From assembly GCA_964413725.1 (NCBI GenBank), contig CAYPUH010000005.1, positions 1 through 41,309 of the forward strand: a stretch of DNA of 41,309 nt. The letters run 5' to 3'. This DNA comes from an uncultured Cytophagia bacterium. GTDB taxonomy: Bacteria > Zhuqueibacterota > Zhuqueibacteria > Residuimicrobiales > Oceaniaggregativiventaceae. Positions 1 to 41,309 of the stretch are shown here, one piece after another. Made by a program: the position numbers and the translations under genes. The notes beneath the pieces are model-generated. The model was not told the origin of the DNA, searched no databases, and saw only the letters and a program-made list of their open reading frames with translations. The stretch's first letter is position 1. Every line of letters begins with the position of its first letter.

Positions 1-92
1 TTTTTATATATGTTAGTTATAGGGCCTGTTGAAAAGTGGAAAACCGTGTTTAAAGACCGAGCAAGGCTTTGAAATTATTAGGATAATCGCAT

Positions 93-399
93 TGTGAATA
101 AATCGGTGAATGATGTGAATTGGATGTTGATAAACCCGAGTAACCCACAGCCGTGAATAAGTGATATTTCCGATCATTGGTCTTCCACATTTGATTCACA
201 AGTTATCCCCCGGAAATCGACCTTTTCCACATCCAGTGTTAATAACCAAAATCCATCCAAAAACAACTGTTTTTTTATTGTTTATCACAAAGACGCTGTG
301 GATCGTGTTGATAAACTGTTGATAATGTATAAAAACACTCTTAATTTACATCGTTTTTTTATTAAAAACAATAGTCTGGTATCGTCGGTGTTATCAACA
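93..399. promoter_or_regulatory. oriC: oriC segment downstream of dnaA: DnaA-box-like 9-mers plus an AT-rich stretch (candidate DUE)
   Basis: Boxes versus TGTGGATAA/TTATCCACA: TGTGAATAA 93-101; TGTTGATAA 125-133, 306-314, 317-325; TTATCAACA 391-399; TTTTCCACA 223-231; TGTGGATCG 297-305. AT-rich run at about 326-378. No ORF is present and all minus-strand frames are closed at the left edge. Confidence 0.55.
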
Positions 400-404
400 C
401 ACGA

Positions 405-1757
405 TCACAACTGAGAAATCTGTATTTTATTACTGATCGATTCCACAGATTCACGGATAAAGGAATCCTGATGTTTTCCCTCATCTATTGTATTGATTGC
501 ATGGATCACGGTACTGTGATCGCGACCGCCAAAATGCAGACCGATTGTCTTTAGAGAGTTGTCCGTCAATGCTTTACACAGGTACATGCAAATTTGTCGG
601 GCCTGGGCAATCTCTTTTTTACGGGTTTTTGCGCGTAACATATCATCGGGGAAGCCAAAATAGTCTGCGGTAATTTTTTGGATCATTTCAATACTGATTG
701 CCTTGGTTTTGCTGATACACACATCTTTCAAAACCCGTTTGGTGAGTTCCAGGGAAACATCTTCTCCATTCAATGAGGAATAAGCCAAAAGGCGAATCAG
801 TGCTCCCTCTAATTCCCGTATATTGGATGTTATATGTGTTGCGATAAAATGAAAGACATCCCCCGGAAGGTCAATGCCGTTTTCTTCAGCCTTTCGTTGC
901 AGAATGGCTTGACGCGTTTCCAAATCGGGTGATTGGATATCCACGACGAGACCCCACTGAAACCGTGAAATCAAGCGTTCTTCCATTCCCTGTAATTCTT
1001 TTGGTGGTCTGTCTGAAGACAGAACGATCTGCTTTCCCTTTTGATGCAGGGTATTGAAGGTGTGAAAAAATTCTTCCTGGGTGCGTTCCTTGTTTTCGAA
1101 AAACTGTATATCATCCACCAGCAACAAATCGACATTTCGATAGAGATCGCTGAATTCGGTTGATTTGTTTTTTTGTATACTGTTGATAAAATCCATGGTG
1201 AATCGTTCACTATCAACATACAAAACGCGAACCGCCTGTGTATCGGATTTGGCAAAATTTCCGATTGCCTGGATGAGATGGGTTTTTCCCAATCCCACAC
1301 CCCCATAAATGACCAGAGGATTGAACGTGGTTTTTCCGGGTGATTTGCCAACCGCAAGAGACGCTGCTTTTGCGAATTTATTGCTCTCACCCTCGACAAA
1401 GCTCTCAAACGTATATCGGTCGCTGAGATTGTCCCGACCATTATCGGATCGATGCGAGACTTTTTTGTTGAATGAGGGCAACTGCACCGGAGAGGTGGTC
1501 GCGTCCATCAGGATGGAATACAGAAGCTTATATTCTGATCCCAACACATTGTGGATGGCCTCGTTGATAATGGCACTGTAATGCTGTTCCAGCCATTCGT
1601 AAAAAAATTGGCTTGGAACCTGAATGGTCAGTGCACCGTCCTCTACCTTAATCGGTTTAATCGGCTTGAACCAGGTGACAAAGCTGTTGCCATTTATTTT
1701 TTCTTTTACCTGCTGTAATATCTCTTCCCAGCTTTGCTGAATGTCCTCTTGTGTCAT
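405..1757 (-). CDS. dnaA: chromosomal replication initiator DnaA
   Basis: 450-aa ORF with Walker A GGVGLGKTHL, LLVDDIQFF, the sensor region and the C-terminal DNA-binding helix (HSTVIHA). Flanked by DnaA boxes. Confidence 0.97.
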   Translation of the reverse strand: MTQEDIQQSWEEILQQVKEKINGNSFVTWFKPIKPIKVEDGALTIQVPSQFFYEWLEQHYSAIINEAIHNVLGSEYKLLYSILMDATTSPVQLPSFNKKVSHRSDNGRDNLSDRYTFESFVEGESNKFAKAASLAVGKSPGKTTFNPLVIYGGVGLGKTHLIQAIGNFAKSDTQAVRVLYVDSERFTMDFINSIQKNKSTEFSDLYRNVDLLLVDDIQFFENKERTQEEFFHTFNTLHQKGKQIVLSSDRPPKELQGMEERLISRFQWGLVVDIQSPDLETRQAILQRKAEENGIDLPGDVFHFIATHITSNIRELEGALIRLLAYSSLNGEDVSLELTKRVLKDVCISKTKAISIEMIQKITADYFGFPDDMLRAKTRKKEIAQARQICMYLCKALTDNSLKTIGLHFGGRDHSTVIHAINTIDEGKHQDSFIRESVESISNKIQISQL

Positions 1758-1795
1758 ATTTGAATCCTTTTCGCTCCGGATCTATTATTCACCAG

Positions 1796-2029
1796 TTATC
1801 AACAATCAATATATTGCGTTCTTTAACAACCAAACGTCAATAATCCAGACTTGTTTGGATTGTTCACTCTAATAGACAAGTTATCCACAACCCCTTACCA
1901 GCAAAGACAATATCTAAGGTGAGTAAATACAAGAAAGAAAAAAACAAGGGAACGATGGTTATCCACAACCCTTAATGTGGATAACTGTTTGTTTGTGGAT
2001 GGGAAAAATCCTCTCTAAAGTTATCCACA
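1796..2029. promoter_or_regulatory. oriC: oriC segment upstream of dnaA: cluster of perfect DnaA boxes
   Basis: Perfect TTATCCACA at 1881-1889, 1959-1967 and 2021-2029. Perfect TGTGGATAA at 1976-1984. TTATCAACA at 1796-1804 and TGTGGATGG at 1994-2002. Most share the extended context AGTTATCCACAA. Confidence 0.8.
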
Positions 2030-2264
2030 AATTATTACTCTAGACATCAATCTGTATCAAGTTATAGAATAGCCGTTCGAATGTCAAGTTCAAAAAAGAG
2101 TATTTAACAGCTTGTAAAGACATCCGCTAAAGCAACCTGGCAAACTGTCTTGGCTTATAAAAATCTTGCATTTTTAGATTGAATTGGTTACTTTATCAAG
2201 TTTAAAACATTAATGCCAGAGTTGATAATAGCCTGAAATCTAAACGATATATCATGAGGTGTTT

Positions 2265-2408
2265 ATGAAGCGAACATTTCAACCCAGCCGCAGAAAACGC
2301 ATCAACAAACATGGCTTCCGTGCGCGAATGGCCACCAAAAGCGGCCGCATGGTGCTTAAACGACGCCGTGCCAAAGGACGCAAACGCCTGTCTGCAAGCG
2401 ATGCCTAG
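2265..2408 (+). CDS. rpmH: 50S ribosomal protein L34
   Basis: Not in the ORF track (47 aa). ATG at 2265 gives [47 protein letters not shown], the canonical L34 sequence. GAGGTG lies 4 nt upstream. Divergent from dnaA. Confidence 0.95.
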
Positions 2409-2743
2409 TGAAACAGTTTGATCTGCCAAAATCACAGATTCTCAAAACACGAGACGAGTTTCAAAATCTGTTTCATCATGGTACTCGGCTCAAAGGACAG
2501 ACCCTTACGCTGTTCTATCTATATGATGACGATACCACAAAAATTGGATTTGCCGTTCAAAAAGGTGATGGGAACGCTGTTAAGCGTAATAAAATTAAAA
2601 GGATAATGCGGCATCTCTGGAGAACACACCGATCATCTCTTTCTCGACCGGCACATATCGTTCTCATTGGAAAACGCGGGATGCTGAAAACACCTTTTGA
2701 CTCTATGGAAGCTGAAATGGATCGGCTGTTTAAACAGATATGA
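2408..2743 (+). CDS. rnpA: ribonuclease P protein component
   Basis: 111 aa. The GTG start shares its G with the rpmH TAG stop. Basic motif AVKRNKIKRIMRH and conserved rpmH-rnpA synteny. Confidence 0.9.
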   Translation: MKQFDLPKSQILKTRDEFQNLFHHGTRLKGQTLTLFYLYDDDTTKIGFAVQKGDGNAVKRNKIKRIMRHLWRTHRSSLSRPAHIVLIGKRGMLKTPFDSMEAEMDRLFKQI

Positions 2744-2794
2744 TGGATGTTTAAATGGCCGGTTTTTCATTTTTTTGTATGGGTTGAACCCTGA

Positions 2795-3019
2795 ATGTCC
2801 GTTCAACACGTGATTAAAACTGTCTTGATCGCTTGCGTACGGTTTTATCAGCAGGCGATATCTCCTTACCTCCCGAATTCATGCCGATATGTTCCGTCTT
2901 GTTCTACATACACTATCCAAGCATTGCAGAAATACGGCATCGTGAAGGGAGGATTAAAATCCATGTATCGCGTGCTTCGCTGTAATCCGTTTTCAAAAGG
3001 AGGTCATGATCCTGCATGA
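2795..3019 (+). CDS. yidD: membrane protein insertion efficiency factor YidD
   Basis: 74 aa with [23 protein letters not shown]...[12 protein letters not shown]. Lies between rnpA and yidC. Confidence 0.9.
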
Positions 3020-3051
3020 TCGTACTGGTCATTCATTAAACCGAGAACACT

Positions 3052-4857
3052 ATGGATTTCGATAAGAAAACAATCTTTGCCTTTTTACTGATCGGTCTGG
3101 TATTTCTGTTTGTCAATACCCCGCTTTATCAAAAGCTGTTTTTTCCAGAAGCGTATGAACAGCAGCTTCGTCAGCAACAATATGAACAGCAGACCCAGGC
3201 TGAAAACCAGGAGTTCCCGTCCCAGACAGAATCCCAACCGAAAACAAACCCGGTTACACCCGAGCCATCTTTTGTCCCACCTGAAGAAGCTGGGGCTCGG
3301 ATAACAGAACCTGAAGAGGTAAAATCCGGCCTCTCCGTTCCCTCTCTCAGAGGGAGCGAAAAGGTGATAACCGTTGAAATCGATCTCTATCGCGCGGCGC
3401 TGAGCTCACAGGGAGCGGACGTGATTGGATTTACCCTAAAACAGTATGAGGGTACGGTTCAACCGTTTGTGCAATTGATCCCTGCAGAGGCAAAAGGAGC
3501 GATGAGTGTTGGGTTTGTCGACAACAAGCGGGATACGGTGAGTACGAGAGATTGGTTCTTCGATACCTCTGCGAACGACGGAGATATCCTTGTGATAAGG
3601 GATTCAACCATCACCCTCTCTTTTCGCGCCACCCTCTCATCTGGCGGACAATTGATCAAAACATATACGTTCTATCCGGACCGTTACGATTTTGATCTGT
3701 CGGTGGAGTTTATTCGTATGGGACCGGTTATCTCTGAACGGGTGTATTTTATCGAAGCCTATGACGGCTTGAATTCCACAGAAAAAGATATCAAAGACGA
3801 CATGTATTATGCCAAAGCCGCATTGTCCGCGAGTGGAGATATCAACAAGGGCTACAAACCCCAGGACGAATGGTATGAAGAAACCGGCGATATTGACTGG
3901 CTTGCGATCCGAACCAAGTATTTTGCTCTTGCGATAATACCACAAAACCGCAAGGGTGTGGGCGCCCATATTCATGCCGAAGAAATGTCCCTTCCCAATC
4001 AAACGGAAACATGGAAAAAGTATCAGATACGACTCGTTATGCCGTTTGTGCGTGACATGCGTGAAACCGGCACCTTTAAAATCTATATGGGGCCGCTGGA
4101 CAACGATATCCTCAGTCAATATCAGGCCAATCTTGAAGATATGATGGATTTCGGATTCAAACTCATCCAACCTTTTAGCAAAGGCATTTTGTGGTTGTTC
4201 AAAGAACTTCACAAGGTGATTCCCAATTATGGTGTTGTCTTGATTGTTTTTGCCTTTCTGATCAAGATTGTTGTGTATCCCTTGACGCACAAGAGTTATT
4301 CATCTATGAAAAAGATGCAGGCGTTGCAGCCACAACTGGCAGAATTGAAGGAAAAATATGCCAAGGATCCACAGCGTTTGAATCAGGAGACCATGAAGCT
4401 CTACAAGGAGTCCGGGGTAAATCCCCTTGGGGGATGTCTTCCCATGCTATTGCAGTTACCCTTGCTGTGGGCTCTTTTTATCAATTTCAGAACCACCATA
4501 GAATTGAGGGGTGAGGGATTTGCACTATGGATTAACGATCTCTCGTCTCCGGACACGGTGGCCACGCTGCCGTTTAGTCTGCCGTTTTATGGCGACAGTG
4601 TCAATATCTTGCCCTTTATTATGGCCGGCACCATGGTCTTGCAGCAAAAACTGACAACCACGGATCCCAAACAAAAGATGATGATGTATTTCATGCCGGT
4701 CTTTCTTTTCTTTTTATTCAACAATTTCCCGTCCGGACTCAATTTATACTATGCTCTGTTCAACATCCTGTCCATTATCCAACAAAAATGGCTGACAGGA
4801 GACGTGAAAGTAGAGTCCCGTCCGGCAACCGGGGTCAAACGGAAGAAAAAACGATAG
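3052..4857 (+). CDS. yidC: membrane protein insertase YidC
   Basis: 601 aa with an N-terminal TM helix, a large periplasmic domain, a C-terminal 60-kDa insertase core (GGCLPMLLQLPLLWALF) and a basic tail. Confidence 0.95.
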   Translation: MDFDKKTIFAFLLIGLVFLFVNTPLYQKLFFPEAYEQQLRQQQYEQQTQAENQEFPSQTESQPKTNPVTPEPSFVPPEEAGARITEPEEVKSGLSVPSLRGSEKVITVEIDLYRAALSSQGADVIGFTLKQYEGTVQPFVQLIPAEAKGAMSVGFVDNKRDTVSTRDWFFDTSANDGDILVIRDSTITLSFRATLSSGGQLIKTYTFYPDRYDFDLSVEFIRMGPVISERVYFIEAYDGLNSTEKDIKDDMYYAKAALSASGDINKGYKPQDEWYEETGDIDWLAIRTKYFALAIIPQNRKGVGAHIHAEEMSLPNQTETWKKYQIRLVMPFVRDMRETGTFKIYMGPLDNDILSQYQANLEDMMDFGFKLIQPFSKGILWLFKELHKVIPNYGVVLIVFAFLIKIVVYPLTHKSYSSMKKMQALQPQLAELKEKYAKDPQRLNQETMKLYKESGVNPLGGCLPMLLQLPLLWALFINFRTTIELRGEGFALWINDLSSPDTVATLPFSLPFYGDSVNILPFIMAGTMVLQQKLTTTDPKQKMMMYFMPVFLFFLFNNFPSGLNLYYALFNILSIIQQKWLTGDVKVESRPATGVKRKKKR

Positions 4858-4878
4858 TCAGTAATGACCTGAAGAATG

Positions 4879-4917
4879 GCCCCGCTGATGCCTCTTTTCA
4901 TGCGGGGCTTTCTTTTT
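4879..4917 (+). terminator. rho-independent terminator after yidC
   Basis: Stem GCCCCGC (4879-4885) pairs with GCGGGGC (4902-4908), extended by ATG/CAT. It is followed by TTTCTTTTT (4909-4917). Confidence 0.65.
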
Positions 4918-5048
4918 AACCTGCAGCAACGTCCGGTACACTCGACCTGGCAGGCCAGGAATGAGCATCATCCGTCAAGTGTTTGTTACTCTAGGTCCAG
5001 GCCATCCGCGTTTGTTCAGATTGGATGTGAATCCGGAATCGTGACCAT

Positions 5049-6437
5049 ATGATGAAATTGTATTCTGGAACAGACACCATCGCTGCCATTGCAACGCCCC
5101 TTGGTGTGGGCGCCATTGCTGTGGTTCGCATGAGTGGTGACCGAGCATTTTCCATTGCCGATGCTTTGATCGATGGAAGCGTCGATCTGTCAACGCTCCG
5201 GTCGCAACACCTTGTCAGAGCGCGGGTACTGGGATCGGATCGGCATCCTCTCGATGATATCCTCATCGTAAAATTCAAATCTCCTCGATCCTACACCGGT
5301 GAAGATATGATCGAACTGCATTGTCATGGCGGTCTCTATCTGGTACAAGAGGTGCTCAAATCATGTCTGAATCAGGGTGCCCGCCTGGCAGAGCCGGGTG
5401 AATTTACCCGGCGCGCTTTTATCCATGGCAAAGTCGATTTGCTTCAGGCGGAATCCATTGATGACCGGATACGTGCCCGGAGTCGGAAAAGCCTCGATCT
5501 CTCTATGGAACAAGCCAGTGGTATATTGTCCACGCGGCTCGCCGATCTCCGGCACCATTTGATTCAACAATGTGGCTTGCTGGAAATAGAGCTCGATTTC
5601 GGTGAAGAGGATGTGGATTTTGCCGACCGCGACGACCTTGGGTCCGATCTGAAACGCCTGCAAACCGAAATTGATTACCTTATAAACGCATTTGAATACG
5701 GTCGTATGATACGCGAGGGCGTGCATGCGGTTTTGATCGGTCGACCCAATGTGGGAAAATCCCGTTTATTGAACCATCTGTTACAACAAGAGCGTGCCAT
5801 CGTGTCCGATATTCCGGGAACCACACGGGATTCCCTTGAGGAGAGCCTGGATCTTGATGGGTATTGTTTCAGGCTGCACGACACGGCCGGACTGCGCCAG
5901 ACCCTGGATCACATCGAATCCAAAGGTGTGGATCGAACGCGTCGGCTCATGGACCAGGCGGATCTCTGGCTGGCGATGCTGGATCAGCATCAACCTCTGC
6001 ATAAGGATGACCGACGCTTGCTCGACTCTCTGTCCGAGTCCTCTGCGCGCAGCATCGTGATACTCAACAAAAGCGATCTCGATCCTGTTCATGATGCCAA
6101 AGAACTGACGCAAACCCTCTCCCCCTTACCGGTCGTCACCATCTCAGCCAAGACGGGAGACGGGATGGATGCGCTGAAACAGGCGATGATCAATGTTATT
6201 TCATCCCTTGAGCCTCGGCAGTCCGGCATCATCACCAAGATGAGACATTATCAGGCCTTGTCCACTGCCCGGAACCACATACAACATGCAGATGCCAGCC
6301 TGAGGGACAACCTTTCTGCCGAATTTATCGCCCTCGATCTGCGTGCCGCTCTGGATGCTGTCGGAGAAGTGACCGGGGATGTGAGTTCTGATGATATTTT
6401 GAATATGGTATTCTCGAATTTTTGTATTGGAAAATAA
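5049..6437 (+). CDS. mnmE: tRNA modification GTPase MnmE
   Basis: 462 aa with [22 protein letters not shown]-domain GRPNVGKS and DTAG, and C-terminal FCIGK. Confidence 0.95.
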
Positions 6438-6453
6438 TGTTTCACGTGGAACA
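6438..6453. promoter_or_regulatory. parS: parS centromere-like site
   Basis: TGTTTCACGTGGAACA matches TGTTNCACGTGAAACA at 15 of 16 positions. It sits in the 19-nt gap between the mnmE stop and the mnmG ATG at 6457. Confidence 0.85.
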
Positions 6454-6456
6454 CAC

Positions 6457-8331
6457 ATGCAAGACTATGATGTCATCGTAATCGGTGCCGGCCATGCAGG
6501 CTGCGAAGCCGCACTGGCCTCCGCCCGGATGGGGGCCCGAACCCTGTTGACCACCCTCAACCTGTTTACTGTCGCACAAATGTCATGCAATCCGGCTATC
6601 GGTGGGTTGGCAAAGGGGCACCTGGTGAAGGAAATTGATGCGTTGGGAGGCGAGATGGGTGTGGTCGCTGACCGATCGGGCATTCAGTTTCGTATGCTCA
6701 ACACGTCCAAAGGGCCCTCGGTATGGTCTCCGCGATCCCAGAACGACCGCATGCTTTATTCCGCCTTGATGAAAGAGAGTCTTGAACAACAGAACAATCT
6801 GGATTTGCGTCAACACAATGTGGTTGATCTGTTGGTTTCCGATCGCCGGCTGCACGGCGTGATCACCGAAATAGGCACCCAAATCACCGCCGGCGCCGTG
6901 ATTCTGTGTGCTGGGACCTTTCTCAATGGTTTGATGCACGTGGGGCTTTGCACCATTTCCGGTGGTCGTGCGGGAGAGCTCGCGGCTGTGGGTTTGACTC
7001 AGCGGCTCGCCGAACTGTCCGTCGAAACCGGTCGGCTGAAAACGGGTACCCCTCCCCGGATAGACGGTCGATCCATTGATTTTTCCGTGACGCAAATTCA
7101 AGAGGGGGATCCCGAGCCTACCCCGTTTTCACATCGACACGATCGACTCGATATCGAGCAGGTGCCCTGCTATTTGACCCACACAACGGAAACCACCCAT
7201 GAGATCCTCCGGCAAGGACTCGATCGATCTCCTCTGTATACCGGAGTCATCAAAGGAGTGGGCCCCAGGTACTGCCCTTCCATCGAAGACAAAATTCATC
7301 GGTTTTCGGATAAACCGTCGCACCAGATTTTTCTCGAACCCGAGGGAGCACACACCTACGAATATTATATCAATGGATTTGCCACCAGTCTGCCCGAAGA
7401 CATTCAACACAGGGCTCTGCGCTCCATCCCGGGGCTGGAATCCGTACACATCACCCGCCTCGGGTATGCCATCGAGTATGACTATTTTCCACCCATTCAA
7501 CTCAAGCAAACCCTTGAGAGCAAAAAAGTCGATGGGCTCTATTTTGCGGGACAAATTAACGGGACCTCCGGATATGAAGAGGCTGCCGCTCAGGGCTTGA
7601 TGGCCGGTATCAACGCGGTGTTGGCCCTCCGGTCAGAACCGCCGTTTATCCTGGATCGCGCCGAGGCCTATATAGGTGTTCTTATCGATGATGTGGTGAC
7701 CAAGCCGTTGCACGAACCCTATCGGATGTTCACCTCCCACGCCGAGTACCGGCTTTTGTTGCGTCAGGACAATGCAGATCTTCGGCTCATGCCGCACGGC
7801 TACAGACTGGGGTTGGTTTCAGAAGCGACCTATCGGGATATGGAGAAACGTCGGCATGCCCAGGAGCACATTCTCGGCGAGCTCAAGGCCTGGCGTCCCG
7901 GCCTCGATGTGATCAATCCACTTCTGGAGCAAGCCGGAACCACGCCGGTGCCGGAGCGGGAATCGATGGCCAATCTGTTAAAGCGCCCCCAGGTACACCT
8001 GTCCGGGTTGCGTTCACTGGGTACCCTGCCCGTGTTGACACAGCCGGAAGATCCCTTTTGGCAACAGGTCGCGCGTCAGGTGGAGATTGAAATCAAATAC
8101 GAGGGCTTTTTAAACCGACAACGTCAGCAGGTGGAGCGGATACAGGAGATGGAACACACACCGATTCCCGATACGATTGATTATCAGAATATACCCAGTC
8201 TCAGCCATGAAGGACGAGAAAAACTCGAACAGATCCGTCCCGGCACCATCGGTCAGGCCAACCGTATTTTGGGCGTCTCGCAATCCGATGTGGCGATGTT
8301 GGTTGGCTGGTTAAAACGACGCCGGCGCTGA
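6457..8331 (+). CDS. mnmG: tRNA uridine 5-carboxymethylaminomethyl modification enzyme MnmG (GidA)
   Basis: The N-terminus [19 protein letters not shown] is the canonical FAD fold. The ORF-track start at 6427 would translate the parS site, so ATG 6457 is preferred. Confidence 0.95.
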
Positions 8332-8345
8332 GATCCGCGCGGGCG

Positions 8346-8361
8346 TGTTCCACGTGAAACA
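8346..8361. promoter_or_regulatory. parS: parS centromere-like site
   Basis: TGTTCCACGTGAAACA matches the consensus parS at 16 of 16 positions. Confidence 0.9.
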
Positions 8362-8383
8362 CCGTGCAGAGAGAGAAGGGTTG

Positions 8384-8399
8384 TGTTCCACGTGGAACA
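8384..8399. promoter_or_regulatory. parS: parS centromere-like site
   Basis: TGTTCCACGTGGAACA is a perfect 16-bp palindrome with one mismatch to consensus. It lies 38 bp from the previous site. Confidence 0.85.
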
Positions 8400-8413
8400 A
8401 CTTTGGAGGAAGG

Positions 8414-9055
8414 ATGTCCGGTACAGATTGTAAAGCGGTTCAGCGGTTGGTCCTGGATGGAGCGATGTCTGTGTCGCAGGCAGAGCAGATCGGTGTGTAT
8501 GTGGATCTGATCGAACAGTGGAGTCAGCGAACCCGGCTCGTATCCCGGGGGGATGTATCGCGTTTGGTGGATCGCCATGTTCGTGAGTCTCTGTGGTTCG
8601 ATCATGTCGAGGTGGTCCGGCAGGCGTCTGTGATTCTGGATCTGGGGGCTGGGGCGGGCTTCCCGGGGGTTCCGCTTAAAATTGCCGATCCAAGCCGGTC
8701 TTTGATTTTGGTAGAGTCGAAACGGATAAAGGCGTTGTTTTTGTCCGAGGTGGTGGAGCGATTGCGCTTGAGTGGTGTGGAGGTGAAAAATGAGCGCCTA
8801 GAGCATCTTCGGTTCAAATCGGGGGAGGTTGACGTGGTGGTTGCCCGAGCTGTGAGTCAACTGTCCATGTTGTGGCGGATAATCATCACCGCGTTTGAAG
8901 CGCCTCCCATCCTGGTTACCTTGAAAGGGGGAGATCTCGAGGACGAGATGAATGCGTTGAAAATCAAATATCCTGATGTTCAGGTGAAACAGTTGATTTT
9001 GGATACAAATCGATGGTTTGTGATCGTGTCAAAACCAGAAAGGAGCACGCGTTGA
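8414..9055 (+). CDS. rsmG: 16S rRNA (guanine527-N7)-methyltransferase RsmG (GidB)
   Basis: SAM motif ILDLGAGAGFPGVPLKI and synteny after mnmG. ATG 8414 is preceded by GGAGGA (8405-8410). The longer 8345 start is the parS translation MFHVKH. Confidence 0.85.
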   Translation: MSGTDCKAVQRLVLDGAMSVSQAEQIGVYVDLIEQWSQRTRLVSRGDVSRLVDRHVRESLWFDHVEVVRQASVILDLGAGAGFPGVPLKIADPSRSLILVESKRIKALFLSEVVERLRLSGVEVKNERLEHLRFKSGEVDVVVARAVSQLSMLWRIIITAFEAPPILVTLKGGDLEDEMNALKIKYPDVQVKQLILDTNRWFVIVSKPERSTR

Positions 9056-9963
9056 GCCGAGAGATTTTTAATGAGCTTAGCGGTCTGGTCACCGAGGGGC
9101 GAAATGAAGCAACGATGACCATAGACCGGGAATCGATTCGTGACAGTCTGTATATGATGAATCGGGAGGACTTTAAGGTTCCCCTCGCAGTTATGGGACA
9201 GGTACCGTATATTGAAGAGGCTGTCAATAGTGTTGTTCAGGCCTTTAAAGCGGGAGGACGGTTGTTTTACGTGGGGGCGGGAACCAGCGGTCGGCTGGGT
9301 GTGCTCGACGCCTCCGAATGCCCACCGACATTTGGAACGGATCCCGAGATGGTTCAGGGAATTGTTGCCGGGGGACGCATTGCTCTGGTGCGTGCCCAGG
9401 AAGGGGCGGAGGACAAAAAGGAGCAGGGCGGAACCGATCTGGGGGCACACAATCTAAACAAAAACGATGTGGTGTGTGGTATTGCTGCCAGCCGCCGGAC
9501 GCCCTATGTGATCGGAGCCATCGAGGCCGCCCGAACGATCGGTGCAAAAACGCTCTATGTGACCTGTACACCGCGCTCTGAAATGAACATCGATGTCGAT
9601 GTGGCCATCTGTCCGGTTGTGGGACCGGAGGCGATTATGGGTTCAACGCGGATGAAAGCCGGCACGGCCACCAAGTTGGTTTTGAATATGATTACCACCA
9701 CCGCGATGATTCAATTGGGCAAGGTTTATCAAAATATGATGGTCGATCTGCAGATGACCTCCAAAAAGCTGGAAGAGAGATCCAAACGAACCCTGATGGC
9801 CGTGATTCCAGAACTGGATTATGATGAGGCGCAGACGTTGCTGGAAAATGCCGGCGGGCATGTCAAAACCGCCATTGTCATAAAGTTGGCCGCCTGTGAC
9901 AGGGAAGAGGCCAAAAGACGCCTGGCCGAAAGCGATGGATTTGTACACCTGGCGATTCAATAA
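9052..9963 (+). CDS. murQ: N-acetylmuramic acid 6-phosphate etherase
   Basis: SIS domain GRLFYVGAGTSGRLGVLDASECPPTFG. The likely TTG start at 9052 overlaps the rsmG stop (TTGA) and has AAAGGAG at 9039-9045. The ORF-track ATG at 9013 is an alternative. Confidence 0.85.
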   Translation: MSREIFNELSGLVTEGRNEATMTIDRESIRDSLYMMNREDFKVPLAVMGQVPYIEEAVNSVVQAFKAGGRLFYVGAGTSGRLGVLDASECPPTFGTDPEMVQGIVAGGRIALVRAQEGAEDKKEQGGTDLGAHNLNKNDVVCGIAASRRTPYVIGAIEAARTIGAKTLYVTCTPRSEMNIDVDVAICPVVGPEAIMGSTRMKAGTATKLVLNMITTTAMIQLGKVYQNMMVDLQMTSKKLEERSKRTLMAVIPELDYDEAQTLLENAGGHVKTAIVIKLAACDREEAKRRLAESDGFVHLAIQ

Positions 9964-9964
9964 C

Positions 9965-12900
9965 ATGAGTGTTGTTAAAACCATACAAGAACGGTTGCGA
10001 GCGAGCGAGTCTTTTCAGACACTTGTAGACGCCTGTCAGGCTCGGGAAGCAGGGGCGATTTCCGGCACCGTGGGGTCGGGTCGCGCCATGGTCTGTGCTG
10101 AACTCACTCAACACCTTACCAACGACCTGATTTTCATCGAAGCGGACGAGACCGAGGCCAAACGGTTTTATGCGGATTGCAGCGCGTTGCTTCCCGAGGA
10201 TCAGGTGGTCTGGTTTCCGCCCCTCGGCAGTCGGTTCTGGGCAGAGATTGGTCCACCGCATTCGCTGGTGGGACGCCGTCTGGCCACCCTCAACGCGCTT
10301 CTCGACACGCAGACCCGTCTCGTCGTGACCTGTTCACAGGCGATTCTCGAGTGCGTTGCCTCGCCGGATGTGATGCGACAGAGTCGGCTTACCGTGCATG
10401 TGGAAGACACTCTGGATTTCGAAGCCTTTGTGACCACGCTGGTCGAAATTGGATATGTCCGGGAAGACCGGGTGGAACAGCCAGGAGAAATGAGTATACG
10501 CGGTGGACTCGTGGACGTGTACCCGTTTGACCGCATTCAACCCGTACGCATTGAATTCTTTGGTGATCAGATCGAATCCATCCGGGAAATCGAGGTGGAC
10601 ACCCAACGGTCTGTTGCCCTGCTGGGGTGCGTACAGCTGTTGCCCCTCAGCGCAGCAGGACCCTATGGACCCGCTGACGAGGAGACCACCCACCAGCTAG
10701 AGTTGACACATAGTGTGCTCGACTATCTGAATACCAACGCACATATTCTATTTGCCGACAGGCAACAGGTTTTGGACGCGTGGCAACAGAGTGAAGAACA
10801 CCTGCGCAAACGCCTGAACGAATCCGGTGTCGCAAAACCCTTTGACGCGCTGTTTACCACTGCCGACGCCCTGGCGGAGATGAGCAATCGTTTCCACCCG
10901 TTGGAATGGGTCGGGGTGCAACGGTCGCTACCCCACCTTACCCATTTCGATATGGATCCCCCGGTCAAATTCAACGGTCATCTGACGCGATTTAAAGACG
11001 AGATTCTGACTCATCAAACCCATACCACCCGGGCCGTGTTTGCCCTCTTTTGCGATTCAGAGGCTCAGACCGAACGGCTACAGTCCATACTCGACGAAGA
11101 GGGGTTTCCAGAGACGGTACGGGCATCCCATCTCAATCTGTCCACAGGGTTTCTCTGCCCGCCCCTGGCCTCTTATGTCTATACCACTCATGACCTTTAT
11201 AACCGGGTCCGATTGGTTAAAACCGATCGACTCGAATCTCGCAACGTGTCCTTTCGCGAATTGACGGAACTGAAACGAGGGGATTTTGTCGTACACAGTG
11301 ATTACGGAATCGGGCTGTATCGGGGACTCGAGCGTATCCATGCCTATGGCAAGGAGCGCGAATGCCTGGAAGTGGAATATCGAGACGGGGATAAACTCTA
11401 TGTTCCCATGGAAAAGATGGATTGCGTTCAAAAGTACAGCTCTCGAGACGGCGTCGTTCCCAGTCTCAATAAACTGGGCGGAAAAGAGTGGACTCGGCTT
11501 AAACAAAAGACCAAAAAGGACGTTAAAGAAATTGCCGACAATCTGATTAAACTCTATGCTATGCGTCAAAGCGAAACAGGGGTTGCCTTTCCCGGTGATG
11601 ACGTGTGGCAAAAGGAACTGGAGGCGTCTTTTGAATATGAGGAGACAGCCGACCAGCTTCAGGCGGCACAGGAAATAAAGAAGGATATGCAACAAGAAAC
11701 ACCCATGGATCGACTGGTCTGTGGAGATGTGGGGTTTGGCAAAACCGAGGTGGCGATCCGTGCCGCGTTTAAAGCGGTGAACAGCGGGAAACAGGTCGCG
11801 ATTCTTGTACCCACCACCGTGCTGGCACAACAACACTATGATACGTTTAAAGATCGATTAAAGCCGTATCCCATCGAAGTTGAGATGCTTTCGCGCTTTA
11901 AAAGCGCCCGTCAACAAAAGGAGATTGTCAAACGAGTTGATGCCGGTCAAGTCGACCTGGTGATCGGAACACACAGGCTATTGTCCAAAGATGTAACCTT
12001 TAAGGACCTGGGCCTGCTGATAGTGGATGAAGAACAAAAGTTCGGAGTGCTCCATAAAGAACGACTGAAACACCTTAAAACCAACGTGGATACATTGACA
12101 CTGTCTGCCACGCCCATCCCGAGAACACTGCAGATGGCACTGGTTGGCGCCCGAGACATGTCTCTTATCAATACTCCGCCCTATAATCGGCGCCCCGTCA
12201 AAACCGAAGTGGCCAGATTTGATCGCGATCTGCTGCGGGAAGTGATTCTGAGAGAAATTAATCGAGGGGGACAGGTTTTCTTTGTTCACAATCGGGTGCA
12301 GAGTATTTATGGGGTGACCTCAACATTGAGAGAATTGGTTCCTGAAGTGTCTTTTGCGGTGGCCCACGGCCAGATGCAACCACAACAACTCGAAACAATT
12401 ATGCATCGATTCTCTCACGGGGAAATCCAGTGTTTGATCAGCACCATGATTATCGAATCCGGTATCGATGTTCCAAACGCCAATACGCTTATCGTCAATC
12501 GTGCCGATCGGTTTGGATTATCACAACTCTATCAATTAAAAGGTCGGGTGGGCCGATCCAACCAACAAGCCTTTGCCTACTTTATTATACCGCCCATTAA
12601 AAAATTGAATCGCACGGCAATCAAACGACTTCAGGCGATACAGGATTATTCACACCTGGGATCCGGATATAAAATTGCCATGCGGGATCTGGAAATTCGG
12701 GGCGCCGGCAATCTTTTTGGCGCCCAGCAAAGCGGCTATATCGACGCGTTGGGATATGAGACATATACCAAAATCATTGAAGAAACCATCCAGGAAATAC
12801 AGTCAGATCAGGATCCCGAGGCCATCGAAAAGCCCTCAACCCCAGCGTTCGATCCAAAAGTTGAATGGCGGGCGGATGCCTACCTGCCGAAGACATATGT

Positions 12901-13345
12901 GCACTCTGTAGCCGAACGCGTCGATATTTATAAACGGTTGAGTGCTGCTGTATCGCGTTCCGATCTGTCTGTTCTTGCAGACGAGTTGGTGGATCGATTC
13001 GGACCTCTGCCGCAAGCCGCTCAACATCTGATAGACTATGTCGCCGTAAAGCTACTGTGCCGACAAGCCAGAATTGGTGAACTGCGAATAGAGAATAAAC
13101 GACTCACCGGCATTTTTCATCCCGAGTACTTGCCCCAGGGTGAAGAGTTTCGATCCTGGATCGCTGCATTGGTACAACAAGGGGGAGAAACCCTTCAGCT
13201 CAAACAAGAAGGAGATCAATTGCTGTTTGAAAAGCCTTTGGGTGATGAAAGCCCGGCGGATATGAGAACGATCCTCGAAGACTTGATACCGGCTGACGAT
13301 ATGGGTTCGGTACACAGCACCGAATCGCCAAAAACGCCAGGATGA
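9965..13345 (+). CDS. mfd: transcription-repair coupling factor Mfd
   Basis: Contains a UvrB-homology N-terminus, the CarD-like RID (GDFVVHSDYGIG), a superfamily-2 helicase core (GDVGFGKTEVA, DEEQKFG) and the TRCF domain. ATG 9965 lies just after the murQ stop. Confidence 0.95.
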   Translation: MSVVKTIQERLRASESFQTLVDACQAREAGAISGTVGSGRAMVCAELTQHLTNDLIFIEADETEAKRFYADCSALLPEDQVVWFPPLGSRFWAEIGPPHSLVGRRLATLNALLDTQTRLVVTCSQAILECVASPDVMRQSRLTVHVEDTLDFEAFVTTLVEIGYVREDRVEQPGEMSIRGGLVDVYPFDRIQPVRIEFFGDQIESIREIEVDTQRSVALLGCVQLLPLSAAGPYGPADEETTHQLELTHSVLDYLNTNAHILFADRQQVLDAWQQSEEHLRKRLNESGVAKPFDALFTTADALAEMSNRFHPLEWVGVQRSLPHLTHFDMDPPVKFNGHLTRFKDEILTHQTHTTRAVFALFCDSEAQTERLQSILDEEGFPETVRASHLNLSTGFLCPPLASYVYTTHDLYNRVRLVKTDRLESRNVSFRELTELKRGDFVVHSDYGIGLYRGLERIHAYGKERECLEVEYRDGDKLYVPMEKMDCVQKYSSRDGVVPSLNKLGGKEWTRLKQKTKKDVKEIADNLIKLYAMRQSETGVAFPGDDVWQKELEASFEYEETADQLQAAQEIKKDMQQETPMDRLVCGDVGFGKTEVAIRAAFKAVNSGKQVAILVPTTVLAQQHYDTFKDRLKPYPIEVEMLSRFKSARQQKEIVKRVDAGQVDLVIGTHRLLSKDVTFKDLGLLIVDEEQKFGVLHKERLKHLKTNVDTLTLSATPIPRTLQMALVGARDMSLINTPPYNRRPVKTEVARFDRDLLREVILREINRGGQVFFVHNRVQSIYGVTSTLRELVPEVSFAVAHGQMQPQQLETIMHRFSHGEIQCLISTMIIESGIDVPNANTLIVNRADRFGLSQLYQLKGRVGRSNQQAFAYFIIPPIKKLNRTAIKRLQAIQDYSHLGSGYKIAMRDLEIRGAGNLFGAQQSGYIDALGYETYTKIIEETIQEIQSDQDPEAIEKPSTPAFDPKVEWRADAYLPKTYVHSVAERVDIYKRLSAAVSRSDLSVLADELVDRFGPLPQAAQHLIDYVAVKLLCRQARIGELRIENKRLTGIFHPEYLPQGEEFRSWIAALVQQGGETLQLKQEGDQLLFEKPLGDESPADMRTILEDLIPADDMGSVHSTESPKTPG
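13305..13326. repeat. palindromic repeat, copy 1 (inside the last codons of mfd)
   Basis: GTTCGGTACACAGCACCGAATC. About 27 of 31 positions are identical to copy 2 when the flanks are included. It encodes the mfd tail ...SVHSTESP. Confidence 0.6.
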
Positions 13346-13434
13346 TATCCATATTGAAGAGGTGATGCTTGCTTTTCCTGCCAATTAGAGCGTCAATGGA
13401 ATATCTGTTTGGACCATCTGCTATAGGAAACCCT

Positions 13435-13457
13435 GATTCGGTGCAAAGCACCGAATC
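13435..13457. repeat. palindromic repeat, copy 2 (perfect)
   Basis: GATTCGGTGC-AAA-GCACCGAATC has perfect 10-bp inverted arms. Confidence 0.7.
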
Positions 13458-13553
13458 CCCAATAAAATCATACGATTATAATGAGGAGCCGGGTGAAAAC
13501 ACTAAAAGGTGTAACGTACTTATAATCAAAAAACTAATGATTTTTGGACACTA

Positions 13554-13577
13554 GTGTCCGGTCGAACGACCGGACAC
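13554..13577 (+). terminator. GC-rich hairpin, candidate terminator without a canonical U-tract
   Basis: GTGTCCGGTCG-AA-CGACCGGACAC has 11-bp perfect arms. Its left arm also pairs with GGACAC at 13546-13551 (GGACAC-TA-GTGTCC). Confidence 0.4.
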
Positions 13578-13711
13578 CCACAACAATTCTATTAAAATCA
13601 TTTTATTATGTTAATCGAAAAACAGAATCGACTTGAATTGAAAGTTACGAAACCATTGTTGTTTATTATATAGTTAACTTGGTTGGTGCCCGGTAACCGG
13701 ACACCTGTGAC

Positions 13712-13741
13712 TTGAAATATTAATAAACAACTGTATATATT
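13712..13741 (+). promoter_or_regulatory. candidate sigma70-type promoter for the PPIase/envelope gene block
   Basis: TTGAAA (13712-13717), an 18-nt spacer, then TATATT (13736-13741). It sits immediately downstream of the GGTAACCGGACAC motif. Confidence 0.3.
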
Positions 13742-13823
13742 GTACTTGTATGTTAGAATATTTGAGTGACTAAAGGAATAAAAATCGCCCATGAACATAG
13801 AACGCAGCAAGGGGAGTGTGATT

Positions 13824-15554
13824 ATGAAAAGAGTTGCTCTATGGATGATTCGCTTGGTTGTGACACTGCTTCCGGGGATGGTCGTCCTCCTCTCCTCTGG
13901 ATGTAGGCTGGATAAAACGGTAGCTGTGGTGGGACGCGAGCGAATTCGAGCGTCTGAATTTGTCAAGAGTTATATCGACAGTCGGCAGAATACCACCGGA
14001 TGGACGGATACAGATTCCCTTCGACACCAGCATCTCGATCAGATGATCCGTCAATCCCTGAAGGTTCAGGATGCTCTAGACAAACAACTGGATACCGTGC
14101 CATCCATCCAGAAACAGCTACAGAAAAAGTATGACGAAATGATATATCGTACGGTTCTCGATCGTCTGGTTCTTGATCGGGTGGTTCCAGAATCTAGCGT
14201 GAGAAAAATGTACGATCGACACAAAACCGAAATTCAACTATGGCACATATTTATTCCCTTTGACAATGAAACAACAGAGACTGCGACGAAACGGAATGGA
14301 AAACAACGGTTGCGAACCGTCAGAGAGGAATGGTTTTCCGGTCATTCTTTCGAGGATCTGGCAAGAAAATATTCCCAGGATCCATTGAGTCGCGGCCAGG
14401 GTGGATATGTCGGTTTTGTGGGATGGGGCGATCGGGGATATGGGGAATCGTTTTACCAAGAGGTTTTCAATTTGACCCCGGGTCGGCTTTCCCCTGTGAT
14501 TCGCTCGGAGAAAGGCTATCATCTCTGCAAGGTGGAGAACCGGCGCAAACGAGGATTGCCCCCGTATATAGTGCACAAAGAGAAGATCCGAAACAATTTA
14601 CTCAAGGAGAATAATCAACGGTTAAGGGCACAATTCGATCGTGTCGGTGTTGAGCTGTCAAAAGAGTATGATCTCACGTTTCATGAGAGCGTTTTTGATC
14701 CTTTTATCGTATGGTATCTTCAAACCAGGAGTGATACCACGGCCCGGAAACGGTCTCTTTTGCAGCAGTTTCACACACTGGATGCTTCATGGACGGATGC
14801 CGCCTTGTTTTCGTTTCGAGGTGGAGAGTATAAACTCGAGCGGTTTGTTGAGGAACTGGACCGAATTCCCCATTTTCGCCGACCGCCATTGACATCCGAT
14901 GTGCAACTAAAGAATCTGCTCAGCAACATTGCTCCCTATCATCTGTTTTTGGCCGTTGGCCGGGATCGTCATATTGTAGAGAGTGAAACCTTTAAACGAC
15001 GATACCAAAGCGAGCGTGACCGTCTTCTCGCTCGAGAGGTGGAGCGGCACGTGCAGGCCAGAGTACACATTGATGAACAACAGGTTGAGGAGTGGCTTGA
15101 GGCACACACAGAGTCCCTCGCAACCGGCAAGGAAAGCAAAGTACAGCAGATTGTTGTAAAGGATGCTGAGACAGCAGAACGCGTGATCCGAGAGGCTGTC
15201 GAAACCCCCTTTGATCAGCTTTACGAGCGTTATAATATAGATCCCGATCCTCGTAACAACAACGGAGAGTTGGGATTCATTACACCATTGCAATATGGTG
15301 ACATTGGACTGGTTGCCGCCCGCATGGAAATCGGCGAAATCTCCAAACCCATAAAAGCCGGAAACAACTATTCGATTATCAAAGTAGTAGATAGGAGAGA
15401 TGCGGGTGGTGAGTTTGTTAAAAACAGAGCGCAAATCCGCAGAAAGCTTTATGAAGAAAAGAGTCAAGCGGTGATGCGGGAATGGATGTCTGAACTAACG
15501 GAACGAGACATGGTGATCCGCTACTGGAATGTGGTGTCGAAAATTACAATCTAA
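13824..15554 (+). CDS. SurA/PpiD-like peptidyl-prolyl isomerase, putative lipoprotein, two parvulin-like domains
   Basis: ATG 13824 follows AAGGGGAG. Signal sequence MKRVALWMIRLVVTLLPGMVVLLSSGC. Parvulin-like segments end in GYHLCKVENRR and YSIIKVVDRR. Confidence 0.85.
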   Translation: MKRVALWMIRLVVTLLPGMVVLLSSGCRLDKTVAVVGRERIRASEFVKSYIDSRQNTTGWTDTDSLRHQHLDQMIRQSLKVQDALDKQLDTVPSIQKQLQKKYDEMIYRTVLDRLVLDRVVPESSVRKMYDRHKTEIQLWHIFIPFDNETTETATKRNGKQRLRTVREEWFSGHSFEDLARKYSQDPLSRGQGGYVGFVGWGDRGYGESFYQEVFNLTPGRLSPVIRSEKGYHLCKVENRRKRGLPPYIVHKEKIRNNLLKENNQRLRAQFDRVGVELSKEYDLTFHESVFDPFIVWYLQTRSDTTARKRSLLQQFHTLDASWTDAALFSFRGGEYKLERFVEELDRIPHFRRPPLTSDVQLKNLLSNIAPYHLFLAVGRDRHIVESETFKRRYQSERDRLLAREVERHVQARVHIDEQQVEEWLEAHTESLATGKESKVQQIVVKDAETAERVIREAVETPFDQLYERYNIDPDPRNNNGELGFITPLQYGDIGLVAARMEIGEISKPIKAGNNYSIIKVVDRRDAGGEFVKNRAQIRRKLYEEKSQAVMREWMSELTERDMVIRYWNVVSKITI

Positions 15555-15570
15555 CGAATGGAAGTCTGTT

Positions 15571-16437
15571 ATGAAACAACCGCGATGGATTTGGCTCGGG
15601 ATTCTGACCTGTGGGTTGTTGATAGGATCGTGTGGACAAAAAGAGTCCTCTATAGAAACGATTGCAAAAGTCGGAGATGCCAAATTAACTCTAGACGATA
15701 TTCAGGATATGCTACCGCAGCAGAGTTCGGTTCAATACTCCCGGGTCCAAATAGAGCAATATGTCCAGAGATGGATCGAGAGGCAACTTGTTTATCAGGA
15801 ATTAAAGCGACGGAACTTTGATGACCGCGAGGACATTCAAAGAGAACTGGAACGCGTGAAACGCGACTATCTGGTTACGTCGTTTCTCGAGCATGAAGTT
15901 GATCAATATCTCGATATCAGTGATGAAGAGATCAACGACTATTATTCTGAAAAATCTTCTGAATACATTCGACCCACCGATCAGTATCATGTTCAACTTA
16001 TTTTGACAGAGACCTATCGGGAGGCCAGCCGTTTACGGCGGGAAATTCTCAAGGGTCTCGATCTTGCCATGGCAGCGAAGGAGCACTCTGTTGATGCCAG
16101 CAGCAAAGAGGGTGGTGATCTTGGCTGGGTGTCTCTGGAAACCCTTTCTCCGGCATTGGCTCAGAAAATCCCGTCGCTTGGAATTGACCGTCTGTCAGGT
16201 CCCGTCAAGACGGAGGTCGGATATGCCTTGGTCAAGGTGGTTGAAAAGCGGAAAAAAGGCGACGTTCAATCCCTTGACGAGGTCAGAGATATCGTGGTGT
16301 GGAGGCTCAAAGCGCAAAAACGAGCGATGAGACAGCGCAGACTCATTTCTAATCTAAAGGAAGAAGTTGATATTGAAATGAATACAGTCCCGCTCGAAAA
16401 TTTTGTTGCAAATCCGCTGAAGCCGTCTAAAGACTGA
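15571..16437 (+). CDS. SurA-like peptidyl-prolyl isomerase, putative lipoprotein, one parvulin domain
   Basis: Signal and lipobox MKQPRWIWLGILTCGLLIGSC. Parvulin domain HVQLIL...GGDLGWV...GYALVKVVEKR. Confidence 0.8.
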   Translation: MKQPRWIWLGILTCGLLIGSCGQKESSIETIAKVGDAKLTLDDIQDMLPQQSSVQYSRVQIEQYVQRWIERQLVYQELKRRNFDDREDIQRELERVKRDYLVTSFLEHEVDQYLDISDEEINDYYSEKSSEYIRPTDQYHVQLILTETYREASRLRREILKGLDLAMAAKEHSVDASSKEGGDLGWVSLETLSPALAQKIPSLGIDRLSGPVKTEVGYALVKVVEKRKKGDVQSLDEVRDIVVWRLKAQKRAMRQRRLISNLKEEVDIEMNTVPLENFVANPLKPSKD

Positions 16438-16581
16438 CAGGTCCGAAGTGAAGGACGCGCAAAACCACGACCCGAACAGGATCTGTCGGCTGTTACGCTA
16501 TGATCTGGATGCAAATGGACACCTGTCCAATCGTGAAAACGGGATGACTAGAACACAAAACCGAAAAGGGAAGAATAAATA

Positions 16582-17922
16582 ATGACAAGAACCCCATTTA
16601 TGGTCACCGGCCTGGTGGTTATCATGCTGATCCTAGCGGTGACTCTCGTCTATTCTCAATCGCAACAGGTCCTGGATCGAATCGCGGCCATCGTGGACGA
16701 TGATATCATTTTGGAATCCGAAGTGGTTCAGAGTGCTTATCTGATGGCCCTTCAATCGGGTGTCAATCCCAGCCAAAATCCCGGCCAGTTTGAACGGGAA
16801 TTTGAAAAATACAAGAACGAGACGCTGCAAAACCTGATCGACAAAAAAGTCCTGTTGATTCAAGCTGAGGAAGACACCATAGAGGCCGATGAACGCATGG
16901 TCGAATACCATCTCAAACAACAGATGCAAAATGTTACACAAAAATTGGGTGGACCCGATGCGGTTGCCGATTATTTTGGCATCAGCTTGTCCAACGTTCG
17001 CAAAAACTATCGTGAACAGATTGAAGAAGAATTGAAGGTGCAGCGGGTACGAGAGATGAAGCTGATGACGGTGGATGTTTCCCGTCGCGAAGTTGAAGCG
17101 TTTTATAAAACGCACCGGGATTCTATCGATACGATGCAGGAAACCGTTGAGTTGAGACATATTCTGATTGTCCCGAAACCCGGTGAGGAATCAAAAGCCA
17201 AGGCCCGAGAGACTATCGCGAAACTCCGCAAGAGATTGGCGGAAGGTGAGTCGATTGCCGAGCTGGCCAAAGAATATTCAGAGGAGCCGGGCAGTGCCTC
17301 AAGAGGTGGTGATTTGGGTCTCATGGGGCGAGGTGAATTCGTTCCAGAGTTTGAGCAGGTTGCGTTTTCTCTTGAACCCGGCGAGATTTCGGATGAGATC
17401 GTGGAAACGCAGTTTGGATTCCATATCATCAAGCTCGAGGAAAGACGAGGTGAAAAGGTCCGAGTCCGACACATTTTAATTTCTCCCAAAGCAACCCAGG
17501 CGGATGAATTGCGAGCAGCCGAGACAATCAAAGAAATTCATAAAGAAATAAAAGAGGGCGCTCCGTTCGAGGAAATGGTTGCCAAATACTCTGATGATGA
17601 AACCACAGTAGAACAGGACGGTTATTTGGGTGAATTTCAGCTGGACCAGTTAGAACAAACCGCAAAAGAGTTTACCTATGTTTTACAAGGGGTGGAACCC
17701 GGAGAGATCACTGAACCGGTAAAGACGGATTATGGGTTTCATATCCTTAAGGTGATCGATCGTCAGCAACCCCGCGATCTGGATTTGAAACAGGATTGGG
17801 AGCGTGTCAAAAACATGGCCCTCGAGTATAAAAAGCAGCAGATTTTTAAAGAGTGGTTGAGCGAGATCAAACAGGATGTGTATGTCGAAATCAAGAATCC
17901 CATCACAGAATATCAGAGATAG
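16582..17922 (+). CDS. surA: periplasmic chaperone SurA-type PPIase, two parvulin domains
   Basis: SurA N-terminal signature LDRIAAIVDDDIILESEV. Two parvulin domains: GGDLGLMGRGEFVPEF...GFHIIKLEERR and DGYLGEF...GFHILKVIDR. Confidence 0.85.
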   Translation: MTRTPFMVTGLVVIMLILAVTLVYSQSQQVLDRIAAIVDDDIILESEVVQSAYLMALQSGVNPSQNPGQFEREFEKYKNETLQNLIDKKVLLIQAEEDTIEADERMVEYHLKQQMQNVTQKLGGPDAVADYFGISLSNVRKNYREQIEEELKVQRVREMKLMTVDVSRREVEAFYKTHRDSIDTMQETVELRHILIVPKPGEESKAKARETIAKLRKRLAEGESIAELAKEYSEEPGSASRGGDLGLMGRGEFVPEFEQVAFSLEPGEISDEIVETQFGFHIIKLEERRGEKVRVRHILISPKATQADELRAAETIKEIHKEIKEGAPFEEMVAKYSDDETTVEQDGYLGEFQLDQLEQTAKEFTYVLQGVEPGEITEPVKTDYGFHILKVIDRQQPRDLDLKQDWERVKNMALEYKKQQIFKEWLSEIKQDVYVEIKNPITEYQR

Positions 17923-17953
17923 ATACGAACACCTTTAATGACAGGATAGGATC

Positions 17954-18631
17954 ATGAGAGCTGGAAAACAGGTTATGTGGATCTGCACGGCGGTTATATG
18001 TGGATGGGTGGTACCGTGTTTTGCTCAGCCGACAAAAAGTGCGTTCACCATCGCCCGACTCAAATACAGCGGGGGGGGGGACTGGTACAATGATCCTTCT
18101 ATGTTGCCCAATGTACAGACGTATCTGTCACGCACCACAGGAGTTGACGCTTCACGCGTGGAAGCCCGTGTGTCACCGATGGATGAACACCTCTTTGCCT
18201 ATCCGGTCTTATTCGTTACCGGACACGGGCGAATGACATTCACTGCAAAAGAGGCAGAGCGCTTGCGTACCTATTTGAGTCATGGTGGATTTCTATATGC
18301 AGATGACGATTATGGTATGGATAGCTATTTCCGGGACGCCATGAACGCGGTTTTTCCCGGAAAATCCTGGATTGAATTGCCGTATTCTCATGATATTTAT
18401 CACATCGTTTTTGATTTTTCAGATGGATTGCCCAAGATACACAAACACGATGGTGGCGCTCCTCGGGGGTATGGACTGTTTCACAAGGGTGAAATGGTAT
18501 GCTTTTATAGCTATAACACCAATATCTCGGATGGATGGGCTGACCCCGATGTACACAAAGACCCTGCCCATATTCGCGAACAGGCGTTAAAAATGGGTGT
18601 CAATATCCTCGTATATGCGATGACACACTGA
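17954..18631 (+). CDS. secreted DUF4159-like protein (GATase1-like fold family, function unknown)
   Basis: Signal peptide ...VVPCFAQ. Motifs RLKYSGGGDWYNDP, YPVLFVTGHG and LRTYLSHGGFLYADDDYG match my recollection of DUF4159. Contains a G10 tract at 18071-18080. Confidence 0.75.
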   Translation: MRAGKQVMWICTAVICGWVVPCFAQPTKSAFTIARLKYSGGGDWYNDPSMLPNVQTYLSRTTGVDASRVEARVSPMDEHLFAYPVLFVTGHGRMTFTAKEAERLRTYLSHGGFLYADDDYGMDSYFRDAMNAVFPGKSWIELPYSHDIYHIVFDFSDGLPKIHKHDGGAPRGYGLFHKGEMVCFYSYNTNISDGWADPDVHKDPAHIREQALKMGVNILVYAMTH

Positions 18632-18688
18632 TTGTTTTGATTCCGGCCGGAGACGGGAAATAACGAGTCAAGGGAACAAATCTGTATT

Positions 18689-21600
18689 ATGGTTACCAAT
18701 ACAGCATATAATCTTTTTCTTTCTAAATTAAGACGGTATCGACGCCGAATCAAGACCTACGCGGTAGTGGAGGGACTGTTGCGTCTTTTCGGATGGGCGG
18801 GGATCGTGGTCTCTCTGGCTGTGATTTTGGAGAGTCTTTTTCGTCTGTCACCGGGGCCCAGAACCGTATTGAGTGGGGTCGTGACAGTGATTGTCTCTGT
18901 ATTGACTGTATTCTTGTTATTCCGGCCTCTATGGCATCTAATTGCACAGCGACATCATCCCTCTCTCAATAGGATTGCGTTTCAAGTCGGTCTTTACTAT
19001 CAAAATGTACAGGATCGATTGGCCAACGCGCTGCAGTTGTTCGAGCGTCAGGAAACCCCCCATTCCAGGTATTCAATTCAATTGATCGCTGCTGCCCTGG
19101 AGGGTATGGCACAACGACTGAAACAGGAATCATTTACCTCTTTGATTGACCGCACACCCATTTTTCGGTCATTGCGTATTGCTGGAGCGGGGCTTGTGTT
19201 GCTGGTCGTCACCGGAGGGGGGGTTGTGCCTGTCACCCACAATGCCGTGAACCGGTTAATGCATTTTCGGACTGAATTTTCCCCAAAGCCTCTTTTGGTC
19301 TTTACGATTACACCGGGAGATACATCCGTGGTCAAGGGGTCGGACATGTCGATCCGGGGATCGGTATCGGATGCGGGGATCTCTCACGTATTGTTTCACC
19401 AGCACCAATATGATCGAGAGAAGCGCACCCGGGTCGATGCTGAGGATGGGCGATTTACAGTTCAGCTTTCCGCCCTTCAGGATACTCTCGAATACTTTTT
19501 TTCGTCCGGTTCAGAAACCTCGCCACATTTTCGTATAGATGTGTTTGGCCGGCCGATGGTGAATCGATTACAGTTACACATTTTTCCACCAGACTATTCA
19601 AGAGTACCTCCATTTGAGTTGAAGGAAAATATTGGTGATGTGAGCGCACTCAAGGGAAGCCGCATCGCCATCAAAGGAGAGACAAATAAACCTCTGAACC
19701 ACGCCAAGGTGGTGTTCGAGTCCGGCAGCGAAACCTCTCTTACAACGTCAGAGGCGTCTTTTCAGGGTGCGTTTACCCTTCAAGGGGATGATATCTATAA
19801 TATACGCCTCAAAGATCGCCATGACACCGAAAATGCGCACCCCATTGACTATCATCTACAGGTTATACCCGATCAAAAGCCGATCGTGAAAATTACACGT
19901 CCCGGCCGCGACGTGGACCTGGGAGAAGATATGCAGATTGCGCTGCAGATCAAAGCGAGCGACGATTATGGAATTTCTCGTCTTGAGTTGGGCTTTCAGC
20001 ATTTATCGCAGGGTCAAGGTGAATTCGATTTAAATGCATTTCACTATCAGCCATTAACTGGGTTTCAATCCGGAACTCAGGTGGAGATAGATAAAGTTTG
20101 GAACTTTGAGGAGATGGATCTGTTTCCCAAGGATGTTGTCTATTATCATGTTCGTGCCTATGACTCTGATACCATATCCGGGCCCAAAGTTGCGACGAGT
20201 CAGGTTTTTCGGATTCGCTTTCCCTCGATCTACGAGATCTATAAAGAAGTTGCATATGAACAGGAAAATGTGCTTCAACAGATGGAATCGGTGCATGAAC
20301 AGGGCAAGGAGCATCGAGCCAGTATTGAGCAATTGGCCAGAGAACTCAAACGCTCTCAAACCGAAGTTGATTGGCAAAAACAGCAAGAGGTAAAGGAGAC
20401 CATTGAGCAGGGGGAGAGTCAGGAGGAGCAACTATCCGATTTGAGTCAAAAACTGGATGCAATGGTGGAGCAGATGGAGCGCCATCAGTTGCTTTCCGAG
20501 GAGACATTACAGAAATACGATCAGCTTCAGGACTTGGTACAGGAGATCATGACTCCGGAATTGCGTGAGACCCTTCGCGAGATGCGGGAAGCGATCGAAC
20601 AGGTGGATAGAGAGCAGCTCCAGGAGGCAATGGAAACGCTCAAACTCGACGAGAAAGAATTTCAGCGCAACCTCGACCGGGCCATCTCGTTGTTCAAACG
20701 ACTTAAAATGGAGCAAAAACTGGATCAGTCGATCAAAATGACGCAAAATCTGGAAACCCGTCAACGTCAGATCGAAGAAAAGGCGGTGAACGAAGGGGTG
20801 CAAGAGGAATCGGTTCAGTGGGAACAGGAAACGATCCAACAAGATTCGAAACAGCTGGATTCGTTAGTGACGGAATTAACTGACGAGATGCAGGACGATC
20901 CCTCCATGCCACAGGCGGAACTTTCGGATGCACAAAAGGAGATGCAGCAGATTAGTAAAGCGCTTTCAGAGTTGGTCCAAAAGGCTCGACAAAACCAGGC
21001 CGATTCATACAAGGAAACAAGCCAGAAAACCCGCTCTCACCTGGAGCAGATGATAACAAAACTGGAACAAGCCAAGGATAGACTGACGGGAGAACAGAAT
21101 CGGAAGGCCCAGCTCGCGATGAAGCGGGGGATGCGGGATCTGTTGCAGCTCTCTCACAGCCAGGAAAAGACTTCAAAAGCACTAAAGGAAGCTCCTACAA
21201 ACGGACCGCATATGTCAGAGCTCGCGGATCAGCAGAACAATTTGGCGAGCGGACTGGAACGCGTTATGAATCAGCTGTTTAACGCATCACGAAGCAGTTT
21301 CAGAATTCAGCCTCAGCTTGCCAAAGCTATGGCCGATGCTCACCGTGCCATGCGGAACGTGCTTGAAAACATGAGTGAGCGCGATTATGGCAAGGCGAGA
21401 CAAGCTCAGCAGACAGCTCTCTCCGGACTCAACGCCGCCATTTATCAGATGATGCAATCCATGAATCAACAGGGTATGGGAAGCCAGGGCGGGATGAGTT
21501 TTGAGGATTTTATGCAACAGATGCAAAAACTCAGTCAATCCCAGCAGTCGATCAATCAACAGACCCGGGGAATGCAACAGGGTATGTCACAGTCTATGGC

Positions 21601-22057
21601 ACAGCAGGCGGCCATGTCCCGATTGATGCGAGGGCAACAGAGTCTGCGAAAATCGTTGGAGCAGTTGGCGCGTGAAGCTCAATCCATGTCCAATCTTCTC
21701 GGGGATCTGGGACAAATCGGCAAGGATATGAAGGCGGTGGAGGAAGACCTGGCCAACCGGCAGGTGACTCCGGAGACACTTGACCGTCAACAACGCATCT
21801 TATCGAGAATGCTCGATGCTCAGAAATCCATTCACAAACGGGAATACAGTCGACAGCGACAGGCAGAGACGGCAGAAGGGTTTACTCGACCATCCTCTCC
21901 CAGGGCGTTTTCACTGTCCGGTAAAACGTCGAGCCAACTCGAGGAGGATTTGCTGCGAGCCAAGCGTCAGGGATTCAGCCGCGACTATCTGGATCTGATT
22001 AAACGATATTATGAGGCCATTTCAAATTCAAATGAAACTGCATCCACAAACAACTAG
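18689..22057 (+). CDS. 1122-aa membrane-anchored coiled-coil protein, DUF4175-like
   Basis: Two N-terminal TM helices, a beta-rich region (about aa 200-520), about 550 aa of E/Q/K-rich coiled coil, a Q/M-rich low-complexity stretch, and the C-terminal motif QQRILSRMLDAQKSIHKREYSRQRQ. The CDS call is strong. The family assignment is from memory. Confidence 0.75.
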   Translation: MVTNTAYNLFLSKLRRYRRRIKTYAVVEGLLRLFGWAGIVVSLAVILESLFRLSPGPRTVLSGVVTVIVSVLTVFLLFRPLWHLIAQRHHPSLNRIAFQVGLYYQNVQDRLANALQLFERQETPHSRYSIQLIAAALEGMAQRLKQESFTSLIDRTPIFRSLRIAGAGLVLLVVTGGGVVPVTHNAVNRLMHFRTEFSPKPLLVFTITPGDTSVVKGSDMSIRGSVSDAGISHVLFHQHQYDREKRTRVDAEDGRFTVQLSALQDTLEYFFSSGSETSPHFRIDVFGRPMVNRLQLHIFPPDYSRVPPFELKENIGDVSALKGSRIAIKGETNKPLNHAKVVFESGSETSLTTSEASFQGAFTLQGDDIYNIRLKDRHDTENAHPIDYHLQVIPDQKPIVKITRPGRDVDLGEDMQIALQIKASDDYGISRLELGFQHLSQGQGEFDLNAFHYQPLTGFQSGTQVEIDKVWNFEEMDLFPKDVVYYHVRAYDSDTISGPKVATSQVFRIRFPSIYEIYKEVAYEQENVLQQMESVHEQGKEHRASIEQLARELKRSQTEVDWQKQQEVKETIEQGESQEEQLSDLSQKLDAMVEQMERHQLLSEETLQKYDQLQDLVQEIMTPELRETLREMREAIEQVDREQLQEAMETLKLDEKEFQRNLDRAISLFKRLKMEQKLDQSIKMTQNLETRQRQIEEKAVNEGVQEESVQWEQETIQQDSKQLDSLVTELTDEMQDDPSMPQAELSDAQKEMQQISKALSELVQKARQNQADSYKETSQKTRSHLEQMITKLEQAKDRLTGEQNRKAQLAMKRGMRDLLQLSHSQEKTSKALKEAPTNGPHMSELADQQNNLASGLERVMNQLFNASRSSFRIQPQLAKAMADAHRAMRNVLENMSERDYGKARQAQQTALSGLNAAIYQMMQSMNQQGMGSQGGMSFEDFMQQMQKLSQSQQSINQQTRGMQQGMSQSMAQQAAMSRLMRGQQSLRKSLEQLAREAQSMSNLLGDLGQIGKDMKAVEEDLANRQVTPETLDRQQRILSRMLDAQKSIHKREYSRQRQAETAEGFTRPSSPRAFSLSGKTSSQLEEDLLRAKRQGFSRDYLDLIKRYYEAISNSNETASTNN

Positions 22058-23843
22058 ATGGGCGATTGCGAACCTGATCCTTTTATCGGTTCTGTTGAGT
22101 AATGGTTTCGGACAGGTTCGTGATCATGCCATTGATAAAAGACGTCTGGCCATCCACTATGAACGCACGGGTGACTATGACCGGGCAGCGCAATACTATA
22201 CAGAGATCAGCTTGAGAAATCCCAAAGACATCTCCAGTTATCTCGGTGCCAAACGATGTCTGATTCAACTCGATGCGTTGGAACGATTCAGGGACCTGAT
22301 TCTATCTTTGCAGACGCAACGACGGGATCTACGCTATCAGGTGGATTTGATTGATATCGAGTATCGAAACGGACAAACCAGACAGGCTGTTGAGAAATGG
22401 AACACATTGCTGGACCAACATCGGCAAAATCAGACAGCCTATCAATTGATTGGCTCGGTATTGACCGAACACCGACGCTTTGAGGACGCTCTTTCGGTTT
22501 ATGAGGAGGGCCGGGAACACCTTGACAATCCCCACGTGTTTTTGTTTGAGCGTATCGGTATTTTGACCGCCCAACAACAGTATAAAAAAATTATTCATGA
22601 ATATATTGACTATCTGGCACGTCATCCCGGTCAACAGGCATTTATCGATTCAAGAATTCTCTCCCTGTGCCAGAATGATGAAATATCAAATACCATTGCA
22701 ACGGTTTTGGAAGACGAGTATGAGGATCGTCGCTCCATACGTTCACGGATTGGTCGAATACGAACCCGTGTTTATATCCGAATGGGATTGTACCATCGGG
22801 CGATCAATATGGTGGAAACATTGTCGGCCTCTGATGAGACCTATCGGGCCCGGGCGGACGAGCGGTATCTACAGATTGCAAACAGTGCTGCCCGGAACAG
22901 GGTGCTCAGCGAAGCTCGTCTTGCCTACAACAAGCTGTTGACCTTCAGCCCTGAAAGTGATCTGGCATTGCAGGCCCATTTTGGGCTGGCAGAGATCTAT
23001 GAACAGGAGGGAAAATTCGAGGCCGCCATCCGCGCCTACCTGACTCTGGCCAGTGAACATCCGCAGAGCGTACAGGCGGTGAAAGGGTTATATCGGTGCG
23101 GAATTCTGAATTTACAACAGGTGTTTGATCTGGATCGTGCCAGAAGATGTTTCCAGAGACTTTTGGATCAATATCCAAACAGCAGCTATCGGACGGATAC
23201 GCTCTTTCGGCTCTCAGAGGTCGCCATTGCCCAGGGCAACCTTGGACTCGCACATGAAACCCTGCGACAGCTCAACCGTGAAGGGGATAAAAATCGCAAT
23301 CAGGTACGCCTGATGCAGGCCTATGTTTCCTTATATCAGGGAAAGATTTCGGACTGTCGCCAAAGATTGAACGACATCCTGGAACCGGAATCCATCGATC
23401 TAAAGGATGAAACCATAAATAATGCGCTTGAACTCAAGATTCTCATCGATTCAGCTGCGGATTCTGCTACACTCGATCTTTATGGCAAGGCCCGGTTTTA
23501 TCGGGATCAACACCGATATAAAGAGGCACTTAAAGTGCTCAATACGGCCCTAGAGAACCACAATGGGCATGTAACGGAAGCACTGCTATGGTTGAGAAGC
23601 GACCTGTATATTGAGCAACAACAGTATGGTTATGCCCTTGAGGACCTGACCGTGCTCGAGAAAAACGAGAACGGTCTTTACCGTGAACAAGCTATGAAAC
23701 GAAGAGCCGAACTCTATGCGACCGTTCTGGAAGATGCGGGAAAAGCCGTCGATATTTATCTGCATTATCTCAACGAGTTTCCCCAAAGCATTCATCTGGA
23801 GTCGGTCCGCAAACGCATTCGTGAACTGGACGCGAACACTTGA
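22011..23843 (+). CDS. secreted tetratricopeptide-repeat protein
   Basis: 610 aa with signal peptide ...ANLILLSVLLSNGFGQ and many TPR-like helices. The start is 22011 or 22032. Either overlaps the preceding gene by 47 or 26 nt. Confidence 0.8.
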   Translation: MRPFQIQMKLHPQTTRWAIANLILLSVLLSNGFGQVRDHAIDKRRLAIHYERTGDYDRAAQYYTEISLRNPKDISSYLGAKRCLIQLDALERFRDLILSLQTQRRDLRYQVDLIDIEYRNGQTRQAVEKWNTLLDQHRQNQTAYQLIGSVLTEHRRFEDALSVYEEGREHLDNPHVFLFERIGILTAQQQYKKIIHEYIDYLARHPGQQAFIDSRILSLCQNDEISNTIATVLEDEYEDRRSIRSRIGRIRTRVYIRMGLYHRAINMVETLSASDETYRARADERYLQIANSAARNRVLSEARLAYNKLLTFSPESDLALQAHFGLAEIYEQEGKFEAAIRAYLTLASEHPQSVQAVKGLYRCGILNLQQVFDLDRARRCFQRLLDQYPNSSYRTDTLFRLSEVAIAQGNLGLAHETLRQLNREGDKNRNQVRLMQAYVSLYQGKISDCRQRLNDILEPESIDLKDETINNALELKILIDSAADSATLDLYGKARFYRDQHRYKEALKVLNTALENHNGHVTEALLWLRSDLYIEQQQYGYALEDLTVLEKNENGLYREQAMKRRAELYATVLEDAGKAVDIYLHYLNEFPQSIHLESVRKRIRELDANT

Positions 23844-23970
23844 GTTCGAAAGTCGAGACAAACCACCGAATCTCCACCCCATGAGTGAAGGTAACCGGAC
23901 ACGGAAGATGCAAAGAGCCGGTTTGGGGCTGGTTTGTAAACAAACAATACGAGGACGCGTACAAAACTGT

Positions 23971-25248
23971 ATGAGAGTATTATTGACACGATTTTGTTTT
24001 TGGGTACTGTTGGGTATATTTCTGACCCCGGTGATCAGCTGTGGACAAAAGCTTCTGGTGTACATGGATTTGCAGCAAACCGATCACCTCAAAGCCTATG
24101 GAGTGGCCTATCACGCACTTGATCGTGGCCATACGGTGGAGTGGCTTTTAAACTACCGTGGTGGTTCGTTTCTGATGGATTTTTCTGCCCGTCTAGAGCG
24201 AAAGATGAAGATTCGTGGTGTTGCCTATTCGGTGATTGATGGCTCGGCGGTATCACAGATCTATTCAGTGATCGAGCAGGAGAATATGGACGTGGTGCTA
24301 CTGGAAAAAGTGCCGACCATCTCCATCTACGCCCCGCCCAACAAGCAAGCTTGGGACGATGCCGTGATGCTGGCGCTGGATTATGCGGAAATTCCCTATT
24401 CCACGCTGTGGGATGAGGAGGTGTTGAGGGGAGACTTGCAAAAGTATGACTGGTTGCATCTACACCATGAGGATTTTACAGGACAATACGGAAAGTTTTA
24501 TGCCAACTATCGTCATACCGATTGGTATCAGGATGAGGTGAAAAAGAATGAACAGATGGCGGCCAAGCTCGGGTTCAACAAGGTGTCGGAACTGAAAAAG
24601 GCTGTGGCGTTATCCATTCGCGACTATGTGGCGCAGGGAGGTTTTTTATTTGCCATGTGCTCGGCTACGGATACATTTGATATGGCTTTGGCGGCCTTGA
24701 AACTCGATATCTGTGCCTCTCCGTTCGATGGTGATTCTCCGGATCCCAATGTCAATCAGAACCTCGACTATGCTCCGTGTCTTGCCTTTCAGGGATTTCA
24801 ATTGGTGATGGACCCTATGGTATATGAATATAGTGATATCGACATACCACCCAGCTATGCGGCTCCGCTTCAGGGACCGGAAGCTGAATATTTTACGCTA
24901 TTTGCATTTTCAGCTAAATATGATCCGGTTCCGACCATGCTGACTCAAAATCACGTCTCCGCGGTAAAGGGGTTTATGGGACAGACGACAGGTTTCCGTC
25001 GTTCCTTGATCAAGAAAACTGCGGTAATCATGGGTGAGGCTGAGGGAACCGGACAGGTCAAATATCTTCATGGTAATGAAGGGCGGGGAACCTTTACCTT
25101 TTTGGGTGGGCACGATCCCGAAGACTATCAACATTATGTCAATGACCCTCCAACGCAACTCTCTCTTTATCGAAATTCGCCGGGTTATCGCTTGATATTA
25201 AACAACATCTTGTTTCCGGCAGCAAAAAAGAAAAAGCTAAAAACCTAG
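23971..25248 (+). CDS. lipoprotein with a GATase1-like (DJ-1/ThuA-like) core. I recall homologues being labelled asparagine synthetase B without support.
   Basis: ATG 23971 gives MRVLLTRFCFWVLLGIFLTPVISC (lipobox VISC). Motifs LVYMDLQQTDHLKAYGVAY, YDWLHLHHEDFTGQYGKF and GGFLFAMCSATD (Cys at a nucleophile-elbow-like position). Confidence 0.7.
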   Translation: MRVLLTRFCFWVLLGIFLTPVISCGQKLLVYMDLQQTDHLKAYGVAYHALDRGHTVEWLLNYRGGSFLMDFSARLERKMKIRGVAYSVIDGSAVSQIYSVIEQENMDVVLLEKVPTISIYAPPNKQAWDDAVMLALDYAEIPYSTLWDEEVLRGDLQKYDWLHLHHEDFTGQYGKFYANYRHTDWYQDEVKKNEQMAAKLGFNKVSELKKAVALSIRDYVAQGGFLFAMCSATDTFDMALAALKLDICASPFDGDSPDPNVNQNLDYAPCLAFQGFQLVMDPMVYEYSDIDIPPSYAAPLQGPEAEYFTLFAFSAKYDPVPTMLTQNHVSAVKGFMGQTTGFRRSLIKKTAVIMGEAEGTGQVKYLHGNEGRGTFTFLGGHDPEDYQHYVNDPPTQLSLYRNSPGYRLILNNILFPAAKKKKLKT

Positions 25249-25357
25249 TTCCCAAGGTGAATTCGACTCGATATTTGTTCTTGAAAATGCTCCTGTTTTT
25301 TACGACCTTTTTAGCTGAACCCTTTTCGAGTAGCAGCGGATTCTTTCGGAGGACGTC

Positions 25358-25759
25358 ATGACGGTAAAAGAAATCACCATCAAAACAGGCTCAAGACACC
25401 AATATGTCAATATAGATCAGCACGTGCAACGTTATATTGATGAATCCGGATTGGAAGAAGGACTGTGTGTTTTGTTTGTGCCTCACACCACGGCAGGTAT
25501 CACCATCAACGAAAATGCGGATCCCGATGTGGTGAAGGATATTCAAAGCAAGCTTGACCGCGACATCCCTCGGAATGACCACTATCGTCACCGGGAAGGC
25601 AATTCGGACGCACACATCAAATCGTCTCTGATCGGTCCCTCATTGACCCTTGTCGTCCAAAACGCACACCCCTTCCTGGGCACCTGGCAATCTGTATATT
25701 TTTGTGAATTTGATGGTCCTCGAACCCGACGACTCATTTTAAAGGCGATTCCTGATTGA
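25358..25759 (+). CDS. yjbQ: YjbQ/UPF0047 family protein (secondary thiamine-phosphate synthase-like)
   Basis: 133 aa with LFVPHTTAGITINENADPDV, NSDAHIKSSLIG and LGTWQSVYFCEFDGPR. Confidence 0.85.
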   Translation: MTVKEITIKTGSRHQYVNIDQHVQRYIDESGLEEGLCVLFVPHTTAGITINENADPDVVKDIQSKLDRDIPRNDHYRHREGNSDAHIKSSLIGPSLTLVVQNAHPFLGTWQSVYFCEFDGPRTRRLILKAIPD

Positions 25760-26520
25760 AACGGTACTGGCCCAAAAAACGGATCACGGTGCCTCCATAT
25801 ACCGTTCTGGCGGATGTTTATGAGTTTATGATGACTCATGTCAACTATCGTCAATGGGCCGAATACATCGATTCCCATCTGCATCGGTTGCACATTTCCA
25901 GAGGTCCTTTACTGGATATTTCCTGTGGGACGGGATCCTTTTGCCGGCAAATAGCCAGAAAGGGCTATCTCGTTTGGGGATTTGACATGTCGTACAAGAT
26001 GGTGCATGTTGCCAGAAAGCAGTCACAGGGAACAGGGCTTTTCTGGTGCGGTTCCATGACGCAGCTGTCATGTTGTCGACGAGTACCTGTTGTCGTTTCA
26101 TTATATGACAGTATGAATTATCTGCTCGAGGAACAGGAGTGGATAGAGTGTTTACAGCAGGTCTACCGAATATTGACACCCGGAGGGGTATTTATCTTTG
26201 ATGTCAGCACGATTTCGAATTCTGTTGACTATTTTAATGATTTTGAACAGCAGGAAAAAAGTCGTCATATGCGGTATATTCGAAGAAGCCACTTTGATGC
26301 CAAAGCGGGAATTCAGTGGAACCGATTTGAAATCCACTTGTTGTCGGAACCCGGTGTGGTCTATTGTGAAAATCATCGCCAGCGTATCCGGTATCTCGAT
26401 GAAATCGCGGCTCTGATCAAACAAACCCCGTTTCAGTTGGCAGCATATTACAACGGGTTTACGTTCCGTGAAGGAAACGAATCTTCCGATCGAGTGCATT
26501 ATATCCTAAAAAAAAACTGA
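25756..26520 (+). CDS. class I SAM-dependent methyltransferase
   Basis: SAM motif I is LLDISCGTGSF. The TTG start overlaps the yjbQ stop (TTGA). Confidence 0.8.
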   Translation: MKRYWPKKRITVPPYTVLADVYEFMMTHVNYRQWAEYIDSHLHRLHISRGPLLDISCGTGSFCRQIARKGYLVWGFDMSYKMVHVARKQSQGTGLFWCGSMTQLSCCRRVPVVVSLYDSMNYLLEEQEWIECLQQVYRILTPGGVFIFDVSTISNSVDYFNDFEQQEKSRHMRYIRRSHFDAKAGIQWNRFEIHLLSEPGVVYCENHRQRIRYLDEIAALIKQTPFQLAAYYNGFTFREGNESSDRVHYILKKN

Positions 26521-26547
26521 TCCTGAATCCGCCTTTAGAGAAATCCC

Positions 26548-27198
26548 ATGATTGAACTGTTAAACGTGCGGGTTGTTTATGAAACCGGTGAAAGTATCGG
26601 GAACATTTCGTTCCATGTGGAGCCGGGTGAATTTGTTTTCCTGGTGGGACCCAGCGGGGCGGGCAAGACGACAATTTTAAAGACACTCTATCTGGAGGAA
26701 ATGCCGACAGAGGGGAGTGTACGGGTGGGTGATTATTATTCCTTGTTCATGAAAACGCGCGACATTCCCAAAATGAGACGAAAATTGGGAATTGTATTCC
26801 AAGATTTTCGCCTGTTTGACGACAGGGATGTTTTTGAAAATGTGGCCTTTGCGCTAAAAGTAACCGGGCGACGGAAAAAGGAGATCAAACGGCGCGTGCT
26901 GCGTTCACTGGCCGATGTGGGGCTCGCCCATAAAGCTCGAAAATTCCCATATGAGCTATCGGGGGGAGAACAACAGCGGGTGGCCATCGCGCGGGCGATT
27001 GTCAATGAACCGTATGTGCTGCTTGCCGATGAACCGACCGGAAACCTGGATCCAGGGACCGCTGCAGATATTATGGAGGTGCTCTTTCGAATTCATGCCC
27101 GAGGAACCGCTGTGATCATGGCCACACATAATGCACCGCTGGTTAGAACCTATACCGGCCGGATTCTATACATCAACAAGGGTCAACTGGAACAATGA
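26548..27198 (+). CDS. ftsE: cell division ATP-binding protein FtsE
   Basis: Walker [10 protein letters not shown], signature [14 protein letters not shown] and Walker [12 protein letters not shown]. Followed by ftsX. Confidence 0.9.
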
Positions 27199-28055
27199 GT
27201 ATCAATATCGGACACCTTGTCGCCGAAACCCGGGATGGCCTTCGCAGGACACGGCTTTCGTTTGTGTTTTCAGTACTGACGGTCGCCTTTCTTCTGTCTG
27301 TTTTGGGATCTCTTTTTCTGGTTTCACACAATCTGGATCGGCTTCTGAGCAGTCTTAAAATAAAGTTTGAAATCGAGGTTTTCATCGCCAACACGATGGA
27401 TGATGAAGCGATATCACTTTTGGGTGCCCGGATTAAAAACCACGAAGCGGTGAAATCACTAGAGTTTTTCTCAAAAGAAGCTGCTGCCCGCCATTTCCAG
27501 CAACAGTTTGGACAGCAACTGTTTGATATATTGGAGGAAAACCCCTTACCCTCGTCCTTTCATGTCAAACTGGAACCTACCTACCAGAATTCATCTGCCA
27601 TACGATCCGTAGCCACCGATCTGGACGCTTTGCGGGGTGTAGACGACGTCGTTTATCACAGCGAAGCATTGGATGTTTTAAGCCGATACGCCTCACTGGC
27701 TCAGGGGATAAACATCGCGATGGTGATTTTTGTTTTTCTCGGATCGTTACTGGTGATGACCAATACCATCCGACTGACCATAGTGGCCCGTCGATCGATC
27801 ATCGAAACGATGAAATGGGTCGGCGCCTCATATGGATTTATCCGATCACCGTATATTTTTCAGGGGGTGTTGCAGGGGGGAATAGGGGGGGGGGTGGCTT
27901 CTGCTGTCCTGCTGGTGGTCATTCAGGGGATCAATTATTACATTCCTCAACTCATCACCACACCGTCTTTCTTTTTTGCACTGTTTCCCATCCTTGGAAC
28001 ACTGATCGGTGGATTGGCAAGTGCCATTGCGATACGTCGATTCCTCAAAGTGTGA
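27195..28055 (+). CDS. ftsX: cell division permease-like protein FtsX
   Basis: 286 aa. ATGA overlap with ftsE. One N-terminal TM helix, a periplasmic domain and three C-terminal TM helices. Contains a G10 tract at 27885-27894. Confidence 0.85.
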   Translation: MSINIGHLVAETRDGLRRTRLSFVFSVLTVAFLLSVLGSLFLVSHNLDRLLSSLKIKFEIEVFIANTMDDEAISLLGARIKNHEAVKSLEFFSKEAAARHFQQQFGQQLFDILEENPLPSSFHVKLEPTYQNSSAIRSVATDLDALRGVDDVVYHSEALDVLSRYASLAQGINIAMVIFVFLGSLLVMTNTIRLTIVARRSIIETMKWVGASYGFIRSPYIFQGVLQGGIGGGVASAVLLVVIQGINYYIPQLITTPSFFFALFPILGTLIGGLASAIAIRRFLKV

Positions 28056-28078
28056 GCGTGGCCGGCAGGACTTTTCTC

Positions 28079-28107
28079 TTGACTGATCAGGAGAAAATCC
28101 TTATCTT
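28079..28107 (+). promoter_or_regulatory. candidate sigma70-type promoter of the hrcA operon
   Basis: TTGACT (28079-28084), a 17-nt spacer, then TATCTT (28102-28107). Confidence 0.3.
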
Positions 28108-28160
28108 AGTTGGATTTAGTATGTATTTTTTTAAACGTCCTGTGCAATGTTTTAAAAGCC

Positions 28161-28181
28161 TGTGCGTTTTTAAAACGCACA
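28161..28181. promoter_or_regulatory. perfect 21-bp palindrome upstream of hrcA (operator-like, not CIRCE)
   Basis: TGTGCGTTTT-T-AAAACGCACA. It lies inside an imperfect 20-bp tandem repeat CCTGTGC..TTTTAAAA (28139-28158 and 28159-28178). Confidence 0.5.
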
Positions 28182-28261
28182 ACATGGCAAGTTGGACGAA
28201 AGAATAACAGGTGTGGTGGATTCTACTCGACACGACGAGCGGTGTTCGCCATTTGTGTTCT

Positions 28262-29302
28262 ATGGCGTTAGATGATTTGACATTGCGTGAACGTCAGGTT
28301 TTTATGGCGATTGTCCACAGCTTTGTACAGAGTGCAGAGCCTGTGGGATCACGTTTTCTATCAAGGCGTTACAACCTTGATTACAGTCCGTCTACGGTTC
28401 GCAACATCATGACCGACCTGGAGGAGATGGGGTTGATTGCTCAACCACATTCTTCTGCGGGCCGAATTCCGACCAATGTCGGGTACCGGGAGTATGTAGA
28501 CAATCTGATGAATGTCTCACGTTTGAGTCGCAATGAAAAGCATTCCATTGTCACTCAGCTGGCGAAATTTACCCGGGATATGGATCGAATTGCAGACACG
28601 GCGTCGGACGTCCTGAGCCGAATCACCAATCAACTCGGTGTGGCACTTGCACCTCGATTCAATCAGGGTGTAATCCACAAGATCGAATTGGTTTCCATCT
28701 CTGCCCACAAGCTGCTTTTGGTCTTGAGCATTCAATCCGGGCTGGTGAAAACCATAATGCTGGAGATAGAGGATTCGGTTTCCCAGGATATTCTGGTCAC
28801 CACCAATCAGATCCTGAACGAGCGCTTGCATGGGCGGACGATTCAGGATGTAAAGGAATCGATAGGAGAGTTGCTTCGTGATATCGATTCCCGGAGCAAC
28901 CTGATTGTCCAGGCTTTTATGAAAAATTTTACAGGATTGCTGGAGACCGACGACATTCGAGATGTTCATCTGTCCGGTGCCCGAAACGTTCTTTCTCAGC
29001 CCGAGTTTGATACCCGAGAGACCGTTGGCAAGATGATCGAGTTGATCGACCGCAAAGATTTGTTGGTTCGCGTGTTGAGTGAAAAGCAGGATGAAGGGCT
29101 TTCGATTGTTATTGGTGAGGAAAACCAAGAGGTGCTGATGAAAAATTGCAGTCTCATCACCACCACATATAAATTCGAGGATGTTGTCGGAACCATCGGT
29201 GTGATCGGTCCGATGCGAATGCAGTATGATAAGGTGATTGCACTGGTGGAATTTATGTCAGAAACGTTGACGTTTTTAATGAACCAAAAAAACAGGGAAT
29301 GA
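28262..29302 (+). CDS. hrcA: heat-inducible transcription repressor HrcA
   Basis: MALDDLTLRERQVFMAIVHSFVQSAEPVGSRFL...STVRNIMTDLEEMGLIAQPHSSAGRIPT. The upstream GTG at 28211 was not preferred. Confidence 0.9.
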   Translation: MALDDLTLRERQVFMAIVHSFVQSAEPVGSRFLSRRYNLDYSPSTVRNIMTDLEEMGLIAQPHSSAGRIPTNVGYREYVDNLMNVSRLSRNEKHSIVTQLAKFTRDMDRIADTASDVLSRITNQLGVALAPRFNQGVIHKIELVSISAHKLLLVLSIQSGLVKTIMLEIEDSVSQDILVTTNQILNERLHGRTIQDVKESIGELLRDIDSRSNLIVQAFMKNFTGLLETDDIRDVHLSGARNVLSQPEFDTRETVGKMIELIDRKDLLVRVLSEKQDEGLSIVIGEENQEVLMKNCSLITTTYKFEDVVGTIGVIGPMRMQYDKVIALVEFMSETLTFLMNQKNRE

Positions 29303-29312
29303 TATACAAGAT

Positions 29313-29849
29313 ATGTCAGAAGACAAACAACAATTCGATTCAAAAGCTTCGAATATTGCTGAAGACGAGGAGAAAAAAGACCAGAACACGACAGATCTGG
29401 AGAACCACATAGAGTCCTTGGAATCTGAAAATGAAAGATTAAAAGAAAAACTTTTGCGGTTGGCTGCAGAATTTGATAATTTCAAAAAGCGAACCGACCG
29501 CGAGTTTAAGCAGCTGCAGGAAAATGCGAATGCCGGACTCATCAACCAATTTTTGCCGGTGTTGGATAACCTGGAACGTTTTTTGGGAGCTGCTGAATCC
29601 GATGAGGCGAATGATTCTTTGGTGAATGGGATGCAACTGGTCTATAAGGGTTTTTTAAAGGTTCTGACCGATCAAGGTTTGGAGCCTATTCCTGCGGTTG
29701 GGGAAGACTTTGACCCGGAGAAACATGAAGCGATTATGCAGAGAAAGGTTGAGGGTTTGGATTCTCATATCGTTGTTGAGGAACATTTGAAAGGATATGA
29801 GATCAACGGACGGGTCATCCGTCATTCCAAAGTTATAGTAAGTCAATAG
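29313..29849 (+). CDS. grpE: nucleotide exchange factor GrpE
   Basis: 178 aa with an acidic N-terminus, RLAAEFDNFKKRTDRE and C-terminal GRVIRHSKVIV. Confidence 0.92.
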   Translation: MSEDKQQFDSKASNIAEDEEKKDQNTTDLENHIESLESENERLKEKLLRLAAEFDNFKKRTDREFKQLQENANAGLINQFLPVLDNLERFLGAAESDEANDSLVNGMQLVYKGFLKVLTDQGLEPIPAVGEDFDPEKHEAIMQRKVEGLDSHIVVEEHLKGYEINGRVIRHSKVIVSQ

Positions 29850-29886
29850 GATTTATTAACGGAACGGATTGAGAACATCATAATAT

Positions 29887-31029
29887 ATGTCTGATAGAGA
29901 TTATTACGAACTATTGGGTGTTGCCCGAGATGCTGATTCTGGCGAGATCAAACGCGCTTATCGAAAGCTTGCCATGAAATATCATCCCGATAAAAATCCT
30001 GGCAATACAGAAGCGGAAGAGATATTTAAAGAAATCGGAGAGGCCTATTCGGTGCTTTCCGATCCATCAAAGCGTCAGCAATACGACCAGTTTGGCAAAG
30101 CGGGCATGAGGGGCGCTGCCGGTGGCGGCTTTGGTGGTTTTGGTGGTGGAGCCGGCTTTGATCCTTTTGATATCTTTCGGGAAGTTTTTGGCGGTGGATT
30201 TGGCGATATATTTGGTATGGGAGGCGCTGGCGGAGGTCGGGGTGGTTCCAGGGTCCAGCGTGGCTCTGATCTTCAAATTCGTTTAAAGTTGTCCCTCGAA
30301 GAGATCGCTTCCGGCGTGACACGTAAGGTTAAAATCAAAAAGATGGTTCCGTGTGACGAGTGTTCCGGCAGCGGTGCCAAGGCAGGTACGTCAAAAACCA
30401 CATGTTCGACGTGTCATGGCCAGGGTCAGGTTGCCTATCGCCAGGGATTTTTTGCGATCAACAAAACCTGTCCACGGTGTCACGGGGAAGGCACGATTAT
30501 AGAGTCTCCCTGCTCGGTCTGTAATGGTGATGGCCGAATACGGGGAGAGTCCACCCTGGATGTGGATATCCCGGCCGGCGTCTCAGAGGGGCAATATTTG
30601 ACCATTCGTGGCGAAGGAAATGTGGGCCCACGGGAAGGACCGTCAGGCGATGTGATCTGTCTGATCGAGGAGAAAGCGCATCCTTACTTTGAACGTCATG
30701 GCGATGATATTTTGTATGAACTGCCGTTGAGTTTTCCCCTGGTTGCCCTGGGCGATGACGTCGAGGTGCCGACACTCGCTGGCAAAGCGAGAATTACCAT
30801 CCCCGCCGGGACCCAGAGTGGAAAACTGTTGCGGATGAAGGGCAAAGGAATACCGCACCTCCAATCCGGAGGACAGGGTGACGAGTTGATTCGTGTTCGT
30901 GTCTATACTCCCACCAAGCTGTCGGAAACGGAAAAGTCTTTGCTGCGAGAATTAAAGGATTCAGAGAATATACAACCAGCCAAAGGTGATAAGGGATTTT
31001 TTGAAAAGGTAAAAGAGGCATTTATGTAG
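29887..31029 (+). CDS. dnaJ: molecular chaperone DnaJ
   Basis: J domain DYYELLGV...YHPDKN, a G/F-rich linker and four CxxCxGxG zinc motifs. Confidence 0.95.
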
Positions 31030-31039
31030 TGAGGCCACC

Positions 31040-31471
31040 GTGTCTTTCACTCGACAGGAATTGCGCTTTTTTCTTTTTCTATTGATTGTGCTGGCCCTGG
31101 GAGCCGGACGTAAATGTTATCAATACATAACAGAGACGCATCCCTCGGACAGATGGATGTCTCTCTATGCCACGATATATCAGACATTCCAGGAACGGTC
31201 CTCTGGTCCTGCTACAAAAAAGTTGTTACCCATTACCAAGAGAGAACTTGTATCCGGAGTCAATATAAATACGGCTTCAGTAGAACGGCTACAAACATTA
31301 CCAAAAATCGGACCCGTCCTTGCGGAGCGAATTGTAGACTATCGTTCACAAAATGGCCCCTTTCGTTCTAAAAATGACCTCACACAGGTCAATGGCATCG
31401 GACCCAAAACCCTGGAACGGTTGCGGGAACGAATCATTGTGGAAAAACCGGTTGCGTACGAAAAAGACTGA
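31040..31471 (+). CDS. comEA: ComEA-like helix-hairpin-helix DNA-binding protein
   Basis: N-terminal TM helix. VNINTASVERLQTLPKIGPVLAERIVDYRSQNGPFRSKNDLTQVNGIGPKTLERL. GTG start 10 nt after dnaJ. Confidence 0.8.
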   Translation: MSFTRQELRFFLFLLIVLALGAGRKCYQYITETHPSDRWMSLYATIYQTFQERSSGPATKKLLPITKRELVSGVNINTASVERLQTLPKIGPVLAERIVDYRSQNGPFRSKNDLTQVNGIGPKTLERLRERIIVEKPVAYEKD

Positions 31472-31489
31472 CTAAATTCAGGAGGAAAA

Positions 31490-32176
31490 ATGGCTAAAGG
31501 CTCGAATGTAAAGCCAAAAGGGTCGATCATCTACAAGTTGTTGATCGTGATTTTGGGTGCTGCATTGATTTTCAGCATTGTGTATCCCCAGCAGCAGTGG
31601 GATAAAGAAGAGGCCAACACCAAAAAATGCCGCCAAAACATGAACCACATTTTGTATGCAGAACTCGTATATCTGGTCGAAAACAACACCTATACCGATA
31701 CCCTTGACAACGTTGTGGAGATGTTCGATCAAGACACCACCGGTCGACTTCTCAGACAATTTGCCAACCTTGATTCGATTCTGGCGGATAAAATCTTTGC
31801 GGAATTGAAATCGGATACTTTGGCAAAATCGATCATCGACTCACTGAAACGCTTCGGTTTCCAGCGTGATTTGGATACAACCAATGCCTTGATACTGGAT
31901 TCATTGCGGGTTCATGAAGGATTCGCTCAATTTATTGATTCCATGGCAATGCACGAGCTTTATCAGATGTATGAATGTCCGACGGTGAACGCACCCTACA
32001 TGATTTCGGTTGTTGACACATCGGTGATAAAAGAGCTGTATATTAAATGTCCGATTGATTCTTTGGATAGTCTTGCGGTCGAAAATGATTTCATGCTGGA
32101 CAACCTAGCGGGTCTGAAAATTTCCAACCATGGCGCCATAGAGAATGGTGAGACTAGCTGGGAGGAAGAAAAGTAG
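31490..32176 (+). CDS. hypothetical membrane-anchored protein with a pilin-like N-terminal architecture
   Basis: AGGAGG RBS. KGSIIYKLLIVILGAALIFSIVYP is followed by KKCRQNMNHILYAELVYLVENNTY, which resembles post-helix pilin/pseudopilin segments. It lacks the GFTLxE cleavage motif (Lys at +5). Confidence 0.55.
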   Translation: MAKGSNVKPKGSIIYKLLIVILGAALIFSIVYPQQQWDKEEANTKKCRQNMNHILYAELVYLVENNTYTDTLDNVVEMFDQDTTGRLLRQFANLDSILADKIFAELKSDTLAKSIIDSLKRFGFQRDLDTTNALILDSLRVHEGFAQFIDSMAMHELYQMYECPTVNAPYMISVVDTSVIKELYIKCPIDSLDSLAVENDFMLDNLAGLKISNHGAIENGETSWEEEK

Positions 32177-32210
32177 CATAGTCAATTTGTCCAATTAGGC
32201 GGGGTATAGA

Positions 32211-33173
32211 ATGACGACATCAGGAGGCGAACATTTTTTCGGTCTCAATATTGTTGGTCGACGGCTTAAAGGGGTTGAGGCCGAACAACATTTGGATCAA
32301 ATTGGCATAAAGGCGGTAGCCGAAACAACATTAACGGTTCCCCTTGATCTCAACGTGGTCAAGCATGAAGAGGTTGTCGCACAGTATGCAGATGCGATCA
32401 ATAAATTGTTGCAAGAAAAATCCATTCATGCAACCGCAGCGCGCTTTGCTCTGGATCGTCGTCTCGTCCTGATGAAAACGGTACAATTGGACAGAGGCCT
32501 GTCGGATCGTCAAATCCAAGACCAGATCGAATGGGAAACAGAGCAGTTGTTGATTGCTCCCCGCATGGAATTCAATGTGGGCGTGGAATCTCTGGGTTCT
32601 CACTATGGACAACAAGATGTTTATTTAATTACAGCGGTGCGGAAGCAGGTTGTTTCCTTTCTGCGAGATGTCTTTGTGCGAACGCCGTTAACTCTCTCCG
32701 TCATTGACGTGGATGTGTTGGCGGCTGTTCGTGGATTACAGGGAAATAGTAAACGACGGCCAGAGACGCTTGCAGCTTTGGTCGATTTTAATGACTTTGG
32801 TATCGATTTTACCCTTGTCCGGGAAGGACGGTTTCTCTGCTCCAGCGAGATCTCTTCCGTTAGAGAGGGCGAAGGAGAGAACAATTCCAAACAGGTTGCC
32901 AAAGTGATCAGTGATGAACTTTCCCATCTCCTTGAAAGTGTAAAAGACGATCTTCTTCCCGCTTCCTATGATAGCATTTATCTGTCTGGCGACAAAGCAG
33001 AGGTGGAAATCATTCCCCATCTTCAAGGCATGCAAAAGACAGCCGATATTCGATTTGCAGATCCCTTCAGCAGTTTCAATCTGTTTTTCGAGGCAGAATC
33101 CGATCCATTGATAAAAAACAAGCCCGAGAAATTTATCGTAACTGCAGGTATGGTAATTACTTTGGAAGATTAG
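32211..33173 (+). CDS. PilM-like actin-fold protein, degenerate nucleotide-binding motifs
   Basis: The block pattern resembles PilM: LVLMKTVQLDRGLSDRQIQDQIEWETEQLL, VYLITAVRKQVVSFLRDVF...LSVIDVDVLAAVRGL and LAALVDFNDFGIDFTLV. LNIVGRRLK replaces DIGSSSIK. Confidence 0.5.
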   Translation: MTTSGGEHFFGLNIVGRRLKGVEAEQHLDQIGIKAVAETTLTVPLDLNVVKHEEVVAQYADAINKLLQEKSIHATAARFALDRRLVLMKTVQLDRGLSDRQIQDQIEWETEQLLIAPRMEFNVGVESLGSHYGQQDVYLITAVRKQVVSFLRDVFVRTPLTLSVIDVDVLAAVRGLQGNSKRRPETLAALVDFNDFGIDFTLVREGRFLCSSEISSVREGEGENNSKQVAKVISDELSHLLESVKDDLLPASYDSIYLSGDKAEVEIIPHLQGMQKTADIRFADPFSSFNLFFEAESDPLIKNKPEKFIVTAGMVITLED

Positions 33174-33196
33174 TTGCATTCAATAAAGGGGTCTAG

Positions 33197-34195
33197 ATGA
33201 ATTTATTAGAGGATTATCGGGAACAAGGTGTCTCTCAAGGCGAGTTTGAGCCACCGCGACCGCAACAGCCCATCCAAACAGACGATCTTGAACCTCCAAC
33301 CGTAGCACCCCCTTCAATGTCCGGTTATGATCCGTATAGCAAGCGGAAAAAATCTTCTCTTATGCCATTTGTGCTGATTGTTGTCTTGGTTGCTGTTGTG
33401 GGGGGATTGGCGTATTGGGGGTTGTTTCGGGATGATACCGATTTGGACCAGTTGTTGGAACCCGGGTCGGAAGCCACCATAACTGAAACCGAATCATCTC
33501 AACCCGAGGATGAAACCCGTGTCGAGCAGGAACCTGTAGAATCGACACAGACTCCTGAAGAGATGGCTCAACAACCGTCAAGACCTGAACCGACAGCCGC
33601 AAGTCGACCTAAAAGTCCGATCCCGAGTCGACCCGGCGGCGATCAGGGTCTGGCTCAGCTTCACACATGGATGGGATCGGTTCTTGATGCCTTGCCACAG
33701 CAGGTGACTCTGTCTACGCTTATCATGGACGAATCCTCCTTTTCCGTTGAAGTGACAGCGGAAAGACGGGCCCAGCTGGAACTTTATTTTACCAACCTTA
33801 AAGAGAGTATGGGCGAGTCCCTCTCCATGGCCCCCTCACCGGGAACCGGCGTGGAGGCCAGAGCCCTGATCACCAACGTTTTTGAGATCGACTCTTCGCC
33901 GCCCATGAGTGCAGGCCAAAACGCATCGTCTCTGCTTCAGACATTGCGTGAACAGGCCACCTCTTTTAATCTGGCCGTGCAGGAAAGCACGATCGGCCAG
34001 GAAATACAGGTGTCGGGGCGCAAAAAGATGCCTTTGTTTTTCAAAGTGTTGGGGCCTACATCTCAATGCCGTGAGTTCCTCGGAAGTGTGGCACAGCAAA
34101 ACTATCCCATTGCCATCTCGAAATTAATTTTGATGCCCAAAACATTACAGCAAGCTGAATTTGTCCTGCGTTTTGAATTGGTAACGGCCCTGTGA
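33197..34195 (+). CDS. bitopic membrane protein, possible PilN/PilO-like fusion
   Basis: One TM helix (LMPFVLIVVLVAVVGGLAYWGLF), a P/E/S/T/Q-rich linker and a roughly 190-aa C-terminal alpha/beta region. Position is directly after the PilM-like gene. The assignment is inferential. Confidence 0.4.
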   Translation: MNLLEDYREQGVSQGEFEPPRPQQPIQTDDLEPPTVAPPSMSGYDPYSKRKKSSLMPFVLIVVLVAVVGGLAYWGLFRDDTDLDQLLEPGSEATITETESSQPEDETRVEQEPVESTQTPEEMAQQPSRPEPTAASRPKSPIPSRPGGDQGLAQLHTWMGSVLDALPQQVTLSTLIMDESSFSVEVTAERRAQLELYFTNLKESMGESLSMAPSPGTGVEARALITNVFEIDSSPPMSAGQNASSLLQTLREQATSFNLAVQESTIGQEIQVSGRKKMPLFFKVLGPTSQCREFLGSVAQQNYPIAISKLILMPKTLQQAEFVLRFELVTAL

Positions 34196-34220
34196 CGGGT
34201 GAATTGGGTTTCCTTGTGTG

Positions 34221-34271
34221 CCCCCCAGGCAGCCCGTTGCAACCGGAGCATTGTCTGAGGGGTTTTTGTTT
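34221..34271 (+). terminator. weak candidate terminator between the pilus-like trio and rsmD
   Basis: CCCCCCAG (34221-34228) pairs with CTGAGGGG (34255-34262) with one mismatch. The loop is 26 nt. It is followed by TTTTTGTTTG. Confidence 0.3.
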
Positions 34272-34273
34272 GT

Positions 34274-34828
34274 ATGAGAATCATTTCCGGACGGTATAAA
34301 GGGCTTCAGCTCCACACACCTCGTGGAGACGCTATTCGCCCCACCTCTGATCGGGTTCGCGAAACGGTTTTTTCCGTATTGGGACCCTCCTGGAACGCAA
34401 AAACCGTTCTCGATTTGTTTGCCGGGACTGGAGCCTTTGGATTGGAAGCCTTGAGTCGGGGAGCCGAATCCGTCACCTTTGTCGACATGTCGAACAAAGC
34501 GTTGACACTGATACGACGGAATCTAGGCAAAATTGGAGCAACCGCCCCGATTTATAAACACCGTGCCGAGTCTTTTTTGCGTCACTCGGGCAAGCGGGGG
34601 GACCAATATGATCTCATTTTTTGTGATCCTCCCTATGAAAGTCGACTGTCAGAACGGATTTTGGCGTTGATCCGTGAAAACCGATGCCTTGCAGACGATG
34701 GAATGGTGATTTATGAAAGCCGCAATCAATCGTCTGAATTGCCCATCGATACGGGATTTACTCTCGTTCGAGAAAAAGTGGTGGGCGACACCCGCATTAC
34801 CTTCTTAACCTCAAACACTCTAGTGTGA
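34274..34828 (+). CDS. rsmD: 16S rRNA (guanine966-N2)-methyltransferase RsmD
   Basis: MRIISGRYKG..L..P.....RPTSDRVRETVFSVL, DLFAGTGAFGLEALSRGA and FCDPPY. Confidence 0.88.
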   Translation: MRIISGRYKGLQLHTPRGDAIRPTSDRVRETVFSVLGPSWNAKTVLDLFAGTGAFGLEALSRGAESVTFVDMSNKALTLIRRNLGKIGATAPIYKHRAESFLRHSGKRGDQYDLIFCDPPYESRLSERILALIRENRCLADDGMVIYESRNQSSELPIDTGFTLVREKVVGDTRITFLTSNTLV

Positions 34829-34829
34829 A

Positions 34830-35312
34830 ATGACAACAGCCATTTATCCCGGATCTTTTGATCCTATCACCTATGGTCACCTGGACATTATCGAACGAGC
34901 CCGTCAGCTGTTTGATAACGTTGTCGTAGCGGTTGCGTTGAACAGCCAGAAAAAACCGTTATTCAGTAAAACCGAGCGTGTCGAGTTGATATTCGAGTCA
35001 GTAAAGGAGATGGACCGCGTGGATGTTGACAGTTTTAACGGTCTTTTGGTGGATTATGCCAGAGCCCAAAAAGCGGGAGCTATCATCCGTGGACTGCGGG
35101 CTGTATCCGACTTTGAATATGAGTTTCAAATGGCCCTGGTCAACCGAAAACTGGCAGATGATTTGATCACCGTCTTTTTAATGACTCACGACAAATATTC
35201 TTATTTAAACTCCAGTATCGTTAAAGAATTGGTCATGCTCGGCGGGGATGCCAGCTGCTTTGTCCCCGCGCATGTGAACCAGGAGTTAAAGAAAAAACTG
35301 AGGACCACATGA
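34830..35312 (+). CDS. coaD: phosphopantetheine adenylyltransferase
   Basis: [21 protein letters not shown] and the conserved rsmD-coaD pairing. Confidence 0.95.
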
Positions 35313-36286
35313 ATCTCATTGAAAATATTCGTTCAGAAGCAAAGTCTGATCTAAAAACCATCGTATTCCCCGAGGCGAGTGATGAAAGAATGATTCTTGC
35401 TGCTCATGTGTGTCAGCAGGAAGGTTTTGTCGAACCCATTCTCGTGGGAGACACGCAGACCGCCCGGGAGATGGCGCAAAAGAACAATATCGATTTTTCT
35501 TCTCTCAAACTTGTCGATCCTCTGCAGGATGATTCTCTTCAGGAATATGCATCTCGCTATTTTGAACTGAGAAAGCACAAGGGCGTGACCCGGGAACAGG
35601 CCTTGGAGACGATGAAAAATCCTTTGTATTACGGTGCCATGATGGTACAAGCGGGTCGTGCTGATGCCAGTGTGGCCGGTGCTTTAAACACCACCGGTGA
35701 CGTTATGCGTGCAGCCATCCAGATCATCGGTGTGGCAGAGGGATTTTCTGTGGTCTCCAGCACCTTTCTGATGATTTTGCCGGATGATAGAGCTTTAACC
35801 TTTGCGGATTGCGCTGTCGTTCCCAATCCAACGGCCGAACAACTCGCGGATATTGCCATCGCTTCTGCTGCGACACATAAAAGTCTGACCGGAGAAGACC
35901 CGGTGGTTGCCATGTTATCTTTTTCGACCAAGGGAAGTGCCAAACATGAGCTGGTTGATAAAGTCACGAAAGCCACCCGATTGGCTCGGAGCAAGGCCCC
36001 CGATTTGCCTCTCGATGGAGAATTGCAGTTGGATGCCGCGCTGGTCGAGGCCGTGGGATGCAAAAAGGCTCCGGACAGCGAGGTGGCCGGTCGGGCCAAT
36101 GTCTTGATCTTTCCGGATCTTCAGGCGGGAAATATCGGCTACAAGTTAACCGAGCGTCTGGCCGGTGCCCGGGCTGTTGGACCCGTGATTCAGGGACTGC
36201 GAAAACCGGCCAACGATCTGTCCCGAGGATGTAAGGTGGAGGATATTGTGACCGTTGCCTGTATCTGCAGCCTGAAAGCCCGATGA
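35309..36286 (+). CDS. pta: phosphate acetyltransferase (short form)
   Basis: 325 aa with [23 protein letters not shown], and the C-terminal GNIGYKL...[21 protein letters not shown] overlap with coaD. Confidence 0.9.
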
Positions 36287-37509
36287 CAATACCCACAGGA
36301 AAAGATATGCTCTCAAAACGATTTTCAAAAATTCAGGAGTCAAAAACCGTGGCTCTCAGTGGAACTCTGGCCCGGATGAGACGCGAGGGTAAGGACGTCA
36401 TTTCTCTCGGTGCCGGAGAACCCGATTTTGACACGCCGGATCCCATCAAAGAGGCCGCCATTCAAGCGATACGGGATGGCTTTACAAAGTATACGCCTGC
36501 TGATGGTACGTTTGACCTGAAACAAGCGGTCTGCTCCTGGCTGGCGGACGAGTATAAGGCCAATTATGAGCCGGAACACATTGTGATCACCTGTGGCGCC
36601 AAGCATGCTGTTTTTCAGGCCATTTGTGCTGTATGCAATCCGGGAGATCAAGTACTTTTGCCCGCGCCTTACTGGGTGAGCTATCCGGAACAAATTGCAC
36701 TTTCGGGTGCAGAAGCGCGGATTTTGGACACCGGACTTGAGTCAGGACTCAAAATTTCCCCAGATCAGATTAAAAACAACATGACATCCAACAGCCGCTT
36801 GCTCATTCTCAACTCTCCCAGCAATCCTTCCGGTGCCGTTTATGAAAAACCGGAACTGGAAGCGATCGCTGCATTGGCGGTTGAAAACGATTTTTATATT
36901 CTGGCGGATGAAATATATGACAAGATTGTCTATGATCATGCCGAGTTCACCAGCTTGGCACAATTTTCCGCCCTTCAGGATCGTCTCCTTCTCGTCAATG
37001 GTGTTTCAAAGAGTTTTGCCATGACCGGTTGGAGGATCGGTTTTTTGGCCGCGCCGCAACCGATCGCGACTGCCATCAAGCGATTTCAGGGACATACCAC
37101 ATCGAATCCGGCATCCATTTCTCAAATGGCCGCCCTTCAAGCCTACCGGGGGGAAAAATCGTTTCAATCAGAGATGCTCCGTGCGTTTGCGGAACGACGG
37201 AATGTCGTGTATGAGAGGCTCAATCAGATGGAGGGAGTGATTTGTCCCAAACCGCAAGGGGCTTTTTATGCTTTCCCAGATGTTTCACATTATTATACCA
37301 GGGTCACCCCTGACAAGGATCCCATCCGGTCAGGAATGGACCTCTGTAACTATTTGTTAATGCACCATGGGGTTGCGATTGTACCGGGTTCAGCATTTGG
37401 CATGGAAAACCATGTGCGCCTATCATTCGCCACTTCGATGGAAAACCTAAACAGAGCACTAGATCGTATTGAACAGGGACTGAGATCCCTGTACCAGAAT
37501 GGAGAGTAA
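36283..37509 (+). CDS. pyridoxal-phosphate-dependent aspartate aminotransferase (class I)
   Basis: [21 protein letters not shown] and [12 protein letters not shown] (PLP lysine). The start is either ATG 36283 (ATGA overlap with pta) or ATG 36307 ([12 protein letters not shown], which fits family N-termini better). Confidence 0.88.
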
Positions 37510-37510
37510 C

Positions 37511-37777
37511 ATGCCGACGTACGATTACCATTGCCAAGCGTGCGGACATCGTTTTGAATTGTTTCAAAGCATCGTTTCTGATCCCGTCACCGATTGTCCT
37601 GTCTGTGGAAAGCCCGAGGTTGTCCGGGTGGTGACCGGAGGGTCTGGATTGATTTTCAAAGGATCCGGATTTTATATAACCGACTATAAGAAACAAAAGT
37701 CATCTACCAATTCCTCCAAAAATGATTCTGCGGACAAATCAAAACCCGATTCTAAAAAATCAGATACGTCAAAATGA
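37511..37777 (+). CDS. FmdB-family zinc-ribbon protein
   Basis: MPTYDYHCQACGHRFELFQSIVSDPVTDCPVCG (CxxC-N-CxxC) with a Ser/Lys-rich tail. GGAGAG RBS. Confidence 0.8.
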   Translation: MPTYDYHCQACGHRFELFQSIVSDPVTDCPVCGKPEVVRVVTGGSGLIFKGSGFYITDYKKQKSSTNSSKNDSADKSKPDSKKSDTSK

Positions 37778-38925
37778 CTAAAAATGAGACCAACGCGCTA
37801 CACTTTAAGAACAGCGTCCGGGTCGGAAAACAAAAGCTGAATGTGGAAACCACGTTTGACAAAGAGACAGGCTGCGCCATTGCGGTGATCTCTTCCGGAA
37901 ATGAACCGGTCAGCCAAAAAGAAACCACGTTTTCAGATTCAAAGTCTCCCGAAGAGATTGAGAAAAATGTCAAACAATTTCACCATCTCATCCTGTCCGA
38001 TCTGGAAATGCTGTTTTTTGTGACAGAAAAGGTTCAGGCCACAGAACATCCAGAGTCGATCAAACGATTGGGTATACTGTTTCTCGAGAGAGAGTTTGTG
38101 GACGAGGCGATCGAGCAACTCAATCGGGTTCTGGAGCTCAACCCCTCTTTGGAAAACACTCATTTTCACCTTGGCAAAGCCTATCTGAAAAAGGGGGATG
38201 CCAAAATCGCTTGTGAGCATCTAAAGTCGGCGGTAGATCAGACCCCAACATATCCCGATATACAGTTCTGGTATGCCAAAGCATTATGGCATGCCGGAGA
38301 GCTGTCAGATGCGCTAAAGATGTTTTCCAGTGTCTTTGAACTCAAATCAGATTATCACGAAGCGCATTATACGCTGGGCCTCTATCTTTTGCAGAGCTGT
38401 GTAGATCATCCCAAGCACGCGGATCTAAAACCTCCCCTGGAGCGCCTCAAAGATGCCGAATATCATCTTCATCAGGCCATCACGTTATCAGAGGAGCATT
38501 ATGACAGCGATGCGATGAATGCCGGATTTGAAAAGCTGGAACAAAAGGACGTAGAAGATACCGGTCTTGAAGAGTTTAAAGACGCGTATCACTATACTCG
38601 GTCGAGCAGCCAAACAGCTGTTGCAGACAGCGAATTCTACCTAAAGTTTATGTTTGCGGGACTGGACAAAGATAACCGCACACTGGACCATTATATCAAG
38701 ACCATCGAAACGTCGGTGAATCAGTATCCTGAATATGCCGACTTGCATAAAAGTCTTGGCACCGCCTATCTGATCAAGACATGGCATTTCTTTATCAAAG
38801 CGGTAGAGGAATATCGAGAAGCGGTGCGAATCAACCCCTCCTTTGAAAAGGCGGTTAAGCATCTTAAATTGCTGGAAAATGACAGCCGGGGATTTTTAAT
38901 TTTGTTAAAAAGTGTTTTGAAATAA
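37774..38925 (+). CDS. tetratricopeptide-repeat protein
   Basis: 383 aa. ATGA overlap with the zinc-ribbon gene. TPR units such as AIEQLNRVLELNPSLENTHFHLGKAYLKKGD. Confidence 0.75.
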   Translation: MTKNETNALHFKNSVRVGKQKLNVETTFDKETGCAIAVISSGNEPVSQKETTFSDSKSPEEIEKNVKQFHHLILSDLEMLFFVTEKVQATEHPESIKRLGILFLEREFVDEAIEQLNRVLELNPSLENTHFHLGKAYLKKGDAKIACEHLKSAVDQTPTYPDIQFWYAKALWHAGELSDALKMFSSVFELKSDYHEAHYTLGLYLLQSCVDHPKHADLKPPLERLKDAEYHLHQAITLSEEHYDSDAMNAGFEKLEQKDVEDTGLEEFKDAYHYTRSSSQTAVADSEFYLKFMFAGLDKDNRTLDHYIKTIETSVNQYPEYADLHKSLGTAYLIKTWHFFIKAVEEYREAVRINPSFEKAVKHLKLLENDSRGFLILLKSVLK

Positions 38926-39230
38926 CCGCTTTTAAGTGTAACATGCATTAAATCTGTTGATATCTGGTATACCGACAACGAGCTGAAACAAGCAGTCAAA
39001 ACGGCATCCACATCCCACTTGAACCAGCAACCGCAGAAGCAGAGGACAGGCACCTGTATGGCATACCGGTTGGAATGTTGCAATGTGTGTCTTGCACGGC
39101 ACACCCGTTACTTCCTCTTATTCATTTGATCCAAACCCGGCTTCGCTCCTTCCTCTGTTTCTTTTTCCGACATCTTTAGGACAAGATTACTTTCTGATGG
39201 ATTGGATCGCCAATCGAGCATGACAATTGT

Positions 39231-39259
39231 TTGTGTTTTCGATGTGCTGGTGGTATAAT
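39231..39259 (+). promoter_or_regulatory. candidate extended -10 sigma70 promoter
   Basis: TTGTGT (39231-39236), a 17-nt spacer, then TGgTATAAT (TATAAT at 39254-39259). This predicts a leader of about 300 nt before the ATG at 39566. Confidence 0.4.
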
Positions 39260-39430
39260 ATTTGCTCAAGCTTGTCAGGAGGCTTTGGGGGGTCCAATAA
39301 GGGGTTATTGTGTATCGATGGAAAACAGCTATGATTTATCTGAAACATACGATGTGGTTGTGCATTTAATGTTCATATCAAAACACATGAAAGATCAAAC
39401 GGATTCCAGGGTAACCGAACGCCTTCATAC

Positions 39431-39473
39431 GAAACGGTTTGGTAGCATTCTTGTTGCCGACCAAAGCCGTTTC
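39431..39473 (+). terminator. leader hairpin, candidate attenuator/terminator
   Basis: GAAACGGTTTGG pairs with CCAAAGCCGTTTC (12 bp with one bulged G). The loop is 18 nt. It is followed by ATCTCTTTTGT. Confidence 0.4.
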
Positions 39474-39510
39474 ATCTCTTTTGTATCGATACCACCTGGA
39501 ACGTGTTGGG

Positions 39511-39533
39511 GATTCGGCGCAACGCACCGAATC
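39511..39533. repeat. palindromic repeat, copy 3
   Basis: GATTCGGCGC-AAC-GCACCGAATC is 21 of 23 identical to copy 2. It ends 33 nt upstream of the ATG at 39566. Confidence 0.6.
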
Positions 39534-39565
39534 GATGGAGACCAATGACTTGAGATGAGCCTATT

Positions 39566-40024
39566 ATGAATCGATATGTTTTTGTGCTGGTTCTGTTGCT
39601 GTCAAATACTCTGGCATGGACACAGGAACCGATACGCGTGTATTCAACAAACCCGGAACCAAAGGGGCTTTCTGCCTGCTTGTTTGAGTTTGATCTTCCC
39701 GAAGCCCTTCCGTCTTCAGCGACCATCGAGATTATCTGCCCCGGCACGATGATCCTGGACCCGGTTATGCTGGCCTCATCAAAGACCATAACAGGAGGGC
39801 TGGTTGTCGCTGTTTCGAGTGACACAATAACGGTCAAACGCGTGGGGCTGGGTGGAACTGTGGCGGCCGGGACTGAAGTTGATTTGCGAGTTGCAAGTAT
39901 TATTTTTTCGAGCAAACAAGAGCAACCGGAAATGTTTATAATACGTGGTCTTGATAATGAAAACCCATTATTCCGACTGGAAAGTAAAACAGAAATAAGA
40001 GCCTGGTCTCGAAATGAAGGATGA
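39566..40024 (+). CDS. small secreted protein, paralogous to the N-terminal domain of the next gene
   Basis: Signal peptide MNRYVFVLVLLLSNTLAWTQ. Shares the pattern F.F.L....LP....I.I...........L.S....GGL.V......I.V.R.G.G..V..G..V with 40014-41309. Confidence 0.6.
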   Translation: MNRYVFVLVLLLSNTLAWTQEPIRVYSTNPEPKGLSACLFEFDLPEALPSSATIEIICPGTMILDPVMLASSKTITGGLVVAVSSDTITVKRVGLGGTVAAGTEVDLRVASIIFSSKQEQPEMFIIRGLDNENPLFRLESKTEIRAWSRNEG

Positions 40025-41309
40025 ACGTGTGCACTCGAAAGCACAGAAAAACCTTAAAAATATAATATTTGCAGTTAAGCTATGTATTGTTTGCTTTACA
40101 ACCAGCTTATCAGCTCAGGGTCCGAAGTTGACCGATCTGGAGTTCGCTTTGCAGGATAGCACTGCAGGGGCCAGTACCGTTGCAACCTGCTCGTTTAAAC
40201 TCGATGGGACAAGTCTGCCAAATAACAATCAGATTAAATTAAAGTTTTATGAAGACCAAGGCTTTAATTTTTCTAAATTGTTTTTAACAAGTCCCAATTA
40301 TTCGAGCGATTTGGATGGCGGGTTGACCCTGGTTACAGAGAACAACCCCATTTATATCGAACGTGACGGGACGGGGACCGCTGTTCCAGATCAGGGCACC
40401 GTTTCTTTTCATATAGGTATGATCAGACTGCCGTTTGTAGCCGGTGATTATGGTGTTGAGATAAGTGCCGAAACCAATGCTGGATGGATAAAAGGTAATG
40501 CAAATGCAAATATAGTCGTGAAAGGTCATATCAACAGCTTTGATATCAACATAAACACAACGACGGTAACTGCAGGTGATCCACTGAGCGTTTGGGTAAC
40601 TGAGGCATTGGACGACAATTCACAACCTGCATCTGGCTGGGTTAATATTAATATTTCGGATGGCTTTGGAATTTCTCCCAATGGCTCGAAGCCAGTTTTG
40701 AAGCCTATATATGTCCAAAACGGAATGTCCGATGCAACAGAACAAATACTTGTGGCCGCAGGTGAAGGAATTCGATTACAAGGGACTTCTGGTTTGGCCA
40801 CAGATTTCAGCCAGGAAATCGACGTTGTGTCCGCTGATACAGATTCATTTATGGCAACAAGTTTTCCTGATACGGTTGCAGCCGGTATACCCTTTCCAGA
40901 TTCTGTCATTATTGCTGCCGTTGATCATTTTGGTAACCTGAAGAAGAGTTTTGATGGGCAACTGGTCTTTAGCACTGATAATCCTGCAGATGAATTGCCA
41001 GCCAGCTTTTTGTTCGATGGTAATTCTGGACTTGCGGTGTTTTCCGGCCTACATTTTATTGTTCAGAATTTTGGAACAAAACATATTTATCTTAAGGATA
41101 ATAATCTTTCTCCTACTATTGAAGGGGACTTTTTTGTAGAGGTTCCAAATGATCAACCGTTTTACACCTATTCCCTTGATTATCCCTCAATCGTCACTGC
41201 TGGAACACCTTTTCAAATTCGTGTCTCAAATTTTCAGGATCGTAACGGTCCTGCTGATGGAACGGTATCGTTATCATTTGCCGATGGCCTGCCGCACTCT
41301 ACAGATGAT
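40014..41309 (+). CDS. large secreted multi-domain (beta-sandwich repeat-like) surface protein, 3' end outside the window
   Basis: Not in the ORF track because there is no in-window stop. ATG 40014 is open for 432 codons to the window end. Signal peptide NIIFAVKLCIVCFTTSLSAQG. Repeated segments of the type TVTAGDPLSVWV, TVAAGIPFPDSV and IVTAGTPFQIRV. Overlaps the upstream gene by 11 nt. Confidence 0.7.
   Translation, partial: MKDERVHSKAQKNLKNIIFAVKLCIVCFTTSLSAQGPKLTDLEFALQDSTAGASTVATCSFKLDGTSLPNNNQIKLKFYEDQGFNFSKLFLTSPNYSSDLDGGLTLVTENNPIYIERDGTGTAVPDQGTVSFHIGMIRLPFVAGDYGVEISAETNAGWIKGNANANIVVKGHINSFDININTTTVTAGDPLSVWVTEALDDNSQPASGWVNINISDGFGISPNGSKPVLKPIYVQNGMSDATEQILVAAGEGIRLQGTSGLATDFSQEIDVVSADTDSFMATSFPDTVAAGIPFPDSVIIAAVDHFGNLKKSFDGQLVFSTDNPADELPASFLFDGNSGLAVFSGLHFIVQNFGTKHIYLKDNNLSPTIEGDFFVEVPNDQPFYTYSLDYPSIVTAGTPFQIRVSNFQDRNGPADGTVSLSFADGLPHSTDD

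Follow-up and report, generated by a model that had tools for sequence, protein, structure and literature searches.

The window, a 41,309-nucleotide stretch of DNA from an uncultured Cytophagia bacterium, carries at its centre four consecutive open reading frames on the + strand, here g1 to g4 (Table 1). All were present at the positions and spacings given in the preliminary description, with 57 nt between g1 and g2, a 47-nt overlap between g2 and g3, and 127 nt between g3 and g4; the N-terminal strings ...VVPCFAQ, ...SNGFGQ and ...VISCGQ quoted there were also found. The three genes 5' of g1 were assigned to the parvulin/SurA-type PPIases, as had been proposed, and the last of them stops 31 nt 5' of g1. 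The next gene after g4 is UPF0047/YjbQ. The absence of MoxR, DUF58 and BatA/VWA genes was borne out by Pfam scans of the large open reading frames of the window and by six-frame tblastn over the 41 kb with bona fide MoxR, DUF58 and BatA-VWA proteins.

Table 1. Coordinates and properties of the four genes and of the features located within them.
Feature	Position	Strand	Length or residues	Description and basis
g1	17954..18631	+	225 aa	Secreted stand-alone DUF4159 protein; class-I GATase-like fold with Asp118 at the elbow position
g1 signal peptide	17954..18028	+		MRAGKQVMWICTAVICGWVVPCFA/Q; hydrophobic residues 6-25 and direct sequence reading
g1 motif SHGGFLYADDDYG	18278..18316	+	109-121	Strand and elbow region
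g2	18689..22057	+	1122 aa	DUF4175 inner-membrane protein; Pfam PF13779 over residues 274-935
g2 TM1 and TM2	18761..18934	+	~25-50 and ~58-82	Hydropathy, sequence, alignment
g2 predicted cytoplasmic loop	18935..19174	+	~80 residues	Conserved NALQL motif (alignment)
g2 TM3	19175..19243	+	~163-185	Hydropathy 2.13
g2 beta-rich region	19260..20245	+	~190-520	Possibly Ig-like (predicted)
g2 long helical Q/E-rich region	20246..21838	+	~520-1050	Composition
g3	22011..23843	+	610 aa	Secreted all-TPR protein; matches to several TPR families of Pfam (lowest E 1e-23)
g4	23971..25248	+	425 aa	Secreted protein of a large unnamed family; class-I GATase-like fold and invariant Cys-His-Glu set
g4 segment DWLHLHHEDFTGQ	24448..24486	+	160-172	Invariant; end of central strand
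g4 Cys230 codon	24658..24660	+	230	Putative nucleophile, within A-M-C-S-A
g4 His381-Asp382-Pro383-Glu384 codons	25111..25122	+	381-384	Directly 3' of strand 373-378

The Pfam search matched g1 to PF13709 (DUF4159) over its full length (E=2.6e-60; 203.9 bits, cutoff 25.9) and g2 to PF13779 (DUF4175; E=1.9e-31; 109.4 bits, cutoff 27.3), which upholds both family assignments of the preliminary description. An N-terminal hydrophobic leader is common to the aligned g1 homologues. By sequence, g1 also matched PDB 4i66 (E=2.4e-6), the structural-genomics DUF4159 protein Hoch_4089, likewise without known function. The AF2 model of g1 (pLDDT 90) superposes on this structure with TM-scores of 0.73/0.82 and an rmsd of 2.8 Å, although the two proteins share only 23% identity; the next Foldseek matches were GATase domains and IFT52-N. 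In the model, strand 113-118 is followed by helix 123-133. Among the residues that are invariant in the homologue alignment are D117/D118/D119, H91, H163 and H165, Asp118 being located at the elbow position where a Cys would stand.

Homologues of g2 have about 1100-1150 aa across phyla. Two TM helices had been described in this protein, a number that we correct to three, since a further segment at residues ~163-185 was hydrophobic in 12 of 12 aligned homologues. The basic stretch KLRRYRRRIK that precedes TM1 suggests an N-in topology. Considering the three TM helices, the segment between TM2 and TM3 would be a cytoplasmic loop, and the C-terminal part of ~930 residues (~190-1122) should therefore be periplasmic. 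Its beta-rich portion has a G/P/S-rich composition and gave a weak Big_7 match at residues 207-236 that fell below the cutoff. Residues 501-800 contain, per 100 aa, 13-25 Q, up to 18 E and 1-3 G+P, and a Q/M/S/G-rich stretch covers residues 901-1000; searches with the helical region gave only coiled-coil-type chance matches, tektin and LmuB. As for g3, NCBIfam returned only sub-threshold matches, and a homologous TPR gene of ~600-650 aa was found upstream of g4 in 44 loci.

No match to g4 was obtained in Pfam, NCBIfam, PDB sequences or PADLOC. Its homologues number more than 8000, it was confirmed in 595 species-representative genomes, and it is misnamed "asparagine synthetase B". Identity to homologues was 55-76% for g4, 38-55% for g1, 15-40% for g2 and 21-33% for g3, and in an alignment of 71 g4 sequences from across phyla 110 of the 425 positions were at least 97% identical. 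The top Foldseek matches of the AF2 model (pLDDT 70, pTM 0.74) were all GATase1-like folds, with low TM-scores (0.25-0.29 on the query); the two models thus agree with the GATase1-like fold that had been suggested for the first and last proteins. Cys230 is flanked by strand 225-229 and helix 232-241 and is the sole invariant Cys of the family (71 of 71 sequences), in accordance with the earlier observation that only the last protein keeps an elbow Cys. The same 71 sequences show no variation at H381, D382 or E384, and the HDPE position is that of the H-P-E motif of class-I amidotransferases, the model being of low confidence at 383-399.

By comparison with class-I glutamine amidotransferases and clan-PC hydrolases (the SpuA/PuuD-type peptidase C26 7d4r, lin1909 3fij and PabA), g4 shares the fold, an elbow Cys between strand and helix, and a His...Glu past the penultimate strand. 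It differs in being exported, in an extra N-terminal alpha/beta subdomain (~27-111), in an invariant insert of ~100 residues, in HDPE instead of HPE, and in the lack of profile-level sequence similarity. We regard g4 as a probable cysteine enzyme, very strongly conserved. It had also been called a lipoprotein: the VISC lipobox is present and its Cys is kept in a 95%-identical relative, but just 2 of the 71 members of the family have a lipobox-like pattern, the rest having ordinary A/G-Q signal-peptidase-I sites, so that the trait belongs to this lineage and not to the family.

The motif common to g1 and g4, which in g4 is GGFLFAMCSATD (residues 223-234), is by itself a weak signal, and hhalign aligned the two proteins over 16 columns only (E=6.7e-4, probability 27%). 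It sits on the equivalent pre-elbow strand in two models of the same fold. In the Pfam paper, structural criteria unite DUF4159, GATaseI_like, ThuA and GH42M in a single clan (PMC4702930).

The neighbourhood comparison agreed with the expectation that the gene order is conserved in related genomes. The four genes, overlapping or near-touching, were found in the same order in MAGs labelled KSB1, Neomarinimicrobiota, Latescibacterota, Krumholzibacteriota, Eisenbacteria and Gemmatimonadota, that is, in at least six FCB-related phyla. Median intergenic distances across loci were 23 nt for g1-g2, -8 nt for g2-g3 and 7 nt for g3-g4, with many 4-nt overlaps. Loci L082 and L015 exemplify this tight packing. 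The four genes are a genuine operon-like module, found across many phyla. Adjacency of the PPIases was seen in KSB1-like contigs only and none of 80 loci from other species had a PPIase match, which argues against the proposed chaperoning of the module by the upstream genes.

The usual partnership of DUF4159 and DUF4175 with MoxR, DUF58 and BatA/VWA, invoked in the preliminary description, is real. Distant homologues of g2 were located in canonical TPR/Peptidase_MA_2-DUF4159-MoxR-DUF58-BatA/VWA-DUF4175-GATase1_like (PF07090) clusters of Isosphaeraceae (Planctomycetota, L089) and Gemmatimonadaceae (Gemmatimonadota, L086), and partial versions of this cluster were present on other contigs. The window has in common with it the DUF4159, DUF4175, TPR and GATase1-like-fold proteins on one strand, a DUF4175 membrane protein of ~1100-1250 aa, and a GGG/GGF-L strand motif in all GATase-like members. 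It differs in having no MoxR, DUF58, BatA/VWA or ~320-aa gene, in a DUF4159 gene directly 5' of DUF4175, and in a TPR protein without the Peptidase_MA_2 domain and with no tblastn match to the TPR gene of the canonical cluster. The GATase-like protein of the window is secreted and carries an invariant Cys-His, whereas the canonical PF07090 protein is a double-anchored membrane protein of ~780 aa with GGGLLMLGG and no Cys there. This PF07090 partner matches 3soz and 2gk3 by sequence, and both are also among the Foldseek matches of g4 (ranks 24 and 2). Since g4 shows no homology in sequence either to PF07090 (hhalign probability 0.06%) or, beyond the 16 columns, to g1, it is a counterpart of the canonical gene by analogy of fold and position only.

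A closer link was observed in four Latescibacterota loci (L066, L053, L014 and L020), which have orthologous g1-g4 in the same order and, where the window has UPF0047/YjbQ, a same-strand MoxR (AAA_3) ~35-120 nt past g4, with DUF58 in two. The order in L066 (50%, 27%, 25% and 59% identical to g1, g2, g3 and g4 of the window) is g1-g2-g3-g4-MoxR (E=6e-62)-DUF58 (E=7e-49); L053 has the same pair after a HEAT/PhyH insert, and in L014 and L020 MoxR lies ~35 nt past g4. Because of this adjacency and of the combined clusters in Planctomycetota and Gemmatimonadota, the four genes look like one half, lacking the ATPase, of a MoxR/Bat-type cluster that is known but uncharacterised, and not like a new stand-alone system. 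We give a probability of about 0.5 to the reading, together with the working model set out below, that the operon is the periplasm-facing, non-ATPase half of a widespread MoxR(MRP)-DUF58-BatA/VWA-DUF4159-DUF4175-TPR-GATase1-like envelope cluster, unlinked here from its ATPase genes.

The preliminary description had favoured a self-contained system, in which the four genes would be a MoxR-independent, periplasm-spanning scaffold or assembly apparatus, KSB1, Marinimicrobia and their relatives would have given up the ATPase, and its position beside the module in Latescibacterota would be secondary. The part of this claim that concerns the missing partners stands, and it extends to 76 of 80 related loci, with no MoxR, DUF58 or vWA found within ±10 kb; moreover, the genes 5' of g1 and 3' of g4 differ by phylum while the four stay together, and MoxR is cytoplasmic, whereas each of the four products is either extracytoplasmic or a membrane protein. 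Self-sufficiency is nevertheless rather unlikely, considering the MoxR directly adjacent in Latescibacterota, the presence of DUF4159 and DUF4175 inside MoxR clusters that also hold TPR and GATase1_like genes, and the conserved cytoplasmic loop of g2, which would have no obvious role absent a cytoplasmic partner.

We also judge it unlikely that two independent units are neighbours here, a Bat/MoxR-type DUF4159-DUF4175 pair and a TPR-g4 pair that would carry out a core housekeeping reaction in the envelopes of the FCB group and have nothing to do with MoxR systems. It is true that g3-g4 occurred without nearby g1-g2 in about two thirds of the loci with enough upstream sequence, that loci of this kind are found in Ignavibacteria, Bacteroidota and Calditrichota, where the pair lies amid housekeeping genes such as lepA-lepB-hemW (Calditrichota-like) or dxr-rseP...clpX (Ignavibacteria-like), that Flavobacteriia have a lone DUF4175-like gene between gltX and ybeY, and that g4 is far more conserved than the other three. 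However, overlapping stop/start codons join both g2-g3 and g3-g4 in many phyla, the canonical clusters also join TPR and GATase1-like genes to DUF4159/DUF4175, and the Latescibacterota MoxR comes after g4, not after g2. Improbable, finally, is a non-catalytic g4, a structural pseudoenzyme like GH42 middle domains, ThuA-like proteins and PF07090, conserved for its binding interfaces and with Cys230 in redox sensing or metal binding: its nearest structural neighbours are indeed mostly non-catalytic (GH42M, STM3548, ThuA-like), further invariant residues (H39, H163, H165, H166, E167, D168, H328, H388) could bind metal, and the long, invariant, low-confidence insert 295-338 resembles a partner-binding segment, but the invariant Sm-x-Cys-x-Sm elbow after a strand and His-x-x-Glu after the penultimate strand are at canonical positions, and exactly these residues are gone from the pseudoenzyme relatives.

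In the preferred reading, the MoxR-linked cluster type of which the module is a part would belong to one broad class with the Bacteroides aerotolerance (Bat) operon and the Rhizobium leguminosarum cmdA-D (RL3499-RL3502) loci. These are likewise envelope-associated multi-gene loci with TPR and membrane proteins and an unexplained mechanism; they differ in that their defining MoxR, DUF58, vWA BatA/BatB and BatD are all missing from the window. Presumably cmdC and cmdD contain BatA_N/DUF4159-like and DUF4175-like regions. We found no mention of DUF4159, DUF4175 or the g4 family in the Bat/cmd context in the searchable literature.

Taking into account the observed family and fold assignments, synteny, invariant residues and links to MoxR clusters, a working model can be proposed for topology and complex formation, for catalysis and the substrate, and for the physiological role. 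The DUF4175 protein would be held in the inner membrane by its three TM helices, exposing the ~80-residue loop to the cytoplasm and, in the periplasm, ~930 residues in which the beta-rich part is followed by a long helical stalk rich in Q and E. The products of g1, g3 and g4 would be exported by Sec, and the DUF4159 protein, in which Asp replaces the Cys of the nucleophile elbow, may act together with the TPR protein as an adaptor on this stalk. The sole catalytically competent subunit would be g4, a putative amidohydrolase or transferase that would use Cys230, His381 and Glu384 and be of the class-I amidotransferase/clan-PC peptidase type, possibly acting on an envelope amide or peptide. A cytoplasmic MoxR-DUF58 pair, adjoining the module in Latescibacterota and presumably encoded elsewhere in the window's own genome, would assemble or remodel the complex via the DUF4175 loop, a MoxR dependence that is extrapolated from a single phylum and from the canonical clusters.

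We consider g4 the most interesting part of the module, given its strong cross-phylum conservation and the lack of a curated family for it. Mutants in related loci have envelope and morphology defects (cmd) or sensitivity to oxidative or heat stress (Bat) (PMC5700661, PMC3893208, PMC11834572), and by analogy the physiological role of the module may be in envelope integrity or stress tolerance.

The four genes at the centre of the window, g1 (a DUF4159 protein), g2 (a DUF4175 membrane protein), g3 (a TPR protein) and g4 (a putative cysteine enzyme that matches no Pfam or NCBIfam family), form a real and conserved module, which stands in the window without MoxR, DUF58 or vWA company. The reading that we favour is that this module is the extracytoplasmic half of a known, uncharacterised type of cluster, unlinked here from the ATPase genes. 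The genes g1 and g2 are separated by 57 nt, g2 and g3 overlap by 47 nt, and 127 nt lie between g3 and g4. The longest ORF of g4 opens at 23716, but its homologues begin at the MK/MR signal peptide. Three parvulin/SurA-type PPIase genes are located upstream, the last of them ending 31 nt before g1, and a UPF0047/YjbQ gene follows 109 nt 3' of g4.

Positions of the module genes and of other features of the window and the comparison loci
Feature	Locus	Coordinates	Strand	Length or remark
dnaA	window	405-1757	-	DnaA-box clusters on both sides
g1	window	17954-18631	+	225 aa
g2	window	18689-22057	+	1122 aa
g3	window	22011-23843	+	610 aa
g4	window	23971-25248	+	425 aa
UPF0047/YjbQ	window	25358-25759
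PilM_2-like gene	window	32211-33173
g4 homologue	L066	9992-11254		same strand as the next two
MoxR	L066	11375-12382
DUF58	L066	12414-13322
HEAT-repeat/PhyH (dioxygenase-like)	L053	11258-12700		480 aa, between g4 and MoxR
DUF4175-like	L084	10001-13396		1126-1131 aa (L084 and L088)
DUF4175-like	L088	10001-13381

The first 3050 nt of the window are probably the chromosomal origin, with dnaA followed by yidC, mnmE, mnmG, rsmG and mfd. Four perfect TTATCCACA boxes and one near match were found at 1796-2029 and six boxes with one mismatch at 93-399 (19 matches in total, against 10.1 +/- 3.1 in shuffles), and the GC content is low (0.41) over the first 2 kb. On the 3' side of the module there are genes for a methyltransferase, ftsE, ftsX, hrcA, grpE and dnaJ. 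Further along, the PilM_2-like gene lies between ORFs of 228 and 332 aa without Pfam match (31490-34195), and this three-gene group is kept, together with the rsmD that follows it, in the KSB1 locus L001 (clusters c53-c56). No Rfam family and no tRNA was detected in the window. Sigma-70 promoters and intrinsic terminators, scanned for between 13.3 and 26.6 kb, were as numerous as in shuffles and so are uninformative on the operon boundaries. The closest relatives of all four module proteins come from candidate division KSB1 and Calditrichota MAGs, and a protein identical to g1 is encoded on a MAG contig at NCBI (GCA_054922275.1).

The profile searches confirmed the family of the first two proteins. 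The match of g1 to Pfam DUF4159 (PF13709) reached 203.9 bits (cutoff 25.9) over the full profile, positions 1-202 of 202, and that of g2 to DUF4175 (PF13779) reached 109.4 bits (cutoff 27.3), covering only positions 177-754 of 825; the NCBIfam scan gave nothing for g1, g2 or g4. The protein g1 carries a signal peptide and its model is confident (pLDDT 90). In Foldseek this model retrieved 4i66, the only solved DUF4159 structure, with E=5e-14 and TM 0.73/0.82, and the next matches were amidotransferase (GATase) domains, ThuA-like proteins and IFT52-N. In DUF4175 proteins, TM helices at the N-terminus lead into an extended extracytoplasmic region of low complexity that is rich in Gln; g2 fits this layout with its TM segments and with Q-rich blocks in which Gln makes up as many as 25 of 100 residues. 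Two TM helices had been described for g2; there are three hydrophobic segments, the third, at about 163-185, being hydrophobic in 12/12 aligned homologues by hydropathy and alignment. Considering these three segments and a basic N-terminus on the inside, g2 would have a cytoplasmic loop of ~80 residues, from 83 to 162, with a conserved NALQL motif, and a periplasmic part of ~930 residues. The latter is probably beta-rich, with G, P and S, up to about residue 520; beyond this point it is Q/E-rich, nearly free of Gly and Pro and presumably helical. A stretch rich in Q, M, S and G follows, with 25 Gln between residues 901 and 1000, and the C-terminus is better conserved. A sequence search of the PDB with g2 gave nothing relevant. 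The protein g3 has a signal peptide and is composed entirely of TPRs, with matches to several TPR families of Pfam. It was rejected as an orthologue of PorW, BamD or CpoB because its matches to PrsT, YbgF, BamD and PorW/SprE in NCBIfam are all far below the cutoffs.

The conservation of the module was analysed in 80 loci around g4 homologues, in which ORFs were called and clustered and the window proteins mapped; taxa are named here as labelled in the MAG records. The four-gene order proved to be conserved. The full order on one strand recurs under six phylum labels (KSB1, Neomarinimicrobiota, Latescibacterota, Krumholzibacteriota, Eisenbacteria and Gemmatimonadetes MAGs) and in several unclassified bins. 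About 49 loci extend 7 kb or more upstream, and 16 of these have the order in full; truncated contigs additionally show the distal part. The median gaps across loci are 23, -8 and 7 nt for g1-g2, g2-g3 and g3-g4, with many 4-nt overlaps. The full order was also seen in L007, a 626-kb contig labelled uncultured Lentisphaeria (PVC group), which could place the module beyond the FCB group or could be a mislabelled bin.

The more general unit is the g3-g4 pair, present in 44 loci, with L070 suggesting that Bacteroidales carry it, and a main rival explanation takes g1-g2 and g3-g4 as two independent gene pairs. It is to be weighed with the arrangement in Ignavibacteria-like and some Bacteroidota loci, where the order is g3-clpX-g4-FAH downstream of dxr and rseP, and in Calditrichota-like loci, where it is lepA-lepB-hemW-g3-g4-yjbQ; on the other side stands the recurrence of all four genes on one strand, with the short gaps just described. 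The clpX gene (418 aa) between the TPR gene and g4 was observed in L022, L023, L028, L031, L035, L037, L039, L040, L047, L056 and L060, often with a FAH-family gene 3' of g4. A YjbQ gene directly follows g4 in 10 loci including the window (L001, L004, L008, L010, L017, L024, L033, L038 and L042), labelled KSB1, Calditrichaceae, Neomarinimicrobiota or FCB group, the remainder being unclassified, and as a neighbour of the module its conservation is wider than that of the PPIases. The latter occur 5' of g1 only in KSB1-like contigs and gave no match in the other loci of the 80-locus set, so a functional link to the PPIases, which the preliminary description had suggested, was rejected as a conserved feature.

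The absence from the window of the partners usually associated with these families was upheld. Neither MoxR (AAA_3) nor DUF58 nor vWA/BatA was matched among the window ORFs by Pfam, nor by tblastn with MoxR (two queries), DUF58 and BatA/VWA proteins from L085 and L086, searched against the window and all loci. The same MoxR queries do find MoxR in L014, L020, L053 and L066, four Latescibacterota loci where it follows g4 on the same strand. It is succeeded by DUF58 in L066 and begins ~35 nt after g4 in L014 and L020, and in L053 MoxR and DUF58 come after one inserted gene, of the HEAT-repeat/PhyH type. Pfam confirmed these downstream genes as AAA_3 (6e-62) and DUF58 (7e-49), with unrelated suf genes next.

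The remembered partnership itself was recovered in contexts drawn from distant g2 homologues. In L089 (Isosphaeraceae) the order is TPR/Peptidase_MA_2-DUF4159-MoxR-DUF58-BatA/VWA-DUF4175-GATase1_like-327 aa, the same eight genes are found in rotated order in L086 (Gemmatimonadaceae), and other contigs have DUF4175-TPR/Peptidase_MA_2-MoxR or MoxR-DUF58/BatA...DUF4175-like-DUF4159. The canonical cluster, as these contexts show, already includes TPR and GATase1-like members, and its four components that are neither ATPase nor vWA are paralleled by the four genes of the window; the TPR gene expected of a Bat/MoxR-type locus is here g3. The GATase1-like member differs: in the canonical cluster it is a membrane-anchored, Cys-less PF07090 protein, whereas the FCB version has the secreted Cys-His protein g4, a swap in position and fold only. 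In two Flavobacteriia (L084 and L088) a lone DUF4175-like gene lies between gltX and ybeY-mnmG, and no DUF4159, TPR, g4 or MoxR gene was found within 10 kb.

A true independence of the module from MoxR is the other main rival at the level of the gene cluster, to be judged from the lack of these partners in the window on one side and from the four Latescibacterota loci and the mirrored composition of the canonical cluster on the other. Taking into account the MoxR genes 3' of g4 in Latescibacterota, the evidence does not favour the self-contained system that had been proposed. That the module is a known defence system was rejected, PADLOC having returned only a coiled-coil-type LmuB match, to g2.

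No family of Pfam or NCBIfam matched g4 at E<=0.1, PDB searches with the single sequence and with a profile gave nothing relevant, and PADLOC gave no match. Its AF2 model is of moderate quality (pLDDT 70, pTM 0.74). Foldseek returned 21 matches at E<=1e-3, mostly GATase1-like (STM3548, 2gk3; lin1909, 3fij; middle domains of GH42), and further ones with E from 1.6e-3 to 5.5e-3 (STM1381, 3soz; SpuA; ThuA, 1t0b); TM was 0.43-0.46 when scaled to the small targets and 0.25-0.29 when scaled to the query. The similarity of g4 to the Pfam clan Glutaminase_I is thus structural, and no family of the clan matched it as a sequence profile. DUF4159, GATaseI_like (PF07090), ThuA and GH42M were placed in one clan on structural grounds by the Pfam team (PMC4702930). 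Because of the Foldseek matches of g1 and g4 and this placement, the GATase1-like nature attributed to the two bracketing proteins is borne out at the level of the fold.

The likeness of their GGFL motifs was recovered in part: hhalign of the two families aligned only 16 columns (E=6.7e-4, probability 27%), with R-x-Y-x-x-x-GGFL-x-A as the common stretch, and nothing further by sequence. The PF07090 members of canonical clusters also have a GGG/GGF-L strand motif, hhalign of g4 with one of them gave nothing (probability 0.06%), and common ancestry of g1, g4 and PF07090 is therefore not demonstrable by sequence. Sequence searches link the PF07090 protein of L086 to 3soz and 2gk3, two of the structures that come closest to the g4 model.

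The family of g4 is large and yet very compact: over 8000 clusters at 90% identity reduce to a few dozen full-length representatives at 50%, and it was confirmed in at least 595 species-representative genomes. The name given to the homologues at NCBI, 'asparagine synthetase B', is a misannotation: AsnB has an Ntn-type class-II amidotransferase domain and an Asn_synthase PP-loop domain, ~550 aa, and is cytoplasmic, and g4 has 425 aa, a signal peptide, a class-I-like fold and no domain match. This name has been propagated over thousands of MAG proteins with no detectable AsnB domain. The lipobox described for g4 is real in this organism (VISC at residues 21-24, pattern [LVI][ASTVI][GAS]C) and in its 95%-identical relative P0001, but it is not a trait of the family, as a similar pattern was found in 2/71 homologues, the others ending in A/G-Q.

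In 71 homologues, whose labels name more than ten phyla, identity reaches at least 97% at 110 of the 425 positions of g4, and C230 is the only invariant Cys (71/71). The model puts C230 in an elbow (A-M-C-S-A) that joins strand 225-229 to helix 232-241, and the DWLHLHHEDFTGQ segment, also invariant, lies at the end of the central strand. H381, D382 and E384 (GGHDPED) are invariant as well and follow strand 373-378, in the place of the H-P-E motif of class-I amidotransferases, here with the spacing H-D-P-E. The position aligned to C230 is an invariant Asp118 in g1 and a Gly in PF07090 proteins; g4 is therefore, as judged from the alignments, the sole GATase-like member with an apparently intact nucleophile set (Cys-His-Glu), in agreement with the claim that only the last protein keeps the elbow Cys. 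The family of g4, large, still unnamed and conserved to a very high degree, is probably one of enzymes. The main rival here is a non-catalytic g4; the invariance of the putative triad has to be set beside the weak spots of the model, which fall at residues 383-399 (pLDDT below 50) and in the invariant insert 295-338.

The C-terminal tail of g4 (25213-25248) is invariant and basic across the 71 homologues and ends in ...LFPAA(K/R)KKxxKT-COOH, with the terminal K-T kept in at least 97% of them; it may serve to bind the membrane or a partner, or as a sorting signal. A deamidation of the Gln-rich tail of g2 by g4 was considered and set aside for want of specific support, since DUF4175 proteins have such tails in lineages that lack g4 too (TIGR02302 description).

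Under the favoured reading, g2 would be the inner-membrane stalk, g1 and g3 would serve as adaptors and g4 would be the catalytic subunit; MoxR-DUF58 would act via the cytoplasmic loop of g2. The literature searched contained no paper on the DUF4159, DUF4175 or PF07090 families, except for the Pfam clan note and an unrelated match to Acinetobacter AdvA, and no experimental data on any of the four families of the module. Its physiological role may be borrowed by analogy from the Bacteroides aerotolerance (Bat) operon and the cmdA-D locus of Rhizobium leguminosarum, namely envelope integrity, morphology and tolerance of oxidative or heat stress. Defects in the first two and effects on stress tolerance are described for Bat/cmd loci in papers whose authors write that a definite function has yet to be established (PMC5700661, PMC3893208, PMC11834572).

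A more far-reaching proposal, which we regard as rather unlikely, is that g4 defines a so far overlooked class of cysteine amidohydrolases or transferases of the periplasm, present in almost all of the FCB group. Together with the TPR protein, and in many phyla seated on the DUF4159/DUF4175 stalk, it would carry out a superphylum-specific core step of envelope maturation independently of MoxR, the MoxR-linked clusters being a derived, regulated version. If so, its reaction might be, for example, on peptidoglycan stem peptides, on lipid or lipoprotein amides or in the processing of Gln-rich envelope proteins.

Clusters of the MoxR/Bat/cmd type are very widespread and their mutants have envelope and stress phenotypes, yet they still lack a mechanistic explanation. 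Given the canonical clusters, the module itself is unsurprising; it isolates their extracytoplasmic half and exposes the g4 family as a tractable entry point, g4 being in the FCB lineage the one component with a putatively intact, invariant Cys-His-Glu set among GATase-like members that appear to be pseudoenzymes. A curated family and a corrected name for g4 would improve the annotation of many MAGs, and g4, a small soluble protein with a single putative nucleophile and a defined circle of partners, would offer a biochemical handle on MoxR/Bat-type envelope systems.
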